From assembly GCA_029953675.1 (NCBI GenBank), contig JAMWBK010000003.1:2976001-3040000 (forward strand): DNA of 64,000 nucleotides. Direction: 5' to 3'. The translations under genes and the position numbers were made by a program. Position 1 is the first letter of the stretch. Each line of letters starts with the position of its first letter. The notes beneath the pieces are model-generated. The model was not told the origin of the DNA and searched no databases. It saw only the letters and a list, made by a program, of their open reading frames with translations. Below, piece by piece: positions 1-64,000 of this stretch. Source of the stretch: Rhodosorus marinus CCMP1338 (lineage: Eukaryota; Plantae; Rhodophyta).

Positions 1-281
1 TTAATAGAAATGTATTGGACCTTTTTTTCTCGAAGGGTTGTTTTTTTTGTAGTGTTTTTTTTGTTGGTACATTTGGGAAAATGGGATGGGGCAGTCTGGT
101 TTTGATGCTGCTGATGTTGGTGGTGGTGACAAGGGCGTTGGTGTCAAGTGGGACAATTGGGTATATAAGAATGGAAGTGTCTGGATACTAAGCTAGTGTG
201 AAGAGATATGAGAGGCGTGGGTACGGGATTCAGATCTCTGTGGTGTAAAGTGTATTTGTTTTGTTTTGTTTTGAGTTGGAA

Positions 282-1142
282 ATGGAAGGGTTTGTGTCGA
301 GTTGGACTGGGACCGGAGTGAGGAGTCGAGGGAGCGCTCCCTCGACTTGTGGAAGTGGGCGTGTGCGGTTTGTCTGTTTTCATGGAGCGAATTTTGGTAA
401 TGGAGATGGGAGGAATGCGCTGATGAAGCTTAAGTATAGAACGACTGAGTGCGTGGGTGAGCGTTCAGTGAAGCATGTGGATGTGGATGCTGTGATTCAG
501 GAGTCAAACGCAGCTATTAAAAAGCGCGAGTTTGGAAAAGCAGAGGACATTCTGAGTTCGGCCCTACTGGATGATATCCGTCAACCGAAGCTTTTCTTGC
601 GCCTCGCGCTCTTGGAACAAAAGCGGAGAGACCCAGACCTCAGTCGTAGATTCTTCGAAGTAGCCCTCACTCACAACCCGGAAGACGCAGCTACCCTGCA
701 AGCTTGGGGACTCTTCGAGAGCAAACAGGGAAATCGGCTTCGTGCTTCGCGCCTGCTGTTCCGCTCTGTTGGCTTGGAACCAAAAAACGTCACTGTGCTG
801 AGATGGAGACCGCTGAGGTGTGTTGGGGAATTGTACCGTATTGCTGTACAGACATCGAATCCGACTGTTGCACGAAGGAGATACAGAGCATGCCTTCTCC
901 AGTCCCCAGACTACGTTCCTGCGTATATCTCACTCAGCATGTTGGAAATAAGAACGAACAAGAACGCCGAGGCCGCAAGAGCCGTAATTCTCCAAGGACT
1001 CAGGCTAAGCCCATCCGAAAAGCGCCTTATGACCATATGGGGCCTGGTCGAAGCGATTTTCGGCAGTGAATTTGTAGCTTCTCGATTGTTTCAGGCGAGA
1101 GACCGTCGAACGCGACAAAGAAGGCTTTCCTACCACGCATAA
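282..1142 (+). CDS. Plastid-targeted HAT/TPR-repeat protein (HCF107/Mbb1-like RNA-binding class)
   Basis: ATG at 282 gives MEGFVSSW..., a transit-peptide-like start. HAT-type repeats: 'RRFFEVALTHNPEDAATLQAWGLFESKQGN' and 'LQGLRLSPSEKRLMTIWGLVE'. Single exon. Confidence 0.7.
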   Translation: MEGFVSSWTGTGVRSRGSAPSTCGSGRVRFVCFHGANFGNGDGRNALMKLKYRTTECVGERSVKHVDVDAVIQESNAAIKKREFGKAEDILSSALLDDIRQPKLFLRLALLEQKRRDPDLSRRFFEVALTHNPEDAATLQAWGLFESKQGNRLRASRLLFRSVGLEPKNVTVLRWRPLRCVGELYRIAVQTSNPTVARRRYRACLLQSPDYVPAYISLSMLEIRTNKNAEAARAVILQGLRLSPSEKRLMTIWGLVEAIFGSEFVASRLFQARDRRTRQRRLSYHA

Positions 1143-1640
1143 GAGCTCATTGCCAACTCGGATCGCGGAGCTTCCTTTTGGACTTGTAAAAATTTCGGGA
1201 CTCCCTCAACTGACAACGGTAACATATATATAACTAGGTACCCAGTTCATTCATCATGATTCCTACGCACGAGTGAGCGGGACAGTGTGCAAAGATATTA
1301 TTTCTCGAGATGATTAAAAGATACTTCGTTTCGCAAGGGGAACATGGCAACCCGAAGTACACGTGAGCGTATGCACGAGCGACGACGGGGCACAAGCTGA
1401 GGCTATCACCGTAACTGTGTCCTCTATTGGGCAGCCGCCTAACGCAGCCAGCATTAGCTCTATCACTATCTAGAGCAACCCCACGCTTGTGAAGTCGGAA
1501 TCCTTATCGAACGGGAACAAGTCCGGCCGTCCGAGGCAAGGGAGAACACTTTTCTTAGCAACTCTGTCCTCAGTCTAGAAAGGAATCCGGCCCATACGCC
1601 TTTGGTCGCCGTTCTCGTCCGGAATATGCGGCGATGAAGA

Positions 1641-1692
1641 AGCGATGTTTTACAGCGTGTTGAGCGATGTTTTACAATGCGTTGAGGGATGT
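1641..1692. repeat. 22-bp tandem duplication (agcgatgttttaca... x2 plus partial)
   Basis: agcgatgttttacagcgtgttg followed by agcgatgttttacaatgcgttg and agggatgt. Confidence 0.7.
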
Positions 1693-2043
1693 CGACGCTG
1701 CTCGAAGCGTTCAGCTAGATGGGGAAGGTATCTTGTTGCCGGGGACTAGGGTGTATCGTTCATCCAATAAAGATCTGACCACAAGAGGGAACGTCGGTCG
1801 CCATGCCCGTATTGGTGATGGAAACCCTTGAAAGCTAATGCCTAGGAGTATTCAGGGGAGAGCTTACAACATATGAAGTTGGAGATTCAATATCAATCAT
1901 CCTACGTCGAAAGCCGTGTCCTAGGAACTCAGTTTGCGCGATTTGATAGGGAGCATTCTTGCTACTTTCAACAAACGTCAGTGCTACACATATTTGTGAA
2001 TCGAAGGTAAAGATTGCACTTGGTCAGATTGAATCGGGGTCGA

Positions 2044-3157
2044 ATGCGCAGAAAGGTTACTATTTGTGTTGGGGTGACGCCTGCGCTTCAACGCACGCTT
2101 CGTTTTTCGAGCTTGGTACTCGGGGATGTGAACCGCTGTTCGGCGGAACCAATTGAGTCAGCATCTGGAAAGGCGACAAACGTTGCTAGAGTCGTTAGAC
2201 TGCTGAGTGAGTACATGACTGATCTGCAGGAGGCTGGGACCACTGAGACCGTTCTAGTAGAATTTAGCGGAGGTGAAACAGGGGAAAAGTATAGAAGCCT
2301 CCTCGGATTCGAATCTGTGTACGTGGAGACGAAGGCAGCGACTCGGATCTGTCAGACGCTGCTCGTGGACGGGGAAGGGGAGGCAACGGAACTGGTTGAG
2401 GAAGCCATCAACCCTTCCGAAGCAGAATGGAGTTTGTTCACAGAGACTCTTGCAAAGCAAACAGCCGCGATTGGGGATGTCAGTCAATGTGTTGGTGTCC
2501 TTACTGGCTCGCCACCTCCAGGCTCTTCTCCGCAGACATACAAGGAACTGCTCCTTGTTGCTTCAGCGGTGAGGATTGGCCAAATGCGGATTACGTTAGT
2601 GTCCTGCTCACAGTTCTGACCTCGCGTGTGTCTTTCTGGTCCCTTAGCGAGGTTTGAGGTTTATCGTTGATAGTCAGAAGACTCCGTTGACTGAGGCCCT
2701 TGAAGCGAGGCCGTGGTTGGTAAAGATCAACTTGCAGGAGTTGGAGAAAACCAGCTTTCGACAATGCACAACAGAGCATGAGCTACGGGACACTTCTTAT
2801 GGATTGATCAACGCTGGAGCAAGAAATGTGGTCGTTACCAAAGGGAAGGACTCAGCCTGGCTCTTTTCAGGAGACGATATGAACACATACTACGAAATGA
2901 CGCCGCCCAAGGTGCAATCCAGAAACCCGATTGGGAGCGGTGACTCGATGGCAGCCGGTATTGCGTTCTACACGAGTACCAGGTCGAAAGAATCACTTTC
3001 TCAGGTTGAGAATCTGCTGGAGGCGGTTCGTTTCGGGATCGCGTGCGGATCCGCGAACGCAGAAACCGAAACGCCCGGAACAGTGATTCCATCCAGGCCT
3101 TTCGAGCTGGTCAATTCGGTTAGTATCAAAGTTCGAACTGTGGCGAGTGGTGTATGA
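2044..3157 (+). CDS. PfkB-family hexose-phosphate kinase (1-phosphofructokinase/tagatose-6-P kinase type), 2 exons
   Basis: Motifs 'TPALQRTL', 'SGKATNVARV', 'VVVTKG' and the anion hole 'NPIGSGDSMAAG'. Intron 2569-2647 (GTGAGG..TTAG) joins the two ORFs in frame (ASA|RGLRFIVDSQ). Confidence 0.85.
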
Positions 3158-4221
3158 TTGAGAGGAAATTGATGCGGTTAAGAGTTTTGCCGTTCCGCTT
3201 GAACTCTACTCTCGCGAGGATGCTACAGTTGGTTTCCACTCAATGTTGTCCTTCAAACAGGAGGGAACTGTAGGTAATCTATCCTTGAGCATCATCATTG
3301 GAGGATCAGTTACCAAATTCCCAAATTGATCGTACAGGCTTGAATAGTATTTCAGACTGTCCAAGCCGACGAGGAGTCAAGCAAGAACGAGCAGATATTG
3401 GATATGACATTATCTAAGGTAATGATCGCAGAGTTGACACCAACTTGCTGCTTTCAAGCTTAAGATAGCGTACCAGTTCCTGAACCCCAGTCGCTTTCAA
3501 GCCTCGGCAACCTTGCCCAGGTGTTTGGCAGATAAATCATTTTCACTAGAAAAGAAACTACTTGAAAATGAGGGAAATGATTTTTTTGGAGTCGAAATTT
3601 ATTATCCATGAAATACTTATTATAAAAATAAATTGAATATTTGAAATTTTCAGAAATTGTGGTATTTTAAATATAGTAATATTAACATAAGTTTATAGGT
3701 AAAGATTAGAATTAAAAATGTGAAAACGCCGCGCCATGAGCAGATGAATGCGGTTTTGGTACGTGGACAATGCCGCGGTTTTCAGAGTTGAGTGGGTGAG
3801 GCCGTAGTAGCTTACGAGTATGTTTTGAAGCCAAGAAGAGATATGAAAAAATGGATTCTTGATTGTATCAGAAACGTTTTGGAAAGATTTTGATGAGTAA
3901 GCGGATAATGAGATGAGGATCCTGAATGAGTCGGTCGATGGGAAGGCTCGGGTCTTGATTTGGAGCAAGGTATAAAACGGAGGTTTGACCGCAAGTTGTT
4001 TTCTTGATCCTCGATTTCGTGCGTTGTGTTCAGAGAAAGTTTTTTGTTTGAAGGATTTGGAGAGGTCTTTTCGAGCAGAAGGCAGTAGAAATTTCTTGTC
4101 GATGGTCTTTGGGAGTATTCCGGGGTGGTTTGGTGGGTTTTCTGTTGCTCGGGTGGACTTTTAGATTCTTGCTCTGGTTAAGGGTCGAGTGTATATCATC
4201 GGCGGCAGAAAATTAGCCACT

Positions 4222-7200
4222 ATGTTCCAAACATGCAGCAGAAGGAGAAGAATGGTAGGCCTCATCCTCTTGAGTATGATGCTCTTGGTTGTCGCGTCTC
4301 AAGCGAAGAATCCTCCAAACGTGGGTGATGCCCAGTCTCTCGGAGGGAATGCGGGATCCGAGAAAGAGGATGCTGAGGATTCCCAGAAAATCAGAGACCT
4401 TCGAGCGGAGCAGGCGGCAGAGGCAGAAAATGACCTAGGAGATCCTGTGGAACTCGGCAGTGGGCAACCGGGTGTGGACGAACGCAACGTGAGGGGCTTG
4501 GATGGAGCTGGTGAGAGTAGTAGTCAGCAGGATCATGAAGCAGATGCTGAAGAATATGAAGATTATTTCGATGACGATTATTATGATGGCTATGAAGACT
4601 ATGAAGACTATGAAGACTATGAAGACGATGGTCGCTTTGGTCTCGACCTGAATGACGGTAAAACTTCCTTGAGTGACGATGACGAGATCTCGACTGACGA
4701 AGACAAGAGTCAGCAGAGTCGTGAACTGAAAAGCGACAAAAATGTTGGCCAGAGCGTCGACACGGCCGGTGGCACTGGTGATCTGATCAATTCTGATGAC
4801 ATGCTTCCCACAGGAAATGTAGAGTCTGATGCAGACCGGCTTTCGGATGGCTCTGTTGATGAATTTCACTATGATGAGTTTCATGAAGGGGATTTGGAGG
4901 TAACAGATGACGAGGACTTTATCGAGGGCGAGGACGAATACGACTATCGAGACGAAGACACAGTTCTTGTTCTTCAGATCGATCCTGCTCGGATTATTCT
5001 CGATCGTCAAACACGAACGTTTAGCCTTTTTGTCGTGGTCCACCTACCGAAGTCGCTCGACCAGGAGCTTCTTGTAGAAGAAAAGGTTGCCGTTACGATC
5101 GATGGTAGGGCAACTACCTTCCTTATCGAAGACAACAAGAGATCTGCCAAGGTACTGATGGATTATGATCCGTACAAGTCCGAGGATGAGCAAGGCGGAG
5201 CTGATCTATTCCTCTTTATAGATGATGAGCTACGAGGGGTTGGCTCCTTTAAGACCATTTTCGTTTCTCGCTCCCAGAACGGTGAAACTGATGACGATCC
5301 CCCGTCGGACTTACTGGAAGAGGAGGTTGACGACGACCTGATCGTCGCTGACGTAGATACGGAAGAGGACGTGGAAGTGGTTGAGCTGAACCAGATGGTT
5401 GATGAAGGAGAACGACTATTGGTTGGTCGGCAAGAAGTTGCGGAGGCGATGAAACTTTTCGAGAAGGCTGCCCAGCGTGGGCATAGTGGAGCAATTCTGA
5501 CCCTCGGAGCTTTGTACTTGTCTGGATTTGGAACAAGGCTGAGTCGAGATGATCGAAAGGCAACGGAGCTGATATTTAAAGCAGCCTCGATGGGAAATCC
5601 AGATGCTCATGGGCTCCTGGGCTTTCTGTACGCGAGTGGATGGAGCAAGGAAGTGGAAGCGGACCAAGCGAAATCCATCCTGTACTGGACGATTGCTGCC
5701 CGAGGAGGAAGCATCTACGGTCAAATGGCTCTGGGATATAGATACGCTTACGGCATAGATGTGGCCGCGACATGCAAGAAGGCTTCTTATACTTATCTGA
5801 AGGCCGTAGAACAGATAATAGAGAAGTTCGATCAGGACGTACTGAGAGGAGTTCCGTTCAACGATGACGTCAGATTGGACGACATACCTGGGATTCAGCG
5901 GAAGAGCGAGCAGATGGAAATGGTCCAGTACTCAAAGCACAGTGCAGAGCGAGGGGAAGTGAATGCTTTGAGGGCTGTCGGTCAGTTTTACTTGTTTGGA
6001 CGAGGAGTGGAGCAAGATTTCGATCAGGCCCACCAGCTCTTTGAAAGGGCCGCCGATCTCGGGGATCCAAGAGCTCATGCATTTTTGGGCTTCATGTACT
6101 ATACCGGAGTCGGGGTTGAGAAGAACAACGAAACAGCATTTGAGCACTTCAAGACGGCTGCAAGGAGCAGAGAACCTGCGGGACATCAGGGTTTAGGAGT
6201 AGCGTATAGATACGGTGCCGGGGTTGAACAAAACTATCAAGAAGCTTATCTCAACTTCCGCCAAGCTGCTGAGAAGGGTGTAGGAGAAGCCTTTTACAAT
6301 TTGGGTGTCATGCACCTCGAAGGCTTGGGAGTTGAGCAGTCGAATAAGCAAGCTTTTGATCACTTCCGCCAGTCCGCTGACAGGTTCCACCTCCAGGGAC
6401 TGTACCAAACTGCACAGATGCTGATTGGCAACTACGACGGAGTGGAACCGGACTGCAAGCTAGCCGCCGGGCAACTGAAGCAGGCCGCGGAAATTTTTTA
6501 CGGCCATACATTCACCACGACAGCTTTCGACCTGTTTGAAAGTAGCGACTTTACTGGTGCCCTTCTGCGCTACATGCAATCGGCACAGGTTGGGGTTGAG
6601 CTCGGGCAGTACAACACGGCTCACATGTTATTCAATAGACAAGGCGTAGAGGACCGATTTTTGGACCGCGAGGACGATGAAGCGCTTAATTACTTTCGGC
6701 TCTCTGCGCAACAGGGACACGTTCACTCTGCGATCAAGGTATGACTTCTAGAGCGTTCAGTTTGCTTTGTTGAACCTGGTTTGGACATGTGGGTTGGCTG
6801 CGCCTAAGACATTTTCTCATTTTCAAAGGTCGGAGACATCCTCTACGACAAGTGCGACGATCCCGAAGCAGCAGCGTCAGTCTATCAGAAGGCTATTGAT
6901 ATATCAGCTAATATCGACCTAAAATCTGTGGCGGAGGCATCCTTCAACCTTGGCGTCATGCACGTCTTCGGCAGAGGACGTCGAGTCGACTTTCACCTCG
7001 CGAAGCGGTACTTCGATGCGTCAAAAGCTCAGAACGAGGAGGCCATAATTCCCGCCGTCATTGCCCTCCGGGGCCTCAAGTTTTACAGCAAGTGGAAGGA
7101 ATACGTTGACCTAGTCGTCGACTGGGCAGTGTTTTTCAGGAACATCACGGATGGCAACGTCCCCGTGGCGCCGTCCTTCAAGGTGAGCATGCTGAAGGTG

Positions 7201-7592
7201 ATCTGCCCAAACGCCGCAATTTCAGGCGAAATCACTAAAACCGTATCCCTCATTGTCCCCTTGTCGTGTAGATCTCCGCAGACGCTGATGCGGATTTGAC
7301 AGACGAGCCTGAGACAGAGCAAAAATGGCTCTCAGGCGTTCTCCATGTCGCACTGGAGTACATGGATTTGGTCGTGCTTGTTGTTCTCCTAGGTACCCTC
7401 ATGCTCGTCGTGTTTGCTCGCAGGAGGCGTATGGTTAATTATTCAAACCCTCCCGAGCAGCGAGCGAACGCTGTGGGAAACCCAGCGGAAGGTGTTTTGG
7501 AGCCCGGTGTTGCGGAAGGACTGTTGCAAGCTGAAGGTCAACCTGGACCGGATCCCCTGGAAGAGCCGCTTCCAGCTGTTGACTTGGACTAA
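4222..7592 (+). CDS. SEL1L: SEL1L/HRD3-like ERAD lectin adaptor (signal peptide, acidic region, Sel1 repeats, C-terminal TM), 3 exons
   Basis: Many Sel1 repeats (e.g. 'ALRAVGQFYLFGRGVEQDFDQAHQLFERAADLGD'), 'GQMALGYRYAYG...CKKA', and a TM segment 'LVVLVVLLGTLMLVVF' followed by RRRR. Introns 6739-6828 and 7183-7271 keep the frame. Confidence 0.88.
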
Positions 7593-9398
7593 GCAGGCAA
7601 CCTAGCACACCTCAAAGGTGTGCAGGCTTGGCAAAGTCAACACAAAAAGCTCACGATGCGTCTTGACAACAAGACCAGGCATTATTTATTTATTGAGAGG
7701 TACCCTTAGCGGTAGGAAGTTTAACACCATGCTTGCTCGCACAGTGGTAGAAATGGATGAGGCAGCTTCGCGCGGTATCCGTTTACACTCGCGAGAGCTT
7801 CTGAAAACTAAAAGGAAGCACTGGTGTCCAGTAAACATGCGCAGGGTAGCACAACCAGAAAGATGTAAGATCAGGATGTTGTCCTATATAGCCAAAGGTC
7901 CGAAGCGGGCCGGCTTCCCTCGTAGCCCATTGTATTTCAGACGTACAAACGTTGAACAATAAGAACAACTTTGTCACGGAAGACTGTGACACCAGCTAGT
8001 ACGGCGCGTGCACGAGTTATGCAGGTCACCAGGATCCTCCTTGTTAAATGGTGGTGTTGTTCTAATCTCTCTCATCGAGGGGCTGCTACCGTAAAACGAG
8101 ACCAAACCAGGAACCAAGTATACCCACAGAAGCATTTTGGTGCAAGTCGTGAGAACCGTATGAGCGCAATGAGCGGGAGAAAGGTGCTGATTTCAACGGT
8201 TTTGAGCCCCCTTAAGCCGCCCCCGCTAGATTCCAACCGGTTCGTGCAGATACTGATGCCTCCCTGGAGCACCCAAATGTGCTAAACCTCGTCACGGGCG
8301 TAGGGCTTCTGTGGTGTTGCTTCTCCGTCGTGTTGCTTCTCCGTCGTGTGCTTCTTGGAGGTGTCGACAAAAGGACGTATGGGTTGAGCTTGTAAGACCG
8401 CTTCTGTTGGATGTTGCTTGACGGGGCGTGAACACTTAACGATGTGGACCAAGGACGGTTTAGCAGAAGTGTGGTCTATATCATTTGTACGGATTAAACC
8501 TATCCGTTGAAGACCCTTGTATGGGGAAACTTCGGGAGTCATCCTCGCGTCCCTCGCGTACGTGATTGTTCCCGATGCATCCTCAATCTCGAATTTACCT
8601 ATACATCCCAGTAATACCCGAGTCCGGCTCGGCATCTCCGGCTTTGCTTTCTTCCCTTGTCGCCCACGACACAGCACAGCTCTCCTCAGCGTGGATAGGC
8701 TCTCTTATAAGCGGATGATGAATATTCCCATAGATGAATACATACCCAGGAGCAGAGCGCAGGTTCCCAGGCACATCCAAGGAAGTATCCGTGTACAGGG
8801 GTAGCTGTTGCTCTGCACTTGGTTCCCCCCACTGCGAAGTTTGTAGTCATGCTCAAGGCACTTGTCCCCTCTAACATCTGAACGTGTTTTCGATGCTTAC
8901 AGTGCATACTGAAAAGTCATTAAAATTATTGATGGCAGTCTATCACAACGGAAACTAATCATAACTCAATACTTGATCAGAGATCCCACCTCGAAGATGA
9001 TTGATTAAAGGAGCATATTGATTGTGATCAATCAGTTTACGGGATTTTAAAGAAAATATATACTTTCAAACCCGGTACCCTGAATTTTCTTCTTTTATTC
9101 AATATTATATTAACTAGTTCTCAAATGGTGCAGTCGCGTTATGCAAAACGGACTCATCAAGCTGCCAACCCTACCTAGATGTTCAGCGCGGTATCAATTT
9201 GTGTTCTTTCATCTGCGTATAGAAACACGACACTAGTTTCTTCCTGTGGGCAGATAGTTCTGCGAGGCGCTCCCGGAAATGAAATAGCATGCTCTAAACC
9301 GTTGTAGCTCATGGTGAAGGCCGACTGTATCCTCACAGTCTGTCTGCGGTGCAGTTCGGCAGTGCGCACCTAAGAACACGGACCTGGCATGTAAACTA

Positions 9399-10067
9399 TT
9401 ACGAGGAAGGCACTTCTTCCAGTTTCACATACTGGTCCATGTCGTCAACTTCTCCGCCCTCCTCCTCAGTCCGGGCAAATCGACCCCCAACTCTAGGGCG
9501 GTCCGACGCAATTTTGCGTCGACACTCGTACCTAATCTTCTTCTTGAAGCATCTGTTGTTCTTCTTTCGTCTGTATCTCATTAATGCCTCATCTCTCGAC
9601 CACATGGTTGGCGAAAAAGATCCGTTGTTTAGCTTCATCCTTTCGATTCCAAGGCCTATCTCAGCCTTGTCTAGGGCTGCGTGCCTCCTCTCGTAATCGA
9701 GCAGGTCGGGAACCGAGCTCGTGGGGGTTATTGTAACTTCAGAGCACATTGAGGCAAGATTTTTAGAGCCCAAGGAAGCCATACTTGACACCTTTTGGAT
9801 TCCCTTCGGCTTCTGCTTCTCGAGGAACTGCATATGCGCGGGCAGGCTGTCGCATCTCCTCATATTCGAGGGGGATGGGAGCTCGGCCTTCAGCACCTGC
9901 TTCAAGACACTCTCCTCGAACTCTGAGCGCATCGTGTCCAACCACTCATGATCCCGCGGTGAGCTCTGCAGACCTACTTCAAGGTCATCAAGGTTGTCGA
10001 AAAGGGACTCCTCCTTCTTATAGTCGAAGACTTCAGAGTCAAAAATCTCAGAAAAATCTTCACTCAT
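9399..10067 (-). CDS. CCT-motif protein (CCT only; no B-box or receiver domain seen)
   Basis: C-terminal 'RDEALMRYRRKKNNRCFKKKIRYECRRKIASDRPRVGGRFAR' is a clear CCT motif. Single 222-aa ORF. Confidence 0.85.
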   Translation of the reverse strand: MSEDFSEIFDSEVFDYKKEESLFDNLDDLEVGLQSSPRDHEWLDTMRSEFEESVLKQVLKAELPSPSNMRRCDSLPAHMQFLEKQKPKGIQKVSSMASLGSKNLASMCSEVTITPTSSVPDLLDYERRHAALDKAEIGLGIERMKLNNGSFSPTMWSRDEALMRYRRKKNNRCFKKKIRYECRRKIASDRPRVGGRFARTEEEGGEVDDMDQYVKLEEVPSS

Positions 10068-12849
10068 GATTGATCAAAGCAGTCCGCAATCCAAATCTAC
10101 CAATTAAAAATTTCACAAGCGGCCAAATCCCTATGCCACTCGCTCGTGAAACAGCAACTAACAGGAACTGCGCAAGGGCTACACACTATCCTCTACGCAA
10201 AACACCGCTCTCGAGTCACCCTGCATGAAACCAGCGACGTCTCATTCACAAACCCAACCACAATCTCCAGTCTCTCAAACCTCACCCTGCCCTAACCCCC
10301 CCTGAAAAGCACGCAAGAAAAACAAAACAAACCCTCAGGAGTCCATTCTGTTCACAACTTCCTACAACTCCATGCACCAACCCAAAGATCCACGCCCACG
10401 CCCCAACGCAATCCGTCCCCACGACTCCTACGCTTGTGAAGCTTAGCAAGGCACCTCCGCCCCTCCCCACGCCCTTCCCGAAACCCAATTCCGTGTATAT
10501 GTTAAATTAAGCTTCTTCACCAAACTCTGCAAAAAGAACGCGAAAAGAAAATTCCTTTCACAGCCCCTCCTCCACGCGCAAAAACAACTTCCTCACCCCA
10601 CTCACGACCATTTCCCCACCACCCCCCCCCCTCTCTCTGCTGTTTAGGAACTTTCCATGATTTTCTCAGCTCCCCCATTTACGACTATTTTTCTTTCGCT
10701 TTTTAATATTCAATGCACAAAAAAGCACTTTCTTGTTAAATCCTGTTGTCCTAGTAAGTTGTTCTTCTTACACCCCATGAAAAATAGCATAAACTGTAGG
10801 TTTCATTTGTTTCGGGTGCGTTCCACCCCGTGCCTTAGTTTGAACGGCTTCAGATGGTGCATATCTACCCTACCCCTCTCGAAAACTTTTATTTCGAATT
10901 ACAAGCTGTAAAACTGGTTCTCATCGGCGAAGCTCACTTCGCAAGAGCCTTCGATGTTAATTGGGATTCTACTAGGGGTAGATACTCCGCATGATTGGTC
11001 CAGCTCCACTGATTTTTCAAGGGGTGAGAGTGATGGAGTTACTCTTTCAATCTCAGAAAATCATAGGATAAAAGTTCGTCCGAGTCTTTTGCACCCGCCT
11101 TGACTCAAGCACTGTATTTTCCCGTCCAAATTCGAAGAGTATATACCACCCCTATTTAATAATATATCGAAACCAAGATTGATTGTTTATTTTCATTTTA
11201 AAGGGCTAAAACGATTTTCTTTCCGCAGAGTTTCGAAGGGCGAGGAAGCGAAGGGGGGGATATCTCTGCTAACGGGCAACACTTGACTTTTGGAGGTGAG
11301 GGGGGTGGAGTTCGGGATGACCGTAGGGGTTTTCGGGAGAATGAAAAAGCAAGGTCTAAGAGAATGCCTGTAGCTTTAAGTGATTTCAAGATGTTCTGCA
11401 GGATAAGGGCTGTTGGCGCTGGCCAGGTCACACAATGCGGAAGGACAAAAATTGCACCGAGCGAGAAAGTACTAAAATTGCAGATGATTCTAATCAATCA
11501 TTCGTTAGTTAAATAAATATCCTAAAAATCACTTCCAAGCATCAGCGATGTGCATTCTGATTGGTAAATGTGCTTTCAAAAGGTAGCAAATATACAATGT
11601 ATCTTCTTCGCGAGATGATGTTCAGGGCCTAAAGTTTCGGATTCCACATACCCTTGGCAGTTTACTATGATTTCGTAAGACCTAAATAAATATTCTTTAA
11701 AATGTTAGACCCAACATGTACAACTTGCTAGCACCCCTCTATTTCTTGCTTTAGTCCCCTCCAGGATACCTGCATATTATTGGCGATTAGGTCGATTTTT
11801 GATTGATGATATTTCTGGCACCAATTGATAGTTGGTCCGAAAAAGTCTAAGAAACGATTTTGGTGATCTCGAGATTTGCCGGCTTCGTCGACGAAACGCC
11901 ATTAGACAAAAAAATTAAGTTGCTAAATGAGAATACTTCTCAATCTATGATTGGTGTACACTCGTTTCATAGTACCGAAATTTGCCCAGCCAAGTTGCAG
12001 GAAGCGGGAGCCCCAAGCAGTCATTCGTCGAGAGTAAGGTTTCCAAAGGAACGCTTAATACGTTAGAATTTTTTCATATTTGTATTGATAAATGAATATC
12101 TCGCACAAGAAATTTCCAACGCTCTATCTCTATCGTATTATTTTTTCTGTTTTTTCAGAAACTCTCGTTTTTCCCAGGCGAAAGGGACTCAGAGGCTAAA
12201 GCACGTCGCAAATGTTGAAAGAAGTGGCTCATATAAAACTACATCTCACTGTCAGTGCTATTCAATCAAAGAGAAAGATTTTTGTTGAATAATTTGAAAT
12301 GATATAAGTTGCGTATTTCAAAAGCTTTGTTTGGGGTCGAATTCTGAGGTGACGCTTTGACGTTTGTTTGTCTACAAATGAGTCGATCGTTGGTAAGGCT
12401 TGGGCGGCATAGAGGAGGTTGTTGAGATGGATCCGCTACTTGCGCTAGGGGTCTTTGTCGGTTAAGGTTGTCTGGTGGGGGAGAGATGGTGGTCAAGTTT
12501 GTGCATGGCTCAGTGCACGTTTTTGTTTGGACATTGCAAAACCGTTTCGTTCCCGCTGGGGCTGAATGTTAGCGGAGCTGACCTCTTGATCACCAGAGGA
12601 GCGAGCGGAACATGTCAATTGCGAGCAAAGTGGGAGGGCCGTGCTCTTTTGCATGCGTCGAAGTGCACCGCGCTCATAAACAATGCTGGCAGTCTATACA
12701 GCAGAGCTGATTACACCCCGTGCGGAGGGAGATTCTTCCGTGGTCTAGGATCTGTTCCAAGTTGGACCCTGCCCGTCAACTCTCGTTTTCCGCGCCTATT
12801 CAAGCGAGCTCCCGGTTGGTAGCCTTTTGTTTGGCTCCCAACAGTTGTT

Positions 12850-13750
12850 ATCTTCCAGTAGATATGACCAACATATATATCTCTTCCCCCCCGTCCCTTC
12901 TCTTTGCTTCACGCCGATCAACAAACTTCCAACCACACATTGAACAGTGTTTCTTGGTATGAGCTAACTTTTCCGCTCGGAAATTCAGTCCCGTTTTACC
13001 AGCTACCCTGAAGAGCCGAACCTGCCAGCCAGGGTTACAAAGCCCGTTTGCAACTAGTTGGAACTTCTTCAACGCGAACACTATGCCCGGGAGCTCCATT
13101 TCACTAACCGAATACCAGGTCTTCGCATCTGAGAATCCGTGAAGTAAGCGAAATCGGTCAAAGTTGACCACCCTCAGATTTCTCAGTAAAACCGTGGCAC
13201 CCCAACCTCGCTCGCGTCTAAACTGCGCGCCACCATATCTCTTCCAGGATCAACCGAGCCCAGAACAACTGATTCGACCACAATTAGTTGCCTTCAGGAC
13301 CACAACGTTGTAAGTTGTCCATGGCGACACCGCAGGTTCCATAATGCCATCCTTGAGCAGCTGCCTGATTACGACTATCTCAATTCACAGCTCCTTTTGG
13401 GTCCGGCCCCTAGTAGGAGCGTAAAAGGGCGTCGCTCCGTCTGCTGGCTGCATCCGATGCTTTGTAATCGGAAATTCAGTTCTCTCACAGAAAAAGCATC
13501 TGCCTCTGGTTTACTGGAAGCACTCTGGCGCTCGAACGCTGCTTTGTTGTTGGAGGCGCGTCATGGACGTCTCCCTTTCTGCTCCTCAGGGTAGCTCGGC
13601 TCTGAATGAAACGCATGATGAGCAGAGGAAGATTCATCTCTGGAAGACCGAGTTTCCATTCACATGTAAATTGGGTTTTCAGCGTCCCCATCACTTTCAT
13701 CATTTAACCTTCGGCTTGCTGTTGTTTCTCGCCAAATCCTGTCTTGGATA
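12850..13750 (-). mobile_element. Degenerate, internally deleted Ty3/Gypsy LTR-retrotransposon pol relic
   Basis: Minus-strand translations with stops and frameshifts: RT N-terminus 'KHRMQPADGATPFYAPTRGRTQKEL*IEIVVIRQLLKDGIMEPAVSPW', then RNase H 'DPGRDMVARSLDASEVGV' and 'FSDAKTWYSVSEMELPGIVFALKKFQ'. No YxDD core. LTRs not identified. Confidence 0.75.
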
Positions 13751-14058
13751 CATCAGATATATGTTAACTATATCATATACTTGCGCTGAATATTCAAGAA
13801 AAAGGGATTAATTCGTGAACCTTTATTGTTTAATTCATATTAAAATACGATAAACACTGACTTTTGGGGATTTGAGGTTTGGTAGTGTGCATAGGTTTCT
13901 TGGAGCTTGTTCCAAACGCAGTATTTCGTACAACCGCGAAGGAGCTTTGCCTGAGTGTGTTTGTATATGAATCAGTCCAAGTCATCCCCACTCTCCAAGC
14001 CTTGCTAGCAGAAAATCCTCTTAAATCGGACCAGTTGTTTTAAGGCAGAACACTAGAT

Positions 14059-14181
14059 CCTCAGAACCAATTCCGATTCGCAGTTTCAGAACCCCTGTCC
14101 ACGGCAGGCCAGGCGTCCCTAAGCATATACGCAATTGCCTTCCTCCCTCTTTTGCCTTTGCCATTTCGGCTTCCAGATCTT
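14059..14181 (-). repeat. Inverted, diverged copy of TTC1 exon 2 plus start of intron 2 (partner 14576-14700)
   Basis: The reverse complement reads agatctggaagccga..ggcaaaggca..ggaggaagg..tatg..tagggacgcctgg..ggttctga..tgcgaat..ttggt.ctgagg, matching 14576-14700 at roughly three-quarters identity by eye. Confidence 0.8.
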
Positions 14182-14352
14182 TTCCGCAGGAGACCCGAAA
14201 GCACGCGAACAACATTTGAAACGTTGAAAACAGAGACGGAAAGGGATGTGGTAAGGTAAAAGCAATTGAGGGCGTGTTGGGAGGGATAGAGGGTTGGATG
14301 AGATGGGGAAGTGGATGGTAGTAAGCGAGGTGGATTTTGACAGACTGGAAGG

Positions 14353-15894
14353 ATGGAAGAAATGAAAGGATCTGATGATGGTGAGATTGCCAATGAACGG
14401 GTTGAAGAAGAATCGAAGGACGTCGTGGAGGTGGAGTCTGAGTATGACGATGGTGAGGATTTGCGTAACCTTATTTATTGCGGGACGGCCAAGACGTTCT
14501 GATCTGTGGTTGTTTTTTTTTGTTTCAATTGCCTGCTTGCTGTGTGGTTCGGTCTACTCTGGATTTGTCGATGACAAGATCTGGAAGCCGATGAGGCAAA
14601 GGCAGCGAAGGAGGAAGGAAATCGTTTGTATGGTAGGGACGCCTGGTCTGCACTTTTTTGAGCAGCGGTTCTGAGTATGCGAATGAGAGTTGGTCTGAGG
14701 TTTCAGATATTTGAGTTCAACAAAGACTTGCCTCGCTTGTGCGGATTTTTTGGAACAGGACTTGGCGAGTGGATGAGTTCGATTGATTCGTATACGAAAG
14801 CACTAAGGTAAGCTCCTCTGAGATGCTCAAAACGCTGCTGGCCTTTGAATACAACTGAGACCATTGTGTTCTTGGATACTTTGCGAAGATGTCGAAAAGT
14901 AGATCCAAATGAACGCGCGGTGTACTACTGCAATCGAGCGGCGGCGAGGTTAAAGATCTCGGACAACGAGGGTTAGCGCAGCGCATGAATCTATTAGCAA
15001 TTTTTTCTCGAAAATCTTACCTCCGAATTCCACAGGTGTTGTATCCGACTGCACAAAGGCTCTGAAGAAGAGGCCTGACTACGAGAAGGCTCTTGTCCGA
15101 AGAAAAACGGTAAGCCCGCCGATTGAAGCCCTAGGAGAGCGGCTAGTGTCCACTTACGCAGGGATTGCCTAACCGTTCTGGTCCTTGCTCTGCAGGCTCA
15201 TGTGAATCTAACGAACTACGGTCCCGCATTAGATGATGCGAAGGAGCTGGTGAGTACTTCGTAGAAGTCATGAGAATGCTTTCACAACAGCCAGGCAGCT
15301 GACTGTTGCAACGTATCTGCTTCAGTTGAAAACGGCCAGGTCGAGTGAACGGACGTCGTACATATCAGAAATCTCGAGACTTGAGAGGCTAAAAGTAGGC
15401 CATATCGTTATTCGATGCGATATTTGTTCGCCATGTCATATGATGATGCCCTCTTTGCTCACTCTGTGGGCGGGGAGCATTTTGATATCCAGCTCGGTGA
15501 GAGCTTATCCGTTTCGTGTTCTAACGTTCTTTTTGGTCCCCCCTACTTTCGTGCGCCGCAGCTTGAGAAAGATGAAAAACAGAAGCAGGAGGCTATTGAA
15601 CAGCTCAAGGTTTGTTTGCAGTGGAATCAAGCCTCTATGCTGTTTCGATTTAGCTGACTTTTGTTCGTGCTCGTTTCGTTTTCATGACTGATGCGCAGGA
15701 GGTCGGTAACTCGTTTCTTGGTATGTTCGGTATGAGCGTTGATAATTTCAAGTTTGAGCAGGTACGTGAGAACGGCTCTACAGGCTTTTTTGGTGCTCCT
15801 CTCGACGTGCATTCTTAAGCACGCTTTCCGTTTTCGAAAACAGGATCCTGGAACTGGATCGTACAACGTCAAATTCAATCAGGGCGGGAGCTGA
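14353..15894 (+). CDS. TTC1: Tetratricopeptide repeat protein 1 homologue (10 exons)
   Basis: Hand-spliced protein: 'AKAAKEEGNRLYGLGEW..YTKAL', 'RAVYYCNRAAARLK', 'DCTKAL..PDYEKALVRR', and the TTC1-type C-terminus 'LKEVGNSFLGMFGMSVDNFKFEQDPGTGSYNVKF'. Nine GT-AG introns, all frame-consistent. Confidence 0.85.
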
Positions 15895-16951
15895 GACCTA
15901 AAGAGAACAAGGACAGAGTCGTGGTGAACTGTGCAGCTCCTTGGCAGCGAAAGAAGCCGAACTGAACCGATGTACAGACCAACAGGGAACGTGGAGTCCG
16001 TCCTGTATATTCACGTGAACAATCGTATAGCTCTCTGTAAAGTACTGATTTCGCCTGCAATCCTGTGAGGGATCGCGGAAGGCAAATGCGAGTCTCTAAA
16101 ATCCACTGCAATCGCAAGAATCAGTTTAGAAGGGGATGTCTTGCCTAGACGCCTATTACAGCCTTTTCTACAATTGTGCTTCTCCTGTATAGTGGACTCT
16201 AGATCTAGTTTTGCATTGGCGCAATCGAAATGCCCAAGTGCGGCACCATTGATTTCGCGTGACGGCTAGGTTGGTAGGATCCTCTAACGATGAAGCCATA
16301 CCCTTTTGCGGAAATCGTAGCAGACAGCTCTCGAAAACTCACCTGGTCAACCCTCATCGGGTTCTTCGCGAAAGGCGGGTGAAAGGGTGAGGACATCGGG
16401 CGATTCATCAAAACGTCATCAAGTTCAAAATCACATGATTTCGCTCCGTGCACTCTAATCTGCTACAATCCAGCTCGCCCGCCCCAACCCGGCGGCCACC
16501 TCTGAGCTATGAGCAGGGGAGGCAAGCCTAGGTACAACCCTAAACAGCACAAATTTAGGCATAATATTTCTTAATTAAGAAAATACAGGACAGCTGTCTA
16601 TAATAACACTGATAATTTTGAAAATACAGCTCTCATGCTTTAAAATTTGCATCATTTAGTTGAAATAAACATGTTTATCAGAAATATTTGAAAGCTTGCC
16701 TAGTTTTTGAATGGAAACGTTGTTTATAGGTCTTACATGTTCATGTCGTGGATGAATTCCTGGACAAAAAGCATCCCATGAGCTGAAGCTGAAAAGGGTT
16801 TGCCTTGTGAGATGTCTCTCACAAGGCAAACCCTTTTCAGCTTCACTGTCGTCTTGGTGGAAATTTTGATTCTTTGTTTGGATCACAAGTAGCGTGAACA
16901 TAAGAAAGTTCTTTGAACAGATTGAGATTGAAAGGAGCGTTTGTGGGAATC

Positions 16952-17853
16952 ATGGGGACGGTAAGCGTTTCGATCGCCCGGCTTTGCGTTGGTTGTGTTG
17001 CGAGACTTTTTGTTCTGGGAGGACGGCAAAAAGACTTAAAATGAGACGCTGAACTTTCCGTTTTCCATCGCTTCTTGTTCGCTGCCCGTGCACTTTTAAC
17101 CGTTCTGTTTTGCTTGGTTTGCTGGATGTGGGTAGCAACCGTTGGTAACGAGCATGGTGATCTTGAACACGGAAGGGATGAGGGTTTGTGCTCGGTATTG
17201 TAATAAGAGCTTGTTCCCAGATCTTGAATCGGAGAGGGCATTTGAGAGAGATTTGCTCAAGAAAGTTTCTGCTACTGTGACGGGTCATGACGGTAAGTAC
17301 ATGCAAAACGGTCGCGCGATTTGACCATTTCTTTCTTTGTTCTGATTAACCCGTGTTATTTGTTTCTCCCTCGAAATGACTTCAGAGGAGATTTTTGAGC
17401 TGGATAATCATTTGGTCGTGTACAAGTGGTATGACAATGTTGTGATGTTCCTAACCGGAAGCACCTCCGAGAACGAACTTGTTCTTGCAGATACGCTTCG
17501 AACTTATGAGGAAGGACTAAGTATAATCCTGCGAGCGATGCTGGACGAGAAAACCCTACTTGACAGCCTCGAGACAGTTCTCCTTGCAATGGACGAACTC
17601 ATCGACCAAGAAGGTAAGACAGCTATCTCGGTTTTCAAAGCATCCATGCCAACGCAGTTCTTTGCTAACACGATGAGTCCATTGCCATCGGCTTGCCATA
17701 GGAATCATTCTGGAAACCGACCCGCAGCTGCTCGCTACTAGGGTCTCCAGTGGTGGGGTAACGCTCGCAGACGGCATGCCCCTTGGAGAACAAACTTTCA
17801 CTCAAGCTTTCCAGAGTGCACGAGACCAATTGACACGCTCAATACTAAGCTAA
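16952..17853 (+). CDS. COPZ1: Coatomer subunit zeta (4 exons)
   Basis: MGT|QPLVTSMVILNTEGMRVCARY..., 'NELVLADTL', 'LDSLETVLLAMDELIDQ.GIILETDP', 'EQTFTQAFQSARDQLTRSILS'. Longin/sigma-zeta family pattern. Confidence 0.9.
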
Positions 17854-17949
17854 AAGACAAAACCACAAGACCGAAAAGAACCGATAAAAGAAAACTAAAT
17901 GCTGAACAACAACGGGCACCAACGCAACTCATGCTTTCTTCCTGAAGAA

Positions 17950-18535
17950 TCTTGTCACAGACCATCACCAAGGTTATGCCAGACATGCAGCACTCCTTGT
18001 AGGTCTAGAACCATTTAAGCGAGGAGACAGACTTTATGACCCAACTACTCGGAGGACCAACAGACGTATGCATCGCCGTCACAAGGCTCTCTGACGAAGA
18101 ATTCTGAGTTTGTTAGGCTGATACCCCTTTGCCATTGAACGGTAAAACTTCGCGGTCTTCTGGAATGCTGAGAACCGCCTTCGTGGACTCTCAATCGCGG
18201 CGGGCTGGAATCCCCGTTCTCGCGGTCATCCACATACATGTTGCCACAAACCCTGACGAGCTCAAGAGTAGGGAGAGACGGTGGAAGATAGATACTTCTA
18301 CGGGCGATGTAAACTAGCCCGAGATTGCGCTTGAAGAACCTCAACTCACAATACCAGAATCCTTCCCCAACCCCACGACAAACTTGTCGGCTCCAACCCT
18401 GAAGCACTTCCCACCATACAGAAAACTGACCCGCCGCACGTTGGTCCCTACCAAGTCGTGATGCTTCTGCTTGATACCATGGGGCTTATTCACCAGCAAA
18501 TATGACCTAGTCCGAACTAGATTGATCAGTTCCAT
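17950..18535 (-). other. Possible small multi-exon gene, product unidentified
   Basis: ATG at 18535 after a purine-rich leader, with regularly spaced donors (GTGAGT, GTATGT, GTATCA) and acceptors (CTTCAG, CGTAG, CTCAG, TCTAG). No spliced product was recognisable. Confidence 0.25.
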
Positions 18536-18901
18536 CGAATCTCTCCACAGTCGTGATCAGTCATCCCATTCCGCCGCGTCACCGCGAACGGCCCACCCAG
18601 CAATCTATCGAGGCCAATCATAACGCGTCGATTAAGCAGTGTGGAGAGGTAGAGAACGGGAGAAGTTGATCACGGCGTCAGTGTAGAAGCAAAGATGTGG
18701 TTAACGAGTATGATATCGTCTCCTAGGATTAGACTGTCGTAGGAGAGGCATCTGTTTGGAAAGGAACAGAGGGGAGGGAGGGTTGCAGAATTTTCTTGTG
18801 GTGAATATTGTCAGACCATAACAATCTCGCGGCTCCCAAGTGCAATAGCGCGCTAAGGACGATCGGGGGGTTGGTTTTGGTGTAGGTGTTGACCAGAAAT
18901 T

Positions 18902-20052
18902 ATGCTAAGGACTTCGAATTTTGCAAGGCGAGTGTTCCATCGGAGTATAACGCGAGGTATGAAGTGTCAAGCCATTCGCGTTGCCGAGTTTGGCGGCCCA
19001 GAGCAGCTGGTTGAGATGGAATATGATGTGCCGTCTCCATCGGCGGGCAACGTTCTTGTCAAGGTTGAGGCAGCTGGAGTGAACCCGGTTGAGATCTACA
19101 TCAGGCAGGGAAAGTATGCGAAGCAACCGGAATTGCCGTACACGCCTGGGACGGAGGGTGCTGGAACGGTCGCTGAGGTTGGCAAAGGGGTGAAAGGGTT
19201 GAAGGTTGGGGATAGGGTTTTCTTGACGGACACTGTGTCAGGTCACGGAACGTATGCACAGTACTGTTTATCGCCTTCGAACGCGGTTCATCTGCTTCCG
19301 GACAACTCGAGTTTCGAAATAGGTGCATCGATTGGGATCGCTTATCGCACTGCATGGCGTGCTCTGTTTCTGAAGTCAAAGATGAAAAAGGGAGATCTTG
19401 TTCTTGTTCATGGAGCCTCTGGTGGAGTCGGGATGGCGAGCTTGCAGCTGGGAAAGGTATGATACGTTTTATTTTTGCGTCCTCATTCCCGATCCAATTT
19501 TCGGGTCTATGTCCAACGTCTTAAGCTTGGCAAGCTCTTCGCCGGTCGTCTTTTCGAATCGTTTAGGATTTCGGAGCAAGAATGGTTGGTACGGCTGGGA
19601 GTCCAGAAGGAATGGAATTCATTAAGAGTTTAGGGGCGGAGAAAGCGTTCGATCACACATACAAGGAATATATCTCAGAGTTGAATGAATTTTCACCCAA
19701 CGGGTATGGTCTAATTCTAACAATGAGAGCTCACAGTAACCTCGGCAAGGACACTGTCCTAGTTGCAAATGGCGGGAAGATCGTGATCGTAGGAGCCCAA
19801 GGGAGTTCTACCATCAATCCTCGCCGGCTCATGTCAAAGGAGGCCACGATACAAGGCCTGATGACCTGGAATTTTACAGAGACAGAGACTAAGCAGTTTG
19901 TTGACTTCATCAGCGAAAAGCTGAAAACCGAGAAGATCGTTCCATGCGTTGACGAAAAGTACAAGCTCTCAGATGCAAAGGATGCGCACCAGCATATTGA
20001 CCGTAGTGTCGCGAGCAAGGGCAAGGTTCTCCTGGTGCCGTGGAGGAGCTAG
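18902..20052 (+). CDS. NADPH:quinone oxidoreductase (zeta-crystallin/MDR family), mitochondrial-like presequence, 2 exons
   Basis: 'VKVEAAGVNPVEIYIRQG', 'PYTPGTEGAGTV', 'VLVHGASGGVG', 'GKVLL'. Intron 19457-19566. Confidence 0.9.
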
Positions 20053-20699
20053 TCTCCTGGAGTCACATATTTAGGTGTATCAATACATGATTAGGGGTTT
20101 TTTTTTTCAGGGATTGGCGTTAGGTCAATTAAGGGTAATTGAAAGGCGCCATTCCGCTTGTACTAGTCTCTGAGGCGAACTCGTACTATGATGTTCCATT
20201 GAAACTCGGCATCTTCCCAACTCTCCTTACAGCAAATTAAAGCATTGAGCTCGAATGAAACAATAGTTGAGCCACTCGAACCTTAGAGAGCCGAGACACG
20301 CGGAAACACACTAATTCTAGATTTAGATACTTGCTTTAAATAACTACTTTAATTCAATTGTAAACGAAAAAAGTCTAAAACAAGAAGGTGTACCTTTCTA
20401 GACTAGAATCCGCCCCCCCAAAATTCTTAAATTGAATTATTTTGTACCCAGAATATTAAGGTATTTTAAATTTCTGAATCGCCAAGGAATTAGTTTTTTT
20501 AATTCACGAACTGTTTTGCAGTTTTCTGATTTTTTTATGGTGGACGAGTTGGGCGCTTAATTAATATTGTAAACACGAGAAAAGATTATTGAATTTGTAA
20601 CTTTTATTGAGGAGCGCGTATTTTCAAAAACAATCAATCTATTGCAATTGTCCTATTTCTAGCGAAACGACCCACCAAAATTTAAAATAGAAAACATAA

Positions 20700-20975
20700 A
20701 ATCTGCTGAGACTTGTGTGGACGAAGATTTTCGCTATTATCCAATCATATATCCTAAATAACTTTAAGATCCTTATTTCGTGTTTAATACTCGTTTAAGA
20801 CTGATGATTGGATACATGAATATATCGGAACATGAGTACTTGTTTAGACATGTGTGGACGGCCGAGGTCTCTATTATCCAATAAAAATAAGAAATAGGCG
20901 TTAATGTTGAGTTAAGATTCTTATAATGATATTAAGAAACTAGATTGGATAATACATTGAGTGGTCGTCAATGGG
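20700..20975. promoter_or_regulatory. Diverged ~137-bp tandem duplication upstream of FBPase, each unit with an inverted TATCCAAT/ATTGGATA pair
   Basis: tgtgtggacg at ~20714 and ~20851; ctattatccaat at 20734 and 20871; gattggata at 20806 and 20943 (constant 137-bp offset). Confidence 0.6.
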
Positions 20976-21231
20976 AGATCAGGGTTCCTTCGGTTACTGT
21001 TGTTTTTGGATGGACGAAGACGGAGGTGAATATCTAAAGTCGACGCAAACGTATTCACGATAATAAGAAAGGAGTTTTTAAAGAGTCACCTTTTCGTTGA
21101 GGAGGTGGAGAGGTTTGGCGCGGTGTGTGTTCTGTAGACCTCTTCGTGTTTCTAGTTGTGTTCTTTTTTCTTTTCCTTAGTGGAAGTGTCGATTTGTGGC
21201 TTTGTGTTTTGTCCGTGTGATAACTAGAGAG

Positions 21232-22506
21232 ATGATGGGTTTCGTATCAGGTGGAGCAGTTGCTCTCAGGACTTCGTCTCAGAAGGCCGTATGCTCGAGA
21301 ACGAAGAGATCTGTAGGCGTCGTTCGCATGGTGCAGGCGCCGGCGAAGTCTTCCACAGCTGTCCACAGCGATGTTTCTCCGATGACCTTGACGCGGTACA
21401 TGATCGAAGAGTCCAACCAGAATTTGGACAAGGAGCATCTGGTTGATCTGCAGGGTATCATGTCCGGTATTCAGGTTGCCTGCAAGAAGATTTCGTCCTT
21501 GGTGTCCCGGGCGGGAATTACCAACCTTACTGGACTGGAAGAGGGAGGCGGTTCCGTCAACATTCAGGGAGAGGAGCAGAAGAAGCTTGACGTCCTGTCG
21601 AATGAGGTATTGAAGAACTCTCTGAGGTTCTCCGGCAAAATGGGTGTGATTGCCTCTGAGGAGGAGGATGAGCCTGTCGTCGTTGATGAGGTTGCCTCGG
21701 GAAACTATGTGTGCGTGTTTGATCCCCTCGACGGGTCCTCGAACATTGATGCTGCGGTCGCCACCGGAACCATTTTCGGTATCTTCGCCGAGGATGACGA
21801 GCAGCCTTGCCTCATCAATGACGATGAGGGCGATCTTGACGCGCAGAAGGCTGCATGCCTCATCCAAACGATGCAGCCAGGGAAGAACCTGGTTGCCGCT
21901 GGATACTGCATGTATTCCTCTTCTTGCATGCTGGTTTTGACCACTGGACACGGTGTGAACGGATTCACACTGGATCCTCAGATTGGAGAATTCGTGCTCA
22001 CTCACCCGAACATGCAAATTCCTAGCCGAGGAAAGATCTATTCTTTCAATGAGGCTAACTATCCCGATTGGGACCCCACTCTGCAGAAGTTTGTCGACTC
22101 TTTGAAGGATGGCTCCAACAAGTCCGGCGCGAAGTACTCATCACGGTAAGTGCATTCAAACGTCCTCCTTGGCTCTCTTCAACCTTGCACTTTCTCATTC
22201 TCTATATTTTGCCTTTTCCATAATTGCAGATACATTGGATCTTTGGTTGCGGATGTCCACCGTACTCTGCTTTACGGAGGAATCTTCGGTTACCCCGGCG
22301 ACGCCAAGAACACGAATGGCAAGCTCCGACTTCTCTACGAGTGCGCCCCAATGAGCATGCTCCTCGAGGAGGCGGGTGGTTTGGCCACGACTGGGAGAGA
22401 GCGAGTTCTAGATGTGATGCCGACGGCTGTTCATCAGCGGCTTCCGCTCATCTTGGGATCGAAGGAGGATGTACAGGAGCTCGTCGACCTCTACCAGGCG
22501 GAGTAA
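21232..22506 (+). CDS. FBP: Plastid fructose-1,6-bisphosphatase (class I), 2 exons
   Basis: Transit peptide MMGFVSGG..., '[12 protein letters not shown]', '[22 protein letters not shown]', '[18 protein letters not shown]', 'GKLRLLYEC'. Intron 22146-22229. Confidence 0.95.
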
Positions 22507-23666
22507 ACGGAAACTAGAGACGAAAAGGAATAAAAGAGTTCAATATGTGTACCAAGCAATCCGGGATCCTGCAGAAGAGACTAACGTTGGGCCATTTAAC
22601 CACCGCGTCCCGTTCTTTCCAGATTTCCGCTTTATACTGGTTCTGGAAGGGAGTTGAAGCGGGACTACTAGCGGGGAACGGACTACAATTCCTGAAACCC
22701 AGAGTATCCGGAGAATCAACGCTCCTGATACCTTCCACTGCACATCCTTCCGTTCAGACTAGTACCACAGATTCATTGGATGAATACTCCCTGCCCCACA
22801 AGCGAAAATTCTACTTTTGAAACTACCTGGTTTCGAGATGCTCAAGTCTTCCAGTGAGACTTTGGATCAGTCAACAAGAAAGATAACTGGATTCGTCAGA
22901 TATAAACGACTCTCAAATGACAAGAATAACCAACGCACTTTGACTTCCTCCTAGACCATTTGCGTACCCATTTCATACGCCACGAAGACAAGAGAAAACA
23001 CAACACAGCGTCAAGCGGTGACTTAGAGCCGATTAAGCCCACACGACTTCTAGCCTTCCGGCTCATCAATTCCCCTCACAGCAGCCAACAATTAAAAACA
23101 TCTTCTTCCCCCATCGCAATTCTATCAATAATCGACATTTAATACCGCATAGAATAATGCTATAAACGAAATAATTAAATTAATTAAAATACAATAATTC
23201 GCAGCCAGCAGCGGAAAAATCTATCCGTTTCCAATCAATAATCATAATTATTGTTTTGTAATTAGATAAAATATTTTATGAACTGAAAATAAATACCCTT
23301 TATCAATCATTATGTTTCGAGATTAACGAATGAAAAAGCATGACCGTGAACAACTTGGATTAGGTGGTCAAATTATGGAACTTTTGTGGATGAGCTTCGG
23401 TGTAAGGTGAGGAGGTTGGGATTCTTGCGGGACGGTGGTGAGGGGGATGGGAGGGAATGTGATGTCGTTTAAAAAGCGGCATTGGTTTGCTCGTGATAAT
23501 TTTCATGTAAAGTTGCTTTTTGGATCGTAAGATATTATCGCTTCTGAGATCGATTTGGTTCTGAGAGGTTTGGTGTTGAATAAGGAGCTGTTGGCGTTTG
23601 TTGTATGAGGAAGATGGCAGGGCGTGGTTTGATATGATGCGGAGGGGAGGGGTTGAGGGGGTAGGT

Positions 23667-24755
23667 ATGGGTACTGGAATTGGATTTGTACCGTATTATG
23701 GGAATTTTCGATTCCGACGGGGCACTTGTGTTGTGCAGAGGAGATATGGGATTAGGTTGGAGGCTGGAGCGTCATGCTCGTTTGGTTCTGACCGGGCCGG
23801 TTCACGGTGGGATGAGGTTGACGGGGGTAAGGCGTTGATCGTGAAGCCACCGGAGTCTGTGCAGCCGAGATGTATAGCACACTTTCTAGGAGGTATTGCG
23901 ATTGGGAATTCGCCGAGGATTGGCTATCCAGAGTTTCTGCAAGCTCTTGCGGACAGCGGGGTGTTGGTAATTGCGACGCCATACGAAATCAGTTTCGACT
24001 ACATGAAGACCATCGACGAGTGCTTGGACAGATACGATAGAGCGCTTGAAAGTCTGGATCAAACCGATGTTACTGGAATCCCAGTCATTGGCATTGGCCA
24101 TTCAGCTGGGGCTCTTCTGCACGTGATTCAGAGCACTCTCTTCGCGCAAAAGTACCGCGTCGCCAACGTTCTGATCTCGTTCAACAATCGGAACGCTCGT
24201 GATGCGATACCCAGCTTCGATGTCATCAAATCCACTGTCACAGCTTTGGGACCGGAGTTTTTCTCCACCGGTAGTGCACTCGAGGAGGAACTGTTCAAGT
24301 CCGCTGTCAAAATAGCTGGAGGTGCCCCGGGCGTTGGGGATGAGCTATCACTTGTAGTCTATGAGAGCCTAAGTTTCCTTAGACAACTAAGACCGCTGCT
24401 GATTGAGATAGCTGAAGGGGTGGAAGAATTCCATCCCACACCGGAGGAGACGAGAATGGCGGTTCGCAACGGGTATGAAGTACTTCGTACGCTGGTCGTA
24501 AAATTTAGTATTGACACTATTGATCAGTCGGAAATCGCTGAGGAAATTCTGAACTCACGAACGGAGTTGAAATCAGTAGTTCTAGAGGGAACGCACACCA
24601 CGCCATTGATACGTGATCCGGTGGAGAGCAGTCTTGGTTCGCCTTTGCAGGAGCTCACTGAACCCCTTCGCGATCCCTTGCTCGGTGAAATAAGAGGCTT
24701 ACTGGCTACGATTAATGAGTTCCTAGATACTTTCTTGCCCATGGAGCAATCCTGA
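23667..24755 (+). CDS. DUF1350-like alpha/beta hydrolase, probably plastid
   Basis: MGTGIGFVP start, 'IAHFLGGIAIG..P..YPEFLQAL...GVLVIATP', nucleophile elbow 'GIGHSAGALLH', 'LISFNN', 'LEGTHTTP'. Confidence 0.75.
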   Translation: MGTGIGFVPYYGNFRFRRGTCVVQRRYGIRLEAGASCSFGSDRAGSRWDEVDGGKALIVKPPESVQPRCIAHFLGGIAIGNSPRIGYPEFLQALADSGVLVIATPYEISFDYMKTIDECLDRYDRALESLDQTDVTGIPVIGIGHSAGALLHVIQSTLFAQKYRVANVLISFNNRNARDAIPSFDVIKSTVTALGPEFFSTGSALEEELFKSAVKIAGGAPGVGDELSLVVYESLSFLRQLRPLLIEIAEGVEEFHPTPEETRMAVRNGYEVLRTLVVKFSIDTIDQSEIAEEILNSRTELKSVVLEGTHTTPLIRDPVESSLGSPLQELTEPLRDPLLGEIRGLLATINEFLDTFLPMEQS

Positions 24756-24891
24756 CCCACACATGTAACACAAAAATAGCCCTAACCATCCACAGCACTT
24801 GGCTTGTTGTTTATATCCGAAAAGCCACCGGAATCACTCGTTTACTACTCACTCAATAAATTCAGAAAACCGTTTTCGAAGTTTGACATGC

Positions 24892-25632
24892 TCACGCCTC
24901 AGACTCAACGGCGTTAGACATTTTTTCGCTTCTATAAGATAAATAACCTTTCACTAGGAGCATGAGCACGTCCACGCAAAGGAAACCGGCGCAAACGACA
25001 GAGGCGTTACCAACGGATCTGTAAGTATCCTGATAATCTTCAAGCATGCTCCCAAAGCAACCCGGCAGCTGAGGATCCACTGGGGGATCACATGCAGGGC
25101 ACGTTGTGAGATCCGGTTCAATACAGTCGCCGCTGTCGAATCCAGCACATGAGAACTCGTCCTGCAAAGTGCAGACAAGGGCAGTGTCATTCACAACAGC
25201 TTCCTCCCACAGGCGCTGCGCATCAGCTCTCAGATCAGCAGGACTTTCCTCTCCGGCGTACTGTAGTGAAACTATACCGATGTACAAGAGCACACCACTG
25301 AAACCCAACTCAAGGACAACAATGAGCAAGTTCCACCAGAATCCTTCCAGGACTTCGGGCTTCTTCCAGGCCAGCACCTGCCGACCAAAAACGTCCAAGA
25401 GGAGAAGTGTACCGATAATAATCAGCCCGGCCGCTGCACTAGCCACCGGAATGAAGCTCGTTGTCGTGTCCTGATTCTCAAACAATACAGGATCACTCCC
25501 AAAGTCCCTGAACGAGCCAAACCCAATCACGTACAAAGCGATTGCATTCCCTAAAATAAACGCACTCGCAAAAACAGACCAGGAAGGCCAAAATCTTGAC
25601 TTGATGTGTGAGAACTTCACCTTGGACACCAT
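24892..25632 (-). CDS. Tetraspanin-like four-TM protein
   Basis: Four hydrophobic segments, with a large Cys-rich loop between TM3 and TM4: 'VCTLQDEFSCAGFDSGDC...CPAC...PGC'. Confidence 0.6.
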   Translation of the reverse strand: MVSKVKFSHIKSRFWPSWSVFASAFILGNAIALYVIGFGSFRDFGSDPVLFENQDTTTSFIPVASAAAGLIIIGTLLLLDVFGRQVLAWKKPEVLEGFWWNLLIVVLELGFSGVLLYIGIVSLQYAGEESPADLRADAQRLWEEAVVNDTALVCTLQDEFSCAGFDSGDCIEPDLTTCPACDPPVDPQLPGCFGSMLEDYQDTYRSVGNASVVCAGFLCVDVLMLLVKGYLSYRSEKMSNAVESEA

Positions 25633-25873
25633 CCTTCCCTTCACAACACCCAATCCAACGATAGCTTCGAAAACCCCATCCTACTCCTCCCCCCCTCCAA
25701 AGTCCCCTAAATGTCCCCTGTTACCTTGACTGTTTAGGGTACTAAACGGTCAAGGTCCTACCCTACAAAATCTTTACTTTCCTCTATCCTCCCCGCCTCC
25801 CCCTTCCCAACACCAAACCACCCCCCCTCGCGCTAGCAAAGCTTCCCCTCTTTTATACCAGCAAAAATCAAAT

Positions 25874-26028
25874 AGAGTATTCCATCTCTCGTTGAGAGAA
25901 AACTCCTCCAACAACACAAAAACAACTCATCAAGAGAGTTATCCATCCCCCATTGAAAGAAAACTCCTCTTCACAAACAACAACGAATAGAGAAGAGTAA
26001 TCCATCTGCCATTGAAAGAAAACTCCTC
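25874..26028. repeat. Three ~35-bp imperfect repeats (gagt..tccatc...(c/g)ttga.agaaaactcctc) separated by CA-rich linkers
   Basis: Copies at ~25874-25908, 25933-25969 and 25993-26028, period about 59 bp. Confidence 0.75.
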
Positions 26029-27066
26029 ATCCCCTCCAGCTTTCCTAAATACTTGATGACCCTTTTGAAATTAAAAAAATCAACGGGTTTAGTAATCCGT
26101 CAACTCCCGTCGAAACAAAACTCTCCCTCCCCCCCCTCCCCGGTAAAAAAAATCCTGGTACTTAACAAACCTTTTTCAGTTAAAAAATCCGGATCACACC
26201 CGTTAGTTTCTACCCAATGACTTCACGTCCTTCTATTTATTTTCTAAAACATAACATGGAAATGTTTTCTCTTGTGTTTCCTTAAAAATGTCATTGTTTT
26301 CACCTTCCGGATTTTCCACTGCTTAAATATTAACTAATATTCAAGTGCTGAAATTTTTATAAAGACGAATATTAAAATTTATTTCGAATTAACAATATAT
26401 GGCGAACATTCTGCTTAGGGGTAAGGGATGAAGTTGTTTTCTGAATAATGAACAAAAAGGAAGTTTTTTGATGTTTTTTGTATTGAGAGGGGGGTTGGGA
26501 GCGGAGCTTTTTTTTTTTGTTGATGTTGTGGGACGGCGAGTTCCACCTTTGGGACTGTCCCACTTGATAGGGTATTCACGTTTGAGGATCGGATTTGGTG
26601 AGGAGGATGGGAAGATATATGTTTTGTACTATCAGGCCTGGGAAGGGAGAGGGTTGACATGGATGGACTGCCGAGGCGAATGGGGGCATCAGAAAGCGTG
26701 TGATGTACTTTTGTGATTGAGGTCCGAGCGGAACCCCTGGATGGTGCCGTGTGTTTCCCGTTTGCGCGTTGGAAACCCTCCTGTAGACCGAGGAGGGCAA
26801 TCGCCAGTGCCCGCTCCGTGGTTAACGATCGAAAACTTTGGAGGTTAAACCGCTCTTGCTGCTTTTGGAAGATTTTTTGTTGTTTTGGGAGGATGATGAT
26901 TTACTTTCCAGAAACATCGTAATTTTTGGGCTCCGTTGCTGGGGAACGAGAAAGCGAAGATTGTGTGGGTGAGGATGTGGGCTGCGTGCAGACAGTAAAG
27001 GTGAAGCACTCTGCTTGAAATCGAGTTTCAGTGACTTTTTTTGTGCACGTCAGTGCTGGTCGCTCA

Positions 27067-29247
27067 ATGGATGGACTTGAGCTTCGGGCCAGGAGGGATG
27101 CTCAAATTGAGATAGATTCCAAGTTCTCCGCCACACCGGAATTGAACCAGGGTACCTTGCGTGAACTCAGGAAAGATCTTGAGCGACAGAGGACGCTTGC
27201 TGTAGCAGAGTGGGAAGCAGCACGCCGTGTGAAGAATTCAGACCTGGAGTCCGTTGGACTCGCAGCCGAGAATATCGCTGGGGCATCTTCACAAGCACTA
27301 CGTGGCAGAGAGCGTGTAGCGAAAATTTTGTCGGTTTCACCATGGCAGATTAGCTTCCGGATTCAGCAGTCATCACAAGCTCTATGGAACGTCAAACTAG
27401 TGTTGTTCTTGACAAAGTTCTACCAGAATTTGGAAACTGAGCTTCAGTCGCTGCAACAGGCTTGTAAGGACGTCTCCGGCGTCGAGCTCTACACCCTTCA
27501 CAAGCGACTTTTGAGGATTGAGAGGATCGCAAAATCAGCGGCCATCGAATGTGAAGCCTTGCCAGATGAATCAAACCATATCAAGAACGTTTTTGGCCCG
27601 CTTGAGGAACTACGTGAAGTTATCGAATCCGAACTTTGGAATTCCCTACTCGACGCCAATACAAGTTTCAAAATAGACCGGGAAGTCTTAGCATCCGCTG
27701 CGAGAATCATAGAAGCAGAGGAAGATGAGGATAAGTTCTGGAATCAGTACGAACAGAGAGGGAGTGTTTTGCTTAGCAGATCTCTTCGACAGCAGAAGCG
27801 CTTCAAGGACCGTGCGGTGGAAGCACTCATAGGTGGAATTGCCTCTCTAGCTTCAAAGAATCCCGATCGCCGAGGCCGTTACTCTGACTCAGAAGTTAAA
27901 TCCTCCCTCACGAAGCTGTCCGAGCTTGTTTCAAAGATCGGCGACGCGGAACTTATTGGGCGGTGCTTCCCGGAAAGATATGGCATCTCGGAGGTCGTTC
28001 GCGATGAATTTTTCCGTGTCATCGCATCTAGACTCTCTGGTGTCTTCAGATCTGCACTTTCCGACGTCAGCCGTAGTCGTGCGATTAACTGGCTTATTGA
28101 GAACAGCAATCGAATCCGGAAGCACTGGGGCATCGGCCTTCAACTTGAAAAAGAAGACAGATTGCTACTCAGAAACTTCTACTTTTACCAGTTTGAACCA
28201 GTCCTGCAGCGTGAGATCGATCGCCTCTCGAAGTCGGTAAACTTTTATAGGGGGAAAGGAGGTATGAGCAATTATGAGCCTTCTGAGGACATATATACGC
28301 ACGTCCCAAAGCGGATCTTTCAGTTCGTTCGGGCCCAGCTGGAAGCCGGTACGTCCTACGTTCATAAACTTAAGCGACATGTTCGCCCTCACCAACCCTT
28401 CGTTGCTCCTCTTGTAGCCTCTGCAATAGTCAGCGCGGACGACCTACCCAAACTTGTCGGGAAAGCCGCAGCTCTGCTCGAAAATTTTGCAAGGAGAACC
28501 AGGGAAAGCATCGACACGTTCGATACGAGTAGAGGAGCGTACAATGTACCCGTCGTTGTTGCAAACGATTTCTCCCTGTGTGCCTTGTTTACCGAAGACA
28601 TCAGTGACTGGACTTCCTTCTTCGTTCCCGAGCGGCACTTGCATGCGTCCAGTTACTGGATAACCGCTGGAAGACTTTTTCGGGAGACCGAGGAGTTTGC
28701 TAAGGCCAAGCTCTTGGATACCCTGTTTGGGAACATAGGAGGTCAGTTTCAGAAGCTTTTTTCCCCGGTGCGAGGAAAGGAACTTCTGCTGGATGTCGTC
28801 GCGTCTACTCAGAGTTTCCTTGACTCCGTGAAAGCTCGGTTGGTCCTAGGATTGTACCTCGATGTGGCGCTGTCTTCCCTAGCCATGATTACCAACGAGT
28901 ACCTGGCGGTCTTCGCAACCGCGGAATTACGTGACCCTGCCGGGGGTGCGATTATTGTTCAGGTAGAGCACGACTTGAGCCAGCTCGAGACGCTGTTTGA
29001 ACCTTTTCTACATATCAGGCAATTTCAGATCGTTCGTTCCAGCTTGCAATCGACTCGAGACCTTTTAACATGCTCGCCATCCTACAGTGTTATTTCGAAA
29101 GCGTACAACGCGCTCTCGTCACGGTGGACGGTTGACCCTCAGGGTCTGCTGAACGTAGTGCTCGACATACGGCCAGAGTTCGACAAGAAGATGAGACAGG
29201 AGTTGCGCTCATTGTATCAGGGATTGGACATCGACAACAGCAAGTGA
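27067..29247 (+). CDS. SEC6: Exocyst complex component Sec6 (EXOC3)-like
   Basis: Long all-helical ORF with Sec6-type motifs 'AARIIEAEEDED' and 'RCFPERYGI', and 'ANDFSLC'. Single exon. Confidence 0.7.
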   Translation: MDGLELRARRDAQIEIDSKFSATPELNQGTLRELRKDLERQRTLAVAEWEAARRVKNSDLESVGLAAENIAGASSQALRGRERVAKILSVSPWQISFRIQQSSQALWNVKLVLFLTKFYQNLETELQSLQQACKDVSGVELYTLHKRLLRIERIAKSAAIECEALPDESNHIKNVFGPLEELREVIESELWNSLLDANTSFKIDREVLASAARIIEAEEDEDKFWNQYEQRGSVLLSRSLRQQKRFKDRAVEALIGGIASLASKNPDRRGRYSDSEVKSSLTKLSELVSKIGDAELIGRCFPERYGISEVVRDEFFRVIASRLSGVFRSALSDVSRSRAINWLIENSNRIRKHWGIGLQLEKEDRLLLRNFYFYQFEPVLQREIDRLSKSVNFYRGKGGMSNYEPSEDIYTHVPKRIFQFVRAQLEAGTSYVHKLKRHVRPHQPFVAPLVASAIVSADDLPKLVGKAAALLENFARRTRESIDTFDTSRGAYNVPVVVANDFSLCALFTEDISDWTSFFVPERHLHASSYWITAGRLFRETEEFAKAKLLDTLFGNIGGQFQKLFSPVRGKELLLDVVASTQSFLDSVKARLVLGLYLDVALSSLAMITNEYLAVFATAELRDPAGGAIIVQVEHDLSQLETLFEPFLHIRQFQIVRSSLQSTRDLLTCSPSYSVISKAYNALSSRWTVDPQGLLNVVLDIRPEFDKKMRQELRSLYQGLDIDNSK

Positions 29248-29482
29248 GACTTTGCTCCTAGGTCCGCGTGGCAAAGTTGGCAATCTGACGGACCAATTGC
29301 TCTATATATTGATTAACGTTGACAACATCAGCGTGGAGCTCTTCGAACCATAAAAGAGCTCGAAGAGCATGTTGCAAGAGGAGAAGAATTCCCTTCTTAT
29401 GGGGACAAAATACTATTATTTTCTTGGGTTCAAAATTTGTCCCTGTTCCTGCTTATTTTTACTTCGTAACTCGTGGTTTTCC

Positions 29483-32400
29483 TTAACTCGGGGATTGCAG
29501 AAGGTCCAGCAGCCGCCTCAAAGCCATAATCGGTCCGCGGCCAATTTCGTCCCAGGCATCTCCTTTCGTTAGTCTCGTGATAACACTGTAAGCATGAGGG
29601 TAGTCAGTGCGTTCGAGCGCGTCACAGAGCTCCAAGAGTTCCATAACCACATCTCCTCCTAAAAGTCCTTCGTTCAGCTTCTGTAGCAAGCCGCCCAGCT
29701 TTTTCCCGATATCCTCGACCTTTATCTGGTACGATCGACTTGACTGAAGGCTCTGCACATATCCGTACGTCCTCCGAAGAGACGAAACGATCTGTTGGTG
29801 ATCAGGAGGAACAGAGCTCGTATCTGCATCATCGATGCTGACGATCTTCTGGCTCATTGTCCCTCTCGCATCGCTGGCCTGCGATGATTCAGTTTTCAAA
29901 CTCCTCGTGCCTGCAGCAACAATTCCGGCGACTTCCGCCGAAGGCGGTAACTTGCTAGCGGCTCCCGTTCTTCCACTGAGATTCATCGGCATGTCCATTC
30001 CAGGCATCGAGGGCGGCGGCGCAGCAGGCTGTTGCACCATTGGCGGTGGCGCTACTTGCGTAGGGCCGAACGGTTGTGCACCAGTCGAAAAGGAAGGAGT
30101 TGCGGTGGCAATCGATGGCATTTTCGGGGGGGGTTGTACTGGAGGAGGTGGTGCAAGACCTCCCAGTGCACTGTCCTGGCCTGGCATCGGATTCATGGCC
30201 CCTCCTCCCGGTCTCAACTCGTCCATTAAAGAAGATGCAGATGACTGCGACGTTAAAAATGGTCCAGTTGGATTGGCGAATTGTGACGAGCTATTGTTGA
30301 CCAGACTCGGCGGTTTAGAGGGCACAGATGGGATCACCGGCGGAACCACAGCTGGCCTATTGGCAGGTGGTTCGAGGCTGTGTGAAAGACCAGAACCGAA
30401 TCCTTGTCCCATCGCTCCTCCCATCGGCGGTGGTTGATTGAAGTTTGTACCGGGCCCGGGCTGCATCAAATTCGGCGGTGGCGCTGTTGATATTGACGGC
30501 GCATCAGTTCTTCCCATATGTGGCGGTGCAGGAATACTTGGTTGAAGCGGTGGCGGCTGTAAAACGTCATCAGGTCTGGATTGCATCGGAGATTGCAAGC
30601 CACCTAGCGGGGGTGGGACAACCGGTTGGGATGGAGAATATCCTCCCAGTGGCGGCGGGGGTATGGTACTCAGAGAGGCGCCAAGAGAGGGTGACGTCAT
30701 GGTTATTCCCATACCAGCACCAACTGGTGGAGGGCGAGTTCCCCCGATTGGAGGCGGACCGCCGATGCTCATTGGCGGTGGGCCAACGCCCATCGGTGCT
30801 GGTCCAGAAACGGGTGACGGTGTACCACCGTACGCGTGGGGCATCATACCACCAGTTGGAGGACGCTGCATCTGTCCTGGTACTGGTGGTCCTGCGCTTT
30901 GGCCCATTTGTGCATTCTGTGTCTGCCAGCCTCCTCCCGTTGTTGATCCTAGAAGAAATGGTTCAGCATGAGAATTGATCTTTATGTTCGTAACAATAGG
31001 GGTAGGATAAGCCTAGTTCTCTTTGCAGCAGCAACTCACCTGGCATTGGGAAGCCTGGGCCAGAAGGAGTGAAACTGCCCGGTCCTCGCCCGCCATACTG
31101 ACCTTGCCCTCTGAGAGGCACCTCCCCCCATGATCCTTGACTACCTGTTCGCATTGCAGGTCCTCCAGCGGGCTTGTGTTTGTTCCTTTCCTTGGCCTGC
31201 TGGACAGCAATCGCTTTCTCCGCTCGCTGCAGCAAATCTCCCGCGAAACCGAGAGCCCCATGAAAATCACCAGGAATCGGCCGCAGATATTTTGCGGACT
31301 CCTCAAGCGCTCCGTGAGCCGAGAGGATTAACGCCATCTCGTAAAACGCCGCGTTGCTGGTGTTGTCCTCTGCCCTGATTAGGGCTGTATCTCTCTCCCC
31401 TCGGGCCAGCGCCTTTGCAGCCCCGAGCAAACGAATCCTTTTCACCAGTTCCCACACGTCACCTGCTCGGTCTACCCTCTGTCCGGCTCCTCTCTGCTTC
31501 ATCTCGCTAGTTCGAGCCCAGATCTCGGCAGCACCGGCGATGTTCGAAGAGCAAAGATAGCATTCCAGTGCTTCAGACAACCGACCTCTGGTTAAGACTT
31601 CAGCGGCGAGCCTATTGCAGTAATCAATGAAATCATTCGAGGGCATGTACGTCACGAAAATGGCTAGAACCTCCTTCCATGCCTCCTTCGAGCTTAAGCC
31701 ATAGCTAGCAACTGCATCGAACGATGTCTAATTGCGCCGGCAAACACAAAAAAAGGCCATACCACACAACGTAGTTAGCCAGCTGTGTGGAGCGCATGGG
31801 ACCACGGAAAGGAGATACTTACCAAAGGATCCAAAACTGCTTGGAAAACTACACCCAGGATCTTCTGTTGATGGGTGGACAGATATTTCGCCCGTGCTTC
31901 ATCCCAAGCGGTCGGTCCAGCGCAGTTTGCAAGCACAAGAGCATCAGCGGTTCGATCCTCCTCAAAGCATCGTTCCACAGCCCTGCTGAAGTCGCCGGTG
32001 ACAATTGCGTTCCTGATGACACTGTCGATATCTTCCGAGCCATGGTTCCCGGCAACCGTCTTCGGTTCGAGGGAAACCCCACTTGAAAAGTCATCCAATA
32101 GACTCGCATCATCTACATCCCAAGGAGCCGGGCCTTGGATACTAGCTGGCGACTTCTTCGGTGACGGTTGAGGAACGGCAGCCTGTGGGACACCGACTGG
32201 TGGTCTTTCGTTTGCCTTCTCGAATTCCTTCTGCTTTCGCACTCTCTCAACAAACTCTACAATGGGCTCGCTCCGCTCTAGGCCAAGAACGTTTGCGCCC
32301 TCTATTCCTTCCTCAACCTCATAACCCAAATTTTTGAGGAGTTTTCTCCTCGCGTCGATTTCAAACTGGAGCTGAAGGAGAGCCAGACTCGACTCGCTGG

Positions 32401-33772
32401 GGCTCGACTGCATTGCCTCCGCCACGTATTCCCTCGTCGCATTTGGGTCCCGTAGAACTGCCTCCAATCTCTCATTTTCTCCAGCAAGTGTTGAATCCTT
32501 CACCGCACTACAGACGGTAATCTGACCGCCTTGGGCACTCTGAAAACTACAATACTTGTTGCCGAAGGCAAACGATATCCCGCTGGGCCTCTTGAACCAG
32601 TTCGGAGCTCTTTTCATTTCGACGGCTTGTTGCTGCTTCGGCGGCTGACGTACGGACTTGAAGTCGGCAGCTGCCATGTCAAATACGTTCGCGAGGTTCT
32701 GATCGGTATCTCGAGGTACGTGCGGCAAGTTAGGTGCGAGAATACTGTGCACTGACAAGTGGCCATCCAAAGAGGACGTCAAGAATAGACCGGGCAGTTT
32801 GGGACTCCACTGCACATCATACTCCCAATTGGCTCCCGATGGGATCTCACAAAGGACCTCATTATCGTTTGGAGAGAAGCAGACCGTCTTGCTGTCCTTT
32901 CCGCTAGTAAGAACCAGATCTGAGTCATGTGGTGACCAGGATACGGAGAGGATACCACCACGATGGAAACAGAACTCCTGGATCGGCGCCTTGGCGCTCC
33001 TGAGATCCCACAAAACGGCATAGCTCGCATTCACGTCATCTGATGTCACAATGACCTGGGTCGCCTCTTCAGGGTTCCACGCGAGAGACGAGCAACTCGG
33101 ATTCCCGTGTGGGCTTCGCTTTTTGATGACAGGCTTCTTGTCCCTGAGGTCCCACACCACCGTCCATCCAGTAGATGACGTGTTTCCGAAAACGTGCTGA
33201 ACCTTTGGATTCCAAGCGAGGTCCGTTACCGAATCGCGAACGTTGCCCTGCGGCGTTTGAAGCGGAACAATGCTTGGGTTCCCTCCATTTCCGAGGTCCC
33301 ACACGCAAAGGGACCCATCTGCCGCACCTGACGCGAGCATCGCTGGATTGAGCTCGTTAAACTGGAGACCGGCCACTGCACCCTGATGTTGTCGTTGATC
33401 GGGCGAGGTTTGGAAAACAAGACCTCTATATCTATCGCCTTGGTTGCCTCTGCTCAGTGCTTGAACATCCCAAATCTGCACTGCGCCATCCTCCATTCCA
33501 CCAGCAACAAGCCCGAACGAGTCACTCAAATCCTGCGCGATCCCTCCCCAAGATAATCTACTGAATTTTTCCGTTGTCTCAACTGGATGAACCACAGGAT
33601 TCAGTGTCCTCTTCGACATATCTATACTGAAGATTTCCAGATTTCCGCCAGCATCGAAGGAGCTGCTCACGGAGCCACCCAATGTACCGGCTGCGATCAT
33701 GTACGGGTTCGACGATGAAGTGGGTGCCCATGATGCCGTCGACAGGCGCGCGATCTCTGCAATCGCACCCAT
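29483..33772 (-). CDS. SEC31: COPII coat protein Sec31 (WD40 - ACE1 - Pro-rich - C-terminal helical), 3 exons
   Basis: 'VWDLRDKK', 'LWDLRSAKAP', 'VQWSPKLPG', 'RAPNWFKRPSGISFAFG', 'GDFSRAVERC...ADALVLA', a Pro-rich linker and C-terminal 'EDIGKKLGGLLQKLN'. Introns at ~31822-31730 and ~31039-30949. Confidence 0.92.
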
Positions 33773-35342
33773 ATTGTCGCCAGCTCAATGCCGAGCGGGC
33801 TCACACAGCAAACAAAAGGACCGACCCTGAGAACCGATAACAAGACTCGATCCGCCCAATACGTTGTAACCCACAATAAGACAAAATTTCGAAGCTCAAA
33901 GCTCTGAAATCACGGCCACGAAATCCCTCTCAGCATCCCCATCCCACACAAACATAAAACAGAAACCCAAGACACAAAGAACCAGCCCCCCCAACCGCCC
34001 CCTTCCACCAGAAATAACACCAGGAACGAGACAAAATCAAACCACACGGATCTCAATTTTAATTCGTCTCCTTCCTCCACTTACCACCTCCTCGTAAAAC
34101 GATTTCTCCCTTCCAAACCCCAAAATCCTCTCACAGAGCCATCTCTTCCCCTCTAGATATATATATATACAAACCCCCCAGCACCCTCCCCACCCCTTTT
34201 CGGGTCCGAGGCCCCCAAACCTTTCCCAAAAACAAAAAAATCCAGGAGCAGACGGGAAGAATCAAGAAAGGGGAACAAAAGCTCGTTAAAAGAAAATCCT
34301 GTTCTTTGGTTTGATCTAATGATTCACTGTAAAATCGTGCCTCCTCTTCACCCTACCGATGCGTCCTTTAAAACTTTCATCAGATCCCAGTCGACCTTTC
34401 TCACAACAACGCATCCACTCTCCATCGAAACTAGATGGGAAAAGTGACCCTTCTTCTCTCATACCAATAAAACTGATTGATATCCAGTCATTATTAATTG
34501 TACTTTGGAATTTTTGAACATATATTGACTGGTGAAAATTAATTTAAAATATAAATGAATAGATCAATCTTTACGGTTCCAGTTTTTGTAAATAATTTGA
34601 TATAAAAGATTGATATTGGATTTTGAGATGATTTAGCATGTTGGGTATGGGCATCCTGTCGAAGGGGGGTTGCAAGGATTCCTTTGATGACGATTTGTAT
34701 GGAATATATTTTGTACTATGGATAACTTCACGATGATTATTGATTTCTACTTTTTGGGTGGGGTTTGCCACTGGGAATTGGTATAGTAAATGCGGAGGGG
34801 TGCTCCGGAGATGGAATTGGGATGGCAAACAATCTGTTGGGATGGAGAGTTGATCGATGGAGCTTAGTCCTTGGAGGGGATTTGTGCGTGGTTAAGGCGT
34901 ACCTTGAGCAGCTCCATTATCTCTGGAATTCACGGAAATCTCAGAGTCTTTGCATCCCTTCCTACAGCGAATAGATCAACACGGACGGTTTCATTGCTGA
35001 CCCTCTGCAAACCCAACATCCTGTCCCAAGCTGAAGCATCAGTTCAGGCTTTGCTCGTAGAAGTGTAAGATGCCCAGGTAGAATCCCCGTGAGCAAGTTT
35101 TTCCTTTCCAACAGCACGCGCGGTAATTCTGGCGCTGTCCATGGAGCAGCTGCGCGCAGGGTATCTGCTAGATGTGGGTTCATATTCGTGTTGATGAATG
35201 CTGATTGTCCGTGTTGACTGCTGTGTTATTGGACAAGCCCGCTCAAGTCGTTCGCTTGCTTGGTGCGAGTCGTCCTTGTGCGACTTCATGGCGGATGGAT
35301 TGAGATGCGTGTGAGCCCGTTGGTAAAGTTGAGGTTGTGGGA

Positions 35343-36075
35343 ATGAGCGCCACAGCGAGAAAGGCTCTAAACAGGTTTCGCTCCCTCGCAGAAAGGCACC
35401 CAACGGCTTTGACAATCGCCGGGAGTGGGATTTCGTTCGTTGCGGGATGGTGGGGACACCGTGCTCGTCAAGAGCATCGCCAGAAGATCGAGGAGATCTT
35501 GGACAACCTTCAAAAGCGAATGGATGAAGCGCAGAACGATGAGCTCAGAACCACCAGACTTTTCGGATACTCGCAGGAGGACATCAAAACTGTGGGAATG
35601 GTAGCAATTCCCGCCACTATCCTGACGATGGTTGCAGGTGCGCTTCTCGGCTACCGAACGGCATACCCTATGGGCCTCGCGGCTGCCAAAGCTGCTTTGC
35701 CTTCCACAGAACGGGAGCTAGCCAAGATCAAACAAGGAAAGAGAGTTCGCCGCGTGAAGCACAACAAGAAGAATGCTAAGAAGGTAAGAAAGCAAGCAAG
35801 CCAGTGGCTTCGAACACCAGCTTGTCGATAACAACTCGCTATTTCTCGCCACCCATCTCACTTGGGAAAAAGGGCTCGTTGTGGCGTCCAAGACAGCTGT
35901 TCAGAAGGGTCAAAGAGCTACTATCAGGAAGGCCGAAACGCAGGTCAAAGCGACGTGCAGGCCAGAGGAAGGGCAAGGTCATGAAACTAACACTGCGAAG
36001 CTCTTAGGCTCTATCACAAACTCTAAAAACTCCCGCCAGAGCAGAAACCCGACTTTTGAGACCCGGACTACGTGA
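35343..36075 (+). CDS. Hypothetical protein with two TM-like segments and a basic C-terminus (probable intron near 35783-35890)
   Basis: ORF from ATG 35343 with 'ALTIAGSGISFVAGWWG' and 'VGMVAIPATILTMVAGALLG'. GTAAGA donor after NAKK; the 3' exon is uncertain. Confidence 0.5.
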
Positions 36076-36573
36076 GGTACCTATGAAAAGATCCTGGGTA
36101 GATAGTCTCTATCGCTGCAACTCTAACGCTAACTCTAAAGAATAAAAACCCTTCCTCATTGGGGTTGGGAACACTCCATATCCAAAAAGCCTTCAAAATG
36201 TCACTATTCAATCAATCCATTACATTGACTGATCGTTGTTTTAATTTAATTATTTAATATTTTCTAGTCAATATTTATATTGACTGATATATGTGTATGA
36301 CGCTTATATTGCGGTATGGATTCGAATACCGATATTTTACGGCATGGAAAGGGTGCCGCAAACGAGCTGAATTGATAAGATGAGATTCGGTTTGCGGGTG
36401 GTAACTGGGTTGATGTGGGCTGGGGTCGTAGGAGTGCGTTGTGGAGTGGAGAGTCAGGTAGAAGAGCAATACTTTGGTGTAAGAAGAAGGAAGAAAGAGG
36501 ACGAGAGAGGTGTGCCCATTAGCAGTTCTTTATTGTATCTTATTTTTTGTAGTAGGAGAAGAGGGGTCCAACC

Positions 36574-38261
36574 ATGTCGGACGACGGGAAGAGAGGTGAT
36601 GTTTATGATGTGTTTGGGTCGGATTGGGAGATGAGCGATGCTGAAGAGGAAAAGGTTTCTGGAAAGAGCGTTGATAAGGAAGCTGAGGAGCCGCCGGATG
36701 ATGGCGCGAAGGAGTCGGATGATGATGATGAGCTGTATGATTTTGGGAAGAGGAAGAAGAGGAAGGCTAAGGGGACTTCTGCTGCTCGTGGAAGCGCTCG
36801 TAAGAAGCAAACAAAGAGGCTGAAGCGGGCGTCTGGGGAGAAAGTCGAGGAAGGAAGAGAACCTGGAGTCGGAGATGAAATTGGGTTGGATGGAGACAGT
36901 GGAGAGGTTAGTAACCCACCCTCCAAAGCAAGGTTTCCCTCGGGCCTTGTCAAAGGTTTCTTTGGAGGCTTTTTTAATCCCCTCGTGATATGTGCCCTCT
37001 GCTACAACAATTTCGTGAAATTGGAATCAATCCTAGTTGCGGCATTGAGTAGAATCCGCAGCCCTTTTTGTTTTAGCAGTCACAGTATTGGCATGAGCCT
37101 GAACCCTGTTTGTTTGTTCTCGCTGGACTCCCAATAGGACTCGGAAAGTGCTGGGAGTGAAGGAGAAGCTGTGGATGATGCTGAGAGAGCCGCTGACAAG
37201 GCAATCGCGAAGACCGGAAAGGACAAGCAAAAGAAAAAGTATCAGAGTCTCGACGAGATGCGACAAGCTTCTGAGGACCTCATCGGACGTATGTGGAAAG
37301 CCCGTGACGAGGATCTGAAGGCGTTTAAGAGGGACCAACCAGCGTTGCAAAAGCTTAAAATGCTGCCAGAGGTAATCTTGTAGTCCACTTTCCGGTGCTG
37401 CGCTCTTAAGGTCACTAGACTCATTCAGAATTCCGCCCTCCCCCTCTTGCTTTCAGGTCGAAGATTTTTGTAAGCGTGTTGGCTTTCCTGAGGTTCTTTT
37501 GCAATGCAAGATTCTTGGAGCGCTACGCCTGTGGCTGGATCCGATGCCAGATTCGTCACTGCCAAATCAATCCGTTCGAACCAGAGTCCTAAAGCTCCTG
37601 GAAATCTTCCCAGTACGACAACGGCACACAAGCTCCTCGCAAATGTCTCCGAAACCCATGATTTCTTACTGGTGCTAGTCCATGCGTCGTTCTTACAGAT
37701 TGATGAGGAGTGGAAGGAGCTGCTTAGGGAAAGCGGAGGTCTTGGAAAGATCATCAATTTCTTGTCTATAAAAGATCCATACGAGCCGAATCGGAGACAA
37801 GCAAAGAAGCTCATTTCAATATGGTCGCGTCAGATATTCGATAAGAAGGAAGTCACCGATCCTTACGAGAGGGCGCCGCCTCCTTCTAGTATCGCTCAAT
37901 GTAAGTCTACACGCTGCTCTTGGAAGCGCTTTTTGGCTCTCAAATTTGTCGCTTGCTTCTTTTCGCGTTGTTCACATTCGTAGCATCTGGGGCAGCGGAC
38001 AAGAAGGAGTCGATGTATGAGAGGGAAATGAAGAAATCCAATGCTTCAAGGTTCTTCGCGCGAGTTCCACAACCCGCATCCTTGGCTTTCAATCGACTGC
38101 CTGAGGAGAGCATGGGCGACTTTGAGGAAGGAGGCCGAGTCCGAACGGAGAACAAGAGTAAGGCGGCGGTCGAAAAGGGCCTGCAGAGGCTTAAGAAAAA
38201 TAGAAAGGGTGGCAACGACCGGGCTGTGAGCCTCTCCATCGAGGGAAGGGGACTTCTCTAG
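36574..38261 (+). CDS. IWS1: Transcription elongation factor IWS1/Spn1 (TFIIS-N domain), 4 exons
   Basis: Acidic N-terminus, 'MWKARDEDLKAFKRDQPALQKLKMLPEV', 'LRESGGLGKIINFL', 'AKKLISIWSRQIF', 'RARVP' equivalent, C-terminal 'AVSLSIEGRGL'. Confidence 0.88.
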
Positions 38262-38309
38262 CAGGGGAAGGTTAAAGCCTTTTTAGTGCAGATATTATAT
38301 GCTTTAAAA

Positions 38310-38580
38310 TCACTTCGGGAAACAAAAATTTACTTCACCGGGGAAGCGGTACGAAAGACGTTCGCGGCTGTCTTCAAATCCCTTTCCGATTGGGATTCGA
38401 AGCAGGGCACCGTCACTATTCGGTTCACGAATTCGGCGGACGGTTAGAGCGGCAATAGGTCCGAGTGCGGGAGGGGCTGAAAAAAGTGCAATGCTATTCA
38501 GCCCTTTCAAATCTGAAAGGGTACGATATCCTGCCGAAAACCTGTCATGTTTTCTTGGAACATCCTCTGTGAGCTTTAGA
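38310..38580 (-). ncRNA. Candidate Sm-class structured RNA with U1-like stem-loop II
   Basis: Minus strand: AGGGCTGAA-TAGC ATTGCACT TTT-TTCAGCCCCT hairpin, further hairpins (11-bp stem at 38372-38402), and Sm-like AATTTTTG at 38330-38323. The canonical ACTTACCTG 5' end is absent. Confidence 0.35.
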
Positions 38581-38864
38581 TCTTCTCCTGCTTGACGAAT
38601 TCTCTTGGATCCATTCGGACTGTAGCTAAAGGACCACCTCGGCCGAGTCTCGAAGGCCTTTGTCGCCGAACGGTTTTGCTGAGGCCATCCCTACCTTATC
38701 GAACCTATAGTTCGTATGAGCGTGAAAGAGGGAAGTCTGTCTGTATATCGTACAGCACGACGCGCGAGGTTGAATGGGCTCCCAGAGAATGTCTTGAATT
38801 GCAATTCGTCTTGAGTCTTTTTGAATTCGACTAAGCCTAGTTAAAAAGCGGGATCGGCAGTGTC

Positions 38865-39295
38865 CTATTCTGAGTACGACTCGTGAGGTTGGTTCGTACA
38901 TCCTGGCGCGTCCTTATCATTTACACCGCAGCAGTTCCAGAAGTATTCCAGCCCGCTTGTCTCAGTCGGCGTGATTCGGTTGAGGCGACCAGAATAGTAC
39001 CCAGTATGTGTTCTGTGCATTGAGAAACAAGAGCAAGAGAAACGAAGCCCGCAGATCTCAGAATGTGAAACTCGTATCCCACGTGCGCCACCTCGACAAA
39101 GTCAAGTACTCACCGACACGCTCGCGGGTGGTTCTTTTCTCGATCAAACAGCTCCTTGCAGTTCTTGCAGACAATCATCCCAGCCGACAGACAGGGGAGC
39201 ACGAGTCTTTTGGCTCTCCGCGGACTGCTGGCGACCTTTCCAGATCTACCATTAGATCTAAATTTCGAAGGTGAACTAAGAAATCCACAACTCAT
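38865..39295 (-). CDS. Small (109 aa) CHORD-like Cys/His zinc-binding protein with plastid-type transit peptide, 2 exons
   Basis: Exons 39295-39114 and 39012-38865 (intron GTGAGT..CACAG, 101 bp) give ...CKNCKELFDREKNHPRACRTHTGYYSG...YFWNCCGVNDKDAPGCTNQPHESYSE*. Confidence 0.8.
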
Positions 39296-40458
39296 CGTCT
39301 TTGCTTTGAGAAAAATTGCGGTACCCGCCTTTTCCTTTCACTGCGGAAGTCCCTCCTGCCAGCGACTCGATCGACTCGTTGAGGAGAGGTCGTAGTACTT
39401 AGAAAGATCTTCTGCTTCCGAACGGGTCTGGTTTTTCGTAAGTTGGTGGTTACTCACAGCTTTCAGTCAATTGTAAGATGATTGTTTGTGAGTGAGTGCC
39501 TCTCTTTCGTCCGCAACCCAGCTGTGAACAATACACCAGCAAAGTCAAGATCCGCCTCAGACAATGATCGGCTACCCGGGGTGGCTTCGCGGCAGCTGTT
39601 CTACAGTCCAACAGCTACCAATGATGTACGCCTTCTCCTCGAGCACGTCAGCACCCAATAACTTAGAAGTGGCAGCAAAAACTGAGCGCGTTACCGATCG
39701 ATGGTGCTGCAGAAAGTCTAATGAGGTTGGCAGCTCCACCATTATGGCCTGATCTGCTTCATCGGGTTTGAAGAAGACTTGGTGAAGCAGACTACTGTTT
39801 TGGTTCTGAGCATCTTCCTCCGAAGGGAGCTACAGACATCGTGAGCGAGTAAGAGTCTCGATTGTCAAGTCATCTTCTCGTTCAAGAGGACCCGATCCTC
39901 TCTGTCTCTCTTTCTGTTCGATTTCTAACTATTGGGGAAAGGGACAGGAAGCTCATAAGGCAAGTCAGTCTGGAAACTGATGATGAGACAACCGTTTCGA
40001 TAGGAGAGAGGGTTCCCTCCTTGAAGAGGCTAAAGGGTTTCTAAACCTACACCTACCAAACCTGCTGATGTGTAGCTGAACAGAAGGGACGGGAGGTTTT
40101 TGTCTCGAAAAGTTGGAAAAGGTTTCGGGAAGGAGGAGCACTTGGTGGATTTTGCATTTGTTTATTGGTTTGATAAGGGAGTTAAGGGAAGGGTTAGGAA
40201 GGAGGCCTTTGAAGGAGTAGAAATATGAAGGCTTAAAGGACCAGTTGTTGTGTGTCGTGCTTGTAGAGTGGGACTGGAGGGTTTGGTTTGATTTGGTGGC
40301 GACCTTTTGGAAAAGGAATGTTTGGTTTGGGCTGTGGGACCTGAACGGGAGGAAGAGGAGGTCAAGAGTTTCTTGGATGTTGAATTGTAGTGTGCATTGA
40401 ATTCGAAGTGCTGCTTTGAGAGGTGTAAGGAAGCGTGGATTGACGTTTTGAGAGGGCG

Positions 40459-42720
40459 ATGGAGGAGAATTTGTCCATTGCACAGCTGCAATGGAAGTGT
40501 ATTGAGGGGATTTTAACCTCATCTAGATTGGAGGAGGGTGATGAAGATGATGAGAACGGTTTGGATGGTGGATATGGTGGAGGACGCTTCGGAAGGCGTG
40601 GCTTTGATGAGGAGGACCGTGATGCGCCGCCAAAGTGGAAGATTTTAGTATACGATGCGAATGGAAGGGATCTGCTGGCTACCTTGGCAAAAGTGTCGGA
40701 TTTACGGAAGCTTGGTGTTACCCTACATATGATGCTTGACTCCAGTAGACAGCCCATACCGGACGTCCCCGCTGTCTATCTGTGTTGTCCGACACAAGAG
40801 AACTTGCGGCTGATCGCCAACGACTGCAAGAGAAATCTCTACGATTCGTACCACCTGAATTTCACTGCGTCCATTCCACACGAGGTATTGGAAGAGTTTG
40901 CCGAGTCGCTAGCCTCACAACCGGACTTCTGCGCTTCAAACATCAAGAGAATCTACGACGGATACTGTAACTTTGTGTCACTGGAGAGCGACCTCTTCAC
41001 GCTCGATATTCCGGATTCGTATTCGCTCCTGAATGATCGAAATCTGAAGGTATGTCACACGAGCAGCTCAGCGCTTTTGGCTTCCGTACGGTTTTTGCCT
41101 CTAAGACATCGCGCTCTTTCTTATCAAATTGTGCAGGACGATGCAATCGAAGGCAACGTTGAGAGAATTGTAAGCAGTCTTTTTAGCGTCGTCGCAACAA
41201 TTGGACAGGTGCCAATTATTCGTGCTCAAACAGGCGGACCTGCGGAGATGATTGCGACGGCGTTGGACGAGCGAATCAGAGAATCGCTGTCTATAGCGAA
41301 TAATGTCTTTGCCGAGGCTTCGACAACCCAGAAGTATTCTGTTTCACCCCAGAGATTGCTCCTCGTCATCCTGGATAGGTAAGAAATCTGAAGCTTTTGT
41401 TGGTGTTCGAAATACCAACTACGTGGATATGGAGAGAACGCTGACATGTGTTCCTATCTGCACTTGGCCCGCATGCAGAAACATCAGTTTGCCTGTGATG
41501 CTCCACCACACATGGACATATCAAGCACTTTGTCACGATTTACTTCAGATGAAGCTGAATCGAGTCAGGCTCGAAATGAAGGAAGGGAGTATGTCCCAAA
41601 CGGGCCCCAGGCCGTGTGATTTGGACAAATCTGACGAGTTTTGGAAGGAAAATGGTGGAAGGCCGTTCCCAAAGGTTGCAGAAGCAGTGGAAAATGCGCT
41701 CAGCCTGTACAAGACAGAGGTTGAGGAGATTAACAGAAAAGCTGGGTCAGTTGGAGGTGCTGACCCACAGGTAGAGGGGGCAGACAAGCTTGCAAAGGCC
41801 CTTGAGAGTCTCCCGGAGCTCACGAAGAAGAAGCAGATTATTGACCTGCATACGAACATAGCGACCGCACTCCTGGATATCATCAAGGACAGAAACCTCG
41901 ATGCCTTCTTCCACGCCGAGGATCAGCTCATGTCCCACCGGGACATCGAAAAGGAAACCATCCAGAGCTTGTTAAGCACGTCCAAAGGAACCCCGGATGA
42001 TAGGATGCGTCTATTTATCATATACTTACTGTGCGCTGGCTCAACTGCTGAAATCGACTCGTTTCTCCCTACTCTCAAGAGTGCTGGCTGTGACTTGAGG
42101 GCGGTGAAATACGTCAAGGAGATTAAGACTTTCACTGACCAGATCGATGTCAAATCAACTTTGCAGAACATGAGCCTTCCATCCCGGAATTCCGTCCCCT
42201 CAACGGTATGCCTCATAATGAGCGTGGCGACGATCCGTGTGACAGACGATCAACTCACGTTTTCGCTTTCGCTAAACAGGTATCGGACGTTGGCCTAAGC
42301 AGCATGATGTCCTCAATTGTGGAGCACGGGAGCAGAGGCCTAACCCAGGTGGCGAATAATTTTAACAAGCTCATTTTGGACGAGGACAAGGCGCTAGTAT
42401 CTGGAAGGGTGGTGGAGGCGCTAATGGACCAGAAAGGACGAGAGGATGTGAGGGAGACGTACGCCTACTTCGATCCCCGGCAGCCGAAGAGGTCTGTTAC
42501 ACGGACCCAGAAACAGTTTCGAGAGGCTGTCGTATTCATGGTCGGTGGAGGAAACTATGTCGAGTATCAGAACATCAAGGACCATCTGAAGGGAGACAAG
42601 CACGTGCTCTATGGATGCACCGATCTTGTTACTGGGGAAAGCTTCCTGAGACAACTGGAGAAACTGTCGGGGGAGGCGAAGGAGGAGCCTTCCCAAGGTG
42701 AAGGGGCACCAACATCGTGA
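40459..42720 (+). CDS. SLY1: Sec1/Munc18 family protein Sly1 (SCFD1), 4 exons
   Basis: 'WKILVYD..GRDLLA..KVSDLRKLGVTLH', 'RQPIPDVPAVY', 'LLVILDR', 'HHTWTYQAL.HD', 'VFMVGGGNYVEYQN', 'YGCTDL'. Confidence 0.93.
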
Positions 42721-43138
42721 CGAAGGCCAATATTATCGATGGATACTGTTTGGCGTCAACTGACCCTGAGCTTTGTAATCAAATTTTTCACCATTGTTAT
42801 GTGAAAGCCGCTCAGAATCTTCCTGTACCCTCATATCAAACATCGGCGTCGGAAGTACGAGTGCTGAATATTAGAAGCCTTTCTCCGTTCGTTGTCTATT
42901 TTACCTTTTTTTTGATGAACCAAAGTATGAAAGTGGCTCGTATCTACTGCGGCTTGTGGTGTAAGAAAGTCTCACAACTCGATGATAGCGAGCTTATCAG
43001 TCTGGATACAAACCGGAGTTGGCATGTTGGTGAAGTCCGGATGCTGCAAGTTGCGGAGTTTCAAGCGCTCGTTGATGAAACCGTCTTTAGTTCCCTTATC
43101 ATCTTTACACTAGACATGGTCGGTCTCATTCAATTGTG

Positions 43139-44426
43139 TCACAATATGTTTAGCGCGAGCTCGTAAGCATGGGTTAGTCTATTACATACACAGGCTCCAG
43201 ACAACGGGTAGTTTGAGACCGAAAGGGTGTCTTCAACCCAGTCCGCTTCAACCTTGTAGGCGGCAATGGAAACCCAGAAGCACTTCGGTTAGCACGACAT
43301 CGGCGTCTGTTCTCGTAGTTCGTGATTCAGTCCTCCTCACCTTTCCTTTAGCCATCGCCCCGATTACGTAAACAACACTCTCACCTTCCCGGGTCTCAAC
43401 GACTTCCTTTGCGTGGTCCACAACATTCACCATCTTCTCGCTATTGAACGAGAATGCTAAGGTTTCCAAGGAACAGCGACAAAGACGGTCAGTTTGGACG
43501 GATTGAAGTAACACTTAAAAGCATCTGTAGCTCTCAAAACTCTTATGCTCAGGAGATTTTTTGCTTACCAAACTTTGCACTACCGACTGGCAGATGTGAA
43601 GTTACCGGGTTTCTAATCACCTTCATGAGCGTGTCCTGACTGTTAGTTGCTCTAATCTTGAACTTGCTTAGGAGCTCAGCTGATAGTAGATCGAGGGACG
43701 ATAGTTTGCAGAGATCAGTGAACTTGGATCACTATTTGATGCGAGAGAGTATGTGCAGAGGTTGTTTGCTACCCATGAGCCCGGAGAAACGTCGGAAAGT
43801 CCTAGGAATTCGGAGTTGTGGATGAAGCTCAATCAGGACGTTCTTGCTGGTACGAACGTATACTTGAAGGTGACCGCTCTTGTTCAACGGACTGTCGAGG
43901 AGAGCAAGGAGGCACTGCAGAATGAAGCTTTGTCGGTCAGGGAGTGAAATACCTCCGATCGTCCGGATTTTAGTTCTAATTACCTGGTGAGCGACGTCTG
44001 GTCGGACCTCTGCTGGATCTTTTCCGCTACGCTTTATAATGCCCTTATGCTCGTCCGCGGCGAGAAGCGTAGATCCTGATCCACGTTGCCTCTTTACAAC
44101 CTCGAGGTTGGCGCAGTCCAGTACAACAATCACCTATAGCAAAAGTAGCAGACGGTGCTTTCCGTTCTGTCAGTTACAAGGTTTGGCTTTCGATATACAA
44201 ATGTAAGCATGGGCGTCGTGGTCGGACAGACCTTCTTCACGGAAGTTTCCGGAGCTACTGCCGAAGCCAAACCAGCGTCGCTGTCATCTAGCTGCCCAGC
44301 ATCATTTCCATCCAGAATCGCCTTGTACATAGACGCGGACTGCTTCCTTTCTTCCTTCCTCTTCTTCCGTCTCATTTGCCCGTCATCAGCATCCTTGGAT
44401 TCACGTTTTCGAACACCAGACTTCAT
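43139..44426 (-). CDS. EMG1: 18S rRNA pseudouridine N1-methyltransferase Nep1/Emg1 (about 5 exons)
   Basis: 'VRPDVAHQ|[14 protein letters not shown]', '[21 protein letters not shown]', '[10 protein letters not shown]', '[16 protein letters not shown]'. Confidence 0.92.
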
Positions 44427-45372
44427 ATCGATTCCACAGTTCAGATGTGCGTTGCAAACCTATTCGTTTTTCATTCCTTGCTCACCATGTATTTTCCTTG
44501 AAGACTTCCTCCTAAGGCGAAATCCTTATAGGCTTATCGATGACAATCAATCCGAAAATCTGATGAGCGAATGCCGCCGACGGTGTTATTAGTGTTCATC
44601 CTCTTTAAAGAAGAGTCAGAAAGCTCAATGTCTTCGCGGCTCGGGATCATATGGATCGACTCTTTTCGTTTAGGACGAGTGTATGTAAAGATCAGCGTCA
44701 GAAAACTACATTATTGAACGTCTTTCTAAGAATTAGGATCTCTGTCTGTCTTCCTGAAGAAAACTTCATCACTAAAAGCCGTCGTCGCGGAAGTGAACCT
44801 TTTTGAGTGTGACAAGAAGATCTCTGTCCGCATGACGAGCTTATATTGTCTGTCTTCTTCCTCACGAAACATAGCCTTTCGACTAGTGAACAATGGAAAA
44901 GATGGGTTAGGTAAGTTGTAGCATGTTGAGCATCCCTTCACAACAGGAATTTCGGTCTGCTTTGTTGACTAGCAACAGCCAAGTGCTTAGCTTCGCGTAT
45001 GAGGAGAGATCAGTTGGGAGTGAAGCTAGATTTCTGTTTGAAGCTCCAAGACAGTACTCTACTGTACGAGGAGGACAGCTTGGGCTGTTGGTTGGAGGAG
45101 CTTCATATAGGAGTGGGAAAGGAATGTCGGACTGGTTTGATTTCTGGTTTAGAAGATTAAGACTTCTACGACGAGTTTGTAATCGCTGATGGAGTGTTTC
45201 TGATGGACTGTAGTCGATAGAATGGAGAGCGAGCTTTGAGTTTGACGGAAAAGGGGTCTAGTTCTGTGGTTTGTTTGTAGGATGTACTTGGTTTGGTGTA
45301 GAATTCCGAAGGGCCAACCTGTTTATGGATTTGAAATGATTTTGTTGGTTGAGGGTTGCATTGTTTGGAGGA

Positions 45373-46210
45373 ATGATGAGCTCGAAAAGGAGAGGTAGAG
45401 AGCGGAGAAGTGAATCCGATGGCGTTGTTGAGGATCTTGAGGATGGCGCACATCACGAGGAGGGAAATGGTGATGAAACGAGCAACAGGATATTAGAGGA
45501 TGCGTACATGGTTGTGGAGGGACTGGAGACAGCTCCGTATGTGGAGGACATTCGATTATTGATTTTGAGCGCGCTCAAGAGAGAATCTCCGGATGAGATC
45601 GCTACTATAGCTGATGCATGGAAGGATATGAAGTTCTCCTACATTTACTTTTCCAATCCTACCGTTTTGGTGAGTTCTCCAACCCGTACTCAGGATGTAG
45701 CACCGCATCTGATAGTTTGCCAATGCATGATTGTTCTTTAACCCTTTTGATCTTGTCTTGACGTTTTGTTCGTTTCCATCACCTTCGCGCTGGAAGACGC
45801 GTGTCGAATTCCTTCAGTGTTTGTATCAGGAGACAATATCACTTGTTCGGGAACCACAAAAGCTGCTTCATACAAACACCTCAGACGAGCGGGTTAGCAA
45901 CGTTTCAATGAATCTCCTCGTCCTCCTCTTCGAATGTCAACCTCATCGAAACACTGCAAAGGAAGCGAAGATCAGAATAGACAAAAGCATATGGATCGAG
46001 CTAAAAAGCAAGCCACAAACTACCCATCTACTTCAGCAAGATGCTTATGTACTCGTAGTGTCATCTTACCTTGTTGCTGGACCCGCAGCGGCGCAGAAGA
46101 ATCTCGAGATCCGATCGAAACGTCCACTTACCCGTGCACACATGTCGCAAACTTACGGTGCTCGTGATCAAAATTTGGCGGAAATGCTCTTAATATTTCC
46201 GTTTGATTAA
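45373..46210 (+). CDS. SNAPC1: snRNA-activating protein complex subunit 1 (SNAP43)-like, 2 exons
   Basis: 'WKDMKFSYIYFSNP', 'FLQCLYQETI', 'LLFECQP', 'KIRIDKSIW' resemble the SNAPC1 N-terminal domain as I recall it from plant and animal proteins. Intron 45670-45796. Confidence 0.65.
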
Positions 46211-46982
46211 CAATATACGTATATTATTGTAGGATATGTTCTAAATTTTGGTGCTTCCACAGAAGCGGCTGTGGAAAGGGACCGAAGGAGGAGAGCTAGG
46301 AAGTTGGTGGCGAAGGCCGAGGCCGTACAGGAAGTTGGATCCTTTGATTGTTTAGATCAATCGTTCAGAGAGTACGAATCTCAACGAGCGTGGAAAGCGG
46401 TTTCTGATTGTTATCGAGTGATTCTGAACTAGGGCAACTCCCCCTGAAACTGAACAGGTATAGAATCTCGAGAGCAGCTTTGAGAGATCTTGGACTCACG
46501 CTTCCTGGAAGGATAGTACCCTCTTTTGCTGTCGACGCTAGAGTTCGGTTTGATGAATTCACGATGAGCAAGAAGAGGTGACAGCGAAGAGGGCAGCAGT
46601 CAGATGTGCATAAGCTCACGGGCGTGTATGAGAAGACAACCGTCACGTTTAGGGATGGAGTTTGGCGATTAAGAATTCAGGTCCACGTTCTACTCGAAAA
46701 AATCGTGTGAAGCAGAGCAGATCAGCTCTGTACAAAGGGCTCCGCTCTTATTTCCGTGTATGTGGACATTTTGAATGGAAAAAACTGTTTGGTCTTCACA
46801 TTGGACGTGATTACCGGCAGCTTTCAAATGCTTTGTACACACATTCCTAACTCGCGGTCGCACGTGAACTGTTGCCCGGCATCTCTGTCTTGACGATCAA
46901 ACATCCTTGAACAAGACATCATGAAACGGATATGGTGGACCGAATAAATTTATTTTTATAGCGAATACAAGGACGTTTAAAC

Positions 46983-49730
46983 CTACAGCTTTCGATCGTA
47001 GTACCTCTGAAATGTTGCTTGAATGCGTTTTTCCTTTAGCTCTTGTAATTCCTCTGGTGTCATTTCACTCTCTGGCTTTTCGTTTGCGTTGTCGTCGCCT
47101 TTCAATACAGAGGTTACTGGTTCAGCAATCTTTTGAATAAACTTGGATATCAAATCCCGTTTCCGCATTTTTTTTGAGTTGCTCCCGGAAGTCCCATCGT
47201 CATCTTCATCGTCCTCTAGGTCTTCTGGATTGATTTCATTTCCATCCTCATCCACGTAAACATATGCGACAGTTTCACCATTCTCGTCAACCTCGTAATC
47301 ACTTGGGTCCATCTCATTCCCATCCTCATCAACGTAGACAACTGCGACATCTTCATCTGCGTCGGTAGTTGCACTATACGCGGACTCGTCAACTTCGTTT
47401 CCATCCTCATCTACGTAAACATATTGCACAGCTTGACCTGCCTCGTCAATCGCATATGCAGATGGGTCTAGTTCATTTCCATCTTCATCTACATACACGT
47501 ATTCTGCTTCTTCCTCGAGCGATTTGTCGGAATCCTCCGCAGACGTTGTGAGTTTTCTGACAAGTCGAGAAAACATGTCCCTCTTCCTTTCTCTGGACTC
47601 CTTGATAGTTGTGAGCTCTTCCGTCAAGTTCTCCGATACATTTTCAACTTTTACATTTTCCGATAGGAGCTTCTCGTCTTTTTTCTGGCCACCTGACGGT
47701 ACGAACTCCGGTTTCACGTCCTTGGTTTCAGTTTTCACGGCTTCAACTGTTTCTACAACTTTCTCTTCAACCTTGGCTACGGGCTCTTCCTTCACTTTCT
47801 TCGGCTCTGCAATTAGTGCTTCGACTTCTTCATTCTCGGATTTTGCTTCCTCTTCCTCCGAATCCTCCGAAACAGAAGGTTCAGATGAGCGGTTGCCCAA
47901 CAGCCGAGAAAATATGTTCTTTCGCTCTTCTCTATCGTCGGTGGCGGGAGTGACCTCGTCTGCCACGTCCTCCGCCACGGATGCAGCAGCTAACGGCTCC
48001 TCAACCACAGTCTTGGGGATGTCAGGCAAAACTGCTTTCACCTTTGGTTCAGGAGTCTTAGTTTCAGCCTTTTCGGGTTCTGGTTTCTGGTAATCTTCCG
48101 CCGCATCCTCCTCCGCCTTCTCTTCCTCCGCCTCTTCCGATTCGGGCTTTGGAGTTCCGAAAATACTCTTCAACAGTGAGAATGCGCCCACCTTTTTGGT
48201 TTCCGTCTCGACGTCCTCGCTGGACGGGAAATCTTCCTCCTTCTCAGTCTCGGCCTTTGTATCCACGACCGCCGGTTGTGGGACCTCCAACTTCGGCTCC
48301 AACTTCGGCTCCGGCTCCGGCTCCGGTTCCGGCTCGGGTTCTGGCTGCAGTTCCTGCTGTTGCTCCTCCTCCTCATCTGGTTCTGGCTCTTTCTTTGACC
48401 ACAGGCGTTGGAAAAACCCTGGCTTCTCTGAAGCCTTTTCCTCAGTATCAGATTCCTCTGCCGCGATCGTCTCCCCTACTTTCTCCTCCGCTTTCTCAAC
48501 CACCTTTTCAACGGTCTTCTCCGTTGCTGTCGCTCCCGACGGAGAACTGGGCTTCCAGGAAGGTTGAGCTACTCGCAATTTTTCTTTCACTTCCACCTCG
48601 ACAGCTTCTCCTTCAAGGACAGCACTCTGCTTTCCGACAAACATTGAGGTCGTTCCTGCTAGCAGCATGAAAGCGCCGGCACCAGCAGCGTAATACTGTT
48701 GAGACGAGCGGAGAAGAATGACAGAATAGAGCATTAGACTCATTGGAAAATGCTGTCTTGCATTCCGGTGTTTCAACTATTCTTGCAACATCCTCAACAA
48801 ATCTGGGTATCATCTAGGGTTACTTGAACGAAACCTGCAGATCGTCTTGGATCGGATTGTGGAATACAAAGCGTAGCTCTACTAATGAAGAAGCAGCATG
48901 CAAGACACTCTGATGTATGAAGCTCCCTTACCGTCCCCATAATACAGAGTGCGCTCATGATGAGCCCCGACAGGCCTATACCGACCAATATTGAGATAAA
49001 CGCAGGAAGCGCATTCATTCCTAGGACATACGCGACCATTGTGCCAGTCCAGGCGCCCGTTCCTGGCAGGGGAATTCCCACGAACAGGGCAAGCGCTATA
49101 AGCCGCTTGCGTGAATCTCCAAAGTCTTTAGAAAGGGTAGAGATTGCCATTCAGATGGGGAAACTCTGCGAAAGGGGGATTTCTCAGCCTGCATTTCGGC
49201 CACAGTCGCATACCTTCGGCTAGAGATCGAGCTCGCTTTACAAGTCCACCAATAAGCTGTCTCACGATTTTCATCCTCAGTGCGAAAAAGAGGGGAATGA
49301 CGGGGAGAAAGTTACCGAGGACACAAGTATAGTAGATGGTTAGGGGATGGAATCCCATCAAGTATCCTATGGGAACTCCACCACGTAGCTCGACTATTGG
49401 AAGCGCGGAGATTGCCGCAAGTACCAATTGATCGGAAAGTCCCTATGGATGAACAAAAGACGAAACCGGTCAGATCCAGAAAGATCTATACAGTTCTCAA
49501 GCTGGAGATCCTATAGATTCAATGCTCACCCATCGAGTACTCAAGTATTTTGCAATATCCAGCGAAGTAGACGCAACGGCGCGTGCAGGAAGAAACGCAC
49601 CAACAACACCAGCAACACCCTTAGCAGCTTTGGTCACAGCCACTTTCTTCTCCTTCTTCAACGCACATGTCACCGTAAGCCGGCGTTTTAACCGAGGCCT
49701 CGCAGCCCCCGGAGCAACAAATCCGGTCAT
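46983..49730 (-). CDS. Plastid 'putative small multidrug export' (PF06695/COG2426-like) membrane protein, apparently fused to a ~570-aa acidic repetitive tail (4 exons)
   Basis: Transit peptide MTGFVAPG..., 'ISALPIVELRGGVPIG', 'LGNFLPV', 'LALFVGIPLPGTGAWTG'. Donor at 48931 splices in phase 0 to a strong polypyrimidine acceptor at 48696, supplying the last TM (YYAAGAGAFMLL) and continuing to 46983. The family call is strong; the fusion is inferred. Confidence 0.7.
47235..47505 (-). repeat. Four ~27-aa (Y/V)VYVDEDGNE protein repeats
   Basis: EYVYVDEDGNELDP / QYVYVDEDGNEVDE / VVYVDEDGNEMDP / AYVYVDEDGNEINP in the translated ORF. Confidence 0.9.
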
Positions 49731-51413
49731 GCTCTCCGTTATGCCTTCTTCTCAACTACTCACCAACCAAACCAAGCAAAACACAAAACCAATCACACCA
49801 AAACAAAAAACAAAAAAACCACCTACAAAATCTCGCCTCAAGATCCAAAATTACTTCCCCAAACCTCCTACTTCTACAAAGCACTCCATTCCCTTACCTA
49901 CCTACCCATCCATACATAGAAAATCCTGAGTGTGAGACCCCTAAACCATTCCCCAACCAACTCCAAAGAAAAAAACCAAAGCAGTCGGTCATCCTATCAT
50001 CCATACTTCTATCCCCCACAAAACCGAAAGCATCCAATCTATCTCTCCTTCCCCCCCTCATGACTCCGATCCGTCTCCACATCGCACAGCCACACGCCAC
50101 TACTACACAAATCTTGTTAATCGTTCACCTCATAAAATCAATCCAATCTCATTATTCAATCAAAATAATTCATTATTTGTTAATTGCGTAACCTAGTCAG
50201 TCTATAACAAGAACTATTGATTGAATAGTTAGATGACGCTTAAATCATATCTATTGATCTGATCAGGTACTACGGGGGTTAGATGAATCAAATATCTTAA
50301 GGGTCGCCAGATAAAGTTGATTATTGTTTATAAAATACGAATGTTCGGTATGCCCAATAGCGAAAGCCGTCGATTTTTTCCTGGCTGAAACCCCCCCTTC
50401 CCTCATACACGATTTTATTCCTTTGGAAGAAACTTTTCGATTATTTGTTGAATTAATTGGAGAAACGAAGATTTGTTGGATCAACGAAAATAAATTTGAC
50501 TGAATAGACGGAAATACTTGGATTTTTTTTGTTGGGTTCGTTTTAGTAAGGAGACCGTTTTGGAAAGTACTATAACGGTTAGGAAGGAGGGTTGCGTGCG
50601 GTGGATTTGCCTCAAGCTGAGCTATTGAAGTTGAGCTATGTGTCCAAGTCACAAAGCGGGTTCGTAGATGATCTTGATATGCTTACTGACCAAAGAGGAA
50701 GAGGTGCTTGCGGGAATTTTACAGAAAGGCGTCCCATCGTTGCGGAGGTGGAGGTGCCCGCCTTTTTGTGTTTTGGTTGGTTTACAACGACAAGGAAGAG
50801 TGCAAGGACAATAGAGTCGACCCAGATGTGGTGATGTAGACAGTGCCACGCAGGATCCATGCTCCCTCTGTCCATCGATTGTACCACCAGAGTACTCTGG
50901 TCCCAGATCCCTCACAATACCAAACGACCAGACAAATGCTTCTAGCTCACAACGACATCAAAAAAAAATTGAACACTCCACCCATTCTTCATTAATTTAT
51001 TTTTGCTTTTCAATAGATATATGTGGCTGAAAAGCAGTTTTTCGCGGCTCACTATCTTCCCTGGTTAAAAAACTTCAAAAACAATTCTTTCGTAAAGTAT
51101 CGAAAACGACGTTTCAGCTATTTATTTCATCGGTTTCCGAAAAAAATACAAATCTTGAAAAAATTGTTTTATTGATACCATTTTAATATATAATTTTTTA
51201 CAATTTGTAACGGACAGGAGCTTTCTTTTTCTTGATTTGATAGAATTCCTAACTGTTTTACATGGCCCGTGGCTGGTCGTAGAGTCTGGGTAGTCAGTAT
51301 TTTGATATCCTATTCTCCCTAGACTTGTGATCGAATCTGGAGGGTAGACACTGGAATGTGGGCTGTTTGCCTATCAGACTAATTGCCTGTTCAAGCCCTG
51401 TTCAAATTGAGCC

Positions 51414-51519
51414 CGTTTGCCTGCCGCGTCTGCCTGCCACGTCTGCCTGCCCCCGTCTGCCTGCCCCCGTCTGCCTGCCCCCGTCTGCCTGCCCCCGTCT
51501 GCCTGCCCCCGTCTGCCTG
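51414..51519. repeat. 14-bp minisatellite (cgtctgcctgcccc) x ~7-8
   Basis: Direct reading of 51414-51519. Confidence 0.9.
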
Positions 51520-51628
51520 TCTTGTCGCCTGATTAGCACGTCTTGGCATCATGAACGCGGTGGGGAACCGTGAAAGGATGTTCTGCAAACGAGGAGTGTC
51601 TCCACACTCTAAGAACTCCCTGTGTGTC

Positions 51629-51876
51629 TAGATGCAATGCTCACCCATTGAATACTCAAGTAGTTTGACAATATCCAACCAAGTAGACGCAACCGCGTGC
51701 ACAGGAAGAAACGCACCAACAACACCAGCAACACCTTTAGGGAGCCTTGCTCACAGCCGTTTTCTTCTCCTGCTTCAACTCACATGTCACAGCAAGCCGG
51801 CGTTTTAACCGAGCTCTTACAACGGCGGGAGTAACAAATCCAGTCGTGCTACCTGTGCTTCCTTCTTCTCAACTAC
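51629..51876 (-). pseudogene. Dead duplicate of exon 1 (plus leader and intron-1 donor) of the PF06695 gene
   Basis: Aligns to 49514-49759 at roughly 80% by eye. Start codon ATG changed to ACG, single-base insertions are present, and the GTGAGC donor is retained. Confidence 0.85.
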
Positions 51877-52155
51877 AAAACAATGACAACCGAAACATTA
51901 CGAATCTAAAAGAACAAAGTCCCAACCACTTCACAACTTATCGCCAAGCAAGCTCCTGAGCACCTTTCGCCCAGGGATTCGAGCAGAGAACCGGCAGCGG
52001 TACCAAGTTGATAGACGCTTCTTTCTGGAACGAAGACAGCTCGTTTATTCTGACGTGGGAGTGACAATGCATAGAGCCTATTCTCATCTTACAGAAGCTG
52101 TGTCGGGTTTCTCCTTGGCCCATATGGGTTCGGAGATCTCGAGTTAAGCTTTGGG

Positions 52156-53575
52156 ATGGGGATGCATGGCAAGGATTTAGTTCAGTTCGCAGTAAGCATA
52201 CTAATCCACGGGACCCTCGCTGAATCCAACTTCTGACCACATCGAATTTGTGAAACAAGCAGGAACAGGGAAACGTTCGAGGTCTGATAGAAAGTGCTGT
52301 AGAATGCGACTTGGCAGAGTTTAGGTGGAAGGACGGCCGGAGCCTACTGCACCTAGCAAGCGCAGCTGGTCAGCTACAGAGTTGTCGTACGCTAATCCAG
52401 ATAGGTGTAGATATTAACGCACGAGAGAGGAAGCATCTTCGGGTAGGCTTGTCATATGCTTTTCTCACTTCGTCTTAAAGGGGGACCAGCCTTCTGAACT
52501 TGTGCATGGGCATTCGTCAGACTCCCCTTTACGAAAGCGCTGCCTCGGGTCACAACGACGTCGTTCAGGAACTCCTTCAATTCGGCGCGAAGGTTAATCT
52601 TGCGAAGAGTGGGGAATGGACTCCACTTATGGTCGCGGCGAGCAAAGGTTTTCCGGACGTCGTACAATCCTTGATATCGCATCGAGCGAGGTTGGACCTG
52701 TTCAATTCTGAAGGTTTCGGGGCTCAAATCCATCTTTTTTTAAAACCAAAACGAGTCGCCTTTCTCAACGTTTCCCTGACTCGTGCTACATCTTCACCTA
52801 GGGGCTTCAGCTCTACACCTTGCCGCTCGTAATGGCAATGAGCACGTAGTGAGGCTTATCCTCGATCACGATGCTTCCTGTCGACTTGTAAAGTCAGTGA
52901 ACCGCGTAGGCAAGACGCCACTGTTTCACGCATGCTACAGAGGGAACATGAAAGCTATTGAGCTTCTGATTGATTCTGGATCCGACCTAATGCACCGTGA
53001 TAGTGGACGGTCAACAATTCTGCATGAAGCGTGTTCGCAGGGTCAACGTGAGGCCGTTAAGCTTCTTCTTACGAAAGCCGGCGAAATGGGATTGTGTTCT
53101 GAGCTCACTTCCGCGCAAGATGCCATCGGTAAGGCGTGCATTTCGGTCTACCTTTCAGCGAAAGGCCGTGGTCTGGCGGGCACACTGTGTTGCCCTCCAA
53201 GAGTAACCTTCGATGACAAGTCAAAGTCGACCTGCATCAGTTGTTTGGCAACATGCATTCTCCTTCGTGGATTAACTGGTGTATCCCTTTGGAGGGCTTT
53301 TAAGAGCTTTCCCGGCACGTTCTAAGCGGATACAATGTTCTAATCTCGCCTTTCTGCGTCTCTCGGCATGAACCGGAACAGGCGACACGCCCCTACACTC
53401 CGCTGTGGCCGGTGAGAGCGTGCAATGTATTCGACTCATGCTTGAAGCCCCAGGAGCAGATCAGTACGTGAAGAACAAACGATCGAAGACTCCGTATGAG
53501 TTGGCGGTCTCTCGAAAGTCGGACACTATTGCTGAGATCTTGCTTTCCGGTAGATCCTGTCGAAATCTGCGCTAG
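52156..53575 (+). CDS. Ankyrin-repeat protein (about 5 exons; both ends uncertain)
   Basis: Repeats 'GRSLLHLASAAG', 'TPLYESAASG', 'TPLMVAASKG', 'SALHLAARNG', 'TPLFHACYRG', 'TILHEACSQG', 'TPLHSAVAG', joined by frame-consistent GT-AG introns. Confidence 0.85.
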
Positions 53576-53601
53576 AGCTCACTACCGGGGAGGATGCTGG
53601 A

Positions 53602-54556
53602 GTATGCCATTGATGAAAATGCAAAGGCCAAGCTGCAGCTTGAACACGAACACCCGCGAATGCCTTTTGGCTTCGACGTACATTTAGGGCTGCTAATAGA
53701 TACTTTCTGCTAGATGTTTTGAAAAGACGAAACCGACGAGAGTGGAAGAAGGTTTCCGCGAATTCGAGGGTGTACATCCTGCTTGTGCCGAAGTTTATCT
53801 GCTCCAAAGTCCAATCACACTGTGGTCGCATCGCGTCTGGGTTGGATGGTTGTCCCATAAATGTGCCAAACACGGACAATCGCAGGGACAAGTTCTCTGG
53901 TACTCAAGGTGGATCGGCTTTCTCAAATCTCTGCCGGCCCCGTAGTCGGGGATGGACGAGCAATCAGTACCAGGCGTCCGACCACGTCCTTACGTTGTAG
54001 ACCTGCTGAATTCTCGGCGGCCCTGGTCTCTAGAATCCAAGAAGTACTGAATGTTCTCCGTGAATGCCGGCGCGCTGCGCAAAGTGCTCGGAAGGCGGTG
54101 GGGACCGTTGTACTGTCATTGAAGAGAATTTGCTTTGCTTTGGGTGCTCCGTCGAGGTGTTGCTGATACTTGTCCTTGTCGCCGGAAAGGTCAGAATTCT
54201 TCTGTTCAGGAGCAGGAGTTGGTTTTGCGAGATCTTGTGCACAGTTTGGGGGTTGGTTTGAGGTGTCATTGGTATCATATCTCAACATGCACCTCTTTTT
54301 ACCTGAGAAAATCGCGCTAACGGTGTTGACAGTTCTTTTAGTTGGGGTAAGTGTTGTCGATCCTCGCCTAGTCCTGGAGCGGGGGGGAAGGACATCTGGC
54401 GTTCCTTTTGATGGCGCTTGCTTCGGTTTAGCGGAATAAAATGGCGTTTTCTTCTCCTGAACTGTTGATGTTTCGCTTGTGTGGTGTTAGGGCGTCACGT
54501 ACTATATTGTCAGCAAGCAGAGCAAGAAGCCGCCTCCGGACGAGAAAGAAGATTGA
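53602..54556 (+). CDS. Putative spliced coding region ending in a C-terminal TM (tail-anchor-like); may be a 3' extension of the ankyrin gene
   Basis: GTAAGT donor at 54347 and TTAG acceptor at 54490 join KIALTVLTVLLVG|GVTYYIVSKQSKKPPPDEKED*. Upstream exons are ambiguous. Confidence 0.35.
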
Positions 54557-54713
54557 GCTGTGTTTTCTGATGCTTTTGCCAATCGTTCTTTAATATTGCT
54601 AAGCAGATTGTTATGGGATAATGAATTGCTTAGCGGAGGAGAACGAAAATGCGGCAACCCCAATTATTTTCTGAGTTTTTGCGGTTCGATCTAAAGAGCA
54701 CATTACTACCTAT

Positions 54714-56197
54714 TCACACTGCGGATACTGATCCGTAGAAATCATTGGACAGTGGTGGAGGCAGTTCGCCTATTACCCTCTTGCATATTGGGCATGAGGA
54801 GGACTGCAGCAGCCAAGGATCAATACAGTCTTTGTGATATACATGATTGCAGGCCAGTTGTCGAGCTGTCTGTCCAGACTCGAAATCTAACGAAAGAACC
54901 GACGAGAACGATAGACATTAGTACGCTGGGTGCCCATGCCGGATGCCGGGATCGGTACATACCGTCGAGACATATGGCACAGCACAAGGGCTCATCCGAA
55001 TCTGACGCACTTTGAACTTGCTGTCCAGAGCTGGATGGTGCGCTGGAGTCACCGAATATGAAGCTTCCCAACTTCGAGATTGCATCATATCGAGCGTTCA
55101 AATTCCTATTTCTTCGCTTGTAGCGAACCACGTTGAAACCACATTGGAGCAAAATCCAAAGCGCCATACCCCGCATCATCGCCCAAGTGAGTACATCCTT
55201 TCCATAGTCAATATCAAAGTTCGCTTCGCCTTCCTCCGTGAAAGAAACTGTAAGGGCCTTTGTACGGCAGGCTGCTATCTTACGCCATTCGGTGTAAGTT
55301 ATCATGACAGAGGGGATCTTCACATCCAACTCAGACATGCTCCCGTTCAATTTCATGTTCCAAAGTCTGTCACCGTCCTTTTTACAATTCACGATAACCG
55401 CCCCGAGTGCTCCACTCTCCTGCATGTTGAGTACCTTAGTGCCGAAATCACAACTACCTCTCGCAATCACCTGTGTCAACGGAAGAACAGGAAAAAATGC
55501 CTGTTAACGACATTTGTGGCCGCCGGTCCAGATCTCTGGAATTGGCTGTCTTACGGCAATTTTGGATTTCACTGCTTTGAGATCGTCCGGTTCGGTCAGC
55601 GGCTTGCAGCCTTTTGTTTTTTCAGCAAAGGAGAGCAGCTTGTGAGCCCGGGAACGCAGGACCATGCAGTTTGCTGGGTTTCTCACCGTCGTGTAGCAGC
55701 TCAATCTCAGGACTCGCGCTAGCATTATCATCTCGAGTGCTTGCTGGGACCGAGCGGGAAGACTTCTTCAAAACTCTTCTAGCTGAAGGCCATGGCGTTC
55801 TCCCTACAAGATATGCAAGAACCGTGCGATCCGTAGTGCCAATCCTATTCACAAGCCATGATTTCCACGATGAAGCATCCTGCTTTGATTCGTCCATGCT
55901 TGGGTATGGCGCAAAAACAGGCTCATCGTTGACGTTGCTTTCCGTAGGCTTTGGCCCGAATAGGGCCGAAGCGTGGCTTACTACATGCACTCCGCCACAC
56001 CTGGGTTAAGGTACACGCAGAACAGAAGGGAAGGAATTCGTCTGAGTGCTCTCTACGCGGTCCCCAATCGCGGTCCACCCTCAGATCGTATGAATTTCGA
56101 GCAGGGCTTACTCATTAGGGGCGTTCACGATCAGACACGCCGTCCGATCTATGAGAACCAATAACGCTATCCAGCGCACCACGTTACCACTCCACAT
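54714..56197 (-). CDS. Signal peptide - PA domain - TM - RING-H2 E3 ligase (RMR/RNF13-like), 4 exons
   Basis: MWSGNVVRWIALLVL signal, PA 'IARGSCDFGTKVLNMQESGALGAVIVN..VKIPSVMI', a TM segment, and RING-H2 'CAICLDDFESG..LACNHVYHKDCIDPWL...CPICK'. Confidence 0.9.
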
Positions 56198-57727
56198 CCA
56201 ATACGACCTCCGCTGAGCCCAATTCCACTGGATTTTTTAAGTGCCGAATCGGGAACCTCACCCACGCCCACTTAAGTACTCCCCAAGCTACCTTAAATCA
56301 AAGACCATTTCCTTTTCCACGGCCAACAGAAGAACCAATCTCCGGTTTCCTTAGCCCAACACGTAGTCCACGGTACTGCTCACCAAGAACATTCTCACAA
56401 CGCAGTCGCAGTCGAGTCGGTCCAGCTCAACTTCTTCGTTCCAGTGTACAAGCTAGTCAAGCGCAAACTAGTAGCAACCTAAACAGGTGAGCCTTCAGAA
56501 GCGACAACCTCAAATACGCCTTAAAGAAACTATCCTAATTCTTGTGCACACGCTACAAAAAAAACCGACTGAACACGAAACCAGATGCCGACACACCCAC
56601 AACGCTTTCTCAAGCCAATCGTTGCAACGCAAAAACTACTCAGATAAAAATTACAAGAAGAAAAAAAATTGCTCCTTCAAAACAACATAAAACGCCAAGA
56701 TTCCTTAACAGGAATCGCGTAAGATTATCTTACACGCACCACTCACTACCTCCTCCCTACCCTTTTCCTCCCCGACACCTGCTGACCTCATCAAGCTCTT
56801 TAAAAGCACCAAAAGAGAAATACAAAGCAAAAACCCTCGATTCCCATTCAAAAACTCATCCGGGCCACAACCACCAAAAGTTTTATAAAGTATTCAACTG
56901 TTATTGCCTTTTGGCAAATGTTACCCTGAGGACTCTTCTGAGTGTTCGCACATCGATAGGAGACGGAGGACGCTAAATTGACAAAACTCTACGAAAATGA
57001 TTTTCGTTAGTTTTTCAGTTTTGGAGAGTAAAGAAAACGCGTTTCCACCCCCCCCACCGCTCTTACCCTCCTCTACTATTGTTTTAGACCACCCGTTCCC
57101 GTGTTCGCTATTTCATAAATAAGCGTAATATTTCATCAATATAAATTGAAGTAGTAGCAAAATCTTCTCAGTTGTAGAAGGGGGGATTTATTGTCGTTTG
57201 TGAGATGATAAGGAACGTTATACTGCCCCTATATTTGCATTAAATACGATATGAATATCAGTTGATAAATCAATGCGGGATATTTTCTGGCAACAAATTA
57301 TTGATTTTTTTACATTTGATAGGTACGCTGGAATGGGTTTGATCCAATGCAGGAGCAAACTTTTGCTTTTGAAGGTTTGAGGCATTGGAAGGATGACGCT
57401 GAAGAAGAAGAATTCAGCAGCTTCTCTGCTTCCGCGGAAACGAAGTGTACTGGTGCGGACTAAGTTTTCACGAAGCTTGTCACAATTGCTTTTACCACGA
57501 TGAATAACGATCCCGAACAGGGAGATAACTTCGCTAGCTTGCATAGCTTGCATGCTGACGTGGAATGCATGCAAGCGGAGATCGCCAAGCCTTGGGGAAG
57601 GGCCTTCAGGTTTACTGAGACCGTAAGATTCGACTTCCACTACAGGTTCAGACCGCAGGAGGGTCACCTTCCTTGGTCTCGGCTTTCAGTTGATCAAAAG
57701 GTGTTTTTCGGCTCCGTGAACGGTCAT

Positions 57728-58988
57728 TTAAATACCCAACTCATCACGAAGCTTCTCCACCTCCAACCCCGCCTCGTAGACTAATTTCTGCAGAACAAAT
57801 ATATCCTCCTGGAATACCTTGGCCTCCTCGGATTGCTCAGACTCTGAGGGGTTGTTATTGATCGAGGTCTGGACGATCGATCGCTGTTTCCGAAGCCTTT
57901 CCGAGAGCGACTCAACAAGCTTCTGCTGCTCTTTCAGCTGCTCCAACAGTTGATCTCGGTGTTCCTTTTGTATTTCCTCACTGTTGGCCATCATTTCATC
58001 GAGTTCCGTTTCTAGCAGTTGCTTTTGTAATCTCAGCTCGTTGGTGGTCTCCAAAACGGTGGTGAGATTCTCCTCCATTGCGGACTTGTCCTGTGCCAAG
58101 CATGATCAATAATCTTTAGACACTCAATTTGTTGACAATATGCAACCTGAGCTATGAGGAACATCTAGCCCCCATTTTTGCTACTAAGAAAAGCGTACCT
58201 GGTTGATACCTCTGACTCTCTCCTCCAGCTCCTCACATTCAGTCCTAAGCGCCCTCATCTCAGGCGACTGTGCCAATACGAAACACGAGTGGTGGTGAGG
58301 AAGATCGGTTATCAGTTGTGCCTATAGGGACTGGCACTAGGAGCATACCTCCTTGGCCTTCAAGGTTTCCAACGCAGCGCTTCTTGCTTCCTGTACTTTC
58401 TGAATGTTCTTCTCCAATTCTTCCTTCGCCTTCCACGTTTCTCCGCTGACGTAGTCTAGCCTTCGCCTGATCACAAGAACCTGGAAGCACGTACGTAGAC
58501 ATCTTTGAGCAAGAGCCACGGATCCATTGATGCCCTCAGTTTTTCGTGTTTCTCCCTACATCATCTCGGAGCTCATCTCGTCGGGAATTGAGGGTCTTAA
58601 TCTCCGCCGCTCGAGTTTTTCGCCTGTTCATTTCGCTGTCTTGTCGTTTCTCTTGCTCTCGGCCCGTAGCATCTTCATCGGCCTTTTCCCTCCACAAGTG
58701 CCAAAGACCTTTAGCAGATTTCGCAAGCTCGTACAAGCCTATGGCAGAGGCTGACAACGACAAAACCAATACAGAAAGACAGAGGACATCTGTCTTATCG
58801 TCAATCCACCACTCAACGAACTCCTCTCCTGTATCCTCGTCAACAATATACTCCACGATTGCCAGTGCCGACCTGGGATTCGGCGTGGCCACGGCAATCT
58901 GTCGATTTGTCGGCTTACAATGTACAACCGTCCTCCTCCGATCAATCCCAACACTGGCTGGTGCCAGGAACAGGGCTATTCCCGTCAT
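57728..58988 (-). CDS. Hypothetical plastid-type protein: transit peptide, one TM, long coiled coil (4 exons)
   Basis: MTGIALFLAPASV..., TM 'VLCLSVLVLSLSASAIGLY', and phase-0 introns linking RDD|VLVIRRRLD...KAKE|SPEMRAL...INQ|DKSAMEE...ELGI*. Confidence 0.65.
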
Positions 58989-61076
58989 CAATACTATTTC
59001 ACATCCGGAATGTTACGAAACCACAGAACCAGACCACCTCTTCGAACAAAGGCACAACTAAACACCATAAACCAGAAAAAAGCTCCGAAGTGTTTAGCTC
59101 AGAACCAAACCTGCGAAAGACTAACGTTGTCCCGAACCACCAACCAACGACCAAAAGGAAATTTCTTAGAATATGCTATCAATTCCACCACTCTGAGAAA
59201 GCCTCGGCAAACTTTCAGCTCCCCCTCAGCAGCACGTAGATGAGGCTAAACAACAAAAGCCCTTTGTTAACCACCAAGAGCAATGAAGTCGCCCGCCGAC
59301 TCTTTTGCCAGTGTCCCTATCCAATCTCCCCAATCCGACTGGCAACCGATCGCATTGCCAAGATAAATGCCGCAAATCCACTTTTAAACTCAAAACGTCC
59401 TAATCAAAATCCCATCAGATCTAAAATGATAAATTACACCGTATAAGAAAAGATCTAGCGATAATATTCCAGTTGGAACTAGGGGGTAAATTTTCTTTAT
59501 ATATATTTTTTATATGTTCAATATTTATGGAATATTATTTTCATCGGATGGTTTAAAGGGGGGTATTTACGTTGTCCCCTAAGTTATTGTATATTTAGTG
59601 TATTACCGTAGTAGTGTTATAAATATAAAAAAAAATGCTTGTGGAGGAACATCGTCTGGGACAGGTCCGAAGTGGCTCCCTTTTCTCTTTTCTTTTTGGA
59701 TCTGGCTCGTGCTTTTGAGAAGTGTTCAGACAGAGCGAGCACGGATGGGAAGCGCCAGTGCTCGCGGTTTGGTGAGGGGTTCATGGGCTCTGGACGATCT
59801 CACGGTTTTGAAATTCTTGCAAGACTGACCGAGATGGTCAGCAGCAGCATAGCATCGCTTGCCTAGTATCAGACGATGGACATAGAGTCTGTGCGTCAAT
59901 AATTACTCGAAAAGGGGTTGTTCTTTTGGCAGAGTTTTCAGGAAACGGATTTGTCTTGAGGTTCCTCATGCGTGTTGGGCTGCGCTAGTCTCTGGGTACG
60001 GGGTTTCCGAGCTATGCCGATCTTGGTTGAAGAGGCCTGTTATACGCTGCCAACACCATATTAACTGCTTATGGAGAATAGAGCTGCGCAAGGGGAGCTA
60101 TTGGCAAGACGTGGAGAAGGGTCTAAGAAAGGTCGAATTTTGATGTCGGCCGACAATTCGACGTACTTCCAGGTTGCTGGTCTAATCGACCTGTATATAA
60201 GGATACAGAATGGTTGCCGCTCGTAGGAGGAGGAAGAAACGAGTTCTGGGCAGAAGAAAAAGTAGTGGGAGTAGCAGATTTTTGTTGGAGCGCAACATGT
60301 GCCCAACGTCCCATCCCGTAGCCCCCTTGTATGGGGGACAAAAAAATAAAAATTCTCGGCGGTGCAAAATGGTAGCGAATGAACTATCGAGCAAAGTATT
60401 TAATGGCCAATAACACAAAGCTGTTGGTGCAAAATGCAATGAACAATATCCACGCGTCTGTGAATGGCATCTGCCCCAATCACGTACCTCTGATAATCCA
60501 ATCATCATCGATTATGGAGCTTACCCTACAAAAATTTATGAAATTGAATGTCGATGTTCTCAGCAACAACAGATGAAAACTGCTTTTTTTTTTGGTTTAC
60601 CTCTGCTGTTGTTGACAATGAGCCAAGAGAGCCTGTGGTTGTCAATGCTATTGTCGTGATCCGACGAGATGAAGCTATGAATTTAGAGCTTGAAAGCTTG
60701 TAGAAGCCCACAGACTAGCAAGCGTCCACAATGCACCAACACAAAGACTCTCAAAGGAAACAGCAGCACACCCCGCGAAACTCAGCTCCCGATCTGGCGT
60801 GGGACAGAGAGTGTCCCGATGTCAACGACAGAGCCTAGAAGACATCCTATTTTCCGCGTCATTCGTAGGCTTTCGTCTTCAGCCACTGTCGAAAACATCC
60901 ACACCTGTTCGCCACAGACAGCAAGCTCCGCCGATCACTGAACTGATCTCATTGTGCAAGACGCGTGTATGAGATGGACGTGCTCAGTGAACGAACTGTG
61001 ATTATATTGGGGAGGAAGCAGGCTAGTAATAGGCGTCAATCTTTCAAGAATTAAATGTTGTGAGAGTCTGTTAAGA

Positions 61077-62714
61077 ATGAGCTATTTGAGATTTGCGTCT
61101 AGACGAGCTGCTTCTACTCTATCTGCTCAACGGAGGTGAGCGGTGGTTTTCGTCTGGAGCTTGATGCTTCCTCGTTTTGCTTTTCGCAGCCCGCAGGTGT
61201 GTTCTCTCTAATTGTTCTGCCTTTCTTTTTGGCTTCCTGTTTGCAGCGAAGCACCATATCGGAGAAGGTTGGAAGAGTTGAGAAAGCAGCTCGCATCCGA
61301 GGGGACGGAGATTGATGTACGGTGAAGCATTTTGCGGAGGACTGCTGGATTTTCGATCTTCTAAGACTTGATCTTGAACATCTGCTTGCGTAGGATTTTT
61401 TCGGAGAGAAGAACGGTTCTTCGGCGTTTGAGAGTGTGGACGTCGTTGGGGGAAGGACAGACGCGTACAGGTAGGGACGTCGCGGCCTCCGCTATGGGTT
61501 CCACCTTGGTTTGCAAGGATCTCACCACAGCTTGACCGATAATTTCATTTGATCATGGCAGTGAGCCTCAGAAGCCATCATGGTTGAAGGTACGCCCGCC
61601 TGGTGACCACGAATCCCAGAAGGAGTATACACGTCTTAGAGAGACCGTGAGGAAGAAGAAGCTTGCGACAGTCTGCGAGGAAGCTAGATGTCCCAACATC
61701 GGCGAATGCTGGGGAGGAGTAAGTTGCTTGCAATCCACCGAAGGCAACTCATCTAGTCCTCCTGAAGATAAGAAGCACCTCGTTTCTGAGGCGCCGGGTC
61801 TAGTTCATGCCAGTAGAAGGTATAGTCTACGAGCTTGTTTGATTCTAGCTGAGCATTTCTTCACATTTTTTACAGGGCACGGCGACGATTATGATCATGG
61901 GTGACACTTGCACACGAGGATGCAGGTTTTGTAATATTAAGACGTCGAAAGCTCCAGAAGGACTGGATCCGAATGAGCCCGTACACGCAGCCGAGGCCGT
62001 AACTTCCTGGGGATTGAAATATGTTGTAATAACCTCTGTGGATCGGGATGACTACGAGGACGGAGGATCTGCTCATATTGCGAAGACAGTTAAGGAGATG
62101 AAAAAGCGTCAGAGCGACCTTCTGATTGAGGTTTTAGCCCCTGACTTTCGGGGTAGTTTGAAGGATGTTGAGAAGGTAGCCGGTTGCGGGTTGGATGTGT
62201 ATGCCCACAATTTGGAAACAGTGGAAAGATTGCAGAGAGCTGTGCGGGACTATCGCGCGGGGTACAAGCAGAGTCTGAAAACATTGGAAGCGGCGAAGTC
62301 ACACGCACCGCATGTGGTAACGAAAACCTCGTTGATGCTCGGTGTGGGTGAGAGCCATGAAGAAATCAGACAAACAATGCGTGATTTGCGAGATTGTGGG
62401 GTGGAAGTGGTCACGTTCGGACAATATCTGCGCCCAAGCAAGCGCCATCTTAAAGTAGAGCAGTGGGTCCCTCCGCATGAGTTCGAAATGTGGCAACAAG
62501 AAGGCGAACAAATGGGTTTCCGGTAAGTAGAGCATTCAATTCGGAATGAGTAGATTGCCCGCTGGACTCTTTAGCAGGAAGGTCTCATTGTCTTATACGT
62601 CCCTTTAGGTATGTGGCGTCTGGTCCGCTCGTTCGAAGCTCCTATAAGGCTGGAGAGTTTTATTTGTCCGCGCTCGTGAAAGAGAGGCAAAAGCAGATGC
62701 TTCAGGCGGCATGA
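61077..62714 (+). CDS. LIAS: Mitochondrial lipoyl synthase (radical SAM), 6 exons
   Basis: Presequence [14 protein letters not shown]..., CX4CX5C '[12 protein letters not shown]', CX3CX2C 'CTRGCRFC', and '[12 protein letters not shown]'. Five frame-consistent introns. Confidence 0.95.
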
Positions 62715-62955
62715 CAGGGAACTTTAAGAGTGTGTTTTTTTAGTTTAGAACGTGAGACTGCGACCCATGCACTCTGTATCTTCCCAAGGCAAGGTTTGAG
62801 GCGAAAGCAGGACGAATAAGCTTTCCGGCTGGCTTGCATAATTAAAATGATCCTATTGATACTTTTAACTTGATATGTCCCTTCCAAGCTCGCGCCGTGA
62901 CAAGGCTCTAGTGACGGTGTACATCTCGAGGCGCGGTCTTTTTTTTTTAATCCTT

Positions 62956-64000
62956 CTATTGCGTCAATTCTGCCCCTCTTTCTCGCTTCCGTTCAAAGTA
63001 CCTGACCACCTGAGGAGGCGGAGCATCCACCCATTCATCCTCATAGCCGTGTTCTCTTTCCCAGGCTTCCTGGAGCAGCTTTACCAGGCCACTCTGAGCG
63101 TCGAAGCTGGTGCCGATGTTTTCTCGGAAGCATATGCGGTACTCAAATGTGTTTTCCTCAGTGGTCACTCGAATATCAAGACCGAGCCTATCCAACGACA
63201 CCACGGACGCGGTGAAGGTGTCCTCGATACCACAGAATATAGTACACAAGCGCCTCATGTCCTCTGAGCCAGAAGAATTTAGCCTGTCAATGAGCTTCGT
63301 CGCTTCAAAAGCAATAGGATCCGGTTCCGCTTTCGTATAATCTTCCATTGGTACCCACGTCGCGGCAACTCCAAAACCTCCTACGAAGTAGACATCCTCT
63401 ACCTCCATTCTGTAAAAGTGGAAGGCTTCTGCATACGTAAGAGCCTCCTTGGCGTGTGGATGCCTCTCGACGAAGAAATCAACAAGTTCTTCCAGATCCA
63501 CACGGGAAACGCGCTCGACCGAGCCGATGAGGGTGGCTCTTCCCCCAGATTGTCCGGAGCTGGTTGGCGGCTGACAGAAGAGGGAAATCTTATTATGCTT
63601 TTTCAGATTGCCCGTATGAGCCGCACTATTCGCAAGGAGCATGATAGGTCTACCATCTTGGTCCAATATGTAGTCAACGTGAGAGCCAAAGGGAACACCG
63701 TCGTGTCTAACAGACGAGGTGCACAAGGTACCCTAACATAAGAACAAGCGGAGCCAAAATATCTCAGAAAAATCCAAGAACATACACCATCGTCTAATTG
63801 CTTAAAATATCCGACTTACCGTTGAGCACGTATTCACAACGGTTCTCGCACGTTCACCAAGAGAAAGCTGGTACGTTGGGCTGTCACCCTCACTTTCCCC
63901 CTTATGATGTTCAATCACAACATGCGAATTCGTTCTCGAATTCTCAGCTGACATCGCAGTCCTCCATCTTCTCCTCGCCAACCCTTCACCCTTGGCAGAT
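62956..64000 (-). CDS. HugZ/GluTR-binding-protein-like split-barrel (PNPOx-like) plus DUF2470 protein, 5'-partial
   Basis: 'ERARTVV..|GTLCT..DGVPFGSHVDY..DGRPIMLL...HTGNL', 'YFVGGFG..A.WV...Y..AEPDP', 'DRLGLDIRV'. The frame stays open to the window edge; intron ~63818-63733. Confidence 0.8.

Follow-up and report, generated by a model that had tools for sequence, protein, structure and literature searches.

A single four-exon gene in Rhodosorus encodes a plastid-type PF06695 membrane protein with a long acidic, repetitive tail

The minus strand of the window, by which we mean the whole 64,000-nucleotide stretch of Rhodosorus DNA analysed here, carries four exons (49730-49530, 49442-49214, 49125-48932 and 48695-46983) that join into a coding sequence of 2337 nt and a predicted protein of 778 aa. 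All three introns are GT..AG and the frame is open throughout once they are removed; exons 1-3 (624 nt in total) leave phase 0, and exon 4, at 1713 nt, contributes 570 codons and the TAG at 46985-46983. A stop codon lies in frame 7 codons 5' of the ATG at 49730. The gene and the main divisions of its product are as follows.

49530..49730, minus strand: exon 1, aa 1-67, with the ATG at 49730-49728; 93% identity to the R. marinus ortholog
49443..49529, minus strand: intron 1, 87 nt, GTGAGC...CATAG; STRW/GLSD gapless in the R. marinus transcript product
49214..49442, minus strand: exon 2, aa 68-144, with re-entrant loop 1 (PIVELRGGVP), a membrane helix bearing the GN..P motif, and a basic extramembrane loop
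49126..49213, minus strand: intron 2, 88 nt, GTATGC...CTAAAG; SLAE/DFGD continuous in the 764-aa R. marinus product
48932..49125, minus strand: exon 3, aa 144-208, with re-entrant loop 2 (FVGIPLPGTGAWTG) and the next membrane helix, ending in ALCIMGT
48959..49391, minus strand: match to PF06695 (Sm_multidrug_ex; COG2426), aa 85-199, by Pfam; in exons 2 and 3, with intron 2 inside it
48696..48931, minus strand: intron 3, 236 nt, GTAAGG...pyrimidine tract...CAG, containing ATG 48745 in frame; one R. marinus isoform keeps this intron
48633..48695, minus strand: start of exon 4, last membrane helix, aa 209-229, YYAAGAGAFMLLAGTTSMFVG, from homolog alignment and AlphaFold2
46986..48632, minus strand: acidic tail, aa 230-778, 549 aa, 61.5 kDa, pI 4.24, net charge -88

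The details of the junction between exons 3 and 4 are those described in the initial annotation, which had read the locus from its letters alone. Exon 3 closes with GCA CTC TGT ATT ATG GGG ACG (ALCIMGT), last base 48932, followed by GTAAGG at 48931-48926; the strong pyrimidine-tract acceptor cattcttctccgctcgtctcaacag ends at 48696, and exon 4 opens at 48695 with TAT TAC GCT GCT GGT (YYAAG...) in the same phase, running from there to its stop. The alternative start that had been flagged near 48745 is also present, as an ATG in the exon-4 frame 16 codons 5' of the acceptor, within an open frame that begins after a stop some 29 codons upstream. Reading through the donor instead of splicing leads to a stop after 45 codons and a product of 253 aa. 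A search against Rfam gave no match anywhere in the window, intron 3 included.

Evidence for splicing comes from an ortholog in the Rhodosorus marinus transcriptome, UniProt A0A7S3EGZ6 (MMETSP Transcript_33084), a product of 764 aa with 74% identity overall and 95% in the membrane part. This product is collinear with the four-exon model over all three junctions, CIMGT/YYAAGAG included, and the occurrence of that exact junction in an orthologous spliced product indicates that the junction in the window is no in-frame accident. The two proteins have in common the residues at the exon junctions, five basic islands, four YVYVDEDGNE repeats and a C-terminal helix; they differ by several in-frame indels in the acidic spacers, the ortholog coming from another strain or species (dS ~0.33). 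L002, the sole JGI contig for the R. marinus transcript, starts 1 nt before exon 4; a break so close to that boundary is what a splice branch point should produce. When metagenome contigs were scanned with a degenerate DNA pattern for the junction formed by splicing (CIMGTYYAAGAGAFM), there were 0 matches, which, given where L002 starts, does not speak against splicing. Exact look-ups of two R. marinus products, P0006 (the 764-aa one) and P0001 (from Transcript_33090), gave no record in the contig index, and the three candidate products of the window are absent from the protein collection.

The competing gene model would divide the locus into a 253-aa PF06695 protein ending in intron 3 and a separate, signal-anchored acidic protein of 586 aa starting at ATG 48745. 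The window and R. marinus both have this ATG (MSLMLYSVILLRSSQQ versus MRLMLCSVILPLSLQQ), and an intron-retaining R. marinus isoform (Transcript_33090) does exist, in which the two pieces measure 243 aa and 571 aa. Both of these ORFs lie on that one transcript, however, which points to intron retention rather than to a second gene and makes a separate promoter unnecessary. Intron-retaining contigs are a common pre-mRNA by-product of transcriptome assembly and count against two products, as does the existence of the spliced 764-aa product; a downstream ORF on a shared transcript would moreover be poorly translated, and a membrane domain deprived of exon 4 would lose a helix found in all aligned homologs. 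The translations of intron 3 in the exon-3 frame differ fast between the two strains, the flanking exons being ~95% identical, and this too counts against two products. We therefore consider two products very improbable. The comparison shows one nuclear gene of four exons encoding a 778-aa protein, with splicing in the window deduced from the ortholog at the distance given above. The single chimera of about 780 aa that had been proposed, a PF06695 anchor bearing a long acidic and repetitive soluble tail, is thus upheld by the collinear ortholog, the shared transcript, the conserved helix of exon 4 and the AlphaFold2 model.

In the membrane domain, Pfam PF06695 is matched at E = 2.9e-27, with 96.1 bits against a cut-off of 30.7, over profile positions 1-121 of 121, and the motifs of the plastid/algal clade are all present: P82..E85-L-R-G..P91, G110-N111..P114 and F158-V-G-x-P-x-P-G-T-G-A-W169. 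Homologs were gathered with the membrane part as query, the whole protein having given 5 matches, swamped by low-complexity words; in alignments of 14 and 120 sequences (119 homologs) the motif columns P..ELRG..P, GN..P and PLPGTGAW are invariant or nearly so. The last helix, which follows the invariant G207, has an equivalent in all aligned algal homologs, in agreement with the earlier proposal that exon 4 supplies the final transmembrane segment. AlphaFold2 gives pLDDT >90 across aa 55-230, with helix-Pro-helix hairpins and a helix from aa 208; its secondary structure, read along the chain, has helix-break-helix arrangements at P82 and P162/P164 flanked by long helices.

The same motifs, PxxELRGxxP, GNxxP and PLPGTGAW, are found in canonical plastid PF06695 proteins such as Arabidopsis At2g02590/NP_178363, Galdieria Gasu2_59040 and Erythrolobus A0A7S0T582, whose sequences likewise contain the additional C-terminal helix and a short acidic stub at the C-terminus. 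They end 10-45 residues past the last helix, whereas the Rhodosorus protein continues for 549. The best 120 homologs measure 170-338 aa (median 290), against 778 aa here, so that the description of PF06695 proteins as small, all-membrane proteins stands for these relatives; it does not stand for the family at large, since fusions of PF06695 to ferredoxin-NADP reductase (FNR) of ~600 aa exist. Small size is a typical trait of PF06695 and not a criterion of homology.

PF06695 has been assigned to the DedA superfamily, with Arabidopsis NP_178363 named as a chloroplast member (bioRxiv 10.1101/2020.12.18.423352), and At2g02590 is among the plastid transporters listed in PMC2246286. The architecture of TMEM41B, VMP1 and bacterial DedA/YqjA, two facing re-entrant loops and membrane helices in the order re-entrant loop, membrane helix, extramembrane helix, re-entrant loop, membrane helix, fits the predicted secondary structure; the homology is remote and taken from the same study (bioRxiv 10.1101/2020.12.18.423352), PF06695 does not conserve DedA motifs 1 and 2, and scramblase or flippase activity is known for no PF06695 protein. 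No PDB entry was matched by the full model in Foldseek at E <= 0.001, and those ranked highest were unrelated transporters (E ~0.2-1). The N-terminal third is a canonical plastid-type PF06695 domain, assigned to the DedA superfamily in the cited work, with two re-entrant loops and membrane helices predicted.

The presequence encoded by exon 1 (MTGFVAPGAARPRLKRRL) begins MTGFVAP..., with Phe at position 4 and a basic, hydroxylated stretch behind it; a weakly hydrophobic helix at aa 39-57 follows, ending AVA/S, after which the mature protein starts. From the family context and the known features of rhodophyte transit peptides, such as an aromatic residue close to the N-terminus, we infer that this is a plastid transit peptide. 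After import into the plastid, the protein would be inserted into the thylakoid or inner-envelope membrane, its tail facing the stroma. Several observations bear on this orientation. The basic loop at aa 122-150 contains 9 K/R, which we counted for the stromal side; TMEM41B has an experimentally determined topology of 4 TMH and 2 re-entrant loops with both termini cytosolic (bioRxiv 10.1101/2020.12.18.423352); and in other algae FNR, a stromal enzyme, occupies the same C-terminal position behind an acidic linker. These PF06695-FNR fusions (P0002-P0004, and the truncated P0120 and P0102), found in marine eukaryote metagenomes and metatranscriptomes, have, like the Rhodosorus protein, PF06695 as N-terminal anchor and, past an acidic linker, a soluble module for the stroma; that module, however, is a folded enzyme (PF00175) where Rhodosorus has a disordered acidic repeat tail, and their membrane part is diatom-like, not rhodophyte. 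Acidic C-terminal stubs are already present in the short homologs (49/60).

The tail is 21% Glu and 29% Asp+Glu, and is mostly predicted to be disordered, AlphaFold2 giving pLDDT <50 over most of it; the helices and hairpins modelled within it are weakly supported because effectively two sequences could be used for this region. A phmmer search, run exhaustively over 1.84 billion representatives, returned 10 matches to the tail, nine of them to the repeat motif only and one being an R. marinus fragment, and the tail appears on this evidence to be lineage-specific. Between the two Rhodosorus lineages it is conserved and, judged from its substitutions, under constraint: dN/dS against R. marinus is 0.44 overall (dS 0.33), falling to 0.16-0.27 at both ends, the repeats and C-terminus included, and reaching 0.4-0.7 in the spacers, and identity is 90% in the repeats, 81% at the C-terminus, 68% in the basic-island windows and 61% in the spacers. 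Neither lineage has lost the 570-codon frame, all indels between them being multiples of three. At the DNA level the tail contains microsatellite-like arrays and a duplication spaced by 159 nt. Its recognisable elements are these.

48393..48428, minus strand: basic amphipathic island 1, EKPGFFQRLWSK, aa 298-309; AlphaFold2 helix 302-308, core identical in R. marinus
48162..48197, minus strand: basic amphipathic island 2, KKVGAFSLLKSI, aa 375-386; predicted helix 379-387
47898..47933, minus strand: basic amphipathic island 3, REERKNIFSRLL, aa 463-474; from sequence properties
47550..47585, minus strand: basic amphipathic island 4, KRDMFSRLVRKL, aa 579-590; the tail's top helical hydrophobic moment (0.86), inside predicted helix 559-591
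47220..47513, minus strand: four YVYVDEDGNE(x)D hairpin repeats, aa 603-700; predicted beta strands, pLDDT ~55-75
47097..47174, minus strand: basic amphipathic island 5, KKMRKRDLISKFIQKIAEPVTSVLKG, aa 716-741; predicted helix 720-739
46986..47066, minus strand: C-terminal helix EELQELKEKRIQATFQRYYDRKL, aa 752-778; AlphaFold2 helix 755-777, pLDDT ~90, followed by the TAG

The five islands are the only positively charged stretches of the tail, and they coincide with predicted helices. Under a criterion of positive net charge together with 4 or more large hydrophobic residues per 12, five windows qualify as basic and hydrophobic at once, where 0.32 would be expected; five were reached in 0/5000 shuffles, with the criterion having been set after the motifs had been seen. 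As wholes, the island windows are barely better conserved than the spacers (68% versus 61%). Their pattern of basic-G/x-F-hydrophobic-x-R-L-aromatic/hydrophobic, as in KPGFFQRLWSK and RKNIFSRLLGN, is shared with targeting helices of the MinD/FtsA type; the membrane-targeting sequence of E. coli MinD is KGFLKRLFGG (PMC5471200). The likeness is one of function, an analogy without homology, and here five copies lie in an acidic disordered chain that membrane helices already anchor.

The hairpin repeats derive from a duplicated 53-aa double unit whose two 123-nt DNA copies are 73% identical, and with a dN/dS of 0.16-0.46 against R. marinus they are the most conserved part of the tail. Their V-Y-V-D-E-D-G-N-E-I hairpin is shared with the first ~17 profile positions of the MucBP and SSSPR-51 domains of Gram-positive surface proteins, and with VYVDEDGN-repeat proteins such as Curtanaerobium WP_283170591; it is the first hairpin alone that matches, not the full domains of 48-63 residues. 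Membership of MucBP (PF06458; 15.2 versus 23 bits) or of SSSPR-51 (PF18877; 18 versus 27 bits) is rejected, both scores being below the cut-off and only profile positions ~2-20 being matched. Because the likeness to bacteria is confined to a motif of ~10 residues, a bacterial origin of the repeat through horizontal transfer is unsupported. Against PDB sequences the repeat found matches at E >= 0.087, and the C-terminal 203 aa used as a query for related loci recovered at least 7, those listed matching the VYVDEDGN motif alone.

What such a tail might do can be considered in several ways. An arm of this charge beside an anionic membrane could equally be a cation buffer or a docking platform. 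As a buffer, the tail would be a high-capacity, low-affinity store or sensor of Ca2+/Mg2+ at the plastid membrane, comparable to calsequestrin or to the acidic region of the thylakoid protein CAS, and the DEDGN turns might form more specific sites. The Asp+Glu content, net charge and pI of the tail suit such a role, as does the conservation of the repeat block; and D-E-D-G-N fits positions 1-5 of many EF-hand loops, which read D-x-D-G-[DN]. Yet no EF-hand or other calcium-binding family was matched at E <= 1, the loop D-E-D-G-N-E-L-D-P-S-A-Y has neither the Gly of loop position 6 nor the Glu of position 12, and the same motif is found in unrelated bacterial and fungal repeat proteins; as the five basic amphipathic islands would also be left without explanation, we regard the buffer as unlikely. 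A docking scaffold would recruit stromal proteins in trans, as the FNR fusions do in cis, the candidate partners being basic proteins, for instance phycobilisome linkers, FNR, or ribosomal and nucleoid proteins. That the C-terminus of PF06695 repeatedly carries a stromal enzyme behind an acidic linker is in favour of this idea, and both the conserved islands and the C-terminal helix, itself confidently predicted, resemble short linear interaction motifs. Known binding motifs, though, were not found: an IQ calmodulin-binding motif considered at the C-terminal RIQATFQRYYDRK is rejected, with no Pfam IQ match at E <= 10 in the window or in R. marinus, and no resemblance was recognised to the FNR-binding motif of Tic62/TROL. 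Sequence alone names no partner, and a scaffold of this kind also seems to us rather improbable.

The tail might instead have little specific function, being a low-complexity extension that replication slippage and duplication built up from the family's short acidic stub. The stubs on short homologs provide a starting point, the arrays and the spaced duplication in the tail DNA a means of growth, and the spacers, with a dN/dS of 0.5-0.7 and several indels between the strains, behave as such an extension would. Set against this are the 570-codon frame kept in both lineages through indels that are all multiples of three, the repeats at 90% identity, the dN/dS of the tail's two ends (0.16-0.27), and the placing of the five basic amphipathic islands, which is non-random and periodic; we consider it quite improbable that the tail is only an extension of this type.

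The explanation that we prefer as a whole, at a probability of roughly 0.4, is a single gene for a PF06695 anchor with a membrane-docking polyanionic stromal arm. Under this explanation the membrane domain would do what canonical PF06695 does, probably moving a lipid or small substrate like other DedA proteins. The five basic amphipathic helices (K/R-x-x-F-S-R-L-hydrophobic, MinD-like) would dock reversibly on anionic lipid of the same or a neighbouring membrane, and the Glu/Pro/Val/Lys-rich spacers of 60-130 residues, repelled from the anionic surface, would form loops between them. The outcome might be a tether or spacer which sets or senses the distance between membranes, or which holds the membrane domain at particular regions; the YVYVDEDGNE block and the C-terminal helix, being best conserved, would be where specific contact is likeliest, whether to another protein, to a cation or within the protein itself. 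For the tail taken separately, its role as an anchored polyanionic arm touching membranes at several points is put forward tentatively and with low confidence, although the proposal of a spacer or tether, already made in the initial annotation, is made more plausible by the islands. Comparable long acidic disordered domains, such as the A-domain of Toc159, calsequestrin-type regions and titin PEVK-like spacers, have in common with the tail an extreme Glu/Asp content, disorder, Pro/Glu/Val/Lys repeats and rapid indel evolution; they bear no sequence relationship to it, and act at other membranes, on other faces and with other partners.

A more far-reaching form of this explanation, which we offer as speculation with the odds well against it, is a new kind of plastid tether: a DedA-type lipid-handling domain would sit in one membrane while its arm of ~550 residues reached across the stroma and gripped the neighbouring one through its five helices, keeping the unstacked thylakoids of red algae at a set distance or forming an envelope-thylakoid contact for lipid supply. 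The C-terminus of plastid PF06695 proteins would then be a recurrent platform for stromal functions, FNR in some chromalveolate-type algae and the arm in Rhodosorus.

PF06695 is the least understood branch of a superfamily that elsewhere includes lipid scramblases or flippases (TMEM41B, VMP1 and bacterial DedA), and its plastid members are conserved from red algae to plants without an assigned function. A natural long-arm variant, considered along with the FNR fusions of other algae, points to a C-terminus in the stroma and suggests a location at the interface of membrane and stromal machinery. An arm that tethers or spaces membranes would be relevant to the even separation of red-algal thylakoids and to the delivery of lipid to them; if it does neither, the locus still yields a transcript-supported correction of gene models which split it in two. 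The architecture is uncharacterised but already in UniProt, where the unreviewed entry A0A7S3EGZ6 carries the automatic name "Small multi-drug export protein."

The gene under study lies on the minus strand, and its rebuilt coding sequence comprises four exons:

Exon 1: 49730-49530, minus strand, 201 nt
Exon 2: 49442-49214, minus strand, 229 nt
Exon 3: 49125-48932, minus strand, 194 nt
Exon 4: 48695-46983, minus strand, 1713 nt, TAG included
Intron 3: 48696-48931, minus strand; one assembled R. marinus transcript retains it

All three introns (87, 88 and 236 nt) start with GT and end with AG, and intron 3 has a GTAAGG donor and a long pyrimidine tract followed by CAG. With 624 nt in exons 1-3, exon 4 starts in phase 0, and splicing yields an open frame of 2337 nt for 778 aa, with an in-frame stop 7 codons upstream of the first ATG. 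If the intron 3 donor is skipped, 45 further codons precede a stop, giving a product of 253 aa. PF06695 is matched over its entire profile at residues 85-199 (96 bits against the Pfam cut-off of 30.7), and what the initial annotation had observed was accurate in all details. The locus is flanked by ordinary eukaryotic nuclear genes:

40459-42720, plus strand: Sec1/Munc18-family gene, multi-exon, at least 3 exon-sized ORFs jointly spanning Pfam Sec1 positions 1-575
43735-44133, minus strand: EMG1/NEP1 rRNA methyltransferase fragment
52783-53322, plus strand: ankyrin-repeat protein fragment
54823-55479, minus strand: PA-domain protein fragment

The ORFs at 45349-46207 (plus strand) had no Pfam match, no Rfam family was found across the whole window, and the GC content of the window is 44-56%.

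When the fused protein was used as query, the homolog search found P0001, a 571-aa Rhodosorus marinus transcriptome protein from another strain, whose N-terminus (MRLMLCSVILPLSLQQ/YYAAGAG...) starts inside the equivalent of intron 3. Listing the members of its 90% cluster added two proteins: P0006 (764 aa; UniProt A0A7S3EGZ6; Transcript_33084), which reads ...SALCIMGTYYAAGAGAFMLLAG..., is collinear with the four-exon model over three of three junctions and is 74% identical overall to the window protein, and P0007 (243 aa), in which the membrane part runs into the intron and to a stop (...CIMGTVRELHAP...). Since P0006 lies on Transcript_33084, while Transcript_33090 carries both P0007 and P0001, R. 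marinus has a spliced mRNA that encodes the fusion and a second, intron-retaining RNA that holds both pieces. The proposal that membrane part and tail form a single chimera is borne out by the spliced form, and the tail can be accounted for without a second promoter; two separate products in place of a fusion, as the pieces on Transcript_33090 might be read, are very improbable. Retention of intron 3 could be regulated alternative splicing or merely pre-mRNA; if translated, it would give the 243-aa form (253 aa in the window) without the last helix and tail. The intron translations of the two strains differ at once, while the flanking exons are ~95% identical. In the JGI re-assembly, the contig of the R. 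marinus transcript (L002) has its first base 1 nt before the exon-4 boundary, a point at which divergence between spliced and unspliced reads would make an assembly break; because of this start, a degenerate DNA pattern for the spliced junction had no match in the metagenome contig collection containing L002. L002:1-211 also has an indel, near 184-211, that puts it out of frame with the MMETSP protein P0006; the probable cause is an error of assembly.

With only the membrane part as query, thousands of PF06695 proteins were returned, and the best 120 were used for comparison; these come mainly from stramenopiles, haptophytes and red algae (including Erythrolobus, Galdieria and Cyanidiococcus) and are 170-338 aa long (median 290). 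The membrane part of the window protein is a regular PF06695 member. In every aligned homolog the invariant Gly207 is followed by an extra hydrophobic helix (consensus G-x-x-G-A-L-x-A-x-A-V-L), the protein stopping ~10-45 residues past this last helix, and a median of 71 residues follows the PGTGAW motif in the homologs versus 609 in the window protein. The equivalent helix here, YYAAGAGAFMLLAGTTSMFVG, is the first element encoded by exon 4, as the initial annotation had held, so a product ending in intron 3 would be without a conserved element of the family.

PF06695 has been assigned to the DedA superfamily, for which TMEM41B provides a verified topology: four membrane helices plus two re-entrant loops that face each other, the two termini being cytosolic (cis) (bioRxiv 10.1101/2020.12.18.423352). 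The predicted elements of the window protein match this order:

Residues 39-57: weak N-terminal hydrophobic helix
Residues 70-95: first helix-Pro-helix
Residues 100-123: membrane helix
Residues 125-145: basic helices
Residues 148-177: second helix-Pro-helix
Residues 182-206 and 208-229: two further membrane helices

Three independent arguments point to the stroma as the side of the tail. Besides the DedA topology itself, loop 122-150 has nine Lys/Arg and under that topology lies on the side of the tail, a side that the positive-inside rule makes stromal; and in other algae ferredoxin-NADP reductase (FNR), whose substrates are stromal, occupies the same C-terminal position. In these fusions a single uninterrupted ORF encodes the PF06695 membrane domain, an acidic (EA/ET)n linker and a complete FNR, an arrangement that would give FNR a membrane anchor of its own; P0002, P0003 and P0004 are ~600 aa long with the FNR placed where the window protein has its tail (P0002 is a single uninterrupted ORF at L003:1518-3359), and P0120 and P0102 are truncated versions. 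All five are of marine eukaryote origin, and their membrane part resembles that of diatoms. We infer plastid targeting from the presequence (MTGFVAP...), rhodophyte transit-peptide features and the plant homologs, with either the thylakoid or the inner envelope as host membrane. The plant proteins have been termed chloroplast proteins (bioRxiv 10.1101/2020.12.18.423352) or listed as plastid transporters (PMC2246286).

The tail (residues 230-778; 61.5 kDa, pI 4.24, 21% Glu, 8% Asp, net charge -88) contains no hydrophobic segment, and AlphaFold2, run on a 120-sequence alignment, gave pLDDT >90 for residues 55-230 and <50 over most of the tail. Its only positively charged islands are five amphipathic ones, spaced 77-137 residues apart:

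Island 1: residue 298, EKPGFFQRLWSK
Island 2: residue 375, KKVGAFSLLKSI
Island 3: residue 463, REERKNIFSRLL
Island 4: residue 579, KRDMFSRLVRKL
Island 5: residue 716, KKMRKRDLISKFIQKIAEP

Most overlap short predicted helices, and their pattern is similar to the membrane-targeting sequence of E. coli MinD, KGFLKRLFGG (PMC5471200). Under a criterion picked post hoc, composition-preserving shuffles contained a mean of 0.32 such windows and reached five in none of 5000 trials. Residues 603-700 hold four YVYVDEDGNE(x)D units, which originated by duplication of a 53-aa double unit and are predicted with moderate confidence as beta hairpins; the C-terminal helix is EELQELKEKRIQATFQRYYDRKL (pLDDT ~90). 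The intervening spacers have a high content of Glu, Lys, Val and Pro, with (EP)n runs. At 48285-48358 a microsatellite-like (GAGCCG)n / 12-nt + 24-nt array codes for an (EP)n-KLEPKLE stretch. In R. marinus the array is shorter, suggesting slippage as the driver of length change in the tail.

Comparison of the L002 nucleotide sequence with the window gene gave unequal conservation along the protein.

Protein identity between the two strains
Membrane part: 95%
Hairpin repeats: 90%
C-terminal helix: 81%
Basic islands (broad windows): 68%
Acidic spacers: 61%

Every indel preserves the reading frame, and for the tail overall dS is 0.33 and dN/dS 0.44. A largely neutral low-complexity expansion would sit most easily with the spacers (dN/dS 0.4-0.7); with 0.16-0.27 in the first segment, repeats and C-terminus, we consider it improbable for the tail.

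The window protein consists of an anchor and a polyanionic, disordered arm under constraint, which carries five basic amphipathic helices, the conserved hairpin repeats and the C-terminal helix. By analogy with MinD, the islands may dock onto anionic plastid lipid surfaces, from which the acidic spacers would be pushed off and loop out, the outcome being a multivalent tether or spacer that works reversibly, either between membranes or along a single one; alternatively, the arm might keep the DedA-type lipid-handling domain at particular membrane regions. We place the probability of this tether/spacer or holding-device class of mechanism at roughly 0.3-0.4. An arm so acidic might instead be a cation buffer or, on the stromal side, a docking scaffold for stromal partners, both unlikely, though slightly less so than neutral expansion; each of the three is compatible with tethering.

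Eukaryotic proteins commonly have long disordered extensions, and 49 of 60 homologs have a short acidic stub after the last helix, of which the tail looks like an enlarged version. An exhaustive phmmer search with the tail against 1.84 billion representatives gave ten matches only: one R. marinus fragment and nine limited to the VYVDEDGN motif, including a Curtanaerobium (Coriobacteriia) "MucBP domain-containing protein", a Funneliformis protein and very large bacterial repeat proteins. Scanning metagenome contigs with a tblastn-type search yielded nothing further on the tail among the matches listed, and within the collections covered the tail appears restricted to Rhodosorus. It is outside every described family; EF-hand, MucBP, SSSPR-51 and IQ were each tried as assignments and each rejected. 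No solved structure resembling the model was found in the PDB. UniProt already contains the architecture in an R. marinus entry that is unreviewed and was named automatically (A0A7S3EGZ6); it is absent from the papers retrieved on PF06695 and At2g02590. The fusion is genuine and conserved, a lineage-specific elaboration within a plastid membrane family that is poorly understood.

P0131 (Curtanaerobium respiraculi WP_283170591), P0135 and P0132 (Funneliformis mosseae CAG8679859), are small (V/I)VYVDEDGN(E/P)-repeat proteins without a signal peptide. In the bacterial P0131 and P0135 the N-terminus is basic (MFGIGKRKSKRS..., MLSLFKKKAK...) and the C-terminus amphipathic (...FDFKNWGK); like the algal tail, they combine acidic hairpin repeats with basic amphipathic ends.
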